A stretch of DNA of 64,000 bases from Epiperipatus broadwayi (lineage: Eukaryota; Animalia; Onychophora), in the NCBI GenBank assembly GCA_028023455.1, contig JAQFVV010000006.1, forward strand, positions 7,688,001 to 7,752,000, given 5' to 3'. Each line of letters begins with the position of its first letter. Position 1 is the stretch's first letter. The notes below the pieces were generated by a model. The model saw only the letters and a program-made list of their open reading frames with translations. It had not been told where the DNA came from and made no database searches. Shown here in pieces: positions 1 to 64,000 of the stretch. The position numbers and the translations under genes were made by a program.

Positions 1-1845
1 TCAATTTTCCTGTAATTTAATGATATTAATATATGCATTTTAACATCAACACCTGTCTACGTTGTAAGTGAAATATAAAATGAGATATCAAAGTCAAACA
101 AAAGGTAGATATCATTCTTGCTATTTGCAAATACAAATTCCATATCAAAGGTAGAATTAATTATTAAATTACAAGATATAATTGAAAGCAAAAAATATTT
201 TGTAATTGTAAATCATCAAGGGAAAAACAATAATAAATAAAAATGTATTATAGACTTATCTAGGTAAAATAAAATTTTGATCGATTGCTTTTGATGATTA
301 TGTTCCAAAACAAATTTTTCAGTTATACAAAATAAAAAATGTCTTCACATAAAATTTCTTGAAGTTTTAAATAGGAGACTGTTCAAATAAAGCTTTCTTG
401 ACAAAAAGGAACTTTTGAGTGCATTTGAAAATAGATATTCAGACCTAATTTTTTAATGTATTTGTTTTAAAAATGTAAATGTTGATTTTACTTCTAAAAT
501 AATTATGATTTCCAAAATTAAAAAAAGAAAATAAAGAATCTACTTTAATTTGCCGAGTACTAATATAATATAATGATTTTTTAATGCATTTGGTTGAAGA
601 TACAATTTTCACAAAAATATTATATTATATAATAATAAAGATTTTAAAAATGCTTTATAAAGATGGAAAAGTATAACCATAAACACAATACAAAAAATAA
701 AGAATGTAAATTTTTTTAAAATTATTAATTTTAAATTTATTCATAAATTGAAAATTTTAGTATTAAGTTTCAAAATACAACTACTTTGTTGATTTTAAAT
801 TATTCTACATATAGTTTCAATAAAAATGACATATAATAGCAAACTCCCATTATATATATATATTGTATGCAAAGATCATAACAATTCAGTATTTTATTTA
901 AAATCCAAGTCGTAAATAAAAGATTTTAGTTCAGATGGTGAGATTAGCTAATAATTTCTATTCAAGTGTTTATTTAATAATAACTTTGCTAAGATGGAAG
1001 AGCCAATACACACAACTACCTCATTTTGCACATGTACATTGGAATACACTCACAAACATATATATTTATATGACCAATTTCTTTTACAAATCTGATATTC
1101 AAAATATAATTAATAATATTGTAATGAGTAACGATTTTGTTTTTAATAATTGAAAGAAGTTTTACTTGCAGAAAAATAAATTTGAAATAATTTATCTCGA
1201 GAGAATTCATTTTGACATTATATAAAAATGTATTTATTAATTTTGTACATACTTTTAAAAAAAACTACCAATTCATTTTAAAATCTCCATGCAGAAAGTA
1301 ATTCTCTGTGCGTTTCATTTTCTATTAAAAAGATTTGAAAAAAAGAAATGTAACTTTTATAAAAAAACTTTATTAAAAACTATTTCATATAGCCATTTTG
1401 AAAGTACTATTTTATGGAAAGACTGTTTACTAACATAATACTTATAACAGGCTTTAAAGTATATAGGTGAAGTTCATAAAAATGTTGACAGTTGAACGTT
1501 TAGCTTAGTGCTTTCGGAGTATGTTTACTCCATATTCATAGCCATTATTAACATAATGTATCATATGCATGCACAATATGTGTGTGTGTTTTTTTATATG
1601 TTTACTGAACGCAAATTTGCTTCATTTAGTTATCAAACCACTGATGAAATTTTGCCGGAGATAACGCTATTAAATGAATATTGAATATCAACCACACAAT
1701 TATCTATAATAATTGATCATGACTTATCAGTGATGGACTGACTGCAACTCTCAAGACAAAGTACCTATTACTTTTACTGTCATTTTCCCTAAAGGCAGTA
1801 TGTAATTTGCTTATATTGAATGTTTTTTACATGTGTAAACAGAAG

Positions 1846-2400
1846 GGTTTGAACTCAGGATTTTTCAGCCTATTCATCCCCCACTCTATCTCCAGCAACC
1901 AATAGAAATAACCACACACATGCAAAAAAGATAGATGATCCCCAATATACGTATTTTGTGCAGAACCAGCACTCATTAGTTGGGGCCAGATTATAATCTG
2001 CCACACATATATACAATCAGTGCTGGCACTGATGTGGGATTTGAGCGTTCCAACATCAGATTTTCAATGAAATGGACAGCTGAAGAGTCATGGGATGGAG
2101 TGATTTGAAGCCTATCCATTAAAGTATGAAAATTGGCTATCTTAATATAAAGCTGAGCACTGATTGTATATATGTGTGGAGATGATAATCTGGACCAACT
2201 GACGAGTCTGGATTAGCACGAAATACGGATATTGGTGATTATTTATCTTGTCGACGTGTGTGTGATCAAAGTATATAAGCAGTATGAGATAGCATGGATA
2301 GTTAAGGGTCGTGTGAAAGTCTGAGTTCAAACCGCCTATTTATTACATATTGGAGTGCAGGTATGAAAAAGCCTGTACTGTAGAAAAAATTCATATTTTA
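1846..2400. mobile_element. Diverged fold-back of HHR-bearing repeat family C (Penelope pLTR-like)
   Basis: Arms ~1846-2025 and ~2155-2333 are diverged reverse complements; each carries a hammerhead-like motif; the family recurs at ~22010-22340, ~32935-33712, ~36160-36560, ~47520-47680 and ~53180-53680. Confidence 0.75.
2195..2235 (+). ncRNA. Minimal type-I hammerhead ribozyme, family C, near-intact
   Basis: CCAA-CTGACGA-GTCTGGATTAGCAC-GAAA-TACGGATA-TTGG. Both core boxes are intact, stem II has a bulge and stem III one mismatch. The mirror copy at 1940-1985 (-) has perfect stems I and III but CTAATGA/AAAA core mutations. Confidence 0.7.
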
Positions 2401-2470
2401 AGAATCTATAGTAGTACTGTTCCTATCAATATTAAAATATTTTATTTCCTAAGATGATTTAAAATATATA

Positions 2471-2586
2471 TTTTTTTTCCATATGTTCATAACATCGGCC
2501 GGGAGGCGAACCCGCAACAACCGTCTGCAACCAACTGCTTGCTGGCAAGGCAGCTGCGCTGACCTCTCGGCTAACAATGCTTGACT
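2471..2586 (-). mobile_element. tRNA-Gly-derived SINE (family S1), long subtype
   Basis: Reverse complement gives AGTCAAGCATTGTTAGCCGAGAGGTCAGCGCAGC...GGGTTCGCCTCCCGGCCGATG...ACATATGG + A-tail; matches eight other copies in the window. Confidence 0.8.
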
Positions 2587-3254
2587 AAATTTTAAAAAAC
2601 CAAAAACAGGCATTTTGTAACTTTAATTTCTTAACTTTTACATAATTCCAATTAAAAGTTATTAATGTTATGGTTGGTAAAAAGTGTTTTGACGTTTGAT
2701 GGTTGGTGTCAAGCTCACTAAATGATTACTCCAACTCTTGAATATTCAATCATATATAAACGTATCGTACGTGTTTCTTATTATTGAAAAACTTGCCAAC
2801 TTCTGATCTATACACGAAAAATGAATTGAGTAGTATAACTAATAACTAATTAAATAAACACACCAGTGTGCTTAGATTTTAAAATGTGAAAAATAATATA
2901 ATTCCCCATGTTTATAATTGTTCACCAAATACAAATCGTTCCCCCGTCTTTTCCATATGCTTGATTACATTAAACTAATATGCACGATCAAAGTCATTAA
3001 ATAAAATAAAATTGCAATATTTTAAAATAATCGAAAATCATTTTTAAATAGCAAAATTTGGACCCAATAAATATAAATTGATTTTTGTTTTAAATAAGTA
3101 GTCATTTTTTTCAAGAAAAATGCATACATTGATTAGAATTTTCAATTATAAAATTAAAGTTAGCAATTAAATAAATCGGCAATAGATTTGCTATGGGGGA
3201 TGGGGGGATGGACGACTTTAAATTTCAATTTTATTTAAATAAAAATATCTATAT

Positions 3255-3762
3255 CAGGGGTATCTAATCTACATCTTGAGGCCACCTGATTGTCCAGGAT
3301 GGCTATGAATGTGTTCCAATGCAAAACCATACACTTGTTTAAAACATTATGAGATTTTTTTGCGCTTATGTGTCACAATGTGATTAAACCAGATGTATGC
3401 ATGCATTCAATACGTCAGATAGCTAAGTAGTTTTATGTTTCCCTCTATTATTTTTATAATAATTAAAATATATATAAAAAACATCAATGATGTTTTATCG
3501 CTTAGATATGTACATTTTTTATATTAGCGATCTCAAACATGGATTCTACTCGACGATTTTAAAAGACTGTTCAAATAGATCATTGCATGATTAGTTATTA
3601 TTTAAGGACATTTGTAGTTGTCTGTGGTGGTAGATAATCACAAAAATTATGCATGGACCTTTTTTTTTTTACTTATCAGCTTTCGATAATGTTTATATAT
3701 TTAATGTGTGGCTTAAGAAATTCTTCTTTTTCCAGTATGGCTCAGAAATCTTGACTCACCTA
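3255..3762. mobile_element. Decayed non-autonomous hAT (Charlie-type, MER30-like) element with ~290 bp internal segment
   Basis: Starts CAGGGGTATCTAA; contains GGATGGCTATGAATG...TTAAAACATTATGAGATTTTTTTGCG (3297-3365) and TCAGCTTTCGATAATG...ATGTGTGGCTTAAGAAATTCTTCTTTTTCCAGTATGGCTCAG (3676-3745), which resemble the MER30 consensus as I recall it. Confidence 0.55.
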
Positions 3763-5495
3763 TTCTACATAATCCAGTATTTTCTCGTACATTACATGGC
3801 TTTTTGAAAAGAGCATGCTTAACAAATTCATAACGAAAGAGTAAGTTGTTTCCAGTATGAAATTAATAAAGTTTAACTGAGTTTGTAACATCATCAAACT
3901 GCAATACATATTTGTATACACTAACATATAGTTAACTTAACCAATGTGTATTAGCAGTACATGGTACTGTATATAGACTTATTTATTGATATAAATAAAC
4001 CTATGAATAAAACAGTCTCAAAATATACTTCTGGTTTGAGTGCATTATAAATTTGGAAGATCTGATTGCTTAAAGATACTCTTAGAAGCATTAATCAATT
4101 TATTATAAAATAATTATAACTAATAATATATATATATATTACAATAAACATTTTTCTTTAATTTGATCAGCAATCCATTAAAAATCAAAGAATACATTTA
4201 GTCTTCAACGGCAATTATGGTTTATGTTTATTGCAATAAAAGCATGAGACATCCATATATGGGAGAATGAAAAAAAAATTTTTGGATTTTTAATACATTA
4301 CTGACCAAATTAAATAAAAGTACCTTTTATAAAATGTTGGTTAAAGGAAGTTGCCTTGACAACAGATTGAGATTGTTGATGTTTAATGATATTGGTGTTG
4401 TTGAAGAATTGACTGCTTTCATGTATTTTAAATATTTTTTTATATATGCAATACTTCTTTTTTTTTGCATTTGGATCTTTTGCAATTGACTTTTTGCATT
4501 TAAAAACTGACAATAAAAACAATGTTGTCATGTTTCCAGAATTTAAAAGGAAGTGCACATCGTAAAAATCACAAGGTTTTTGGGTTTATGATGACAGATT
4601 TTAAAAAGAAGTGTTTTAGTTCAACAAACAAGAGAAATTAAGATCCTCTTCCTTCATTTTTTTTCCATTTTAATTACTTGTAAACTCTTTTTGGTGAATT
4701 ATGCATGAAATTCAAAAAAAACATATTTTTACTAAATATACCACGATCTATTGCACATTGCTGCAAATTTATTGAACCAATATCAATGCAGTTTGAAATG
4801 AGGTTGGCCATATGGCTGGACAATCTTCAAATATTATATTGTCATTGATAATGTAATATGTGTAAAAAAAATTATGAAGAATGTGTTTATCAGAAATATA
4901 ATAAAATCATTTTACAAGAGTTCGTATTCAACCATTACAGCTTTATTCCTTAAAACATTAAAGTAAAGGATAATCAGAATTGTCTCAATTTGTAAACGTT
5001 GAATAAATTAATGCTCAGATTCCTTGAAGTTAACAAAACTTGATTTAAAATAATATTCATAATTATAGGGAAATGGCAAAAATAAATCATCTGTGATAAA
5101 AACACAAAAAAAAATCTTTTTTCAGCCTGTTACAAGTTGCAGTCACCAAATATCATTGATTTCTCTTGACTTGTCTTATTCTAAAAGTAAATGTTTTTGA
5201 CTAAAAATCTAAATCTAATCACAGTATTCTTAAAAAAAACATTTTTAAAATAAATATATTGTGAAAAGTAATTATAAACATGTAAATAATTACAGAAAAA
5301 ATGTTTTCATTTTTGAACTCTTATACAAAAGATTAAATAAATGGTCAAAACTCTTGTGGGTAATTACTTACATTATAAATTAAAAATTACTAATCAGCAA
5401 CATAGGAATGGAGAGTCAATTACCTTTAAGCAACATAGGGTGGCCAGTTTGCTTATTTGAAGTAAAAATTCATTAATTAACTGCAGACATGTCAA

Positions 5496-5592
5496 GTGTT
5501 ATTAGCCGAGAGGTCATCGCAGCCGCCTTGCAAGAAAGTAGTTGATTGCAGACAGTTGTGGGTTCGCCTCCTGGCCGATGCTATGACATATA
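5496..5592 (+). mobile_element. tRNA-Gly-derived SINE S1
   Basis: TGTCAAGTGTTATTAGCCGAGAGGTCATCGCAGCCGCCTTGCAAG...GGGTTCGCCTCCTGGCCGATGCTATGACATA. Confidence 0.8.
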
Positions 5593-6255
5593 GTAATCAA
5601 TTGCAGAGATCATCAAAAAAGTTTTTGAATTGAAATATCAATTTTATCTCACTTTTTATGATAAAATGATTGAAAAAATATCAACGTAAGATTAAAAATA
5701 TCCACAAGAGTGAGATCCATAGTTGACTGTAGGGATACGACATAATAGGATACGACAGTAATCAAGAAAAGAGTATAATAAAAGCATTTAAAAAAAATAC
5801 ACACAAAAATTATTTTTTTCACTTAAAAAAAATAAATATATAAATTCAACATTCCTTTTCTTTTTAAAACTTGTTTTTATTCCAACTATAATTTTCTTTC
5901 TCCTTCCAATACAACGTTTCAACTACATTCTGTAGTCATTATCAAGTTTCCTTAAAAAATAATAATAATAATAAAATAAATAAATAAAAATAAAAAACAA
6001 AAATAATAACACAAATAAATAAAATATTAATACATTCCAAATATATAATATTCAATTAAAACCATAATATTATTATAATCTACAAATACAATTATTTACC
6101 TCCTTCCCTATCTTTAATTATTTCTTTTAAATTACCTTTATAAATTAATACTCTTCTTATATAAATTTATTATCTTTTCTCTAAATCTTTACCCATTAAC
6201 ATTCTTTTTATAATCCCCCCCCCCCTTTTTTTTTTTTATTTTTATATATTATTCT

Positions 6256-6480
6256 TATATTATCTTATTTTTTATCTCTATTTATTAACATTCTATTTAA
6301 TACTGGTTTATAATGATCTATATATACTTCCTCTTTTTTTATTCTCTCTTTAAAATTTGTAACGCATTCCAATGGCCTTATATCAAAATTTTCATGCTTA
6401 AATTCCTTTTTATGAATATATATAGCAGATTTTTTATCATATAAATGCTGCCTTAATCTAGTTTTTAATTTATTCTTACT
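6256..6480 (-). pseudogene. GIY-YIG endonuclease C-terminal fragment of a Penelope-like retroelement
   Basis: Translates SKNKLKTRLRQHLYDKKSAIYIHKKEFKHENFDIRPLECVTNFKERIKKEEVYIDHYKPVLNRMLINRDKNKII*, matching the PLE pattern (T)R..L.TR..EH....SA...H.....H..F.IL....R...E..YI....P.LNR. The mirror partial copy starts at 6481 (+). Confidence 0.8.
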
Positions 6481-6968
6481 TGATAAAAAATCTGCTATAT
6501 ATATTCATAAAAAGGAATTTAAGCATGAAAATTTTGATATAAGGCCATTGGAATGCGTTACAAATTTTAAAGAGAGAATAAAAAAAGAGGAAGTATATAT
6601 AGATCATTATAAACCAGTATTAAATAGAATGTTAATAAATAGAGATAAAAAATAAGATAATATAAGAATAATATATAAAAATAAAAAAAAAAAGGGGGGG
6701 GGGATTATAAAAAGAATGTTAATGGGTAAAGATTTAGAGAAAAGATAATAAATTTATATAAGAAGAGTATTAATTTATAAAGGTAATTTAAAAGAAATAA
6801 TTAAAGATAGGGAAGGAGGTAAATAATTGTATTTGTAGATTATAATAATATTATGGTTTTAATTGAATATTATATATTTGGAATGTATTAATATTTTATT
6901 TATTTGTGTTATTATTTTTGTTTTTTATTTTTATTTATTTATTTTATTATTATTATTATTTTTTAAGG

Positions 6969-7010
6969 AAACTTGATAATGACTACAGAATGTAGTTGAA
7001 ACGTTGTATT
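6969..7010 (+). ncRNA. Degenerate hammerhead motif at PLE 3' end (mirror copy 5907-5948, -)
   Basis: AAAC-TTGATAA-T-GACTAC-AGAAT-GTAGTT-GAAACGTT-GT. A 6-bp stem II and GAAA-CGTT are intact, but the CTGATGA box reads TTGATAA. Confidence 0.55.
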
Positions 7011-7793
7011 GGAAGGAGAAAGAAAATTATAGTTGGAATAAAAACAAGTTTTAAAAAGAAAAGGAATGTTGAATTTATATATTTATTATCATGGAGCTAT
7101 AATTTAAAAAGAAAAAGAAGTGAAAAGATGTGTATATAATTATATTTAAAAAAAATACAAAGTAATCTTTCAGTTCTTAAATTATCTAAATAAATTTGTT
7201 GATAGCTACTGAAAATTTAAATATGAATTAACATTTAGAGAATGGACTTCTTTCCCTAAAGTAATAAAAAATATTTGTGTCCCCCCCCCCCAATTCCATA
7301 TAAATGATAATACAGATTTTCACTTTTAAAAACAATAAAAAATTATTTTTACGATTTTATAAATATATGATAGCCAAGCAAATTTATCACTATTTCAATT
7401 GTTTAAAACAGAAACACATTTTCTTTTATTTTTTACTTCTGGAATTCTGCAGTCAAGGAGAAATCCCAGATAATTTTAAAAAGTTATGCTCTGACAACTT
7501 TTATTTCTGTTAATATTTTTATTTGAGTTACACTTACACATTCATTTCAAAAAACTTTAAAATTTTATTTATATTTTTTCATCAAGAAATGGATTCACTT
7601 AAAAAAATATATATATGATTTTTTTTTTTTTTTTAGCAGAGATTACCACTTTTTTCTCTATCAGAGAGCTTTAATTCACTTTTTTTTACTTTCTTTGCAA
7701 TGCAATTATTTTCCATCAAAACCTAGTGACAATTTGAGGCAAAAGTCCAAATTTTATTTTGATTTTTAAAACTCTATTCTATAATAGAATTCA

Positions 7794-8402
7794 TATATAA
7801 AATTAAAAGTGTGTGAAGCGCTTAAAAGAGAAGCTATAGTGAGTGCAAAAAATATTAAATGCTAAGCACTTTCAAGACCATTCGCCTCATATTCATAGTG
7901 ATAATGTGAAATGCAGAACAGAAAAATATTGGTAATATGCAAAGCATATGCAAATGATTTAGATAGACCAACATTTGAAAAGGTCAAAGCAGGCATCACG
8001 TCTATTGATTGAATTATTGTTGCCATTAATGAAGTACGCTTTTCTGTTTTCCATTTGATGTCATTATTCTCTATGAAAACTATTTTGGAGTTGGAGGGTT
8101 CAAATATATTAGAGAAGCGTTCTTCATTAATGGCAAAAATAACTCTATCAATAGACGTGATGTCTGCTTTGACATTTCCAAACATTGGTCTATCTAAGTC
8201 ATTTGCATATAGTTTGCATATCACCTTTATTTCTCTGTTCTGCATTTCACATTTATCACTATGAATATGAGGCAAATGGCCTCGAAAGTGCTTAGCATTT
8301 AATATTTTTTGCACTCTCTATAGCTTCTCTTTCAAGCACTTCACACGCTTTTAATTTTATATATTATAATATCGAGAGAGAAGTTTAAAATTCCTAATAG
8401 TT
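7794..8402. mobile_element. Fold-back Penelope-like insertion with 14-bp TSD
   Basis: Arms ~7794-8045 and ~8112-8367, unpaired tail 8368-8402, TSD TATAATAGAATTCA at 7780-7793 and 8403-8416. The + strand reads PFDVIILYENYFGVGGFKYIREAFFINGKNNSINRRDVCFDISKHWSI* (IREA..I.....NR...W GIY-YIG C-terminus). Confidence 0.8.
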
Positions 8403-10119
8403 TATAATAGAATTCAATAAAATTGAATTGGGTTGTGAGAAATCTAGTTTTATAATTGAAAAATATTCTAAAAAATCATATTTGAACCTTCCAAATATAT
8501 AAAAAAAATGAACATGAACTAAACAGAAGTACATAATAATAACAATGATATTATTTTATTCTTTTTCCCATTTGTCAAATACACTAAAATCAAGATATGA
8601 TAGACGTAAATTAACAAAATCATTGTTGTTTGAAGTTTAATCTCAGAATCTGAATGAATAATTATAAAATAATCACAAATCTACCAAATACTGGCAGCTC
8701 ATAAATGTATATTTGCTGTCATAATTTTTTTAGCATAGCAAATCATTTGTTTAGTGTACATTTTTAAAAATAATATATTAAAAAAAATACAAATGTGAAC
8801 ATGAAATTACTTATTTTTTATTGATTATTATGGAAATAATTTGTAAAATTAATTATAAATATTCAAATAAAATCCAGAAAAGTGCTATTTCTTTGCAGTT
8901 TGATCAGAACAATGAGAAACTTATGTCTATATTTATTTACACTCTTAAGCTCAAAAATAAGACCAATCAGATGTGAACTATGGACATTTTCAAAAAACAA
9001 TTTTGAACTAATTAATGATTTAATTCTTTCTTTAAATAGTATTTTGGACATTTAATAAAAAAAAGTCTGTAAATTTATTAAGCGTTTTAACTTTTACTTA
9101 AATAGAAACTAATACAATTTATCTTTTGAATTTAGCAACACATATGAACAGTTTTTCCATCATTAGTGAGTATGGATAATAAAAAAATTCCAAATTAAAA
9201 TATGTCTAAACACAACATGATTTTAGATGGCTGCTATAAACAATTATAATACTATGTGCATGCAAACATAGAGTGTAAAGCAAAGACAAGATTGTTGGGA
9301 AGTGAGAGATTCACAGAAATGAGATGTCAAAATATTCACTTCAAATTAGTATTGGCCATAAAAAACTCAAAATTAAAATAATGCCAGATACGTTGTGATT
9401 CCATGTAGCTGCTGGATAACAGCAACTGGGTTAACTTAGGAATGTGTGAAAGAAAATCAAGAATAAACTGCTAACAACGATTGTAATACTATGTACAAGC
9501 ATAGAGTGTAAAGCAAAGATACGATGGATAGGGAATGTGAGATCAACAGAAATCATGTTAAAATGTTCACTTCAATTCAAAATAATATAGTATATTCCAT
9601 GCTTTTGTTTTTGCTTTTAATCAATAGCATATATTTTTATCATTAATAATGATAATTAAAGAAATAATATTTTTTTTAAAATTCTGCCAAAGGAGAGAAG
9701 TTTAATCAAACAGATGACTACTACAATTTTTTTTTTTTTTTAAGAGTAGATTACTGAGTAAAACAATATTGTCTAATGTTGGATTTAATGTGAAGTTTCC
9801 TATTCTTGGAATTTCAAGACATAAGAATAAAATCTTAATAGTATTGAAAATTGTTTTGTACAATAAGTTTTTCTCTTAAGTGTCCAAATCTTAGAAGCAT
9901 ATCTAAAAATTGGTAAAATACATTGATTGAAAATCTTTTTTTAAAACACAAAGACATATATCTTTAAATATTAAGTTGTTTCTATGGAAAACATTCCATC
10001 CAGATTTAATTTCATGATTAATTTTATCCACTATATTTGTATCTTTATTAATTATCTAACTAGATATTTATTAGTTTGAAACGTTTATAGTTTATATAAA
10101 TTATTAATGTTTTAAAACC

Positions 10120-10965
10120 TTATGAGACTAATTATGCAAACATCAATGCAAAAGTAAATTTTAAAACATGAAAGATGCATAATTCCAAGAAGTGCAAATA
10201 CAAAAAAAGATAGATGAAATATATGTGAATAACATTATTAAAATGACATATGCTTATGCATATGAAAAGGAAGATTTTTAATAGATATATGTCTTAATAG
10301 TTCTTACTTATGCATCTGAGACTTGGACATTTAAAAGCAATACAGAGACTTCTATCCACTTAATATATATATAGAAAGATGTATGTTAGGAATAATAAAG
10401 AAAGATTGAAAACAAAGTACATGGGTATAAGAACAAAGATATCACTGACAAAAGTGAAAGAATTAAAAAACTGAAATAGAGCTAGGCTGGGCATATTGAT
10501 AGAAGATGATAGGTTATAAACTGGATGCAAAGAGATTGTAAAAGAAAAACAGAAAATACATGTGATGGATCAATGAAATTGTGGACAAGACAGGCTACAA
10601 ATCAAGAAAATTAGATAAATCTTAGAGCTAGGCTTGACATATTGATAGAAAAAATGATAATGGATGGAAAGTTGAAGTGATAAATTGGATTCCAAGAGAT
10701 TATGAAAGACTTAAAAAGAGAGAGAACACAGGAGGTGGATGGATAAAATGTGTTGTGGAAAAGACCAGCTAAGGATCAAGAAACTTGCATTAAACCTAAA
10801 GAGCTAGGCTGGGAATATTGATAGAAAAGATGATAATAAATTGGCTGTTGAAGTCATAAATTGGATGCCAAGAGATTATAAAAAAGAAAGAGAAAACACA
10901 TGGATAGATAAAATGTGTTGTGGAGGAGACATGCTAATGATGAAGAGAGTTGAATTAAACTTGAT
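10120..10965 (+). mobile_element. Decayed RTE-clade LINE 3' region with internally repeated segment
   Basis: VLTYASETWTF motif (~10300-10335); the ctagagctaggct(g)ggcatattgatagaaaa.gatga (W.WAGHI.R..D.RW) block occurs three times, near 10480, 10625 and 10800. Confidence 0.75.
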
Positions 10966-11624
10966 CTTCATTCTATAGTATGTCAATAGTTGGAAAATCT
11001 GTAAAAATTGCATCAAGATTAGAATCTCAGTTTATCTCACATTTCTACTACACCTGCATAAAAACTAAAAAGCTCTATATCTCCAGACAGAAGGTTTTTT
11101 TTCTTCAGTTGGAGTCAATGAATGCTCAAGTTTAGTAAGGAGACAGGAAATTTTTAAAGAACAAATAACGATATATAACACACAGAGAAAAATATAATTA
11201 GTTTTTTTGATATTGCCTGACTAAATTTTGCCCCAATATTTTTTTCTTTATGATTATAATTATATTTTCTTAATGCTACTAAACTTCTACTATTTTAAGA
11301 AATGGAAATAATTGGAAAGAATATAGACTCTGCATATTTATTTGTTACGTATAAATGTGATAAAATTACTGCCATTAAAAATAACTATTTTATTGTTTCA
11401 ATTCAGTGTGCCAAAATGTATTTTTTAGCATATTTTTATTAAAAGTATCTTTAGGAATAAAATTAAAAAAATACAGTGAAATATTGAAGTATTTGAAGTT
11501 TAAAAAAGTACTCCACTGACATTACTGATGTACAAAGAAAAATCTGATGAAGTATGTATCCTAATGTGCAAGGTTTGTAAAAGTTTCCCCTTCTATTACA
11601 GCTGCAATCTAGAAACAAACATTT

Positions 11625-11897
11625 AAACTAAAATGAAAAAAATAAAAGACTGAAGTGGAGTTGGGCTGTACGTATTGCTAGGAGAGATGATAATAGATGG
11701 ACAATTGAAATCTTAAACTGGATTTCAAGAGATTGTAAAAGATCCAGAAAGAGGCCACATGTGAGATGGATGGATGAAATAAAAAAGTGTGCAGGAGTGA
11801 TGTGGAGAAGAGAAGCTAAAGATCGGAGAAGATGGATTGAACTTGGAGAGACCTTCATCCGGCAGTGGATTGATAATGGTTGATGATAATGATGATG
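11625..11897 (+). mobile_element. RTE-clade LINE 3' end with (GAT)n tail
   Basis: RLKWSWAVRIARRDDNRWTIEILNWISRDCKRSRKRPHVRWMDEIKKCAGVMWRREAKDRRRWIELGETFIRQWIDNG* followed by TGATGATAATGATGATGAT. Confidence 0.9.
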
Positions 11898-12459
11898 ATA
11901 GGGAGTCGTACATGTATTATACATGCACAGCAGACGGAAGCCAAAGTATTTGATTTTCCAATATATTTATATAGCAACACATGTAGTACATCTGGAAAAC
12001 GAATGCTTGGAATACTGCAATTAAGCAATCTATATACTATTTCAGAACATTTCACCAACTTCAGTTTCTAGACACATGTCTGAAACATCAACTCCAAGCC
12101 TGTGCTTGGAAATCAATACAATGTTGTTTAAAATGAAAGAAATTAGCATGCTTTGATTCCTAACAGTTTTTAGTGCTTCCTAATTTTCAATGGATTGTGG
12201 GTCATGAAGATAATTTGAAGTGATTCTATCATGTGTTAACTCAAAATTTGGGATTGTTATTTTGCCTAGTGCAAATCTCAAGTGAGTAATCAATTTAAGT
12301 TTATAAAAATGCTTATTGCAATTTTAAATTAAACAAACCTGCAACATTAAAAATACTGAATACTAAAATTAAAATGCTGAGCGTTAGTGGTTTGATATTA
12401 ATTTATTTATTAAAAGTTCCTGATTGTTCGATTTTTATAATTTTCAGTTAAATTTAAAA

Positions 12460-13030
12460 CACTAACAAATCATATGACCATCATTTCTTATACTTACCCA
12501 ATCTATTAAAACAGTAGATATTCTCCCCATACAATAGTGCCACTTGGTGTAAGCCACAGTAATCAATGGATTCTAGAAGGTTTGTGTATCAATATCCCTA
12601 CCTAGTGCCTCCTTATCCAATATCATCAGACCATTCTCGCTTATGGCTTTCACCAGTAAGAAGCATTGGATATAAGATCAATGCATCCCTCCAGCAGCCA
12701 CCTTTTATTTTTTTTAGTTAACTATAAAGTTATGAGCCTAAACTGAGAGTACAATAATGTTTTCACTCCAAGGCTAATTTGCTTATATGGCCATACAGAT
12801 TTCAACCTAGTTTAGTACCATATTTTGGTCTGTTTGGTTTTCTAATAACAATTGTTTAAGTGAATTGCTCTCAAATCCAAGGCTTCTCACTGATGAAAGC
12901 TATATGTTAGAAACTAGTCTGGGGATATTGGATAAGTAGACACTAGATAGGGATTTTGATGCACAAACATTTTAATATGTATTGATTACTATGGCTTACA
13001 CTAATGGCATTAGAGAGTTGCTTCTGATTT
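12460..13030. mobile_element. Diverged fold-back of HHR-bearing family B
   Basis: Minus copy ~12460-12780, plus copy ~12865-13030; HHR motif TTCTCA-CTGATGA-AAGCTATATGTTA-GAAAC-TA-GTC-TGGGGA at 12884-12925. Confidence 0.75.
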
Positions 13031-13255
13031 AAATTTGAAATGCTTCCCTCTCCTAAACCTTAAATAATTAAATATTTAGACCAGAGTAAGAATTTTAGCA
13101 GTTTGTATGGTTACAACAATTAAAAATACTGCAAAGGAACCCTTATCATCATGTTAATAAGTTATAATTAACCTACAATGGCCACAAGCAGTATATCATT
13201 CTGTACAAAATTTTCATATGCCTTAATTTTCTGGAATTTTATGAATTAAGCAGCT

Positions 13256-13370
13256 GTGATGAAGACTGCTGGACAGTCAAAACTGTAAGGAAAATAAAGG
13301 TCGAAACTGTAAGGAAAATAAAGAAGTTTTTTAAGAAAATTTGTTTGCATTGAAGTGGATATGAAAGAAA
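13256..13370 (+). mobile_element. Family A hammerhead/pLTR fragment with ~24-bp tandem duplication
   Basis: GTGATGAAGACTGCTGGACAGTCAAAACTGTAAGGAAAATAAAG-GTCGAAACTGTAAGGAAAATAAAG. Confidence 0.65.
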
Positions 13371-13685
13371 TATTATAAGGTATCCATCTCAGTAGCTTTG
13401 TATGTGTACTTGTATTTTGCAAAAAAAAAAAAAATTAGTATGCATTTTGTAAATATGGTAAAAGTATTTATGTTTCTTGTTTTGGGTCAGTAGTATTTTA
13501 TATTACTAGTAGTCTAAAAGTGAATAAATTTATTTCTCCATTTTTTTGCAATCTATGGTTATATTTTTCTACTTTTTTAACATATATTTTTTTCAAAATA
13601 AATACATACAAATGTACACACTTATCACACTTTCAACTACTTAGTAGTCAAATTCATAGTGATAGTTGTATGAGAAGCTTGTGAT

Positions 13686-13889
13686 ATTTATTAATGAATA
13701 ACAAGCTAGGGAATTCGCATGCAATTTGAATGACAGATGTAAATAAGTTCATTTAAATGAGGCACTTTTTGAAGGGGGGGGGTGCAGAATTCTTTTTTTA
13801 TTGTGTATCTGTTTTTGGCAATGAACTTATTTACACCCATCATTTAAATTGTATTGCAAATCCCCTATCTTGTTTATTCTTTAATAAAT
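13686..13889. repeat. Diverged inverted repeat (MITE-like or old fold-back)
   Basis: Arms ~13686-13753 and ~13820-13889, e.g. GATGTAAATAAGTTCATT / AATGAACTTATTTACACC. Confidence 0.65.
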
Positions 13890-14162
13890 GCTACACGTTC
13901 TTCAGACAATTATTGCTATGAATATGTCTATCAGGTAGCTGAAAGCATGCTAAGCATACAATGCTATTAGGATTAAACAAAGCATTTCTCTATATACATT
14001 TGTATACATTTATTTTTTAATTACATTTTCTGAGAGAAAGTTTATTAAAAGTTTTGAAGTTATAATACTTTTTATAAGTAATGCTTAGAATTATTTTTGT
14101 TTTATTTACTTTACAGATGCTCATTGAAGCAATGATGTTATTAAAAATGTAGTTGTTGCAAA

Positions 14163-14260
14163 ATGGTGGTAGAGAGGTCAGCGACAGCTGCTTTACAAGC
14201 AGTTGTGCTGGGTTAGCAGATTTGCTTCCCAGCTGATGCTATGACACATGAGAAAAAATA
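14163..14260 (+). mobile_element. tRNA-Gly-derived SINE S1
   Basis: TGGTGGTAGAGAGGTCAGCGACAGCTGCTTTACAAGCAG...GCTTCCCAGCTGATGCTATGACACATGAG + A-tail. Confidence 0.75.
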
Positions 14261-14752
14261 AATGTTCTAGTCTGAAATAAATTACTTGAAAACTATTTTT
14301 TATTCGTTTTACATATTTTAAAGGCCCAGTTGAAACTTCAATTATATCTTAAAATAACACTTTTATTATGGATGACATTGGATGCCAGATGAAGTGATTA
14401 CATTATAAAAAACCCGTGTAGCCACTGAAGATTAATATTCATTAATAAATTATGATGAATAAATTACGCTTAATTTTGTTCAATTAATGCTGTTAAATTT
14501 AATTTTCCTTTAATTGTTCATCCTTTTAAGCAACAAGTTCTAAAATATTTTTCAAACATTTATTCTTTGTCTTGTTATAAATGGATATATGTATTTGAAT
14601 AACGGTTCAAATGTTTAAATTTGAAGATGTCAAGAACCAAATGTTTTGATTAATGGAAGTCAACCTATAAAATACAATTTACTATAATTTTTTCCATCAA
14701 CTTTTAAATTTGATGATTTGTTGCATACAGCAAATGAAATGAATAACAAACA

Positions 14753-14848
14753 GTCAAGCATTGGTGGCCATGTGGTCAGCACAGCTGCCTTACAAGCAGT
14801 TATCCTGGGTTCGCTTCTCGGCGATGCTTTGACACATGAAAAAAAACA
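14753..14848 (+). mobile_element. tRNA-Gly-derived SINE S1, short subtype
   Basis: GTCAA-GCATTGGTGGCCATGTGGTCAGCACAGCTGCCTTACAAGCAGTTATCCTGGGTTCGCTTCTCGGCGATGC-TTTGACACATG-A-tail. Confidence 0.8.
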
Positions 14849-15113
14849 AAACAGCCTTTTATTTTTCTTCCACAAAAATCCATTCCCTAATGACTCAAAT
14901 AAGAGTTTTGAAATAGGAGTTAAATCTTTGATTTCAAATACAAACTAGTTTCAAAAGCAAATTTCTTCATTTAATTCTTAAAAAAAGAAATCTATCTCTA
15001 TCCCAGAAAATTACACTATACTTATACTTTTAAAAAATACATATATATATAGCCATGAACAATTTTTTAAGAATTGTAAAAAAACAAACAAAATATTTAT
15101 CAAACTATATATA

Positions 15114-15513
15114 ATTACGATAGAATGACAGCCTGTTAAGCTAATTGCGCAGACGCTGTGAGAATGTTATTAATAAATGAATACCTTTGAACAACCACAT
15201 GATATAGTATTTATGTAAGAGTAAAAAGGAATCCTCTTACCCTTACGACTCAAATGTTTATATATGAGCAAATCTAAAGTAGTTGTAATGAAGGCCTCGT
15301 TACAACTACTTTAGATTTGCTCATATATAAACATTTGAGTCGTAAGGGTAAGAGGATTCCTTTTTTACTCTTACATGAATACTATATCATGTGGTTGTTC
15401 GAAGGTATTCATTTATTAATAACATTCTCACAGCGTCTGCGCAATTAGCTTAACAGGCTGTCATTCTATCGTAATTATAATCGCACGCAAGACGTTATAA
15501 AATAAATGCTTAT
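15114..15513. mobile_element. Young fold-back insertion with 14-bp TSD, family unidentified
   Basis: Arms ~15110-15291 and ~15297-15479 nearly identical, loop about 5 nt, unpaired tail 15480-15513 containing AATAAA, TSD TCAAACTATATATA at 15100-15113 and 15514-15527. Confidence 0.85.
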
Positions 15514-15709
15514 TCAAACTATATATATTAAAACAAAATATGTTTTAACATTTTCTGTACTAAATCATATAAAACGGTTCTTGCTGAAGATTCACCAATA
15601 ATATACTTATATGGCAATTATAAATGAAACAATAAAATAAAAATTCAACATATAATTAAACACATAGACAGAAAGTTTTTACCCAAGTAACTATAAAACT
15701 ATTGTCTTG

Positions 15710-15819
15710 GTCATTAGCCGAGAAGTCAGTGCAGCTGTCTTGCAAGAAAGCAATTGCTTGCAGACAGTTGTCGCGGGTTTGCCTCCCGGCCGATGCTTTG
15801 ACATAAGGAAGAAAAAAAA
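15710..15819 (+). mobile_element. tRNA-Gly-derived SINE S1, long subtype
   Basis: TAGCCGAGAAGTCAGTGCAGCTGTCTTGCAAG...GCGGGTTTGCCTCCCGGCCGATGCTTTGACATAAGG + A-tail. Confidence 0.8.
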
Positions 15820-17749
15820 GAATATATATATATTGTTAGACTCATTAAATACATAGATATATATCTTACATATACATATAAAAAATCGCTATTTGAATAA
15901 ATAGTTTGCTGTAAGACAAAAATATATTCAAAAGCATCTTATAGAGAGATAGTGAAGAAGAAGACTATCTATCAGATAGGAATATTGTCAGATAGTGAGG
16001 TGTTTGAATGGCCATCCATTTTTGCTTCACCCTCTACTTTGGAATTGCTTAACATTACCTATTAATTTAACATTGTGTTATAGATAGATGGATTTTCTGT
16101 GGACCAGATTGGTGAGTGGAAAAAAAAAAACTCTTTAAAAAAAATCATTTGGTTTAGACTCTAATCCTGTTAGGCATAGCATATTAGACAGATGTGTGAT
16201 CTCAGTAATATTAGACCTTTACACATGCATCAATATATGCATCTGCTTTTAAATTGCCCTTCACCATAGACATGATTTGAATTATAGATCATAGGCAAAA
16301 CAGATGGTTATACCATCTCTCCATCATGAGACTTTTACACATGTAAACCAGAATTCAAACTTGATCATAGATATGTCAGACAGATATATTGCCTCTAAAC
16401 CATGAAGCCCTTATACCTTAATTATTGCCTTAAAACTTTATCTGAAATCAAATCCCAAATCATGGCATGTGGTTGTGCTACATCTATAACAAGAAGCCCT
16501 TACATGTATATATTCTCTTATAATTATTGCCCTTAAATTTCGATAGGGTACAAATCCCAGAGCATAAGTATTGGCAGAAGCAAGATTTTGCACTGTTCAA
16601 ATATATTTTTCTTTAATGGTCGCCTTTAAATTTGGTTTGGATTTGAACAGAAGGTCATAGATACAGCAGGCTAGTCCGCCACCCTTGCGCCATGAAGTCC
16701 CTGCGCAAGTATAAGTAAATATATTTGCCTGTAATTGTTGACTTTAACCTAAACCCAAACAATCAGTATAGGGGAACTATTGATCAAACGTTGATTACTT
16801 GCAGAAAACTGGTTAACAGAGCAATTTCAACTTCACGCACACGTATAGTTATGGATGAATGGATGTAATGCCAATATTTTTTAAAAAAGGAAAACTATGA
16901 TTAAATTACACTCGTATTGTAATAATCAACTCAACAACTTATAAATTTAAATAAATTTATTGTTAAGTTGATTCACTGAACGAATGAACTTCGTAAATTA
17001 CAGGGGCGGTATCAGCAGCGACGACAGCTGAACTATTGTTACATAATAGACATTTAAAAAAAAATGTACGGAAAAATAAATGAATCTCCGCTTCTGACTT
17101 CGCAGAATTTAATAAAGACAGCGATTGTAAATAAATAAACCTTGTCAATACCAATAACCAATAATTTCCTTGCTTCCAGTTACTCCTTTAAATCTTTAAC
17201 AATAATGATGGAAAAGGTTTATTTCAATTCAATGACATTTTTTCCTCCATCATAAAGACAACCTCTTTCAGTATAAATTATTCTCTTATTACGGAAGATA
17301 AAAATAGCTTATGGCTCAAATGACAAACCAGCAACAATGCAGTTCACTGCTTCTGATACCTGCTGGTTTCCAAGGTAACACAACTCCATCAAGATGAAAG
17401 GAGAGGGGATAACTTAGGTTAATCTAAGCTTATAATGGTTTAGATGGTTTGATTGCTTAGTTTCTTTCTTTTTTTTTAGTTCTAGTTAAAATAAATGCAA
17501 ACATTAAAACACACATTTTTTTTCTATTCTGTGCTTTAAAAGACATTTACAATTGAAACGGAAAAGAGAAAAAAAAGATTTAACTAATAATCTCTTATTC
17601 TCTTTTCTCTCTCTTTACAAGTACAATAAAAAATAAAGCGTTAAAAACGATGCATGGACATATAAAACTTCTATCCAAAGTAACAAGACAACAGGTAAAT
17701 AAATAAATAATTAAAGCTCAAAACTTCAAGCAAAGCTCCGAAATCGGAA

Positions 17750-18355
17750 TGCCAGAACTAGATTCGATCCAAGGATCTTAAGATCCGAAGTCGGACACTC
17801 TACTACTATACTAAGTCACACAGGATAAGACAACAGGTTAGTACAGCGATCAAACACCACTTGTCCATTATCGGAGAAGGAGTTTAACTGTTCGCTAATC
17901 CCAAATCTACATTTTTTTTTGATAGCATCTCGATATTCAAAGTCACAATATATACTTTGATGAGACTTTTATATTATAAAAAATGAAAAGTAACCTAATG
18001 GATTAATTGCTGGGAAGTTCGTATGAAGTCCGAACACCGGATGTGATAGAGCTGAGCGGGGATCCATGAACCGTGAGATCCAGAGTCCGTCGCTTCAGCA
18101 CTGCACTACAGGCAGAGTATTTACATCATTGACTTGTTGGGATAAAAAAAATCAGTAAAGTGCATAAAAATTATAATTGGATGTATTTTATATTTTTTTT
18201 TATGAAACATTTTCATCATTAAAAAAAAAGGTAATCAATTAATTTAATTGCACGGAAGTTCATAAAAAGTTCGAGCACTGGAAATGACAGAACAGGACCC
18301 ATAATTCACGGAAATTGAGCTCTGAAATCTGCTGCTTCACCATTACTAAACCAAA
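17750..18355 (-). mobile_element. Cluster of decayed tRNA-headed SINE-like copies (family S2)
   Basis: 17755-17815 reads GTCCGACTTCGGATC..AAGAT...GGATCGAATC (tRNA-Arg-TCG-like). 18001-18115 and 18241-18350 share the core GGACTTCATACGAACTTCCCAGCAATTAA, also seen at 24585-24690 (+) and 34020-34140 (-). Confidence 0.5.
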
Positions 18356-18980
18356 CAAGGCATGAAGGAGTAAAAAATCATTAACTGCATAAAATAATGT
18401 ATTTTATTTACATAAATGAAACAGTTTTAAATAAACCATAGGAGAGCAAAGACCCGATAATTGCGACTGATAAAAGATTAGTGAACAAAAAGGTATTATT
18501 CAACTAACTTGACTACTCTCGGGTAATGTTTTAGCAAAAAAAATCCAGAATATCTGGCTTGCAAGGTCTAGTTATCTCAACAAAAAAAAAAAGCTAAGTT
18601 TGATCACGAAATGGAAAAAAAAGCTCCGTTTATCTATCTTAGATATGTTCTTGGGCTCACTGGCTAAGAAAATTATTGGAAATATATGACTGAGCTGTAT
18701 CTCATACTATCACCCTAACATACTTAAACTGAGATGCTCCCATTTAATTAGTCATTCTAATTTATTCATTACAATTGCTGCCTCTCTTCTAAAGTATAAT
18801 TATCATCTTCCATTCTCCTGGGTTTTTTTTTTTTTTATAAAATCCTCAAAAACATGCTTCTGTTTCTAAGTGGTTACTGTAAAAAATAATGGTATGGTCA
18901 ATTTGTTCAGAAGGTTATGCGATATTCGAGCATCCAAATAGTACTTGAATATAACAATTCCAATTGACCAAACTAAGGTG

Positions 18981-19006
18981 TTTATTATTATTATTATTAT
19001 TATTAT

Positions 19007-19055
<49 letters not shown>

Positions 19056-19080
19056 TAATAATAATAATAATAATAATAAT
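18981..19080. repeat. Composite (ATT)n-(AAT)n microsatellite
   Basis: Directly visible; orientation switches near 19009. Confidence 0.95.
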
Positions 19081-19652
<572 letters not shown>

Positions 19653-19689
19653 TAAAAATTATCGATCATTAATTAAAAAACTGGCAAAA

Positions 19690-20169
19690 CAAGATTATAT
19701 TCTTTTATACATGGAAAATAAACAAAATAATATTTGCAATGAACCAAATAAATTTTGGGATCTTATGAAAGACCATTTAAAAACCTACAATTCAGTAATT
19801 ACAGATATTAAACCTGATAAATTCACGACTCAACCACACTGATGGAAATTCACATAAATATCCTTTTATGGACTATTTTTTAAAAAAATGATAATATAAT
19901 AAGCATAAATAATATAAATGCTGGAGAAATCATAAATACTATTAGATATTTGAAAAATAAAAGAACTATTGCCAATGATAATGTACCAGTACTCATCTAC
20001 AAAGGTTGTATAGAATTATTAACACCTGCATTAGTATATATATATTCAACCTATTATTAAAAACATCAATATTTCCTGACTGTTGGAAATTCTCAAAAAA
20101 ATAATTCCAATTTTTAAATCAGGAAATAAATCAGATTCTACAAATTTCGGGCATATTACTCTTCTACCA
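19690..20169 (+). pseudogene. CR1/jockey-type LINE reverse transcriptase, part before the nested insertion
   Basis: DNVPVLIYKGCIELLTPAL...IFPDCWKFSK.IIPIFKSGNKSDSTNFGHITLLP (P.WK...IIPIFK.G....NYRPISLL), with frameshifts. Confidence 0.85.
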
Positions 20170-20783
20170 ATATGAAATATGGGAAGCGTACTAATAGCTC
20201 AAACAAGCTCTTATTGATAAGTGCAGTAAGAGAGATATTTAAAATGTCCATCTAGAACATTCCTATCCCCAGACCAATTGGGTTCAAGCTTTTGGCTCAC
20301 CTCAGTGAGGAGCTAGAATATTCAGACACTAGATCTAAAATATCCACTCAAAAACCCAGCACTTATTTAATAAGTAACGTTTAAGTAAAAATTCTGAAAT
20401 TTTCAGACATCTTTAATTTCAGCTATCTAACTTAAATAACCATAAAGGACAACCAAATTCACATATACCATATAGTAATAGCCTTAGCATTGCCAAGGCC
20501 TTATAATAGTCAAAAAAGCAAGTCATATATAGCATGACATTGCTTTTATAAACTTGTATTTACAAACATATAAACAAGCTCTTATTAATAAGTACAGAAA
20601 GATAAGCCTTAGCATTGCCAAGGCCTTATAATAGTCAAAAAAGCAAGTCATATATAGCATGACATTGCTTTTATAAACTTGTATTTACAAACATATAAAC
20701 AAGCTCTTATTGATAAGTACAGAAAGATATTTAAAATCTCCATCTAGAACATTCCTATCTCCAGACCAATTGTTTTCAAGCTA

Positions 20784-21398
20784 ATAAACATCCCATGACC
20801 ACCACTTCTTATGCTTGGGTATAACTGTTTTAAAACAGGCAAAACTCACTATACGTATTGTCACACACAGCAAGCTAGAGTAATCAATGGATGCCAGAAG
20901 GCTTGTGCATAAAATCCCCATCTAGTGCCTACTCATCCAATATCCCCAGACTAGTTTCTGGCTTGTGGCCTTCATCAGTGAGGAGCCTTGGATCTGAGAG
21001 CACTGTACCTAGATCTTATGATCTAATGCAATCCTCCAGCAGGCATTAAAGAACCAAAGACACCAAAATGTATGGGTGCTGAACTGAGTTCAGACCCATA
21101 TGACTATATAAGCTAATGGGCTTGGATTGAAAACATTAAAGTGTTTTCAGTTTAAGACTCATAGTTTTGTTGTTAAATGGAGATAAAAGGTGGCTGCTGG
21201 ATGGTTGCATTAGATCCTAAGATCTAGGTGCAGTGCTCTCAGATCCAAGACTCCTCACTGACAAAGGCCACAATCCAGAAACTAGTCTGGAGATATTGGA
21301 TGAGTAGGCACTAGATGAGGATTTTATACACAAGCCTTCTGGCATCCATTGATTACTATAGCTTGCTGTGTGTGGCAATATGTATAGTGAGTTTTGCC
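20784..21398. mobile_element. Family B fold-back nested in the family F element, 13-bp TSD
   Basis: Arms ~20833-21042 and ~21193-21398; TSD TGTTTTCAAGCTA at 20771-20783 and 21399-21411. Confidence 0.85.
20943..20984 (-). ncRNA. Type-I hammerhead ribozyme, family B, core intact
   Basis: TCCTCA-CTGATGA-A-GGC-CACAA-GCC-A-GAAA-C-TA-GTC-TGGGGA; stem III palindrome ACTAGT; one extra A on each side of stem II. Confidence 0.8.
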
Positions 21399-21693
21399 TG
21401 TTTTCAAGCTATTGGCTCACCTCAAAAGTTATGTATTAAATAAGTGATATTTGTGAGTGGATATTTTAGATCTAGTCTCTGAATATTCTAGCTCCTCATT
21501 GAAGTGAACCAAAAGCTCAAAAACAATTGGTCTGGGGATGGGAATGTTCTATTTAGAGGTTTTAAATGTCTTTCTCTTACTGCACTTTTGAGCTTTTGGT
21601 ATGCTCACTATATTATATATTTGTAAATACAAGCTCATAAAGGCAATGTCATGCTATATATGATTTGCTTTTTTGATCATTACTCTTCTACCA

Positions 21694-21974
21694 GTATGTG
21701 CAACATGTTTGAAAAAATAATTTATTATAGAATCATACATCAAGTGAAAAATATCTTTCCATCATCCATACATGGATTTATTCCTGAACGCTCCATAGAA
21801 ACAAATTTATTATATATTTTAGATGCTATATCACAAGCCATAAATCTCAAATATCAACTTGATGTCATTTACTTTGATCTCTCTAAAGCTTTTGATAGAG
21901 TAGATCATGGGATTCTTTTGCTGAAATCAAATGTAATGGGTTTCTTAACTAATGTAATTAGATGGACATATTAA
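21694..21974 (+). pseudogene. CR1/jockey-type LINE reverse transcriptase, part after the nested insertion
   Basis: VCNMFEKIIYYRIIHQVKNIFPSSIHGFIPERSIETNLLYILDAISQAINLKYQLDVIYFDLSKAFDRVDHGILLLK (HGF...RS..TNL and D.SKAFD.VDH motifs). Confidence 0.92.
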
Positions 21975-22009
21975 GGTCCTATATGTGAGAGGTCAGAGTA
22001 ACTTACAGC

Positions 22010-22340
22010 CAACATGGGTATGACAATAATATTGGCATCAGTGAGAGCTTTGAGTGTTCCATCCTCAGATTTTTAATGATATGAATGGCTTGAGAGTTTG
22101 AAAGTCGGAAGATTGAAACTTGTCCATTAAAGTTTGAGGATTTACTTTCTTAATATAATCTGAGCACAGATTGTTTATATGTGTGGGAGATGGTGATCTG
22201 GACAAACTGATGAGTGCTGATTTAGCAAGAAATACGCATATTGGAAATCATTTATCTTTTTCACACGTATGTTGTCATGTGATCACTCGTATAAGATAGT
22301 GGATAGTTGTAGGGAGCTTGAAAGTCTGAGTTCAAGTCCC
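22010..22340 (+). mobile_element. Family C copy with near-intact hammerhead at 22203-22244
   Basis: CAAA-CTGATGA-GTGCTG-ATT-TAGCAA-GAAA-TACGCATA-TTGG. Confidence 0.7.
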
Positions 22341-23465
22341 TTCTAATATATATACAGTATATGTTTTATATATATATTCAAATATATATGTATAGATTAC
22401 GTGAACTTATATTACATTAAGTATATCAATTTATAATTAAATCATTTATCAAAATAAAATCACAAATTCACTGCCAATGGTGTTTCCCCGTGTCTTGACA
22501 GTAAAAACACTGGTAATGAATTTATAATTTTCTTTTCGATAATGATTTAATTGTGAATTGGTATACTTAATTTATTATATTGATTAATTTAGATTTTGGC
22601 ATTCGATATTACATACATGCATGAGTCTATCAGAAACACATATAATTTAGGTAGCTATTGTTACAAATTTGGGAATCTATGATATATCTTGGGGTCAAAT
22701 GTCATTGGTTATGCTATATTTCTTTTATTTAAAATTTACATTTTTAAAAGCATTAATCAGCGTACACACCATAAAATATACATTCCGTTTAGCTGAAGCA
22801 TTTACAACTCCTAGGAAAGAAGTTTTCTCCATTAATTTATACATATCAGTTCTGTCTTTTCTTGATTAACTGCAATAATAAAGATTTTCAAGTTTCTTTA
22901 AAGCAATCAAAATTTATTATACTTATCTATTAAAAAAATCTAGAGCTTATTTTTAATTCTGTTTGAAAATTTCTTAAGATTTTTTAACCTGATTTTTTCT
23001 TTTTTTTTTAACTTGTTTGTGATTACGTTATAATCCTCATGATCGGTGTCTCAAAATCCTTTGATCCATTTATTCACGATTTTAAAATAATAAAAAAATA
23101 AAAATTATTAAAAATTAAATTTTAATTTTCTAATTCACATTGAATTGAGTTTGCAAAACTTTATAAAAAATGGTTACTGATATCCTTAAGCAAAAAAACT
23201 TATGCTTAAAAGTAACCGATTTAAAATCGTTAGAACTTTGCATTTCTATTATATTTATATATCATTATAAAATAATTAGTGTACTAAATAAACACAAACA
23301 TATTAAAAAATGTAAACAGTAATAAAATCTATTATTTTTGCTGATATCTTATAATCTGCATGTAATCTTTACATTAAACTGTATTATAGATATAACAAAT
23401 AGAATAATATGGGTATTGTCTCTCTCTATATATACACATATGGATTAAAACGTAGAATATTTTTT

Positions 23466-23556
23466 CTTCGTATGTCAAATGCGTTGACCGGGAAGCGAAC
23501 CCGGGCCAGCTGCTTGGAAAGCGGCTATGCTAACCGTTAGGCCACCAACGCTTGAC
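23466..23556 (-). mobile_element. tRNA-Gly(TCC)-derived SINE S1, least diverged copy, 13-bp TSD
   Basis: 23551-23480 reads GCGTTGGTGGCCTAACGGTTAGCATAGCCGCTTTCCAAGCAGCTGGCCCGGGTTCGCTTCCCGGTCAACGCA, then trailer TTTGACATACGAAG; TSD TAGAATATTTTTT at 23453-23465 and 23557-23569. Confidence 0.88.
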
Positions 23557-24039
23557 TAGAATATTTTTTTATTCATTTAATTTACATTTACCTCTCGTGG
23601 GTATAACGTATTAAAATTGTTGTTGCTGTTGTGTGTGTGTGAATGTTTCAAATCATTTGACATTGGCAATGAATTTTCAATAATCTTAGGGAGATGAGAG
23701 TATACCAAATAGCATAAATGTTATTTCTAATCATCATCATCATCATATACGAATAATCCTTCAAAACTATTCCACTTCAACAACTTGCTCTGTTTCGTTT
23801 TGATCCAGCAATATTTGACTAAAATTTCATTCCCTATTCGCGTGTGTGTAGATTAGAATACAGAAATTCAAGAGCAAAAGATGAGAATACAATCTTTACT
23901 TCCCTGATATGCTGTGGCTGTTTAATATTATTTTACTAAAGTGTCAACATTTCAAACTTAGGTTGGCAGTCCCTTGGTGGTAGAGGTAGCTCAATCGCTG
24001 ATGGCATCACTAAGATGCTGGTAACAAAAAAATAAACTG

Positions 24040-24450
24040 CTAAATACCTGTCTAATATTTTTCCATTTATTATATCATGCAATCTGAAGTATGGAAAGTT
24101 TGATTAAAGAAAGAGATGACTAGACGCTTTTGAGATGTGGGGGTGAAAAAAAAAACAAAGATAAAATTTACAGAGAGGAAAATTGAGAAATCAGACGTAA
24201 AAAAGTTAAATAATAAAATTATGTGTCTCATCAAAGAAAATGATTGACTTAACTCTTAAATTACGAGTAGCACCTTGAATTGGATAAGTCATATAGTGAT
24301 GAATTCCAACTTATTCAGAGAAATAGTAAATATGACAATTCCTGAGAATATCTCTTAAGTTATACAGCAGCATGTTGAATTGGGTAATCATATAGTGATA
24401 CATTCCAACTTATTCAGAGAAATAGTAAAGGGGAAGATTTCTAAGAGGCA
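24040..24450 (+). mobile_element. Decayed RTE-like LINE fragment with ~100-bp internal duplication
   Basis: GAAGTATGG...GCTTTTGAGATGTGG (E.W...AFEMW); duplicated TTGAATTGG.TAA.TCATATAGTGAT..ATTCCAACTTATTCAGAGAAATAGTAAA near 24276 and 24375. Confidence 0.55.
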
Positions 24451-24584
24451 GCGAAAAAGATCTTATTTAACTTTCATAAAATGTCAAGGGTATTCAGAGC
24501 TATGATGAGTTAAATACCTAATTGTTTTGTTCCTTCAAATTGTTTCTGTAAATCTACATCTGTAAATGTCATTCCTAGGTGACT

Positions 24585-24690
24585 GTGATTTGGTGCAGCT
24601 GGTCAGGTGACTTGGGATCGACAGGTCCCAGGATCGATTGTGGCACTTTCAGGTTTGGTACTCAAACTTCTTACGAACTCCCGAACAATA
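24585..24690 (+). mobile_element. tRNA-headed SINE family S2 copy
   Basis: GTGATTTGGTGCAGCTGG head and CAAACTTCTTACGAACTCCCGAACAAT core shared with the 18001-18350 and 34020-34140 copies. Confidence 0.5.
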
Positions 24691-25624
24691 ACACCATATG
24701 GTTTTGTTTTTTATATAATTATCAGATACAATAATTTGGTAAAGTTGTCAGGTCATTATAAAATTTAAATGGCCTTCCTGATTATTCTATGGAAGTGTGT
24801 GTTACAGCTGTATAATGATATAAATTATTACCAATATGAATAACTTATCTAAATTAAAAAGCAATTCTATCACTCATCAAGCAGAAAGGTCACTAAGATC
24901 ATAAAATATCTAAATGCATTAACAAATATGATGTCACAGCAAAGCTTCCATTCAAATGGAAAAATTCTATAAAACATGCTTATCAAAAAATAAAACACCA
25001 TAATAAATAATTTATCTTCCCAATGTCTCTCTTTTAATATGAAACCTTCTAAATTTCATATTGGATAAAATAATTAACAATTAAATATTACAACAGATAT
25101 ATCTATCTGGTGCTCACAACTATTAAACTTCCGATACTACTTAAATAATGACAGTTGAGATTTGGTCCACAGATCAGTGCTAACAATTACAGTGAACAAT
25201 CGTAAATTTGAAAATTGTATTCAACATACATATTGACATATGTTTGCAAAACAATCAAAATTTTCAAATTTTCAATAGCTTCCTCCAATACTTATCATAA
25301 ATCTTGAACTAATAATGCTTGCCATAAAATTGTTCACACCAATCACTCACTTCACTCTACATTCATTTCATCAAAAACTCCGGTACATCTGATGAGATCA
25401 AAATACCTGAACATCAATGCAAAAGTGATAGTCATACTTTTATATACTTAATTATAAGCAATTTAATTTTGAAATGTAAATGTTTAGCAATTGATCATTT
25501 ATGTATATATATATATACACAAACATATTCAACTATTTAATCATAAAAGCACCAATGTTCATATTTTATTTTAAAAATGGGAATATGTGATCGTATTTAC
25601 TAAAAAAATAGTAACTAAAGTGCA

Positions 25625-26545
25625 CTTATAAAAGAAGATCTGAAGAAGATTGCTGATCAGTTGAAACTTATAAAAGATCTGAAGAAGACTGCTGATCAAT
25701 TAAAATTTATAAAAGATCTGAAGAAAACTACTGATTAGTTAAAAATTATAAAGATCTGAAGAATGCTGATCAGTTGAAATTTATAAAAGAAGATCTGAAG
25801 AAGACTGCTGATCAGTTGAAATTTATAAAAAAAAATCTGAAGAAGACTGCTGATCAGTTGAAATTTATATAAGATCTGAAGAATGCTGATCAGTTGAAAT
25901 TTATAAAAGAAGATCTAAAGATGACTGCTGATCAGTTGAAATTTATAAAAGAAGCTCTGAAGAAGACTGCTGATCAGTTGAAATTTAAAAAGGTCTGAAG
26001 AAGACTGCTGATTAGTTAAAATTTATAAAAGATCTGAAGAAGACTGCTAATCAGTTGAAATTTATAAAAGAAGATCTGGAGAAGACTGCTGATCAGTTGA
26101 AATTTATAAAAGAAGATCTGAAGAAAACTGCTGATCAGTTGAAATTTATAAAAGAACTGAAAAAAATTGCTGATCAGTTGAAATTTATAAAAGAAGATCT
26201 GAAGAAAACTGCTGATTAGTTAAAATTTATAAAAGATCTGAAGAAGACTGCTGATCAGTTGAAATTTATAAAAGATCTAAAGAATGCTGATCAGTTGAAA
26301 TTTATAAAAGAAGATCTGAAGAAGACTGCTGATCAGTTAAATTTATAAAAGATCTGAAGAAGACTGCCGATCAGTTGAAATTTATAAAAAGATCTGAAGA
26401 AAACTGCTGATTAGTTAAAATTTATAAAAGATCTGAAGAAGACTGCTGATCAGTTGAAATTTATAAAAGATCTGAAGAAGACTGCTGATCAACTGGAAAT
26501 TTATAAAAGAAAATCTTAAGAAGACTGCTGATCAGTCGAAACTGT
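25625..26545 (+). repeat. Tandem array of ~23 units (38-43 bp) of a family A hammerhead-core sequence
   Basis: Consensus CTGAAGA-A-GACTG-CTGAT-CAGTT-GAAA-TTTATAAAAGA(AGA)T. The last unit ends CAGTC-GAAAC-TGTA-AGATTGG and runs into the family A 3' tail (AAATAAAAG...AAAAGTG). Confidence 0.92.
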
Positions 26546-26949
26546 AAGATTGGTTAAATAAAAGATAGCATTGCAAAAGTGATTAAAGAGAAGATGATTT
26601 ATTTATTTATTTTAGATATGTATAGGACAGTCTGATTATCATTTCTGGGAAGATGTTTGAATGTTTCAAGGTTCTAGCTTACCTGATGGACCAAAAGTTT
26701 CTGGTAAAAATCATATACAGTGAGAAAGATTGGTTTGAAAAATTTTGCGCTGAGAAATAATTTAAGATTTACAATCAGTATGAAAAAAAGTGTGTAGGAA
26801 ATATATAAGTTTTGATTAATTACAAATATTTATGAGACACATTAGTCTATGCATCATAAATATAGTATATATTTATATACACAATCATAGAATTAAATAT
26901 GGATGAAGTGTTTTTGATACTTAATTACAAAATAAATGCCTATGTACTT

Positions 26950-28352
26950 GAAAATAAAGGGTTTTTAAAAAATATAATAAATGGTCTTAACAAAGCTTAC
27001 AGATTTAGTATTAATTAAAAGGTTAAACGCAGAAACTGACAAGAGAGTAAAATATGAACAGATACATATTAGGATTAACAAGAAAGGAACAAAGAAAATT
27101 ACATGGGTGAAAACAAACAAGTATCATTGCCATTACAAAAAGAATTGTGAGACTATCTGCACATCAGTGGAAAGTAAGGAAAAGGACGGGCAAAGTAAGA
27201 AAAAAGATGGGCAACTGAAGTTTTAAACTGAATATCAATTTAAACTGAATGTCAAGAGATTACAAGAAACCTAAAAAGAGACTACAAATAAAATGGATGA
27301 TGGAATAAAAAGATTATTGGAATAATACAGAGAAAAAAAGATATGGAATAAAAGAAATTGAATTAAACTCAGAAAGATTATCATGCTGCACTGAAATGAT
27401 AATAATTGAAAGTAATGTACCTCTTGTAAATAATACATGTTTTCATATTATGTCACCTGTGTTTTTTAATATTTATTTAAAAAGACGTATTTGATAACTA
27501 TTTAAGCTATGAGGAGCTCATATTGGAAGTATAATAATAAAGTGTATAAGATTTGCAGATGACACACATCTTGTAGTTGAAGAAAAAAATAATCTCCAAA
27601 CATGTTCATAAGTTGGAGGAAAGATGTATGGAATATGTAATGAAGATTACTGTTGAGAAAACTAATTATTTATGGACAGGAGGAAATACAAAAAGAATTC
27701 ATATATTTTCATGACAACATAGTTCAACGGGTGAATAAATTTAGACATTTGAATAATTAGATGAGCAAGAATGAAAAAAAAAAGAAGTTAAAAGAAGAAT
27801 AGCATTGGGGGAAAAAGACACTTATTAAGAAAAAAAATATTTTGTGGAATATTGAAGAGAGAACTAAAGAAAAAATTAATCTTTCTGTGTGGAATGTATT
27901 ATTGTATGATTGTGAAATGTGGACAATGAGTAAAAAAATTAGGAACACATTGTAGGCCTTTGAGATATGATCATGGTGAAGAATAGAAAAAATTGGTTGT
28001 ATAAATAAAGTAGCAAATGAGGAAGTAAAGAGTAAATGGAAAAAGAAGACTGATTAATGAAATTAGACATAGAAAGAGAAAATGAATTGGACATATTCTA
28101 CAAAGAAATAATAATTTAAAGAAAGATATTTTGGAAAGAATGTGAATGCAAACAATAAAAAGGATGTAGAAATGTTTCGGAGAGAATGGTAAATGGAAAC
28201 AAAAATAAAAGAATGGAAACAATTAACCTTGCTGGATGGTATAAGGGATGGCAAAATATATGTGAAGATCTGAGCAATGAACAGAACAGAATGGAAAAAT
28301 CAGTTATGTAATTCTTCTCTGAACCTTCCTCAGGACAGAACACTATTGATTG
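26950..28352 (+). mobile_element. Decayed RTE-clade LINE (RT and 3' end)
   Basis: ATAAGATTTGCAGATGACACA (IRFADDT) near 27547, YDCEMWT near 27905, AFEI near 27955, AATTGGACATATT (W.GHI) near 28085, and 3' end AACCTTCCTCAGGACAGAACACTATTGATTGAT. Confidence 0.75.
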
Positions 28353-29624
28353 ATATATATATTATACAATCATATTACTGAGAAAATAACCTTCAAAACA
28401 ATTTTTATAAAATTCTTTAGAAAGTTAAACTTTCTAGAAGCCATATTAATAAACTTGCAATTATCAACCTTGCATGCTAATCTATTAATGAAACAAAAAA
28501 ATATCTGATTAATAGATTAACATGAGTTTATTCAAATGACTTTTAGATATTCTGGATTTTTATAATAGGTGCATATGAATATTATTTCATTAGATATGAT
28601 TATCTATCTCACAGTTCTTCATATTTAAGGGCTGGTCTTTAACTACCATACTTATTAAAATTAATAGCTATAACAAAACAAATATTATATGCAGACACAT
28701 TCGTATGATAGTCAAATGTAAGTCGGAGGTTTGCCTCTGTGGACCAAAGAGGTATGATAAACATTAACTAAAGTTTCATTAAAAAAAAATACGTTTACAA
28801 GATATACAGATCACAAGTCTGCACAGACTATACTTGACATGTTAATAAATTTTAAATTAGGAGAAAGTTCCATAAACAGTAGCAGCAATTTGTAATCGCG
28901 TATGACCATTTTGCTTTCGGAAACAAAAAAGAGAAAGACAGTCAAATATACAACTAAAGTCCATGCATACTCTCCTATAGAACTGTGTTTGCTATAATAA
29001 AAAAAGGTGCAGAAAAATATTTATGACCTAACGCATTTTTTAAAAATTCCATTTTCTCCTCTTATTTTTTTAATCATTTCAAATATCAATATACCACCAC
29101 GCATCTCCGAATTTCAAATTTGCACAGAATAATCTTTTTTTTTACGGTAGCAATAATTATATTAAAAAATTAAATTTAAAGAAAAAAAACATTTAATGTG
29201 AAATTGGCATATTTATTAAAAGTATTTCAGATTTTTCTTTTTTTTAAAAATTAATTTGATTTTTAAAAAAAATCTTGAATAAAAAAGAAGGAAGATCAAT
29301 TATCAATAAGAATGGAATTAATTTTTGAGCTTAATTAATTTTGAATGCTAACTGAAAGCTTACAGTCAGAAATTTCTCTTTAATATCTACCCTAATTACA
29401 GTCATAATCAAATCAACTATTAAATTTAAAAAAATTATAACGGGTAATACAAAGTTTTTATCACAAACCTCATTAATATATATATATTCAATGCATGCGT
29501 AAATCAATGGGTATTTTTTTGTATGGAATAGCATGTTTAAAAGCATCTGATGAGAGTAAAATCAGACATGTCAAGATTGGTTAACATTTCATAAAAATAG
29601 TAATGTGTAAAAATGTAGGAAATC

Positions 29625-31100
29625 TTCTAGATCAGGGAGTGGCCAAATAAAATACAGGGTTCAACTATGGAGTGCAAAAGCTTTTGAAATGATCACTTAA
29701 ACGAAAAGAAAATGATCGGTAATTGAAGCTAAGATTGGGATAGCTATACATAAAAGAATCACATTTTCCACACAGGAAGCTTGTCATAATTAAGAAGGCA
29801 GTTTGCTGACAGGCAAATTATTAAAGAATATGTCCCATGACATATACAACTTCATTAGAAATGCACAGTGATGCATAAATTGATTACAAATTTATCAATT
29901 TGAATAAGTTCACAGTGCAACACAGAGATGCATTGTGCAGTATTGAAAACGTTCAGTCCGTCACATAAGTGATAATTAAAGAGAATATCAAACTCTCCAT
30001 ACAGTAGTGCCACCAAATATACACTTTTATAATCAATGGACGCAGGAAGGTTTGTGCATAAAATCTCTATTTATTGTCTACTCATCCATCATCCCCAAAC
30101 TAGTGTCTAGCTTGTGGCTTTCATCAGTGAGGAGCCTTGGATTTGAGAGCACTGCACCTAGGTCCTACGATAAAGTGTAACCCTCCAGCAGGCAAAAAGT
30201 GGCTGTTGGAGGGTTGCATTGGATCTTAAGACCTAGGTGCAGTGCTCTCAAATCCAAGACTCCTCACTGATGAAAGTCACATGCTAGACATTAGTCTAGG
30301 GATGTTGGATGAGTAGACAGTAGATAGGGATTTTATGCACAAACCTTCCTGCATCCATTGATTATAAAAGCTTGCATTTGGTGGCACTACTGTATGGAGA
30401 GTTTGGTATTCTTATTAACAGTATGTGTAAGCATATGAAATGGTAATCGTGTGATGTTTTGATGGTTTTCAAAAGTGATAATTGCACATTTTGTTGAGAC
30501 AGGTTCACAGTTTTAAGTATTTTATCATATTTTAGAGAAGGAATATAATGTCTGAAATAAGTGCAAAGAAAACATAGGTATACAATTTTACTACAGAATG
30601 GAAAGAACCATTTCTGTTCATAATGGGAATACAAAATGTATGTATTATATATCTAATGGAAGTTTATCACTTCAAAAAAAAAAGAAACATCAAGACATTT
30701 GCATGTAAGCTTTGATGTTTTCTGTTAAAAAGTGAATTATGTAAACAAAAGTTAAATTCTTTTAAGTCGCAACCGATCAGCTAACAATCACATTTTATTA
30801 ATGACATTATGAATTCTAAAGCTGCAGTAGTTGTATCATCTCTGTGTAAGTTAACATAAGAAATCGTTTGCAGATAAAGAAATGATAAAAGAATCATTTC
30901 TAGAAGACAGCAATTGATTATTTGATTCATTCAAGAACAAAAATGAAACTATTTCTGTAATTAAAGACAATTTTCTTACAGAATTGTCATGCCTATTTAT
31001 CCATCACAGAAGACTAATTAGAACCTTGCAAGAGTAGTGAATGGCAATTATCTATCCAGATATTCAAGATACTTAGTACATAGCATGCAGTGCAAATCTT
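29625..31100 (+). mobile_element. hAT (Buster/SPIN-type) transposon 5' relic interrupted by a family B hairpin
   Basis: TIR-like CAGGGAGTGGCCAAA near 29635. From 30548: YNFTTEWKE...KCMYYISNGSLSLQKKRNI and DKEMIKESFLEDSN*LFDSFKNKNETISVIKD, resembling YHFH.EWE..C.IC...KK.N and DGEFIKEAFL...LF.DFKNK.EI..AIKD. Confidence 0.7.
29978..30472. mobile_element. Family B fold-back with 11-bp TSD
   Basis: Arms 29983-30191 and 30203-30412, loop ~11 bp, tail 30413-30472, TSD AAGTGATAATT at 29967-29977 and 30473-30483. Both HHR copies have GAAA mutated to GACA. Confidence 0.85.
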
Positions 31101-32934
31101 CAATAACTTTATAAATTTTCATGTTTTTACTTGAAATTTATACTCTGTACTGAATTTTGTGGCATGCTGATTTTTTTTGATAATAAATTAATATCATTTG
31201 TAATAGTTTATATTATTTCTAATTATTACTATTACATTGTAATATGTGGGTGGTGCATGAAGTTAATGTTGCTTTTAGTAATTGCACATTTGTTTGCATG
31301 TTAGGTTCAAAGAGCTTTGGGACATAGGAAAAATGCAACCATGCCCATTATTTCACATCCTATGCAAGCTTTGCGATGTCGTGACATAGATTTTGATGTT
31401 TTAGTCATTATGATGGAGCAACAATCACAATCTTCTCTATGTTGTTTTAAACCTATCTATAATATTATACTACTGTTTGCACAATCTCTTTTCCCTGCAA
31501 TTACAATTTTAATATATTAGGTGGAAAAAAGTCTGAAGATGTCAGCATTATATAAAACTTTTTGCTTGATTAAACTACCTATGTCAATGTTATGAGAAAA
31601 ATGGACTAGAAGTCAATAGAAATAAGAATTTCTGATTGGCCAAATGTTTTATCTGGAGACCAAATAACTGAATACTATAGATTTGTAAAGAAAAAATGTA
31701 ATTTTGAGCAATTTGTTTACAAATTAAAGGTTATGATGCAACAGTTTTGTAAAAGACTTATTTTTAAACCAAAACTTACATTATTAATAGGACATATTCT
31801 TTAAAAACAGTTTATTTTTTAAAAAACAATTCTTAAAAAGTTTATTACAATAAGCAAAAGCAATTCAAAATGAATAAATAAAATATTTTTAAAATTTTAA
31901 TAACAATAAATAATTTATTAATTTTTAGAATTGTTTCTCATTCTTTGATTATAGCTAACACTGAATACATCCTTCTTTTAAGAGAATAAAATTCAAATAT
32001 CTAATCTTCGATTCTTTTAACTTTTTGAATAGGTAAATTACATTTAATGATGCTATGATCCATTGTTATAAGTAAAACTTCATCTAGATATTTATTTTCA
32101 TATTTAAACATATATATATATATATATTTAAAACCACTATGCCTTAAAGCTTACATTTGTAATAATTAAAGTTAAGATAATAAATATATTATATAGAAAA
32201 GTTTAATTATAAAAATAAAATGTTAAAATATGGAGAAATAATGAATGGAAGACTCTCTAGGTCATATTCTAAACAAGTAGGATACATTTTCTGCTCAATA
32301 GGTTAAATGCGGTCCAAATTTTGTAAATTTTTTCTAGTTCCAGTGACATTTAAAATGATTCTTTCAAGTAAGCAATTCATAAAGCTAGTTCAGATAATTT
32401 CCAATATTTAGCAGTAAGTGGGTATTTGGCTAAGATAAATAATAATAGATAATTGCTGAAAGCATCATCATAAAACAGCTACCATTTCAGATGAGTAGTG
32501 CATTTTCCTTGTTATTTTAATACCCATGACTATTTGAAAGCACTGTTTAAAGGATGTTTTATCTCCATCTATTTGGGTGTTGTTTTGTTCACATTCTGCC
32601 TGATCACTTTTTCAATAATTAGTTCAAAAATGTATTTTTATTCTAATTGTTATTATTTAAATGAATTTATTGATATATTTTTTCTTAAAATTTGAAATAA
32701 AATTTAAACAATGACATAATAAAAAGAGGGGGGGGTCACTATTTCTTCATTAATAAAACACTTGCATTCTATAACATTATCTGGCAATTATTTAATAGTA
32801 CCTTCCTGGCAATTTTATATTTTATCTTTTTTTATATATTTAAATTATAGAAAAAAATCTGTGATAAATACTATTTTAATGTTTTATTACATATAACACA
32901 AGACAATACATACGATTACACACACGTGAAAAGG

Positions 32935-33712
32935 ATAAATGATTTCCAATATAGTATTTCATGTTGAACCAACATTCATCAGTTGATCCAGATTATCATC
33001 TCCCCCCCCCCACACACATATATATATAATCAGTGCTCGGTTTGTATTAAGATAGAAAATGACCAAACTTTAATGGAAAGACTTCAATCTACTCCATCCT
33101 CCAACACTTCAGCCATTCATATCATTGAAAATCTGATGATGTAACACCCAAATCCTTTGTTAATGCCAATATTATTGTCATGCCCATGTTGATCTTAAAT
33201 CCGACTATTCGTGTATGGAACAATGTCCATTTAAATATACAGAAGAGGAAAAGAGAAGATAGAGGCTGAATATGTAATATTTGAATACAAGTATAAATTT
33301 ATACACTTGAAGTTTAGAAGTAATTATAGGGGATTTGACATAGACTTTCAATCTCCCTTCAGCTATTCACTCTATTTCATACAACTGATACCCATGTCTA
33401 CATATATGTGAAAAGGATGAATGATCTCCATTATACATATTTCGTGCTGAACGATCATCATATCCTACCCATGTATAGATAATCAGTGCTTGGTTTATTA
33501 TAAGCCAGCACATCTTCAAACTTTAATGGAAAGTCCTCAATCTACTTCATCCAACTCCTCAGCCATCGATGATCTTTTTCACGTGTGTAATCATAAACAT
33601 CGGTTGAATGAAATAGAGTGGATAGCTGAAGGGAGCTTGAAAGTCCGTGTTCGAATCCCCTATTATTACGTTTAAACTACATGCATATAAATTATGCTTG
33701 TATTCAAATATT
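32935..33712. mobile_element. Family C tandem plus fold-back complex
   Basis: Minus copies near 32935-33200 and 33276-33560; inverted arm ~33569-33712 pairs with ~33276-33418. Confidence 0.7.
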
Positions 33713-34019
33713 TATAAATGAAACTTTGAAAAAAATGATAATTAAAAAAACGCTCTACAACTTCTACAACATATCGGATAAAAATATAAACGACAAAGTT
33801 CGAATTTCAACTACATAATATAGTGGCATCATAGTAATCTACTTTTGTAGTTACTAGTGTGGTTCTCATCTACCGGTGATTTTAAGTAAAACAAAAGAAA
33901 TAGTAATTAAAAGTAAATTTAAATAAAAAATGATAAAGCATTCTCTCACATTTACTAATAATAAAGTAAACAAAAACATCACATAAAAAAATATTCGAGT
34001 GGCTTTATTACTTCTACAG

Positions 34020-34140
34020 AGTTCATGAGAAGTTCACTCGCCTGACCTGTTAGCATGGGAACTGATCCGGCCAATACCGGAATTGAACCTACGACCTCAC
34101 TGCCAAGAGTATGGCATAGTATGACTGCGCTAAACCTCAC
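34020..34140 (-). mobile_element. tRNA-headed SINE family S2 copy
   Basis: A-box-like TAGCGCAGTC and B-box-like GGTTCAATTCC, followed by core GAACTTCTCATGAAC. Confidence 0.6.
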
Positions 34141-34745
34141 AGAGATATAAAAAAATATGATAATCTAAACCAGATCTTTATACAAACTATACATTCCAGA
34201 AATAGTAAAAAAAAAAGTACTTAAAATTCCATAAATCTTTTTTTTTCTCTTGACTATCCAGTTGCCAGAGATAGGGAACAAACTAGTCTGTTTAAAGATC
34301 CATAAATCTTTTTTTATTGCACAATGGGTTTAACTGCAACTCTATAATTCCTTCCAAACCGCCTAGAAGATTGTGTAAATTAATAGAGAGTAAATCACTT
34401 TTTTTAAATAGTATATACTATGCTTTAAGTAAGTTATAACTTTTTCTGTACACACACAACATAAACACAACACGTTTTTAACATGTGTGTATATATATGC
34501 CTATGATAAAATTTAACTTAAAAATTTAAAAACATTAACAGATTAAGATTATAAACAAAAACAATTAAACTAAATAAAAATAATGCAAAGAGCACATGCA
34601 TGTTACTAATGTGTGAATGAGTATATTTTGTTGGACACAATCCTGGAAGGGGAGGTGATCAAAATTTATGTATTTTTTTTATATAGTTATAAAAATTGAT
34701 TAGTTTTCCAATTTTCATACATAGTTTAACTCATTCTCTATCAAT

Positions 34746-35170
34746 ATAAATAAAATTTATCCACTCTACTTTGAACACTTTTTAGCCAAAAAATCTTTTA
34801 TTGTGCATATACACTCTTACGTTTAGACTGCCCTGCAATCTTCTTCAGAGCTATGATATAAGGAACAAAATAAAATGTAAACAATATAGAAAAACACATA
34901 AAATATAATATAATAAAACTCTGTTTTGTTATATTTTATGTTGTTTTGTGTTTATATTTGTTGTGATATTTTTTATATAATTAACTATTTTATTTTGTTC
35001 ATTGTATCATAGCTCTGAAGAAGACTGCAGGACAGTCAAAACTTAAGTTTGGTATGCATATACATACAATAAAAGGTTTTTTGCTAAAATGTGTTCAAAG
35101 TAGAGTGGATAAATTGCATTTATATAAAATATTACAGCAAAACAAAGTAAGTGATGAATTTGGTAATATT
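34746..35170. mobile_element. Family A fold-back with 15-bp TSD (1 mismatch)
   Basis: Arms ~34746-34875 and ~34990-35125, tail to 35170, TSD TCATTC(T/A)CTATCAAT at 34731-34745 and 35171-35185. HHR cores carry G12 mutations (TAAA, AAAA). Confidence 0.8.
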
Positions 35171-35934
35171 TCATTCACTATCAATTTCTCTGTCCCTTTT
35201 TTGAAAGATCCCAATGAGAATTTGTCATATTTGCAACATTTTATAATTAACCATTATCCTATATCATATAATTGATATTCTTCTTTACATTATTTATTGC
35301 AAACATAAGATTACAAATGAAAGACATACTAAAAGTATTTGAACTTTGCAAAATAGCAAAATAAAGAACTGAAGTGAATATGTAATGTTAACAATAGTCC
35401 TTTTCTTATTGGCGGCTTTTAATCTTGTCTGCTCATAAAAAAATATTGAATAAAATACTGCTTAATTGAATTCAATTTTTAAAAAACAGAAACAAATTTT
35501 AGTTGAGACATTGTAAAAGAATGAAAATATGTTTTAAAAATTACGCTTTTAATAATATTTCACAAAAAATTTCTTTACTGATGATTATGGAAGCATTTGT
35601 CAGTTAGTCAAAAAAAACAATTTCAGCTTTTATCATAAAAATGTTTTTGTTACTTTTCTTAAAAACAAACATTTGCCAATAAAAACTAACTGTGATCAAA
35701 TATTTATTTGTTTTAAAATGAAATTTTAAAATATTTTACAAATATACTGCGTAAATAAGCTTAAATATGTAAATAAATGTCTGAAAATTACAATTTTTCT
35801 TTTTGAAATACTAAAAAAAAACACTTTCAGAATTGCCTCAAGGCCAAATAATCTACCAATCAGTCAGACATTCAAATATTGTATGAGATCTGCATGGTAT
35901 TGATGTCATCAGACTTTTTTAATTAATAATTTTA

Positions 35935-36060
35935 ATTGACGATTAATTTTTTTAACTGTACACATATATATATATTACACACAATTTGCCCCTCCCCATT
36001 GACGATTAATTTTTTAACTGTACACATATATATATATTACACACAATTTGCCCCTCCCCC
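35935..36060. repeat. Near-exact ~62-bp tandem duplication
   Basis: ATTGACGATTAATTTTTTAACTGTACACATATATATATTACACACAATTTGCCCCTCCCC twice. Confidence 0.9.
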
Positions 36061-36159
36061 AAAAAAATTTCTTTTATAAATGTATAATATCTTTACTTTG
36101 AACCATTTAAAGTATTTTAATAATTTTTATTAGTCATTCATTAGACTAGAGATTATCCA

Positions 36160-36557
36160 ATAATGAATAATATTTCCCATAGTGCAACTTTCATTACACC
36201 ACTTTCAGGCAAAGTAGAGACTAGCTTCTATCCACTTTTAACACTCTGTGGAGGGATGTAATATTACCAAACACATGTGAAAAGGCATCACACATTTGAT
36301 TCTTATCAAATAAACTGTACTAATTTACCATATATATATTGAACAAATGATAAAGATATGTACAAGAGATTGCCATCTAAGTCAACTGATGAGTGCTTAT
36401 TCAGCATGACATGTGCATCTTTGGGGTCATAGATCTTTTTCACATCTTTAATCATATGATTTTAATTACATCCCTCCAACAGGAAGTTGAAAGTGGATAG
36501 AAGCCAGTCCCTGCCTTACATGAGAGAGGTGAAGTGAAAGTTGCACTACTGAAGTAT
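36160..36557. mobile_element. Diverged family C fold-back
   Basis: GTGCAACTTTCA...TTCTATCCACTTT...GAGGGATGTAAT pairs with ATTACATCCCTC...AAAGTGGATAGAA...TGAAAGTTGCAC; HHR relic CAACTGATGAGTGCT near 36382. Confidence 0.65.
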
Positions 36558-37146
36558 TATTTAAAACAGGCAAAACTCTCCATACAGTACTGCCACTCAC
36601 TGCAAGCCAGAGTAATCAATGGATGCCAGAAGGCTTGTGCATAAAATCCCCATCTAGTGTCTACTCATCCAATATCCCCAGACTAGTTTCTGGCTTGTGG
36701 CCTTCATCAGTAAGGAGCCTTGGATCTGAGAGCACTGTACCTAGATCTTAGGATCTAAGGCAACCTTCCAGAAGCCAACTTTTATCTCTACTTAACTACA
36801 AAACTATGAGTCTTAAATTGAAAATGCAATAATATTTTCAATCCAAGCTCCTTAGCTTATCTAATCATATATGTCTGAACTCAGTTCAGTATCTATACAT
36901 TTTGGTGTCTTTGGTTCTTTAATAACCATAGCCACCACTATCCTATTAGACAGGATTGATTATAACCCAATAAACATCACATGATCACCATTTCTTATGC
37001 TCGCTTATAACTGTTATTAAAACAAGCAAAACTCTCCATACAGTATTGCCACTCATTGCAAGCCAGAGTAATCAATGGATGCCTATTCATCCAATATTCC
37101 CAGACTATTTTCTGGATTGTGGCCTGTAGCCTTCATCAGTGAGGAG
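36558..37146 (-). mobile_element. Family B direct tandem (period ~455 bp) with intact HHR at 36675-36716
   Basis: AAAAC(A/G)GGCAAAACTCTCCATACAGTA repeats near 36564 and 37019; TCCTTA-CTGATGA-AGGCCACAAGCCA-GAAACTAGTC-TGGGGA. Confidence 0.8.
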
Positions 37147-40010
37147 CCGCAATAATCGTTATATCTGCGTATTCAAATGCCGGATTGAGAACAATATTTA
37201 AATTTAAATATACAAACACATATGATTCTATTCTGTTAATAATTGATTTTATTATCCTTGCATTGTTTAATGTAGTGGTCAAGAGGTTGGATTCAAAAGA
37301 TCAGGACCTATGATAAGGTGAGAACTTTTACTTCTTAAGCTTCCACACTTCTACTATACAAAAACACACAGGATATAAAAAAATTAAAATATATAACGTG
37401 CGATGTAATGATTTCAATTGACTTTTAGCGCCTACAGTGTAGTGTTGAACACTTAAGAATTTAAGGTCTATGTTTTCCGTCACTTCCGGTATTCGGATTT
37501 CATACAATTCCCGAATAATAACCATTCGATTATCTATTTACTTGTTGTGATTTCTATTTTTCCTTTTTAAACACATAAAAGCTTTTCTGCTTCCCTCTGC
37601 TTTATTTAGAATATTTACAAATGTATGTTATTAATATAAATACTTTAAATCAAAAAAAAATAAAAATCAATTTTTCAATAAATATTATTTGCCTTAAATT
37701 ATACATAAAAAGGTAACGTTGTCTTGCTTGTCTTGTATTGTATCGATTATTGACAAAATAAATTAAAGCCTATACATTTCCAAATAATAATAATCAAAGC
37801 CGCTCCTACAATCGCACTAAGAGATGCACAAACATATTTTCCACTATCAAATCAATATTTGCTAACATTAAAATGTGCCAGACTAGATAAATATTTCCTA
37901 CTAAAAGATATTTAAAATTCCACACTACGGTCTGGCAATCAGATGACGAGAAATGACGCAATCTGCTTCTGATACGATCGTAGAGCCACTCCAGTCAGGC
38001 ACCAATCAACTCGAGTCCCCCCACTCACATCGGGAAAAATCAACAATGAACATTATCTAGATGGCGTTGGAGTTATTTATTAAAGATCAGTGAATGAGGT
38101 GGATGAAAAAAAGGAATGCTAATTTAATATCTATTCGTCAATGTCAACGTCCCTATCATTAACTAGTTCTCTGCTGCACAGAAATCATTCAAGTAATCGA
38201 CCGACATAAATCATTCATGATAAAGCTTGTTAGATTTTCATAATTTTTACTTTGTAATCCCTTCAGAAAAAAGATCTTCAATCATACATATATATAAAGT
38301 TGTTATGATCCAAAATATTGAAAAACGAAAAAGAAAGAAAGAGAAGGCTCCACTACATGTATATTAAAAAATTAAAAAAATCATATTAATTAGATAACGT
38401 TATAATACTTAAATAAAAACATTAAGGATTAAAAAAAAAAAAACTAATTGCAAATAAATAAAAAATGAACAAAAGTAACTAAACATAGATCCATCTTCTG
38501 ATGCCAGAAAAATTAATTCATTGCAAAACTATCATCTTTTAAGGGATAAGGCCATACTCTGTTATATCTGATTGTACCTATTTAATGCTTATTGCCCCCC
38601 CCCCCCCCATTTTTTTTTTTCAATCTGTCTCTTTATATATATAGGTAAAAATACAAATTGACATATATATATATAGGTAAAAACATTCTTCAAATTGACG
38701 CTGCGGGTAATGGCTTCTTAGCTAATTCATCAGGGGATCAGAGAAAGCATTATTTTTCAGACTTGTAGAGTTTGAATGGTAATACATTTTCGTTTTCCTC
38801 TACAGCTAAGGGTAACTAAATATCCATGTACTGACCAATGTTGGGGAAATTATCTAGGTTGGTTATAAACAAGCTACTGAAAAAAAATCGAAACTGATTA
38901 GAACTTAATTATGGATTTGAACCCATAGTAACCACAGCAAAAAGATGTATTATTGCTGCTCTATGAAACCTGTTATCTCTTTATAAGTATATGTGAATGA
39001 AAAATTGCTTAGAAGAAGTTTCTCTTTTGCAATTAATTCAATAATAGACTCAATATATTGAGAATTTATTGCTTTGGTAGTGCATCAAGGCTTTTAATAT
39101 CGGTTTCGTATTACTCTTAGATAATCACCCACTGAAACCGTTCCCAAACAAGTATGAACTTATTAACTACAAAAATAGAAAAAAGACAGCTAAGAAAATA
39201 ATAATGATTCACCAGGAATGAGTTTTATAATAACTGTACAAACCACTTGACTAAACATAAATACATCCACATGTACTAGATATTGGTCCAGTATAGTTTC
39301 ATTGATATTTTATAATGCTATCTTTTAACTTCTGTGGTAAAGTTGCTGTTTTGTTTTTGTTTTTTTGAAAACATTTAACACCTTAATGTATAGCTTCCAA
39401 TGCAATCTATCTTTAATTTTACATTCTGAATAAAAGTGGTTAATATTTCACCTGTAAAAATAACTTTTATATAATAATTTTTCAGAAGATCTTGGGATGA
39501 GATAAATTTTAAGTAATGAAATTATATCTTGAGTTAGTAATAAGTCTGATCTACTTTAAATGTTTGTTATATAATTTCTGTGAAACAACTTCTCTTCTGA
39601 TATCTCATGGAGGAATATGTAAAAAAAAAAAAACCATGAAGCTACTATGACAAGACTTGAGTGTCCTGTGCATTCAGAAATATAGTATGGGCATTTTTTC
39701 TCCAAACAGGGGCATAGTATTCACTAGAAGAAAATATGTTAATGCTAAGGAAGCTGTGTATAAAATATAAGCATTACATCTCTAAATAAAGCTAGCCATC
39801 TTCACACCATTATTCCTAAAAGATAATTTAAAACTAACTTGCAGTTCAATGTTATTTTTTTGAGTATCACAGGATAGTTTGTGTCTTAATTTAATGTTTC
39901 AAAAGATCATATTAAGATTGTGTTTTTATTATTGTTTAGGTGAAAAGCTGTGTATGGAGCAAGACTCCAAACTTTGTAAAAGAATTCCAAACTTTTCATA
40001 CTCTTGCTAA

Positions 40011-41287
40011 ACATTTATTTTTAGCGCTGTTTCTAATTGTAATAAATTTAATCAGCCATTTAAGCTATTGTGCACTTTTTTACGAGTGTTAAATAATAAT
40101 AAGTGAGTACTTCCACTTCCAACACAAGATATAGTATTTAGGAAAAAATAAAATAAATCCACTTATTCAATCCAACCCAAATGCTTATATATGGGCAAAT
40201 CTTAAGTACTGTAAATGAAAGTCTAAGGATGGACTACTCACTTTAAACCACTGTTTACGATATCTGAATGAATGACGTCGATGAAATTATCTAGAATTTA
40301 CTAGACGTCACTCACAAATGAAACTTTTAAACATATGTAAATAAACATTTATTTTTAGTGCTGTTTCTAATTGTAATAAATTTAATCAGCCATTTAAGCT
40401 ATTGTGCGCTTTTTTACGGGTTTAAATAAAAAATGAGTACTTCCACTTTCAACCCAAGATATAGTATTTAGGAAAGAATAAAATGAGTCCACTTATTCAA
40501 TCCAACCCAAATGCTTATATATGGGCAAATCTTAAGTACTGTAAGTGAAAGTGTGAGGATGGACTACTTACTTTAAACCACTGTTTACGATATCTGAATG
40601 AATGATGTTGACGAAATTATCTAGAATGTACTAGACATCACTCACAAATGAAACTTTTAAACATAAGTGGATTCATTTTATTCTTTCCTAAATACTATAT
40701 CTTGGGTTGGAAGTGGAAGTACTCATTTAGTATTTAACACTCGTAAAAAAGCGCACAATAGCTTAAATGGCTGATTAAATTTATTACAATTAGAAACATC
40801 GCTAAAAATAAATGTTTATTTACATATGTTTAAAAGTTTCATTTGTGAGTGACGTCTAGTAAATTCTAGATAATTTCATCGACATCATTCATTCAGATAT
40901 CGTAAACAGTGTTTAAAGTACTCATTTATTATTTAACACTCGCAAAAAAGCGCACAATAGCTTAAATGGCTGATTAAATTTATTACAATTAGAAACAGCG
41001 CTAAAAATAAATGTTTATTTACATATGTTTAAAAGTTTCATTTGTGAGTGACGTCTAGTAAATTCTAGATAATTTCATCGACGTCATTCATTCAGATATC
41101 GTAAACAGTGGTTTAAAGTGAGTAGTCCATCTTCACACTTTCACTTACACTACTTAAGATTTGCCCATATATAAGCATTTGGGTTGGATTGAATAAGTGG
41201 ATTCATTTTATTCTTTCCTAAATACTATATCTTGTGTTGGAAGTGGAAGTGCTCATTTATTATTTAACACTCATAAAAAAGTGCACA
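40011..41287. mobile_element. 334-bp-unit tandem plus inverted tandem insertion with 13-bp TSD
   Basis: Two direct units (starting 40009 and 40343), then about two inverted units 40663-41287; TSD ATACTCTTGCTAA at 39998-40010 and 41288-41300. Confidence 0.88.
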
Positions 41288-44200
41288 ATACTCTTGCTAA
41301 GAAATTTCTGTTTTGGAAAAGATTTATTTTATGATGTGAATACAATGTCACAAATTAGATGGATTTCCAGTATTCTGTTATATTGTTTCGTTTCATATGG
41401 ACACAATGTTAAAATCAGCATTTGCAAAACATGAGAAACCCTATTTTCTGTATCTATTTTCTAGACTCATTATGTAATTTCAATGTGCTTATTAAATAAA
41501 CAATTGAATGGTTTTACTGTTTAAGAGTTCAAAAGAAATTGAGTACCAGAAAGGCCAGCACTGGAAGTGACCTGAGGATATCACACTCTAGAGTATGATA
41601 TTCTACCATTGTATGTAATTTCCAGAATTCAGGTCTCATTTTTTGATAATATGCATTTTTTACTTATTCAGTAAGTCACTAAGCTTCTTATTTATTCCAA
41701 TAGTTATTAATATTTCTTCTCTATTGCCAACCATAAACGAACTATAGCTTACTTGACAAATAATTTTAAAACATTATTTTAAATTGTAATATATTTAAAA
41801 AGAAATTTAAAAAAAATAATAAGGTGGGAAGCTCAGGAGCAAAAGACGACTGGATCTATCCACACCCTCCCAAGAAAAGTAAAAAAAAAAAGTTCGATCA
41901 ATTTAAATGAAGGTTGAACCCGTTATTTGGAAGAACAACTGTAAAATGGTGAATTCAAGAGCAAGAAGTCCCTGGATGATTCATAGATATACTATAACAT
42001 TAGTGCTCTAACATCAAATAATCCACTGATTAACAAACTATATTATTATTTTAAAGAGCACTATTTTCCTTTTGGTAAAATTGAAGGATTTAATACAGGC
42101 ACTACTGAACAAATGTTGGCTGGAATCTGTACAAATTCCTTTATGATATTGTAATAATGTTTAAACTGGCTAAAAACAATCTCCATGCTAAATAAATAAA
42201 TATCTATTAAAAATAGTGAAACAGAAGATTAAAGCATCCTCTACTAAGCTCAGTAGAAAACTTCCCAAATTGTCAACTAAGACAATATAAAACTTTGAAA
42301 TAACCTTACCATGCCTCTAAATGTAAATAACCACAAATCCAAATTAGATATTCTTATTTTATACAAAATACATATTACAGTAGCTGTCTAAATTCTAGAC
42401 ATTTCATTCCAAACTATTGTATGAACACCAAAATTCATGATAGTGAACATATTGAAATATGCATTGAAAAACACATACATACCCAAGTGTGTAAACATAG
42501 TACGTATACAATGTGAACTAAAAATAAGTAGACAATTAAAACCTTTTTTATTTTCTGTGAATATCTTTTTCTTTTGTATTTAACTCTTCCCCATTTCAAC
42601 CTTTTTTGCATCTCCCCTAGTGATGGTTTGATTTATAGTTCAATACTTCATTTTAATATTAAAATCTTTATTCTGTATTATGAATCAATACATTGTACTT
42701 GGCTTAGTAAAAATAATAATTTACAAATATAAAAAAAAACCATCCTTAAAAATCATAATTGAACTTTGCAAATGAAGAAAAATAATAATAATTCTGTAAA
42801 ATCCATAATGAGAAAAAATAACTTTTTCTTATTGGATGATTACAATAACACCGAAAAAAAAAACAAATGAATAAATTAATTAACAAAATCTTGGTTAATT
42901 GAGCTTCATTTCTAAAATTCAAGCAAATTATTCTTAAGTCATCATAAAGCTACAAAATTTCTCTTCTAAAATTTAAAATTACATTTATAGTTATTAAAAT
43001 ATCATATCAGTTCCGTACTATGATATTTAGCAAATTATCATTGATTATTTCATTTCACTGTTATTCTAAATTTCTTAATTTATATTGTAAATACATAAAT
43101 GATATCATATTGATTGAATTTCATATCTAAATCCAAAATGAATTATTTGTAAAATCAACATAAAGCTACAAAATTCTGTTCCAAAAGTTAAATTTGCATT
43201 TATAATTTTTAAAATATCACAAAAGTTCTGTAGTATGGTATTTGATAGAGTATTATTTTTACCATTACTATGAAAGTCTTAATTTGTATTTTTAAAAATA
43301 AAACATACTCAAAAAAAATCTAAACGTAATCATGAAAATATTTATTTTTTAAAATTACTGTGCAAATGTTTTGTAAAAATAATTATAAATATTTAAATAA
43401 ACTATAAAAAATTACATTATTTTTCTCACTGTTAACACCAATAGGGGAATTTACAAGTAGTCATGCACTGCTCTCTTAAAGTATCTACCAATCGGTGGCA
43501 TTGCCCATTTTTGTATTTTTGTCTTTGTAGAATGCTGACATCTTCAGATTTTTTGAAACTAATAAATATTTGCTTTAGTTCCAACTTTCTATAATCAAAT
43601 AAACATATAACTGGAAAAATAGCATTATAGATAGCCACAAGAATGAAAAAACTGCAAGCAATATTTAAATATTCAAATATATCACACAAATTGAAAATAA
43701 AAAAATAACATTTTTTAGAATTGCTGATAATTAAAGTCATAGATATAGAGATCAAGAATATGGAGGTTTATTGTATACAGTTTTTTAGATAGATATATAT
43801 TGAACTGGGTCAAAGAAAATTGCTATGATATCTATATTTAGAAATCTCGATCTTATCTCCAGTTGCACTTTCACTATTGCAGCAGACCAGCCCTTCAAGC
43901 AGAGGAGTATAATACCACAGATAGATGAAACACCAATGGTACCTATAACCAGACCGATGGTATACAAAATATAATCTATGGTTACAATTCCAGGCTATAG
44001 AAATCCTTGATTGCTAAATTCAAACGCCTGCCATCTAAAGCATTTTTATTTGTTTTGAGGTAAGCCCTCAGACACCAGCTAATCATAAGTTATATAAACA
44101 ACATACACAGATGACAGGTATACAATCTAATGCTTGATATATCCCAAGATAGCTCATTTTCTCAATTGTGAAAAAGAAAAAGCTTTAATACATTTATAAT

Positions 44201-45346
44201 TAACTGTAACTAAATCTATTCATAAAGTAGTTTTAAGAGAGAGAACCAATCAGACAATAATTAAGCAAACAAATAATTTATTCACACATATTCATAGTTA
44301 AACATATAACAAGATTTAAATATAAGCACACACACACACATTTAAAATACAACATACTAACTTATGGAATCAATATTAAAATTTTATATATAATTGTAAT
44401 TAAAACACATCATAATGAATTACTAATAACGTGGCAAAATTTGAGGGAAGAGACATTAAAGATTACTACAGCTGTATTATCAAAGTTCATTAAAGTTTTT
44501 CATTCAAATAAATGTTCAAATCTTTAGATTGGGATAATGAAGAATATATTTACCTAGAATTTTTGTGGATGACACATTGCACTTTTCATGGACCCAATTC
44601 ATTGCTTTCTCCTGCTTTGTTGATCACCAGCTGGTTGGCCTTTCCTTTTGCACCAATGGTTTGGCTTCTTGCTGATTTTCCATATTTCAATGAAGGAGAG
44701 AGATTTTCCATAGTTTTCAGATCATGAGAGAACATGACTTCTAGATGGAAAGTATCTGATGTTATGAACGACTGAGATTGAAGGCTAGTTGCATACTTCG
44801 GTTGCTGTCTAAACCTGCATACTGCTAACACTGTTGGATTTTTCCTGTCTTCTCTTCTTTAAAAGCTTTTTATAATACAATAATGCTGAATAATAATGAA
44901 AATAGTAATGTAATATAATAATAATAATAATGGAATGAATCTGTCTTTTTATATGCTTCTCCCTTATTTTTTCCTAGTTATCATTCTCTGATCTGGCTTA
45001 ATTAATTGATATTTCCTTAATTAATTTTCCATTGTTTTAATATGGATTCTTGCTTAGATCAATCTAATGTTTTGATGAGATAATGTCCATAGTCGTTTCC
45101 TTTGTTTCTTTAATTAATGCAATGGGAGTTATTATTTCTTTTCTTTATCAGCCAAGCAATCTTTAAATGACTCACAAATTTGACAATTTTCTTATTACAT
45201 ATTACTTTTTAGTTCAATTATCATTTTTACATTTCTTTTTTTTTTTTTTACTTAAATTTATAAAAAGAGAGCTAATTTTAACTTTTTACTTAGAGTTAAT
45301 CCCCCCCCTCTTACTTGCTCTTTATTACTAAACTTTCTTTTATTTT

Positions 45347-45457
45347 GTCAAGCATTGGTGGTCGAGAGGTCAGTGACAGCTGCTTTACAAGCAGTTGTCC
45401 CGGGTTAGTGGGTTCACTTCCCAGCTGATGCTATGACACATGAGAAAAAGAAAAAAA
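45347..45457 (+). mobile_element. tRNA-Gly-derived SINE S1
   Basis: TGTCAAGCATTGGTGGTCGAGAGGTCAGTGACAGC...GGGTTCACTTCCCAGCTGATGCTATGACACATGAG + A-tail. Confidence 0.8.
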
Positions 45458-45829
45458 CACCACAATGATGCAATACTTTATTTTTGCAAGTTTGCATTTA
45501 AAACATAATATATTTCACTTTTATTAAGACTTAATTATTTCTTTTTAAATTTAATTTGATCATTTAATAATAAATCACATATTTGTTAGTGATACAATAT
45601 ATTTATAATAAACAAACATGCATATAATAATCATGCTTTGGTTAGCCATTATATAATGGCTACTATTTTATTTCACAGTATGATTAATCTTCAGTATTAT
45701 GACTAAACTAAGTTCCAGTTCTTTAATATAGCAGAGTGTTATAATAACTACATGACAGGAAGAACCCAAAAATAACCAGAATTTTGTAGTAAAAAAATGT
45801 ATTCTATTTTTAGGGGTTACAAATTGAAT

Positions 45830-46450
45830 CCCATCACAGTACAACCCATTTAATGCAATGCACTAGTCTCGATGTGTTTTTCCCTTTTCAAATAGTCTGG
45901 AAGCTCTTGCGAAGTGATGCATTTTAATGCCTGCATCATTTTTTTGTCTTCATAACTTCTAAGTCCACAACAAAAAGTTTTGGAGGTATTTTTTTTATTC
46001 AAAAAATAAAAATAAGCCACATAGAACAAGATTGGACAAATGTGGCCGATGGATAAGATGGGTCATGCTGATTTTAATTAAAAATTGTTTCACGATCAAG
46101 GCTTCGTGCACTGATGCATTATTATTGTAAAGCTTGCACTCTCCAATAAACTAAAAATCAGGATGTTTCATTTTACCACATCTTGCAAACTTTTCGGAAC
46201 TTGTAGGTTTTAAATGCCTGGTTGTTGCAAGCAGATTCTGACTGAAAAATGCCATTTGCATCCAAAAAAAAAAAACCCTAGCTTCGTCTTGACATCGGAG
46301 CTACGCTTTTTTAGGACATGATTTGACATTTCAATTAAACCACTTGTAAACTTATGCTTTCCCAGAGCAGTTTGCCTGTAATCTAATTCAAGCATCATAT
46401 CTGTTTTCCCTGCCATTTTTCCTAACAGAAAACAGAATTTCACATTGTTC
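45830..46450 (-). pseudogene. Mariner-type transposase relic (catalytic domain)
   Basis: VKTKLGFF(L)DANGIFQSE (KVKTMLIVFFD.RGIVH.E), YNNNASVHEALIVKQFL (HHDNAPAH.A..V..FL), HRPHLSNLVLCGLF (HPPYSPDLAPCDF.LF), with frameshifts. Confidence 0.65.
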
Positions 46451-47519
46451 CAACTTTTCAGCTATTATAAAAATTGACAAGCAGCACTTAAGAATATTTA
46501 CTATGCCATAACATAACTTTTCTTGATAATGACAGCTGGCACACTGATACAGAGGGGGCTGTCCTCTCAAGAATCATCTAGTGGCAGAAGAATGTGCTAC
46601 AACGCGCTTGCTTTCCAGAGAATGATTCCAGTTATTTTTGTGTACCTCCTCATATATATAAACGGAAGTTCTGCAATTCAAATATTCTACTAACAGCTTT
46701 AATACATAACAATTTTATCATAACCATGAAGATCTTTCATGCTAGTAGTAGGATCACAATTTATGTTTGTGCTGCTTATTTAATAAGGATTCTTCATTTA
46801 ATTTCTTTAATCAGTAGATTGATGGGCTTTTCCATTTATATTAAAGCTCAACATACAAAATTTAAAAAAATGTTTGTAGCCAGCAATATTTTGCATTATC
46901 AAATCTTAAAACTGTATGAATAAAAAAACATTACATTAATTCCTACCCTTTCAGTGCTTTCCAAAATCACATCTAAATAGATGATTTTTGTCTTTCACTT
47001 AAGCCTTTTATATATTAACTTAAATATATTTTTGTCTTTCAATAGAAAATTTGAAATTCGACTTAAGTTGAATATCTGTCAAAATTTATTTTATATACTT
47101 TATATAAATTAACAGAATATATAATAACAGAATTCCGTGTATTTGTCTGGATTATTATTACATGGTTAATTTTTGCAAAAATAATAATAGTAATAATAAT
47201 TATCTTTATTTATTATTAATTGTGATATCCATGAAAAAAATTATATGCAGAATTGTGGTCAAAAATTACAATAGAATGTGGAAGTGCGGCGGGGGTGGAA
47301 ATAGAGCACATAAATGAGAAAACACTAGTTCACTTAATTAGGTAAGACTATTTATTATACTAGTAAAAAAATAAAAAAGTAAACTTTTAAGTTATTTATG
47401 CTATAAATTTAACGCAATTTCAATCATTACATTCTATTCCTAAAAATACACACTAAAAATACACACACACACACCCTTTTTTTAAAAACAAACAAACAAA
47501 CAAACAAACAAAACAACTG

Positions 47520-47685
47520 TGATTATTTATCTTTTCAACGAGTGTGTGATCAAGTGTATCAGTGGTATGAGATAGCATGGACGGTTGAGGGTCGTGTGAA
47601 AGTCTGAGTTCAAACCCTCTATATATTACATATATAAGTGCAGGTATAAAAGCACGTACTGTAGAAAAAAAAAATCATATTTAAT
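47520..47685 (+). mobile_element. Family C 3' fragment
   Basis: GGTATGAGATAGCATGGACGGTTGAGGGTCGTGTGAAAGTCTGAGTTCAAACC...GTACTGTAGAAAAAA closely matches 2282-2390. Confidence 0.8.
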
Positions 47686-48149
47686 ACAGTATATAAAATC
47701 ATTGACTTGCTTTTTTTTTTAAAGTTCACAAATAAAACAAACTAAATCTAAAATAACATAATGCAAATAATAAATCAAACCTTAAATTACCTCGAACACC
47801 AGTTTAAGAATAAAAGTGGTTTTCTTTTAAAAAAAGAGAGCTTAAAAGTTAAAGTGTAGAATTACAGACGCACAAATTTTGGCAATAATTTAGCCAGTGA
47901 CATGGGAATTTACATCTGCAGCTTTCTGATATAAGAAATTCGGCTTAGATACTTAAGAAAACTCATTTTAAAATACAAATGCGTTATTTATTATTATTTA
48001 AATGTTGTTAATTAGTCATAAAATTAAACTTGATTGGAGTGCTTTTGATAGAAATAACTTAATATTAAGCTGAATGGCGAGAGGGTTTTAAAAGAAAATA
48101 TGCCTTTATGTGTTTGAAAAAGGTTTTTAATAATGTTTTACCAGTTCTT

Positions 48150-48575
48150 ACTTATGGACCTGATGAGACTTAGACACTTAATAGAAAAGCAATATACGGG
48201 GATTTCAGATCGCTCAAAGAAGTATGGGGCAGTGCATGTTAGGAATAACAAGAAGAGATCGAAAACGGAAAAAATGGGTAAAAGAACAAATAAGGTATTA
48301 CTGACATCCTTGAAAGAATTAAAAGGCTGGAGTAGAGTTGGGTTGGACATATTGCTAGAAGAAATGATAATAGATGGACAATTGAAATCTTAAACTGGAT
48401 TCCAAAAGATTGTAAAAGATGCAGAAAGAGACCGCTTGTGAGATGGGTGGATGAAATAAGAAAGTATGCATGGGTGATGTGGAGAAGAGAAGCTAGAGTT
48501 CAGAGAAGATGGAATGAACTTGGAGATACCCCCATCCTGCAGTGGAGTGATAATGTTTGATGATAATGTTATTAT
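48150..48575 (+). mobile_element. RTE-clade LINE 3' end, same family as 11625-11897
   Basis: GATAATAGATGGACAATTGAAATCTTAAACTGGAT shared verbatim; ends CAGTGGAGTGATAATGTTTGATGATAATG. Confidence 0.85.
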
Positions 48576-49126
48576 CATTTTTGAGAGACAAAAATAAATC
48601 AATTTTTATGCAACTCAGTAAAGAATCCATTAGACATTTCAACAGGTTTTATTCTGCCAGTGTTGTCACAGATTCGGCAGTCATTAACTACATGGTATGT
48701 GTTTTGGCTTTGTCCACATCTACATAGATTAGTGATACTATTCTGAGAGAAATAAATCCACCGATCATGAATTATCCTAAAACTATTGAGGAGATACCAG
48801 TTACCTTTTATTGTTGGATGTTGAAAAAAAAATTGTTTGGAATCTCATAAGAATTCTATTTTTTGCTACAACTATTTGATTGTAGATTCTTATTTGAATA
48901 TCCAAAAAGTGGTCAAACAAATATCATTGCATAATTAAAATAATAAAAAAATGGTGATGATAACAAAATTATGCTTAATAGAAAGATTGAGTAACAAAAT
49001 ATATACATTAATCATAATATTGCTTGAACTACATTTCTGCAATGTCATTACATCCATGGAAATTAAAAGATGATAAATGGATTTATAATAAAAGAAGATG
49101 AAGATAATTTTAAAACTAAAATGAAG

Positions 49127-49541
49127 CTATAAACAATGAGCATTGCCAATTGCTCAACAAGCTTTGTAGTAAATGCTTAGCCAGAGAAAGCATTTAAAAT
49201 ATCCCTATCATGAACCCCCCTCCCAAACCACTGACGATGGTTTCGTGCTTTGGCATTCCTCAGAGAGGCACTAGGATAGCTTCAGACACTAGATCTAAAA
49301 ATAAATGCTGTTTTTGGGTTGGTATTTTTAGATCTAGTGTCTGATGCAACCCTAGCGCCTCTAAGGAGTGCCAAAGCACAAAACCATGGTCAGAGGTTTG
49401 GGGAGGTTCCTGACAGAGATGTTTTAAATGCTATCTCTGGCTAAGCATTTATCACAAATCTTGTTGAGCAATTGTCAATGCTCATTGTTTATATCTTACA
49501 CGCTTAAGAGAATTGGGTCATGTGATCTATGACTCTTATTT
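49127..49541. mobile_element. Family E fold-back with two damaged hammerheads and probable 10-13 bp TSD
   Basis: Arms 49128-49303 and 49323-49493, tail to 49541, TAAAATGAAG at 49117-49126 and 49542-49551; HHR motifs at 49228-49268 (-) and 49358-49396 (+). Confidence 0.82.
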
Positions 49542-51943
49542 TAAAATGAAGATAAGTTTAACGTGTAACAAGTGAAGATTACATTTGGACTAGCTGCACA
49601 GATTATTTTCGTTTTCATGATTAAACAAACTCTATAACCACAAAAACTAATTATAATCTGTAGGGCCAGAATATATTTGCTTTATCCTCATGTTTTCTAT
49701 AAATAGTATAAATTCTCATTATTAAGACCTATCTAAAAATGTATGGGAATAATGTAAGATATACTTTTAAATTATACTCTAGATGATTTAGCAGAAGCAT
49801 TCAAAATAAAATTACAATGTAAATATCAGTACAAGAATATTTAATATCATAGATACAATTTGAAGTGGGAGGACTAACAATGCTATTTGAAGTGGGAGAA
49901 CTAACAATGCTATCTCTGGAGTAAACAATCATATTGAATGTAGAACTTGCAATCATTCACAGTTAAATTATGAATTTTATCTATTTATTGTAATACTAAT
50001 AATTTTAATTTCACATAAATGATCTTTACTGCTGATCAAATATGTAACAGAAAAATATAAATACTTCAAGTATATGGATGTGATTAATCCATGAAGTATT
50101 CATTGTAATATTATACGGAGCTCGAATAAACTAGAATGCAAAATACAGAAAGTTACACATCATGATTCTACTGTAATTACAAACCTTTCTCAAACAGAAA
50201 TCTATCCAAAGTTCATGTGAATGATTTAAGTACTAAAATAGTTACAATAAACCCAATTTAACTATTTATATGTTATCAGGATATTATTACAAATTTAAAT
50301 TTTACTTCATTATCAATCATGTTTTTAATCCAATTTACCAGCTTCAAATTATACACCACAATAGAATAATTGAGTACAGTTATCAAGTGACTTTTGAAAA
50401 AATCCTAGTTCAAAATCCACTTCTTGAGATAGAATATTCTTATCCCACTTGATGTGCTGAAAACTGAAGTCTAAAATTATAATTATCCTTAACTCTAGGA
50501 CAGAACTATTCAAAACCTGGTCCATAGGGTGCATGCAACAGTAGTTAGAATTTCTGCAATCAGCTAGAGGTTTTAATTTTTTTGAATGGAACAATAAAAT
50601 AACTTCAATTGAATGCATAATAGATATTTTGATTCTATCACCAATCAATAATCTTCATGTTGATATTATTATCTGGTGTTTTTACATCACTATTTAAAAA
50701 TACACCCCCATATTTTCCAAACATAAGATGCATTAAAGATGCATCCTCGCATTATTTTGATCCAATGCCCATTATCTGATCATTCATGGTTGCCATGCAC
50801 ATGATTAGAGCACAATTAGGTTTCTGTTTATTATTTTGGATGTAGCCCTTAGATAAATATACTTTTTTAATGCAGTCTTGGATTATTTAATTCATTTGAG
50901 GAAATTTGGTAACTTTGATGAAAATTTTAAGGCATTTTGGGGTGTTATGATGCCATAGCTATCGCTTTGTCTTGTCTTCACTATTTTATCATTATCTATA
51001 ATATTAGCTGTCCTGACATTTCTTTTTTTTTAAGTAAAAATTAGAATTACAAAAAAAATCTGAAAATATATCGGTATCGTAATGACTTCATACAAATATC
51101 ATTCAAATTTCAATCTCAAAGAAAGCCGACAATGCCTGATTGGGTTGTATTGTAATATAAAAAAACTGACAGCATCCCTGAATTGATATATTATTTGCTA
51201 CCAGGCTTTTCAGAGCATGCTTTCTTCTTTTAGTATTTCAGAAAGAAAAAATGTAATTGTCAGTAATTTATTTACATATTTAAACTTACTTAGGCAATAA
51301 TTTATTTAAAACCAAAAAAATATGTGACTAGAATTAGATTTTATTTGAAAATGTTTGTTTTTTTAAAAATCCAGATCCTAAAAATGTAGTTAACATAAAG
51401 TGGAAGCTGTTTTTATTGTCTAGCAAGAATTGCCAGCGAAGAAATCTTTTGTGAAAGTTTGATATTAATCAGTGTAATTTTGAATTTTAAAACAATATTT
51501 TATTCTTTTATCATGTCTCAACTAAAATTCATTTCCATTTTAAAAATAAAATTTAAATAAGACATATTTTGTTCAATAATTTTTAGCAATAGGCAAAATT
51601 ACAATCCAATAGGAAAAGAGCAAATATGGCCAAAATTATCATTAGAATCTTTCCAATAAGAATGGGAGGAATTGGACCATAAATGAGTTATTACTTAAGG
51701 TTGGATAGTTTGATGTAGTATGAGTCAATTTGTGAAATTGGATCAGTGATTACCAGCTTGTAATATGTGGACCATTTATGGTATTATTAGGTCGAATCAA
51801 CAGGTATGTTACTAAATTGGTATTAAATTTCCTTTTAACATTTTTTTTTCTCCTGATTCTCACTACAAATGATACTTAGGTAAAATCATTGAGTAATATT
51901 TTGTGGATTTGTTTATAGTACTATTTTACAACTCTTTCAATGT

Positions 51944-52833
51944 TTCATAAATATTACCAAAATCACACTTTTCTTTATGTTTGCCATAATATCATATAAA
52001 TACAATTTATCCAAACTTCAAACACTTTTTAGCAAACTTTATTTGTACATACACCTAAGTTTCGACTGACCTGCAGTCTTCTTCAGAGCTATGATATAAT
52101 GAACAAAATAAAAAAAACAACTATATAATAACACCATAAAAAAATTTTTAAACAATAAAAAAACTAAAAACAACATAAAATATATATATTAAAAACCTGA
52201 AATAAATAATCAAACCCAAATAAAACAATTAATACAAAATAAAATGTACTACATAAATAAAAAATAAATATAAATTATACATGTGTATTCTTAACTTTAT
52301 ACATATATACATTCAAGGACAACTATTAATCTAAATATTATCTATTTTATTATTATTAATTTTAAAAGAAGAATGAGTAAGAAAATAATAAATATGATTT
52401 AAAATTAATAGAATTTTAGTTACTAATCATAAAGTTTAAGTTTATGAAGAATACAGATAATTAGTAGATTGTTAATAATAATAAAATAGATAATATTTAG
52501 ATTAATAGTTGTCCTTGAATGTATATATGTATAAAGTTAAGAATACACATGTATAATTTATATTTATTTTTTATTTATGTAGTACATTTTATTTTATATT
52601 AATTGTTTTATTTGGGTTTGATTATTTATTTCAGATTTTTAATATATATATTTCATGTTGTTTTTAGTTTTTTTATTGTTTAAAAAATTTTTTTATGGTG
52701 TTATTATATAGTTGTTTTTTATTTTGTTCATTATATCATAGCTCTGAAGAAGACTGCAGGTCAGTCGAAACATAGGTGTATGTACAAATAAAGTTTGCTA
52801 AAAAGTGTTTGAAGTTTGGATAAATTGCATTTA
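51944..52833. mobile_element. Young family A fold-back with 11-bp TSD and two core-intact hammerheads
   Basis: Arms 51996-52359 and 52472-52834, tail 51944-51995, TSD TCTTTCAATGT at 51933-51943 and 52834-52844; CTGAAGA-A-GACTG-CAGGT-CAGTC-GAAAC at 52060-52086 (-) and 52744-52771 (+). Confidence 0.9.
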
Positions 52834-53179
52834 TCTTTCAATGTCTGTTATTTCACCTTCCTCTGCTGACACTGATATATCATATGAAACTTGAGTTTTA
52901 TCAATCGTATACATCTACTGAATAAAAGCAATTGTTTTTAGGACATCGTGATATTACATATACGAGAGTAATTTGCAACTTAAACATAGTTGCTCTCATA
53001 ATGCTAATTTCACATTCCCGCCACTAATAGTGGCACTCCACATGAAAAATGTTTTACCTTCCAATGCAAATTATGATCACAGCTAATAATGACTCCAGCT
53101 AAATCACATTAAAAACTTACTATTTATATTCTTACAACCCTCTTTAGTTGAAGGTTTCCATTACTTTTTAGTATATTAC

Positions 53180-53680
53180 ATGTACCCATGTTGTGGTCTG
53201 GGTTAACTGATGAGTGCTGGTTCAGCCCAAAATGTGCACCTTGGGGATCACAGATCTTTTTCACATGAATGTGGTCATATGTTGATGATTACAGCTTTCC
53301 ACAAAGTGTTAAAAGTGGATAGAAACCATTCCCTACATTGCATGAGAGTGGTATAGTGAAAATTACTCTACTGAACTATTATTCATTATTGGATAACCTT
53401 GACATTTATCAATTAACTCATAGTAATATGCTATCTCTCTATATATATACTAAATAATGATAAAGATATGTGTAAGAGATTGTAGTCTGGGCTAACTAAT
53501 GACTTCTGGCTCAGCACAAAATAGGCAGTTGGAAGATCATAGATTTTTTTTTATATCTTTGATCATATCTTTACAATTACATCCCTCCACAAAGTGTTAA
53601 AGATATATAGAAATCATACCTTGCATGAGAGTGGTGTAGTGAAAATTACACTACAAATATTATTCACTATTGGTTAGCAT
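53180..53680 (+). mobile_element. Family C direct tandem (period ~300 bp)
   Basis: TGTGGTCTGGGTTAACTGATGAGTGCTGGTTCAGCCC near 53192 and TGTAGTCTGGGCTAACTAATGACTTCTGGCTCAGCAC near 53481. Confidence 0.7.
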
Positions 53681-55975
53681 ATACCCATATACTTTATTAA
53701 CAATCTTAATATGATAAACACATCTTCATTTAAACTGATATCTGATCTGTATAATTATACAAGTGAGTTGACTCAGCTCCAGAACATGAAAAGTTTTTTT
53801 TTTAAATCCACATATTAGCGTACAAAAGAATAAAAAAAAAAAGAGAGAGAGAGATAGCTGCAAGATGCACAAGGACGTCAGTTTCTACTTTGAATCCTAA
53901 GTCATTACTAACAAAGGAAAAAGCAAAGTGATGTGGTGGTGTGGATATTAGAACTCTATAGCATCCGGAATCCATTGATTACTCAGGGTTCAGTAGACGG
54001 CCGTAAAGAAACTGCTCTTGGTAGTTTTTCTGTGATAGATCTTATATACTAATCAGCATCCCATTTCTTGCATAGACCAAACCATTTTTCTCATTGGTGC
54101 ATATATGAGTGCTGAGTCCTCTATCTGACGTCTGGTTGAGCACCAACACAAATTGAATACTAGAGGATAACAATAAAGTAAAAATGTTTGATCATCATCG
54201 GCCGTAATATGCCAATTTTTATTATTTTCTTCAATTTCAGAATTGCATTATAAATTCTTTTTTTTTTTTGATAAATGATTTTCCTCTATCAATATATACA
54301 TGTCGATTTTGTTTATGTGGGTACAAATTCTTATTTTTATATTTGCACGTCTTCACTGCCGATCAGTTATTTCGTAGTAATTAATTTCTGATCATTGTAA
54401 TTAACTTCCGGTAAAACTTCTATTAGTACCTGTTAATAAATATTCATGCTGCGAATATTCAATCTCTTCTCTAAACGCGAACCATGTTTTTCTCTTCACT
54501 CGGTCGGGTATGCGCAGCTTAATTAGTTCTTACTTTATTAAACTGCATACAAAGTAGAGTACTTAAAGGCAACAAAGTTATCCATTAGTGTAAAAGCGCA
54601 AAAGAAATTCGTGTTTCTTTAAATTGCCATAAAAAAAAAAAAACAAGTAAGTTTTTAACTACAAAGATTGTAAAAAAAACATCGCGCACAAATGATACAA
54701 TAAAGAAACTTGATTCAAGGTAAACTTTATTTAATTCTATAATATCATTTATTCCAGCAAGTAATACGCGTTAATTTATTTACAATATCATTTAACAATC
54801 GGCTTTTTACGGCTTAAAGTATATAAACAGTAAATTATTATTTTGAGGTTTACTCCTCAATTTTAAAGAATAGAAATGCAAAAGATAAATAACTAAATTG
54901 AGTGATTTTAATAAATATACAAAATTTATCAAAAATTGAAACATGTGTTTTATTTAATCACAAAACTGATACAGACCAACTTATACAAAAAGTCACCGGG
55001 GTAATTGTTTACAATATTCAACATAATTATGCTCGTAACTATGACAACAGATGTCAACATAAAAACTATTTGCTTATGCCTATAACCCAACTCATTAAAT
55101 ATTTACATACTTTTACTTCTAGTTTAATTCATAATTTATTTAAATTAAAATCAATAAATAAAAATACAATTAAAACAAATTTATAAAATGGAGGAGTGGG
55201 AGGGGGGGGGGATTTAAAATGAAAATATTTTTTCCGTAATAAAATATAGTGCTATTAATTTTTTAATTCTTACTTGGTATTATATATGAAAAATAATTAC
55301 TTTGATACTATGAACTTTTATACTATAATAGTATATCCGTAAATATGAACAACAATAGCAAAAAATATTAAAAAATTACTTGAAAATTAAAGATGCCTAA
55401 AGAAAGAGGGGGGCATACATAAATTATAAAAAAAAACAACAATATATAATGATATTCTTATTCGAAGTCTGTATTTCTTCAAAGTTATATACTTAATCTT
55501 GTAATTGAATATTAATAAATAAAAATAATGTGTATAAACTAATCAAAAAATTTTCAATAAGATGTAAAAAAAACAAGGTGAACGGAAAAGTCATTCACTT
55601 ATGATGAAAGGTAAAAACGATTTTAAAACGGGAGGGGGAAATGATGAAAATTCAAAATATACACATAAACAAAGCAATGAAGTTTATAGGAAATTCTTTG
55701 ATAAGATTTAACAAAAAATAGCTAGCATAATATACTCCAGTAAAAATTCTTTCTACGCCAGCATTTCTTAGCATTGGATGTATGTTATTCCATCACAGTT
55801 CATATCATTTTATCCAAAAATTAAGATAACTCATTTGAGTAAAACCAAGAATTCAAAGTTCAAGTCATTCTAAAAAATTAAATAGGATTTTGGACCCCCA
55901 AATGTTCCATATTTGGGGGGGGGGGGAGCTTCTGATTTTTGGCATTCGTTAAACACTTTAGATGGGATGTAGTTT

Positions 55976-56086
55976 TTTTTTTTCCATATGTCATAGCATC
56001 GGCCGGGACGCGAACCCACAACTGTCTGCAACCAACTGCTTGCTTGCAAGGCTGCTGCGATGACCTCTCGGTTAACAACGCTTGAC
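55976..56086 (-). mobile_element. tRNA-Gly-derived SINE S1, long subtype, 16-bp TSD
   Basis: TSD AGATGGGATGTAGTTT at 55960-55975 and 56087-56102. Confidence 0.9.
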
Positions 56087-56759
56087 AGATGGGATGTAGT
56101 TTATTCTGATTTATCACATAATACAATCTTTTAAAATATTCTTGTTAAAATACAAAATATTCTATACTTAAAATTAATGGGCTTCTTGTTTTTATTCTCT
56201 ATAACTTTTGTCTTTTTCCATTTTATGCAATGCAAAATATTTCTTTCAAATTGAATCAGTAAAAAAAAAAAAATCAAAACTACAAGAGAAATTCATAACA
56301 TGCAAATGTGCACATGAATATAAAAGCACACGCACACTAAAAAGTAAAATATATCAAATATACACACGTATAAAATAACAGATTGAAAATGAGTATATGA
56401 ATTGTGTTTTGAATAACTTTACGAAATGATTAATTCGAAAGAGCATTCATAAAAAATATTGTGTATATATCTTTTTGGAGTAGACAATTTAGTTATGGTT
56501 TAATAAAATGATTCATTAATTAAAGAGGTCTATCACAGCCTATTAATTAAAACAATATTTAATTTAATGATAGGGGAGTGATCGCAGTTTATTTAACTCT
56601 CACTATTTCTTGTCGATGTTCACATACTTATTTTCTTTAACTCTAAGGTTCTCATTATTCCAAGTCATAACATTCTTTTAATTCCTGTCTATTTAATAAA
56701 AGAGAATAATAGTTGTCATAGTTTATTATTCCAAATACTAACTCTTTATCTCTGCTAAT

Positions 56760-59700
56760 TTCTAATTGTTGGCATCACCTGGAATATAAACTTAGAGATG
56801 GATTACTGTCTAAATGTTGTTACAGATATTAAACTTTATTTTTTTCATTTCTCTCTACTCAAAGTCATTTAGATTTTGCAAGCTGAATATTTTACAGCTT
56901 AAGAAAATGATCAAAAATTTTAATCAGACAACAGAAATAGCGACAAGAAATGCTTCTTGCAAATGGGACATCTACCATGTTAGTGACCAAGATGTTGTCA
57001 AAATATCTGGTGGAGAGACTGTTTTGTCTCTTAATATGATTGTTTCTAGTTTATCCTTGGAATTGTTTAGGTGATTTCTACTGTTGTCATTGTATAGAAA
57101 ATTATATCTTTTGCACCATAGTGCATAGGGTATAAATGTAGTAATAGAGATTTCTGCAAAGTTTGCATTTGGGAACAGTTGTATGAATGAGTGAATGTTG
57201 CTATTCTTTTTTCTATGCATTGAGTTTATATAAGTTCTGATAGGTTCTAGAATATTGCATTTAAACAGAAAATGACTCTGTTCCTCTTCTTCTACTGTGA
57301 CAAAGGTCTCACACAGCATCATACTGTTATAATATCTTTTGTATTTAAGGAAATGTAATGTAGGCAGTGAACTCATGTTTAATTTTATGAGAAAATCAAA
57401 ATATTTGGGTTCAGGTGTCCAGTGCTTGAACCTTCAGACAAGTTGTTTGTGGTTAATCCCCAGCATTGATAAGATTCTTGTATTATCTGTGTTTGGATAC
57501 AATGTAGGTTTTCTAATAGTTGCATTTGCCTTGATGAAATTCTTTTTTAAGACTTGTGGATGGGATAGGTTCAAGAATTGTTGCCCATTGTTTTAAGTCA
57601 TGGAGGATGTTTATCTGTTGGGATAACCCTAGTCATTTTTTCAATTTGAGGTAGATTTTCTTCATACATGGCAAGAGATTGACTGTCTTTTGTACTCTTC
57701 TATATATGTGTATTGAGTGCAATCCTAATCCATTTCTACTTGGGTCTGTCTATAATTTTTTGATTGAGAGGGCAGCAGTTTCTTCTCCCCACAGAAGTTT
57801 TTGACACAATGAGTAAACTCCTATGGTGAATGATTTTGTGAAAATAATTACTGGGATATAGTATGTAATTTTTGTCATAATTAACATGTGTAAGATAGGC
57901 TTTTGACAATGATATTATTGTGTTTATTTATTGAATTTGTTAGTTTGCTCTGTATCTGCTTTTGCATCACCATGTAGATTACATGGAATGGAAATCTGAA
58001 GTATGTGATGTTTTTCTTTTTAAATATTTCTGTGTTGTTTTTTTCTGTATATGAGCCACACACATGATTTGTCTAAATTGAACTCCAGTTTACATGTACT
58101 TGTGTATTCATTTAATATCATTATTAATGTTGGAAGCTGTTTTTTTGTTTATAGGAAGACTGTGACATCATCCATTTATGTGATACATGATATATTGTTT
58201 TTTAGCATGAGTATATATATATATGCCTGGGAGTTATTATTCTATTGCATTAAGCAGATTTAAGTACACAGTGAGTAAAAGGGTGCTGAGTGATGAACCT
58301 CGAGGAATCGACTAATTTAGAATAAATGAAAGTGATATATTTCCATTTAATGTTTTGATAATTTCTCTGTTAATTAGTAGACTTGTAACTAAGTATACTA
58401 TAGGTTTAGATATTATTGTTTTAATAATTATCTTTACAAGAATTTTCAACTGGTATTGAATCAAAAGCTGTTTTTATGTCCAGCTGTATTACCATTGGAC
58501 TATATTTCTTAGCACTACTTACACTGTCAATGATTGTTTAAAACAATTGAGCTGCTTGAACCATTAATCAACCCTTCCTTGAAAATTGTGCAAGTGATAT
58601 TGTTGGTAGTATATATGGTTCAATTTTTTCTTTAATAATTTTTTCTAGGAGTTTGATGCCCAATGGACGCATAGATATAGGCCTGATATTTTACAATATT
58701 GTTGGTGAAATGGGTTTTGCAGAAGGTTGCCAAACAATATTGGAAATAGACCTCTTATTTTATATAGCTATTTAGGTAAAAAGTTGGTCATGTTAGAAAG
58801 AAGTCTTGATGTAAATTGACTAAGAAGTGAGATTTCAAATTTTGGTATACCAGGTGATCCTGGATAGCATGTATCTGGCACTTTTTCTAGCCATTCTAGG
58901 AAGTCTAGAGGTTTGAAGATGTCTCATGTATCTACATCATCAAAATATCTAGAAGGAGGTTCAAAGGCTTTTGTTTTTTGTATTTTTTTCTTGAAGTCAT
59001 ATTGTCACCAGTTATCGTATCACCTTCTCATATTCACTCAAGGCCAAAAGAAATCCGACTGGGAGTGGTTGTCCCAGAGCCAAGCACATGTACTTTTTTT
59101 GACTATGTGTGCGGCTGTGACACAAATAACCTCTTTTTTGCAGTCAGGTACTCGGCCAGCACTTCACAGGTAGATTTCTATTTCTTTGTCAACGCTAACA
59201 TCAATTTTCTGTTATCTATTGGAGGTATGCTTTAGGTAATTCATTTGCATAGCTGATCTATAAGGGTTAAAAGCTTTGATGGAGGAATGGATCCTCTAGT
59301 AATATGGTTTATTATATGAGAAACTATATTTGTGAAGACTATCCATTCTTGTACTGGGTCAAGAACAATATCTTTCAGTTTAAATAGTAAAATATAAATT
59401 TCATTGAATAGAAACTAATTTTTGTTCACCACAAAATTCTTATAGTTTTTTGGTACTGACTAGAATAATTGACTAATTTTAGATTAAGTTTAACTATTAT
59501 TGAAGAATGATCTGAGCTGGGAAAGAGAACTAGCTTGGTTGTGAATACATGATATAACATTGGAGAATAAAATACAAGGTCAACAAGGGATGAATGTCTG
59601 CCACTGTGAAAGAAGACTGAATTATTTAATAGAAATCCCTCTCCACTCATTAGAGATATATTGATGAGGTGCAGTCATTTTGAGACAAAAATGCCATATC

Positions 59701-60130
59701 TCATATTAAAATCTCCCAATAATAACGGAGGGCTTGTTGAATTGGAGCAAAAAAAAAAAAAGAATTTAAAACTAATATTATTTTATTAAATGTTCTTTGA
59801 ACTGGAAATAGGTAGTTTTATTGTTTTATGGTTAATAGTAATGATTAATAGATGCTCATCTATCTACAATATTCTGAAAGAATTGAAGTTACAGAATCTG
59901 GTTATTATCACCCCTATGCCTGCTAATGGTCCAGATAATAGCCTTGAAAGTGCTGTGTAACCTGATATCTTAAGATAACTAGATGGATCAATTCAAAATC
60001 CTGCATAAATTTTTGTTTCAACCAGGCCAATATCTGATTTTAGTATATCCAACCACTTTGTGAGTTGAAATTCCTACTGACTGAGTTTAGACCTCTAATG
60101 TTTAGTAACCCTATATTAAATTTCATAACT
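56760..60130 (-). pseudogene. Decayed near-complete LINE ORF2 (APE endonuclease, RT, C-terminal zinc finger), L1/Tx1-like
   Basis: LLNIRGLNS (~60100), IGLVETK (~60020), ILGDFN (~59715), SLVDLVF...SSDH (59426-59650 ORF), YRPISMRPLGIKLLEKII (~58680), DIKTAFDSI (~58465), IPRGSSLS (~58300), EEEQSHFLFKC...ALWCKR (56972-57376 ORF). Confidence 0.8.
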
Positions 60131-60851
60131 GATATTCATTCCTCTTTACACCAAACCTAACTAATTACACATAAATAAAAATTAGTAATGTAAATTAATT
60201 TGAAAATCTTTTTATGTCATTTTGGAACCAATTATATATAAGAGAACAATATGGTGACTTGTAAACACAATCTATATATTAGTTATTAGGCCTAAATATA
60301 TTTATTTGGTGAGCATGATTCAACTATGGGTGTATTTTTATGTTTGTAGTTGGAGCTTTTATTTGACTGTATTTGTTCTGTAAAACTATTTATATGTTTT
60401 GAATATGCTATACCTATCTCTTCGTCATCCACCATGTCATCTTCCTTTATTTGAGTTTTTAAATAATTTCCATCAAAAAAGACAAGACATCTTGAATGTA
60501 TTACATGCTATTCAAAAGTCATGTGACCCTAACCAAAGGTTTCTCATAAGTGTTATGAATTCTATTATCTAAATTACAGAAAATGTACGATATGTAAGAA
60601 TTAAGGGATTAAACTCTAAAAATCCTTTCTACCTCGCATTCTTTTATATAAAATTTTATTACTTCTATGTTTTGCAATTTTATTTTATTATTATCTCAAA
60701 CTTACTGCAACATTTATGGTAGGGTCATGTGATCTATGAAATGATCTATGACTTTTATTTTGACTATATAAAAACAAATTTAATAATTAATTAAAGTAAA
60801 AGAATAGACTGAGATATGAATTATTATATATCTAATTACACAACTTCAATT

Positions 60852-61076
60852 AAATTGGAAGGCTGAAACCTCTCATATGCACTTTTTTTAGAATGCTTGT
60901 ATGACAGCCAATCAGATGTAAAATCTGCATCTTGTGTTGTGATTTGAGAGCCCTCTAGACAGCTATCATTACATCTGATTGGCTGTCATACAAGCATTCT
61001 AAAAAAGCACATGTGAGAGGTTTCAGCCTTTCAATTTAATGTCAAACTGCTTGCGCTTTATAAATAAATATTATTT
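60852..61076. mobile_element. Small fold-back insertion with 12-bp TSD, family unidentified
   Basis: Arms 60849-60921 and 60969-61040, tail 61041-61076 containing AATAAA, TSD ACAACTTCAATT at 60840-60851 and 61077-61088. Confidence 0.8.
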
Positions 61077-61978
61077 ACAACTTCAATTGTAGGCTATCCA
61101 AAGAAAAATATATGAATAAATAAACAAAAAACATTAAAATTTATAAATTTTATTATATTCGGCAGTCATTTTTCTTTCTATGAATGCTGTACATGGCTAT
61201 ATATATATATGAATAAAATTTGTTTAGTGAATGTTGAAAACATACATTTTATTCTTTCTTTATTACCCTTTCTGAATTTGATGTGTAACATTTTACATAA
61301 ACTATTTGCTAAGAGTAACGTTAAAAGTTTTACAAAAATTTAGAACATACATACAAGTTAATATTAATTTTAAAATATTAAAATAATTAGAGAAATTATA
61401 ATTTCTTGATAAAGAACTAGTTTCTATAAGAGAAAAATTTTATTAAAAAAAAAAGAATAATATGCAAAGCATATATATTTAATAGGATTTTGCTATTTAC
61501 TTTATTTTAAAAATGAACATACAATAGTTTTTTTCCCTATTCTTATTGCTTCAGTAATGCATAAGTAAACACACATTTAGTAACCATTTGTTACTATTAA
61601 TAATTATTATTTTAAAATCTTGCTTATACTATAATCTTGATTTATATGCATACTATATATATATATAAGCATCTATTATATATATATGTATGTGCATGTT
61701 GAAAAGTACTGTATACTTGCAGTTCAATGAACAATAAGTATTGTATTATAATGTATGTTTGTCAGCAAACCATGACCTATTATACACTATATATGTAGAA
61801 TACAGGAGGGTGGGGGCTTGGAATAAACTCCACTGTATTAAACTCCTAGAAAATGAAAATTTTAAATTAATTAAAATTAGCACAATTCCTCTAGAAATCT
61901 TATTAACCACTTAGATACACTTTTTCTTGAAATTTATAAATATTTCATAAACATTAGTGGACAAACTCTCGGTAAAAA

Positions 61979-62087
61979 ATCAAGAATTGGTAGCCGAGAG
62001 GTCAGCGCAGCCGCCTTGCAAGCAGTTGCTTCCAGATAGTTGTCGCGGGTTCGCTTCCCAACCGATGCTTTGACATAGGAAAAAAAA
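61979..62087 (+). mobile_element. tRNA-Gly-derived SINE S1, long subtype
   Basis: TGGTAGCCGAGAGGTCAGCGCAGCCGCCTTGCAAGCAG...GCGGGTTCGCTTCCCAACCGATGCTTTGACATAGG + A-tail. Confidence 0.85.
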
Positions 62088-63149
62088 GTTTTAATAACTT
62101 GTGTTTCTATGTAAAAAGAATTTTATACAACTTGATAAACTGTTTAAATGGTTGCCAGTAACAATTTTAAATAAAAAAGTTAAATAAGAATTACTGAATA
62201 TTTCAGATCCTATGGCATGTTTAGTTATTAAATATTGATCTTATTGACTTCATGATGTTTGCTTCTGTTTTAATAGCTTATTAACATCTACAAAACAATC
62301 AAGATTCATAAATTTGTGAAAGAATAATTTGCAATCATTACCTTTTTTGAGTGGTAAATATCAAATTTCAAGGAAGATTTTATGTGACATTTAATACTTG
62401 TTATATAGGAGAAAACATGATTCAAACTCATTAAATAATTCATCTACTTATCAAACATCTATAGAACTATCAGCTATCCCCAATATCTTCATGAATTTTA
62501 TTTTATTTTTTCTTTTCTTACTATGTTTCAATAATTCTATGTTTTAAAAAAAAGTATTCTCCTTTTTTTTTTTGTCTTCTATCTATCTTTAAACTTAAAT
62601 AAACAAAATGTTTCAAAAAAAGCAAGAAGAGCCAATGGAAAAGAGCGAAGGATAATGAATATTAATTATATATCATATTTTAGATGCCTTAAATTTAATT
62701 ATATTTGTATTTTATCTAGAGTTAGTCAGTTTATGTTTAATAAAGAATTATGAAATTAACAAAAAAAATGGTTTTCAAATGTGCGCTTGTATATATAAAT
62801 GTTTTTTTAATTAATTAAAGTAGTAATGAACGTTTAATTTAAATAAAACTTTCTTAAAGTGATTATTATTATCAAAATCTTGAAAGTTAATTAAAATGTA
62901 AGAAAGTTAAGATTTCACTTATTCTATGTTACATCTGGAAATATTATATCTGTCAAAACTTTAGTTAGCACAAATTTAAATAGATGTTTAATAAATTTTT
63001 ATATTGATTTAGCATTGTTTGAGAATATGGCTCTTTTGTATTAGACCTCTGCTGTGAAATATCTAACTTTGCAATCTACCTGCATGAGATCTTTGAACAA
63101 ACTTAATCCATTTTCTTTACTCCAAAATCAAAATAATGAGCAATCACTG

Positions 63150-63365
63150 GGGCAGACTGAACTTTTTGATGTCCTTCAAAATGGAAATGAAATGGTCAGG
63201 TTTTTTTTTTTTGTACATTCTCCTCCACATAAATTCAGCCAATGCAGATGTGCAGTTCCTCATTGTTTTTTATTCCATCATTTGACCGCACCACAGAGTC
63301 TTTCAATATTCTATGTGTGAATAATAATTTGTGAATCTATAAAGTTCTAACTGTGGTTGATCCAG
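63150..63365 (-). pseudogene. Merlin (IS1016/ISXO2-like) transposase C-terminal relic
   Basis: INHS*NFIDSQIIIHT*NIERLCGAVK*WNKKQ*GTAH, then AEFMWRRM after a frameshift; matches VNHS.NFVDP.TG.HTQNIERLW...K...K..RGT...YLAEF.WRR. Confidence 0.8.
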
Positions 63366-64000
63366 AAAAAAAAAGTCCAATATATTTTACACGACTACAA
63401 AATTAGAATAATTATTGCTGAACAAGTACAACTATGATATTTTATAGCAGTGTAATAATACCAAAGTACCAAAAATACTTATTGAAACTTAATAAAACAT
63501 TATATTGAGTAGTTCAATGTCAAAAGATCTACACTTTGAGATGGAAGTGCTGTTGGGAGAGATTACTATGGGGAAAAAACGATTTCTCAAGCATGTGATT
63601 AAGGTCTTGGTAGGACTGAATTCAAAATACTGCTAACTTATTAAATATTAAAATGTTTTAGAAATAAAATGATATAGATTTTGAATACTATTAATATTTA
63701 CTGCATTCCTATATTTTTAAAAGAATTTATTTTAAGCAAGGTGAATTTGCTGAAAATGCTTGTTTTAATATATCTCAGGCTTTTTGATATTAAGATAAAG
63801 CCATAGTTAAAAAATATGGTCTGTGACAAATGGTTTGTTTATTTTAATATTCTTGGTAGCCATAAATCCCAGTATGTATTATAACATGATGTTTTTTATT
63901 ACATAACTGTATGCTAGTTTAATATGCGCATACATTTTTGCTCTGACATAATATACATACTCATCTATATTTACACTCAAACACATACTTTAGTTTAGTA

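Follow-up and report, generated by a model that had tools for sequence, protein, structure and literature searches.

Insertions of Penelope-type elements (PLEs) consist of partial tandems with an adjacent inverted, 5′-truncated copy and a 30–40-bp tail at one end (Craig et al. 2021, PMC8557442). In experiments with purified PLE protein, both strands of the DNA were cut and extended, with a preference for AT-rich sequence; reverse transcription started at two neighboring internal positions, the distance between them being equal to the tail, and did not require hammerhead cleavage (Frangieh et al. 2024, PMC11167929). Metazoan non-LTR retrozymes are non-coding, AT-rich tandem repeats of 150–450 bp that have been proposed to be non-autonomous PLE derivatives (Cervera and de la Pena 2020, PMC7229834; Li et al. 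2026, bioRxiv 10.64898/2026.07.22.740005). In ordinary nested transposons, as used for relative dating, a younger element with its own duplication interrupts an older one and the order of events is read from the nesting. Twin priming of L1 elements, the description of which is credited to Ostertag and Kazazian in 2001, reportedly involves priming on the RNA by both nicked strands and yields an inverted 5′ segment, one duplication and junction microhomology; the second priming is said to be occasional and to occur at internal, variable sites.

We analyzed a 64-kb window, the whole stretch of DNA under study, from an assembly of 5.6 Gb with ~28% G+C. The window holds no open reading frame of 200 aa or more, and a nest of three mobile elements is confirmed within it: a decayed LINE, an insertion F in the LINE, and an insertion B in F. 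We consider it likely that this nest is an ordinary three-level retroelement stack and that the innermost position, within a hammerhead-like motif, is a coincidence. The two outer elements comprise the following features:

19690–20154, forward strand: left part of a LINE (non-LTR) RT fragment, which its translations place just upstream of the RT core; heavily decayed
20155–20169, no strand: left copy of the F target duplication, ATTACTCTTCTACCA, 15/15 identical to 21679–21693
20170–20783, reverse strand: long arm of F, more than two units with a period of 371 and a 3′ end at 20170 (site A), from alignment to 38 genomic F units
20480–20729, no strand: 125-bp tandem duplication inside F, post-insertion, two copies 99% identical
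21412–21424, reverse strand: last 13 nt of the F long arm, its 5′ end, UGAGGUGAGCCAA, the truncated 5′ part of a hammerhead-like motif
21425–21678, forward strand: short arm of F, ending at site B (..TTTGATC) at 21678, from inverted repeats
21679–21693, no strand: right copy of the F target duplication, ATTACTCTTCTACCA, 15/15 identical to the left copy
21694–21974, forward strand: right part of the LINE RT fragment, Pfam RVT_1, with motifs ..HGFIPERS.. and ..YFDLSKAFDRVDH..; ends at ~21974

The LINE carries an RT domain of non-LTR type. Its right piece matches Pfam RVT_1 over 21699–21971 (30.1 bits, E 4.8e-7, model positions 23–99), the ESM Atlas clusters nearest to this piece are likewise RVT_1, and the piece contains ..FDLSKAFDRVDH.., a motif that we take to be typical of LINE RTs. 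The translated left piece reads ..IPIFKSGNKSDSTNFGHITLLP in a frame broken by stops and frameshifts, and the left pieces, one of them 31 aa long, gave no Pfam match when the short pieces were searched separately. Both copies of ATTACTCTTCTACCA encode ITLLP. An initial annotation of this DNA had placed a break of the RT frame at ITLLP together with a 15-bp duplication, and both stand (15/15), but the peptide that it quoted across the break merges two frames: the second ITLLPV is followed by a 2-nt frame shift and then by CNMFEKII (21699 onward), from which the sequence stays open to 21971. Because the 15-mer flanks the insert and RT pieces lie on both of its sides, we read the locus as a decayed LINE RT split by the 1,509-bp insert F (20170–21678). 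No uninterrupted paralogue of the LINE occurs in the window or among the 90 genomic loci examined.

F is a single insertion of a very abundant non-coding repeat with a unit of ~390 nt and a period of 371–390 nt, for which an F query returned at least 4,321 first-look candidates in the genome. It forms a head-to-head pair with arms at 20170–21424 (reverse strand) and 21425–21678 (forward strand) between the 15-bp repeats. Two end points, site A (..TATATTACATAT) and site B (..TTTATTGATTATT), lie ~62 nt apart and recur across F copies; opposite arms end at opposite sites in 7 dimers, and in the window copy the long arm runs to site A and the short arm to site B.

B interrupts the long arm of F and is built along the same lines:

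20771–20783, no strand: left copy of the B target duplication, TGTTTTCAAGCTA, 13/13 identical to 21399–21411
20784–21045, reverse strand: arm 1 of B, 5′-truncated and ending at site B, including a 44-nt tail at 20784–20828, from family comparison
21046–21398, forward strand: arm 2 of B, ending at site A (..GCCTGTTTT), no tail, from family comparison
21399–21411, no strand: right copy of the B target duplication, TGTTTTCAAGCTA, 13/13 identical to the left copy

B measures 615 bp (20784–21398) between its 13-bp repeats and contains an inverted repeat of 217 nt (20829–21045 and 21191–21407, 93% complementary, 145 nt apart). It had been described as a distinct hairpin family; it is instead one head-to-head insertion of an abundant non-coding repeat family, S, with a unit of ~453 nt. 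A B query returned at least 5,578 first-look candidates in the genome, and the 3′ 29-mer of the S family has 17,180 genomic matches at up to 2 mismatches, compared to 0 for the control. S insertions have fixed ends, site A ..GCCTGTTTT and site B ..TTATTGGCTTAAAACC, which lie 44–53 nt apart and on opposite arms; the site B terminus is present at 23 of 30 sampled S ends, and 7 of 30 sampled 3′ ends run head to tail into a next unit. In an alignment of 12 B-like hairpins (L002–L013) the internal junction differs in each and the duplications differ as well, at 10–14 bp, so that each hairpin, with a junction and a duplication of its own, represents an independent event. The terminus of B arm 2 recurs in five of these insertions (L002, L004, L005, L007 and L011). 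BLAST coordinates had hinted at a hairpin subfamily with a common internal junction, a candidate that we rejected as the junction pattern of B occurs in the window only.

Since 38 other genomic F units run unbroken across the site, B is an insertion, and the nested perfect duplications (15 bp outside, 13 bp inside) give the order LINE, then F, then B. The duplication flanking B spans 7–13 bp and is most simply 13 bp, the first 6 nt of the right copy also matching the continuation of B site A; variants common to both 13-mer copies differ from the F majority and from the terminus of S itself. The order agrees with that in the initial annotation and also fits the arms, which are 93% identical in B and 85–90% identical in F (repeat finder); the junction of S to F is unique in the genome. 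These features also bear on a single-event origin, in which the reverse transcriptase would have switched templates from F RNA to S RNA and back and so produced F-B-F in one step. Such switching would not leave a 13-bp stretch of the host element repeated on both sides, B possesses two canonical termini and a head-to-head junction of its own, and its arms are closer to each other than are those of F; we regard a single event as extremely improbable. Successive insertion is the reading that we follow below.

F and S are families of short non-coding units arranged in head-to-tail tandem, with a hammerhead-like motif in each unit. Such motifs or parts of motifs lie within the nest at these positions:

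20265–20312, reverse strand: hammerhead-like motif of F unit 1 (CUGAGGU .. GAA .. GUC), Rfam Hammerhead_HH9, sub-threshold
20757–20783, reverse strand: 3′ half of the junction-proximal hammerhead-like motif of F (stem II 3′ strand, GAAA, stem III, GUC), unbroken in other F units
20942–20985, reverse strand: hammerhead-like motif of B arm 1 (CUGAUGA .. GAAAC UAG UC), located by pattern
21251–21294, forward strand: hammerhead-like motif of B arm 2 (CUGACAA), predicted to be inactivated by CpG decay, located by pattern
21492–21539, forward strand: hammerhead-like motif of the F short arm, degenerate (UUGAAGU), located by pattern

The S motif contains CUGACGA or CUGAUGA, GAAA and GUC, with a predicted helix II of 3 bp closed by A.A (10.1–11.1) and a predicted helix III of 2 bp with a palindromic loop, a helix III shape that is usual for metazoan and PLE hammerhead variants (PMC4209133). 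The ancestral S box is CUGACGA, which includes a CpG, and the two arms of B in the window carry both of its CpG-decay products, CUGAUGA and CUGACAA. In F the majority box is CUGAGGU, with U instead of A at position 9 (38 genomic units), and not CUGANGA as had been proposed. Against Rfam Hammerhead_HH9 the F motif scores 22.7 bits, compared to a gathering score of 52, and the B motif has no match to the Rfam hammerhead models at E up to 10. No hammerhead in the whole window attains the Rfam gathering score; a neighboring canonical hammerhead at 19144–19213, used as the positive control, is itself sub-threshold at 31.1 bits. Minimum free energy folds of the hammerhead-like motifs are not better than those of shuffles. 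In both S and F the motif lies ~100–120 nt upstream of site A, and the insertion termini lie away from the predicted hammerhead cut site.

The 13-mer that bounds B corresponds on the minus strand to the stem II 3′ strand, the GAAA box and the start of stem III of the F motif (13/13), and the rest of the motif resumes at 21412 with TTGGCTCACCTCA, as the initial annotation had recognized. A complete F hammerhead was, however, not the target: the F arm starts inside the motif, at 21424, so the copy that B entered lacked the stem I 5′ strand and C3 and was truncated from birth. The B site (20783/21412) is 13 nt from the F arm junction (21424/21425), a proximity that would suit structure-directed integration, in which the F inverted repeat extrudes a cruciform and exposes a nick-prone site where B landed. 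This proximity is one case only, and the F arms are only partly symmetrical, with ~100 nt unpaired between the nearest matching segments, and we therefore judge a cruciform-directed landing very unlikely.

Among the described systems, F and B share the footprint of endonuclease (EN)-bearing PLEs: an inverted, 5′-truncated copy stands head to head with a second copy inside one enclosing duplication, a one-sided tail is set by two adjacent RT start sites, and the target is AT-rich, with a hammerhead motif ~100 nt upstream of the start sites. In contrast to PLEs, neither F nor B has an RT/GIY-YIG open reading frame, so both are non-autonomous; the tails are longer than the 30–40 nt of PLEs, at 44–53 nt in S and ~62 nt in F; opposite arms use opposite start sites, whereas PLE reactions in vitro exhibit no strand difference; and short matches between target and RNA occur at the F and B junctions. 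With the metazoan non-LTR retrozymes the two families share non-coding AT-rich tandem repeats in the 150–450-bp class, a predicted type I hammerhead whose helix III is very short and whose loop is palindromic, duplications longer than 4 bp, and the proposed status of non-autonomous PLE derivatives. They differ from retrozymes in that the F and S insertions do not end at the ribozyme cut site and in the core itself, where S has A.A at 10.1–11.1 and F has U for A9. Compared to L1 twin priming, both primings here occur at fixed sites, and head-to-head pairs are a repeated feature of the examined copies. No essential difference separates this nest from ordinary nested transposons, the host site happening to be a ribozyme-like motif. 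F and S are further non-autonomous repeats with the already published PLE footprint, and the nested insertion is ordinary.

These likenesses suggest a sequence of events in which a LINE copy decayed, PLE machinery inserted the non-coding, hammerhead-bearing repeat F into it, and B, which belongs to the 453-nt S family, later entered F by the same route. At each insertion a PLE enzyme would cut AT-rich DNA on both strands, the two nicks being separated by 15 bp in the case of F and by 13 bp in that of B (by analogy with PMC11167929). From each freed 3′ end, reverse transcription would then start at one of two fixed positions close to the 3′ terminus of the repeat RNA, short matches between the nicked target and the RNA may help to seat the primer, and the two cDNAs would join head to head. 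Priming on both strands from fixed sites explains why the arms are inverted, why there is one duplication and why only one side has a tail. A PLE-type RT with a GIY-YIG endonuclease is not encoded in F or B, the window contains no PLE open reading frame, and none of its open reading frames of at least 90 aa that lie beyond the LINE has a Pfam match; we infer a PLE enzyme as the agent for both insertions from the footprint and the published biochemistry. On this reading the inserted RNA carries the ribozyme motif as cargo, and the motif is not a homing signal. Target DNA cannot adopt the hammerhead fold, and the F copy entered by B was truncated from birth.

The position of B within a hammerhead-like motif had led to the proposal that elements of this kind preferentially target such motifs. 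We counted exact matches to anchor patterns, and to pairs of them, over the whole 5.6-Gb genome:

S 3′ anchor, GTGATGTTTATT: 43,199 matches, control 3,301 (~40,000 S 3′ ends)
Hammerhead cleavage-site anchor, GTCTGGGGAT: 162,571 matches, control 1,313 (~161,000 anchors)
F-type anchor, AATTGGTCTGG: 11,297 matches, control 1,008 (~10,300 anchors)
S end 0–30 nt upstream of a hammerhead anchor, same orientation: 4 observed, ~11 expected
S end 0–30 nt upstream of a hammerhead anchor, opposite orientation: 3 observed, ~11 expected
S end 31–60 nt upstream of a hammerhead anchor, same orientation: 2 observed, ~13 expected
S end 61–90 nt upstream of a hammerhead anchor, same orientation: 11 observed, ~13 expected

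Taking ~30,600 free S ends (23 of 30 sampled ends are non-tandem) and an anchor density of 1.44e-5 per base and strand, the expectation is ~11 adjacencies at 0–30 nt and ~13 per further 30-nt window under uniform insertion into anchors present beforehand, a null model that leaves regional bias and arrival order outside. The F-specific junction (GATGTTTATT followed by AATTGGTCTGG after at most 30 nt) has a single genomic occurrence, at this locus, where ~0.7 is expected, and 0 of 23 sampled S flanks start in a hammerhead. On the adjacency counts, this single F junction and the sampled flanks, hammerhead cores are not preferred. As exact-match anchors sample young copies only, the counts are compatible with a bias of less than ~2-fold. 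Targeting of hammerhead motifs by S repeats is not supported: across the genome the counts stand at or below the uniform expectation, contrary to the preference put forward in the initial annotation, and this outcome is the kind that the annotation itself had named as a refutation.

At this one locus the junctions of B do share sequence with S. In sense orientation the tail-side junction reads ..GTTTAT followed by TAGCTTGAAAACA, and the S RNA continues from ..GTTTAT into TGGCTTAAAACCA, so that target and S RNA agree in register at 10/13 positions immediately 3′ of the junction after an indel penalty. A match of 10/13 or better is found at 0.3% of 12,000 random window positions, and 10 of 1,712 F positions match as well, all of them at the three hammerhead 3′ halves of F, which score highest. 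The other B junction has a 6-nt overlap, TGTTTT, with the B terminus ..GCCTGTTTT, bearing out an earlier suggestion of microhomology at this site. The two junctions of F itself match over 4–5 nt, and most S junctions with a clear duplication matched too, with 2–5 nt overall.

The 10/13 match, together with the location of the best F sites in the hammerhead 3′ halves, argues against pure chance in the choice of the exact B site, and priming aided by annealing may have set this single junction while leaving no genome-wide signal. A broader reading is homology-assisted integration, in which the S RNA pairs through its 3′ end with nicked DNA of similar sequence; as sister families share hammerhead-flanking sequence, hammerhead 3′ halves would then be favored landing sites. 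The matches at both B junctions, the top scores of the three F hammerhead 3′ halves and the short matches at F and most clear-duplication S junctions are all consistent with this reading, as is the reported attachment of EN-deficient PLEs to telomeric overhangs via complementary repeats beside a hammerhead (PMC8557442). However, the ~10,300 F-type anchors have yielded one S junction, which is the chance level, the counts for all hammerhead anchors also fall at or below expectation, and the start sites of PLE reverse transcription in vitro are not homologous to the cut DNA (PMC11167929). Weighing these points, we consider homology-assisted integration unlikely as the explanation for the position of B, and we are a little more doubtful still of the general form of the idea, that PLE-mobilized ribozyme repeats choose or fix their integration point by pairing of an RNA 3′ stretch with the nicked target and thereby slightly favor relatives that share their hammerhead-flanking sequence. 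An ordinary stack with a coincidental innermost position is the reading that we retain.

Homing of such repeats to each other's ribozymes, if true, would represent a novel form of RNA-guided target choice and would help to account for the very large clusters that they form in some animal genomes; the counts show no such homing, as only a few adjacencies, no more than expected by chance, arise from ~161,000 hammerhead anchors and ~40,000 S 3′ ends. Pairing-guided integration, if true, would contrast with the homology-independent initiation by the Anolis PLE in vitro. The locus provides a clean, datable Penelope-type double-primed footprint for two non-autonomous families, together with evidence that in each of them the opposite arms start from two fixed sites, and it offers one instance in which an unusually long in-register match hints at an influence of annealing on the junction.

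Within the copy of F, the non-coding hammerhead-bearing repeat that splits a decayed LINE reverse transcriptase (RT) fragment, the repeat finder detected a 125-bp segment in tandem duplicate (window 20480-20729). The two tandem copies are 99% identical, much closer to each other than the F arms are, indicating that this duplication is recent, local and unconnected to the insertions. On its right side the LINE RT stops abruptly at ~21974 against another repeat (window ~21975-22335) that terminates in the tRNA B box-like ..GAGCTTGAAAGTCTGAGTTCAAGTCC. Because the same sequence also flanks the F copy in L046, a locus fetched from the rest of the genome, this repeat is probably a SINE-like family. 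Further along the window, a tRNA-like sequence is the sole feature to reach an Rfam gathering score; either a gene or the start of a SINE derived from a tRNA may account for it. The neighboring features and further family copies are as follows:

18985-19080 and 19513-19655: (ATT)n/(AAT)n microsatellite flanking the retrozyme-like unit
19081-19511: retrozyme-like unit, with ~30 nt repeated at both ends
19144-19213, minus strand: canonical hammerhead within this unit (Rfam HH9, 31.1 bits)
23480-23551, minus strand: tRNA-like sequence (Rfam, 37.3 bits)
12523-12997, 29990-30459, 36560-37148 and 49156-49438: more copies of the abundant S family (two head-to-head) and one F-like copy

The microsatellite setting of the retrozyme-like unit is consistent with the insertion bias toward microsatellites reported for some Penelope-like elements (PLEs) (PMC8557442).

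Genome-wide pattern matching placed the hammerhead anchor, an exact-match cleavage-site pattern, 61-90 nt past the S 3′ end in 11 cases, most of which consist of an S end joined to an S copy that lacks its 5′ part and begins close to position 170 of the unit, a junction that may represent a recurrent head-to-tail join. In the S unit, the stretch at the 3′ terminus and the spacer after it, exemplified by L061 around 1530-1580, resemble the 3′ half of the F hammerhead together with its stem I 3′ strand, and full-length S copies start near ..TAATAGGATAGTG, immediately beyond this stretch. The S tail and spacer may be the relic of a second ribozyme.

Each family has two fixed 3′ termini, site A and site B, and in the head-to-head dimers examined (F, L033, L040, L042, L045, L046, L049 and L057; S, L002-L011) site A always occurs on one arm and site B on the other. 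In contrast to the PLE characterized in vitro by Frangieh et al., where the RT start site showed no strand difference (PMC11167929), F and S dimers thus carry opposite sites on opposite arms, an asymmetry that may inform on coordination between the two primings.
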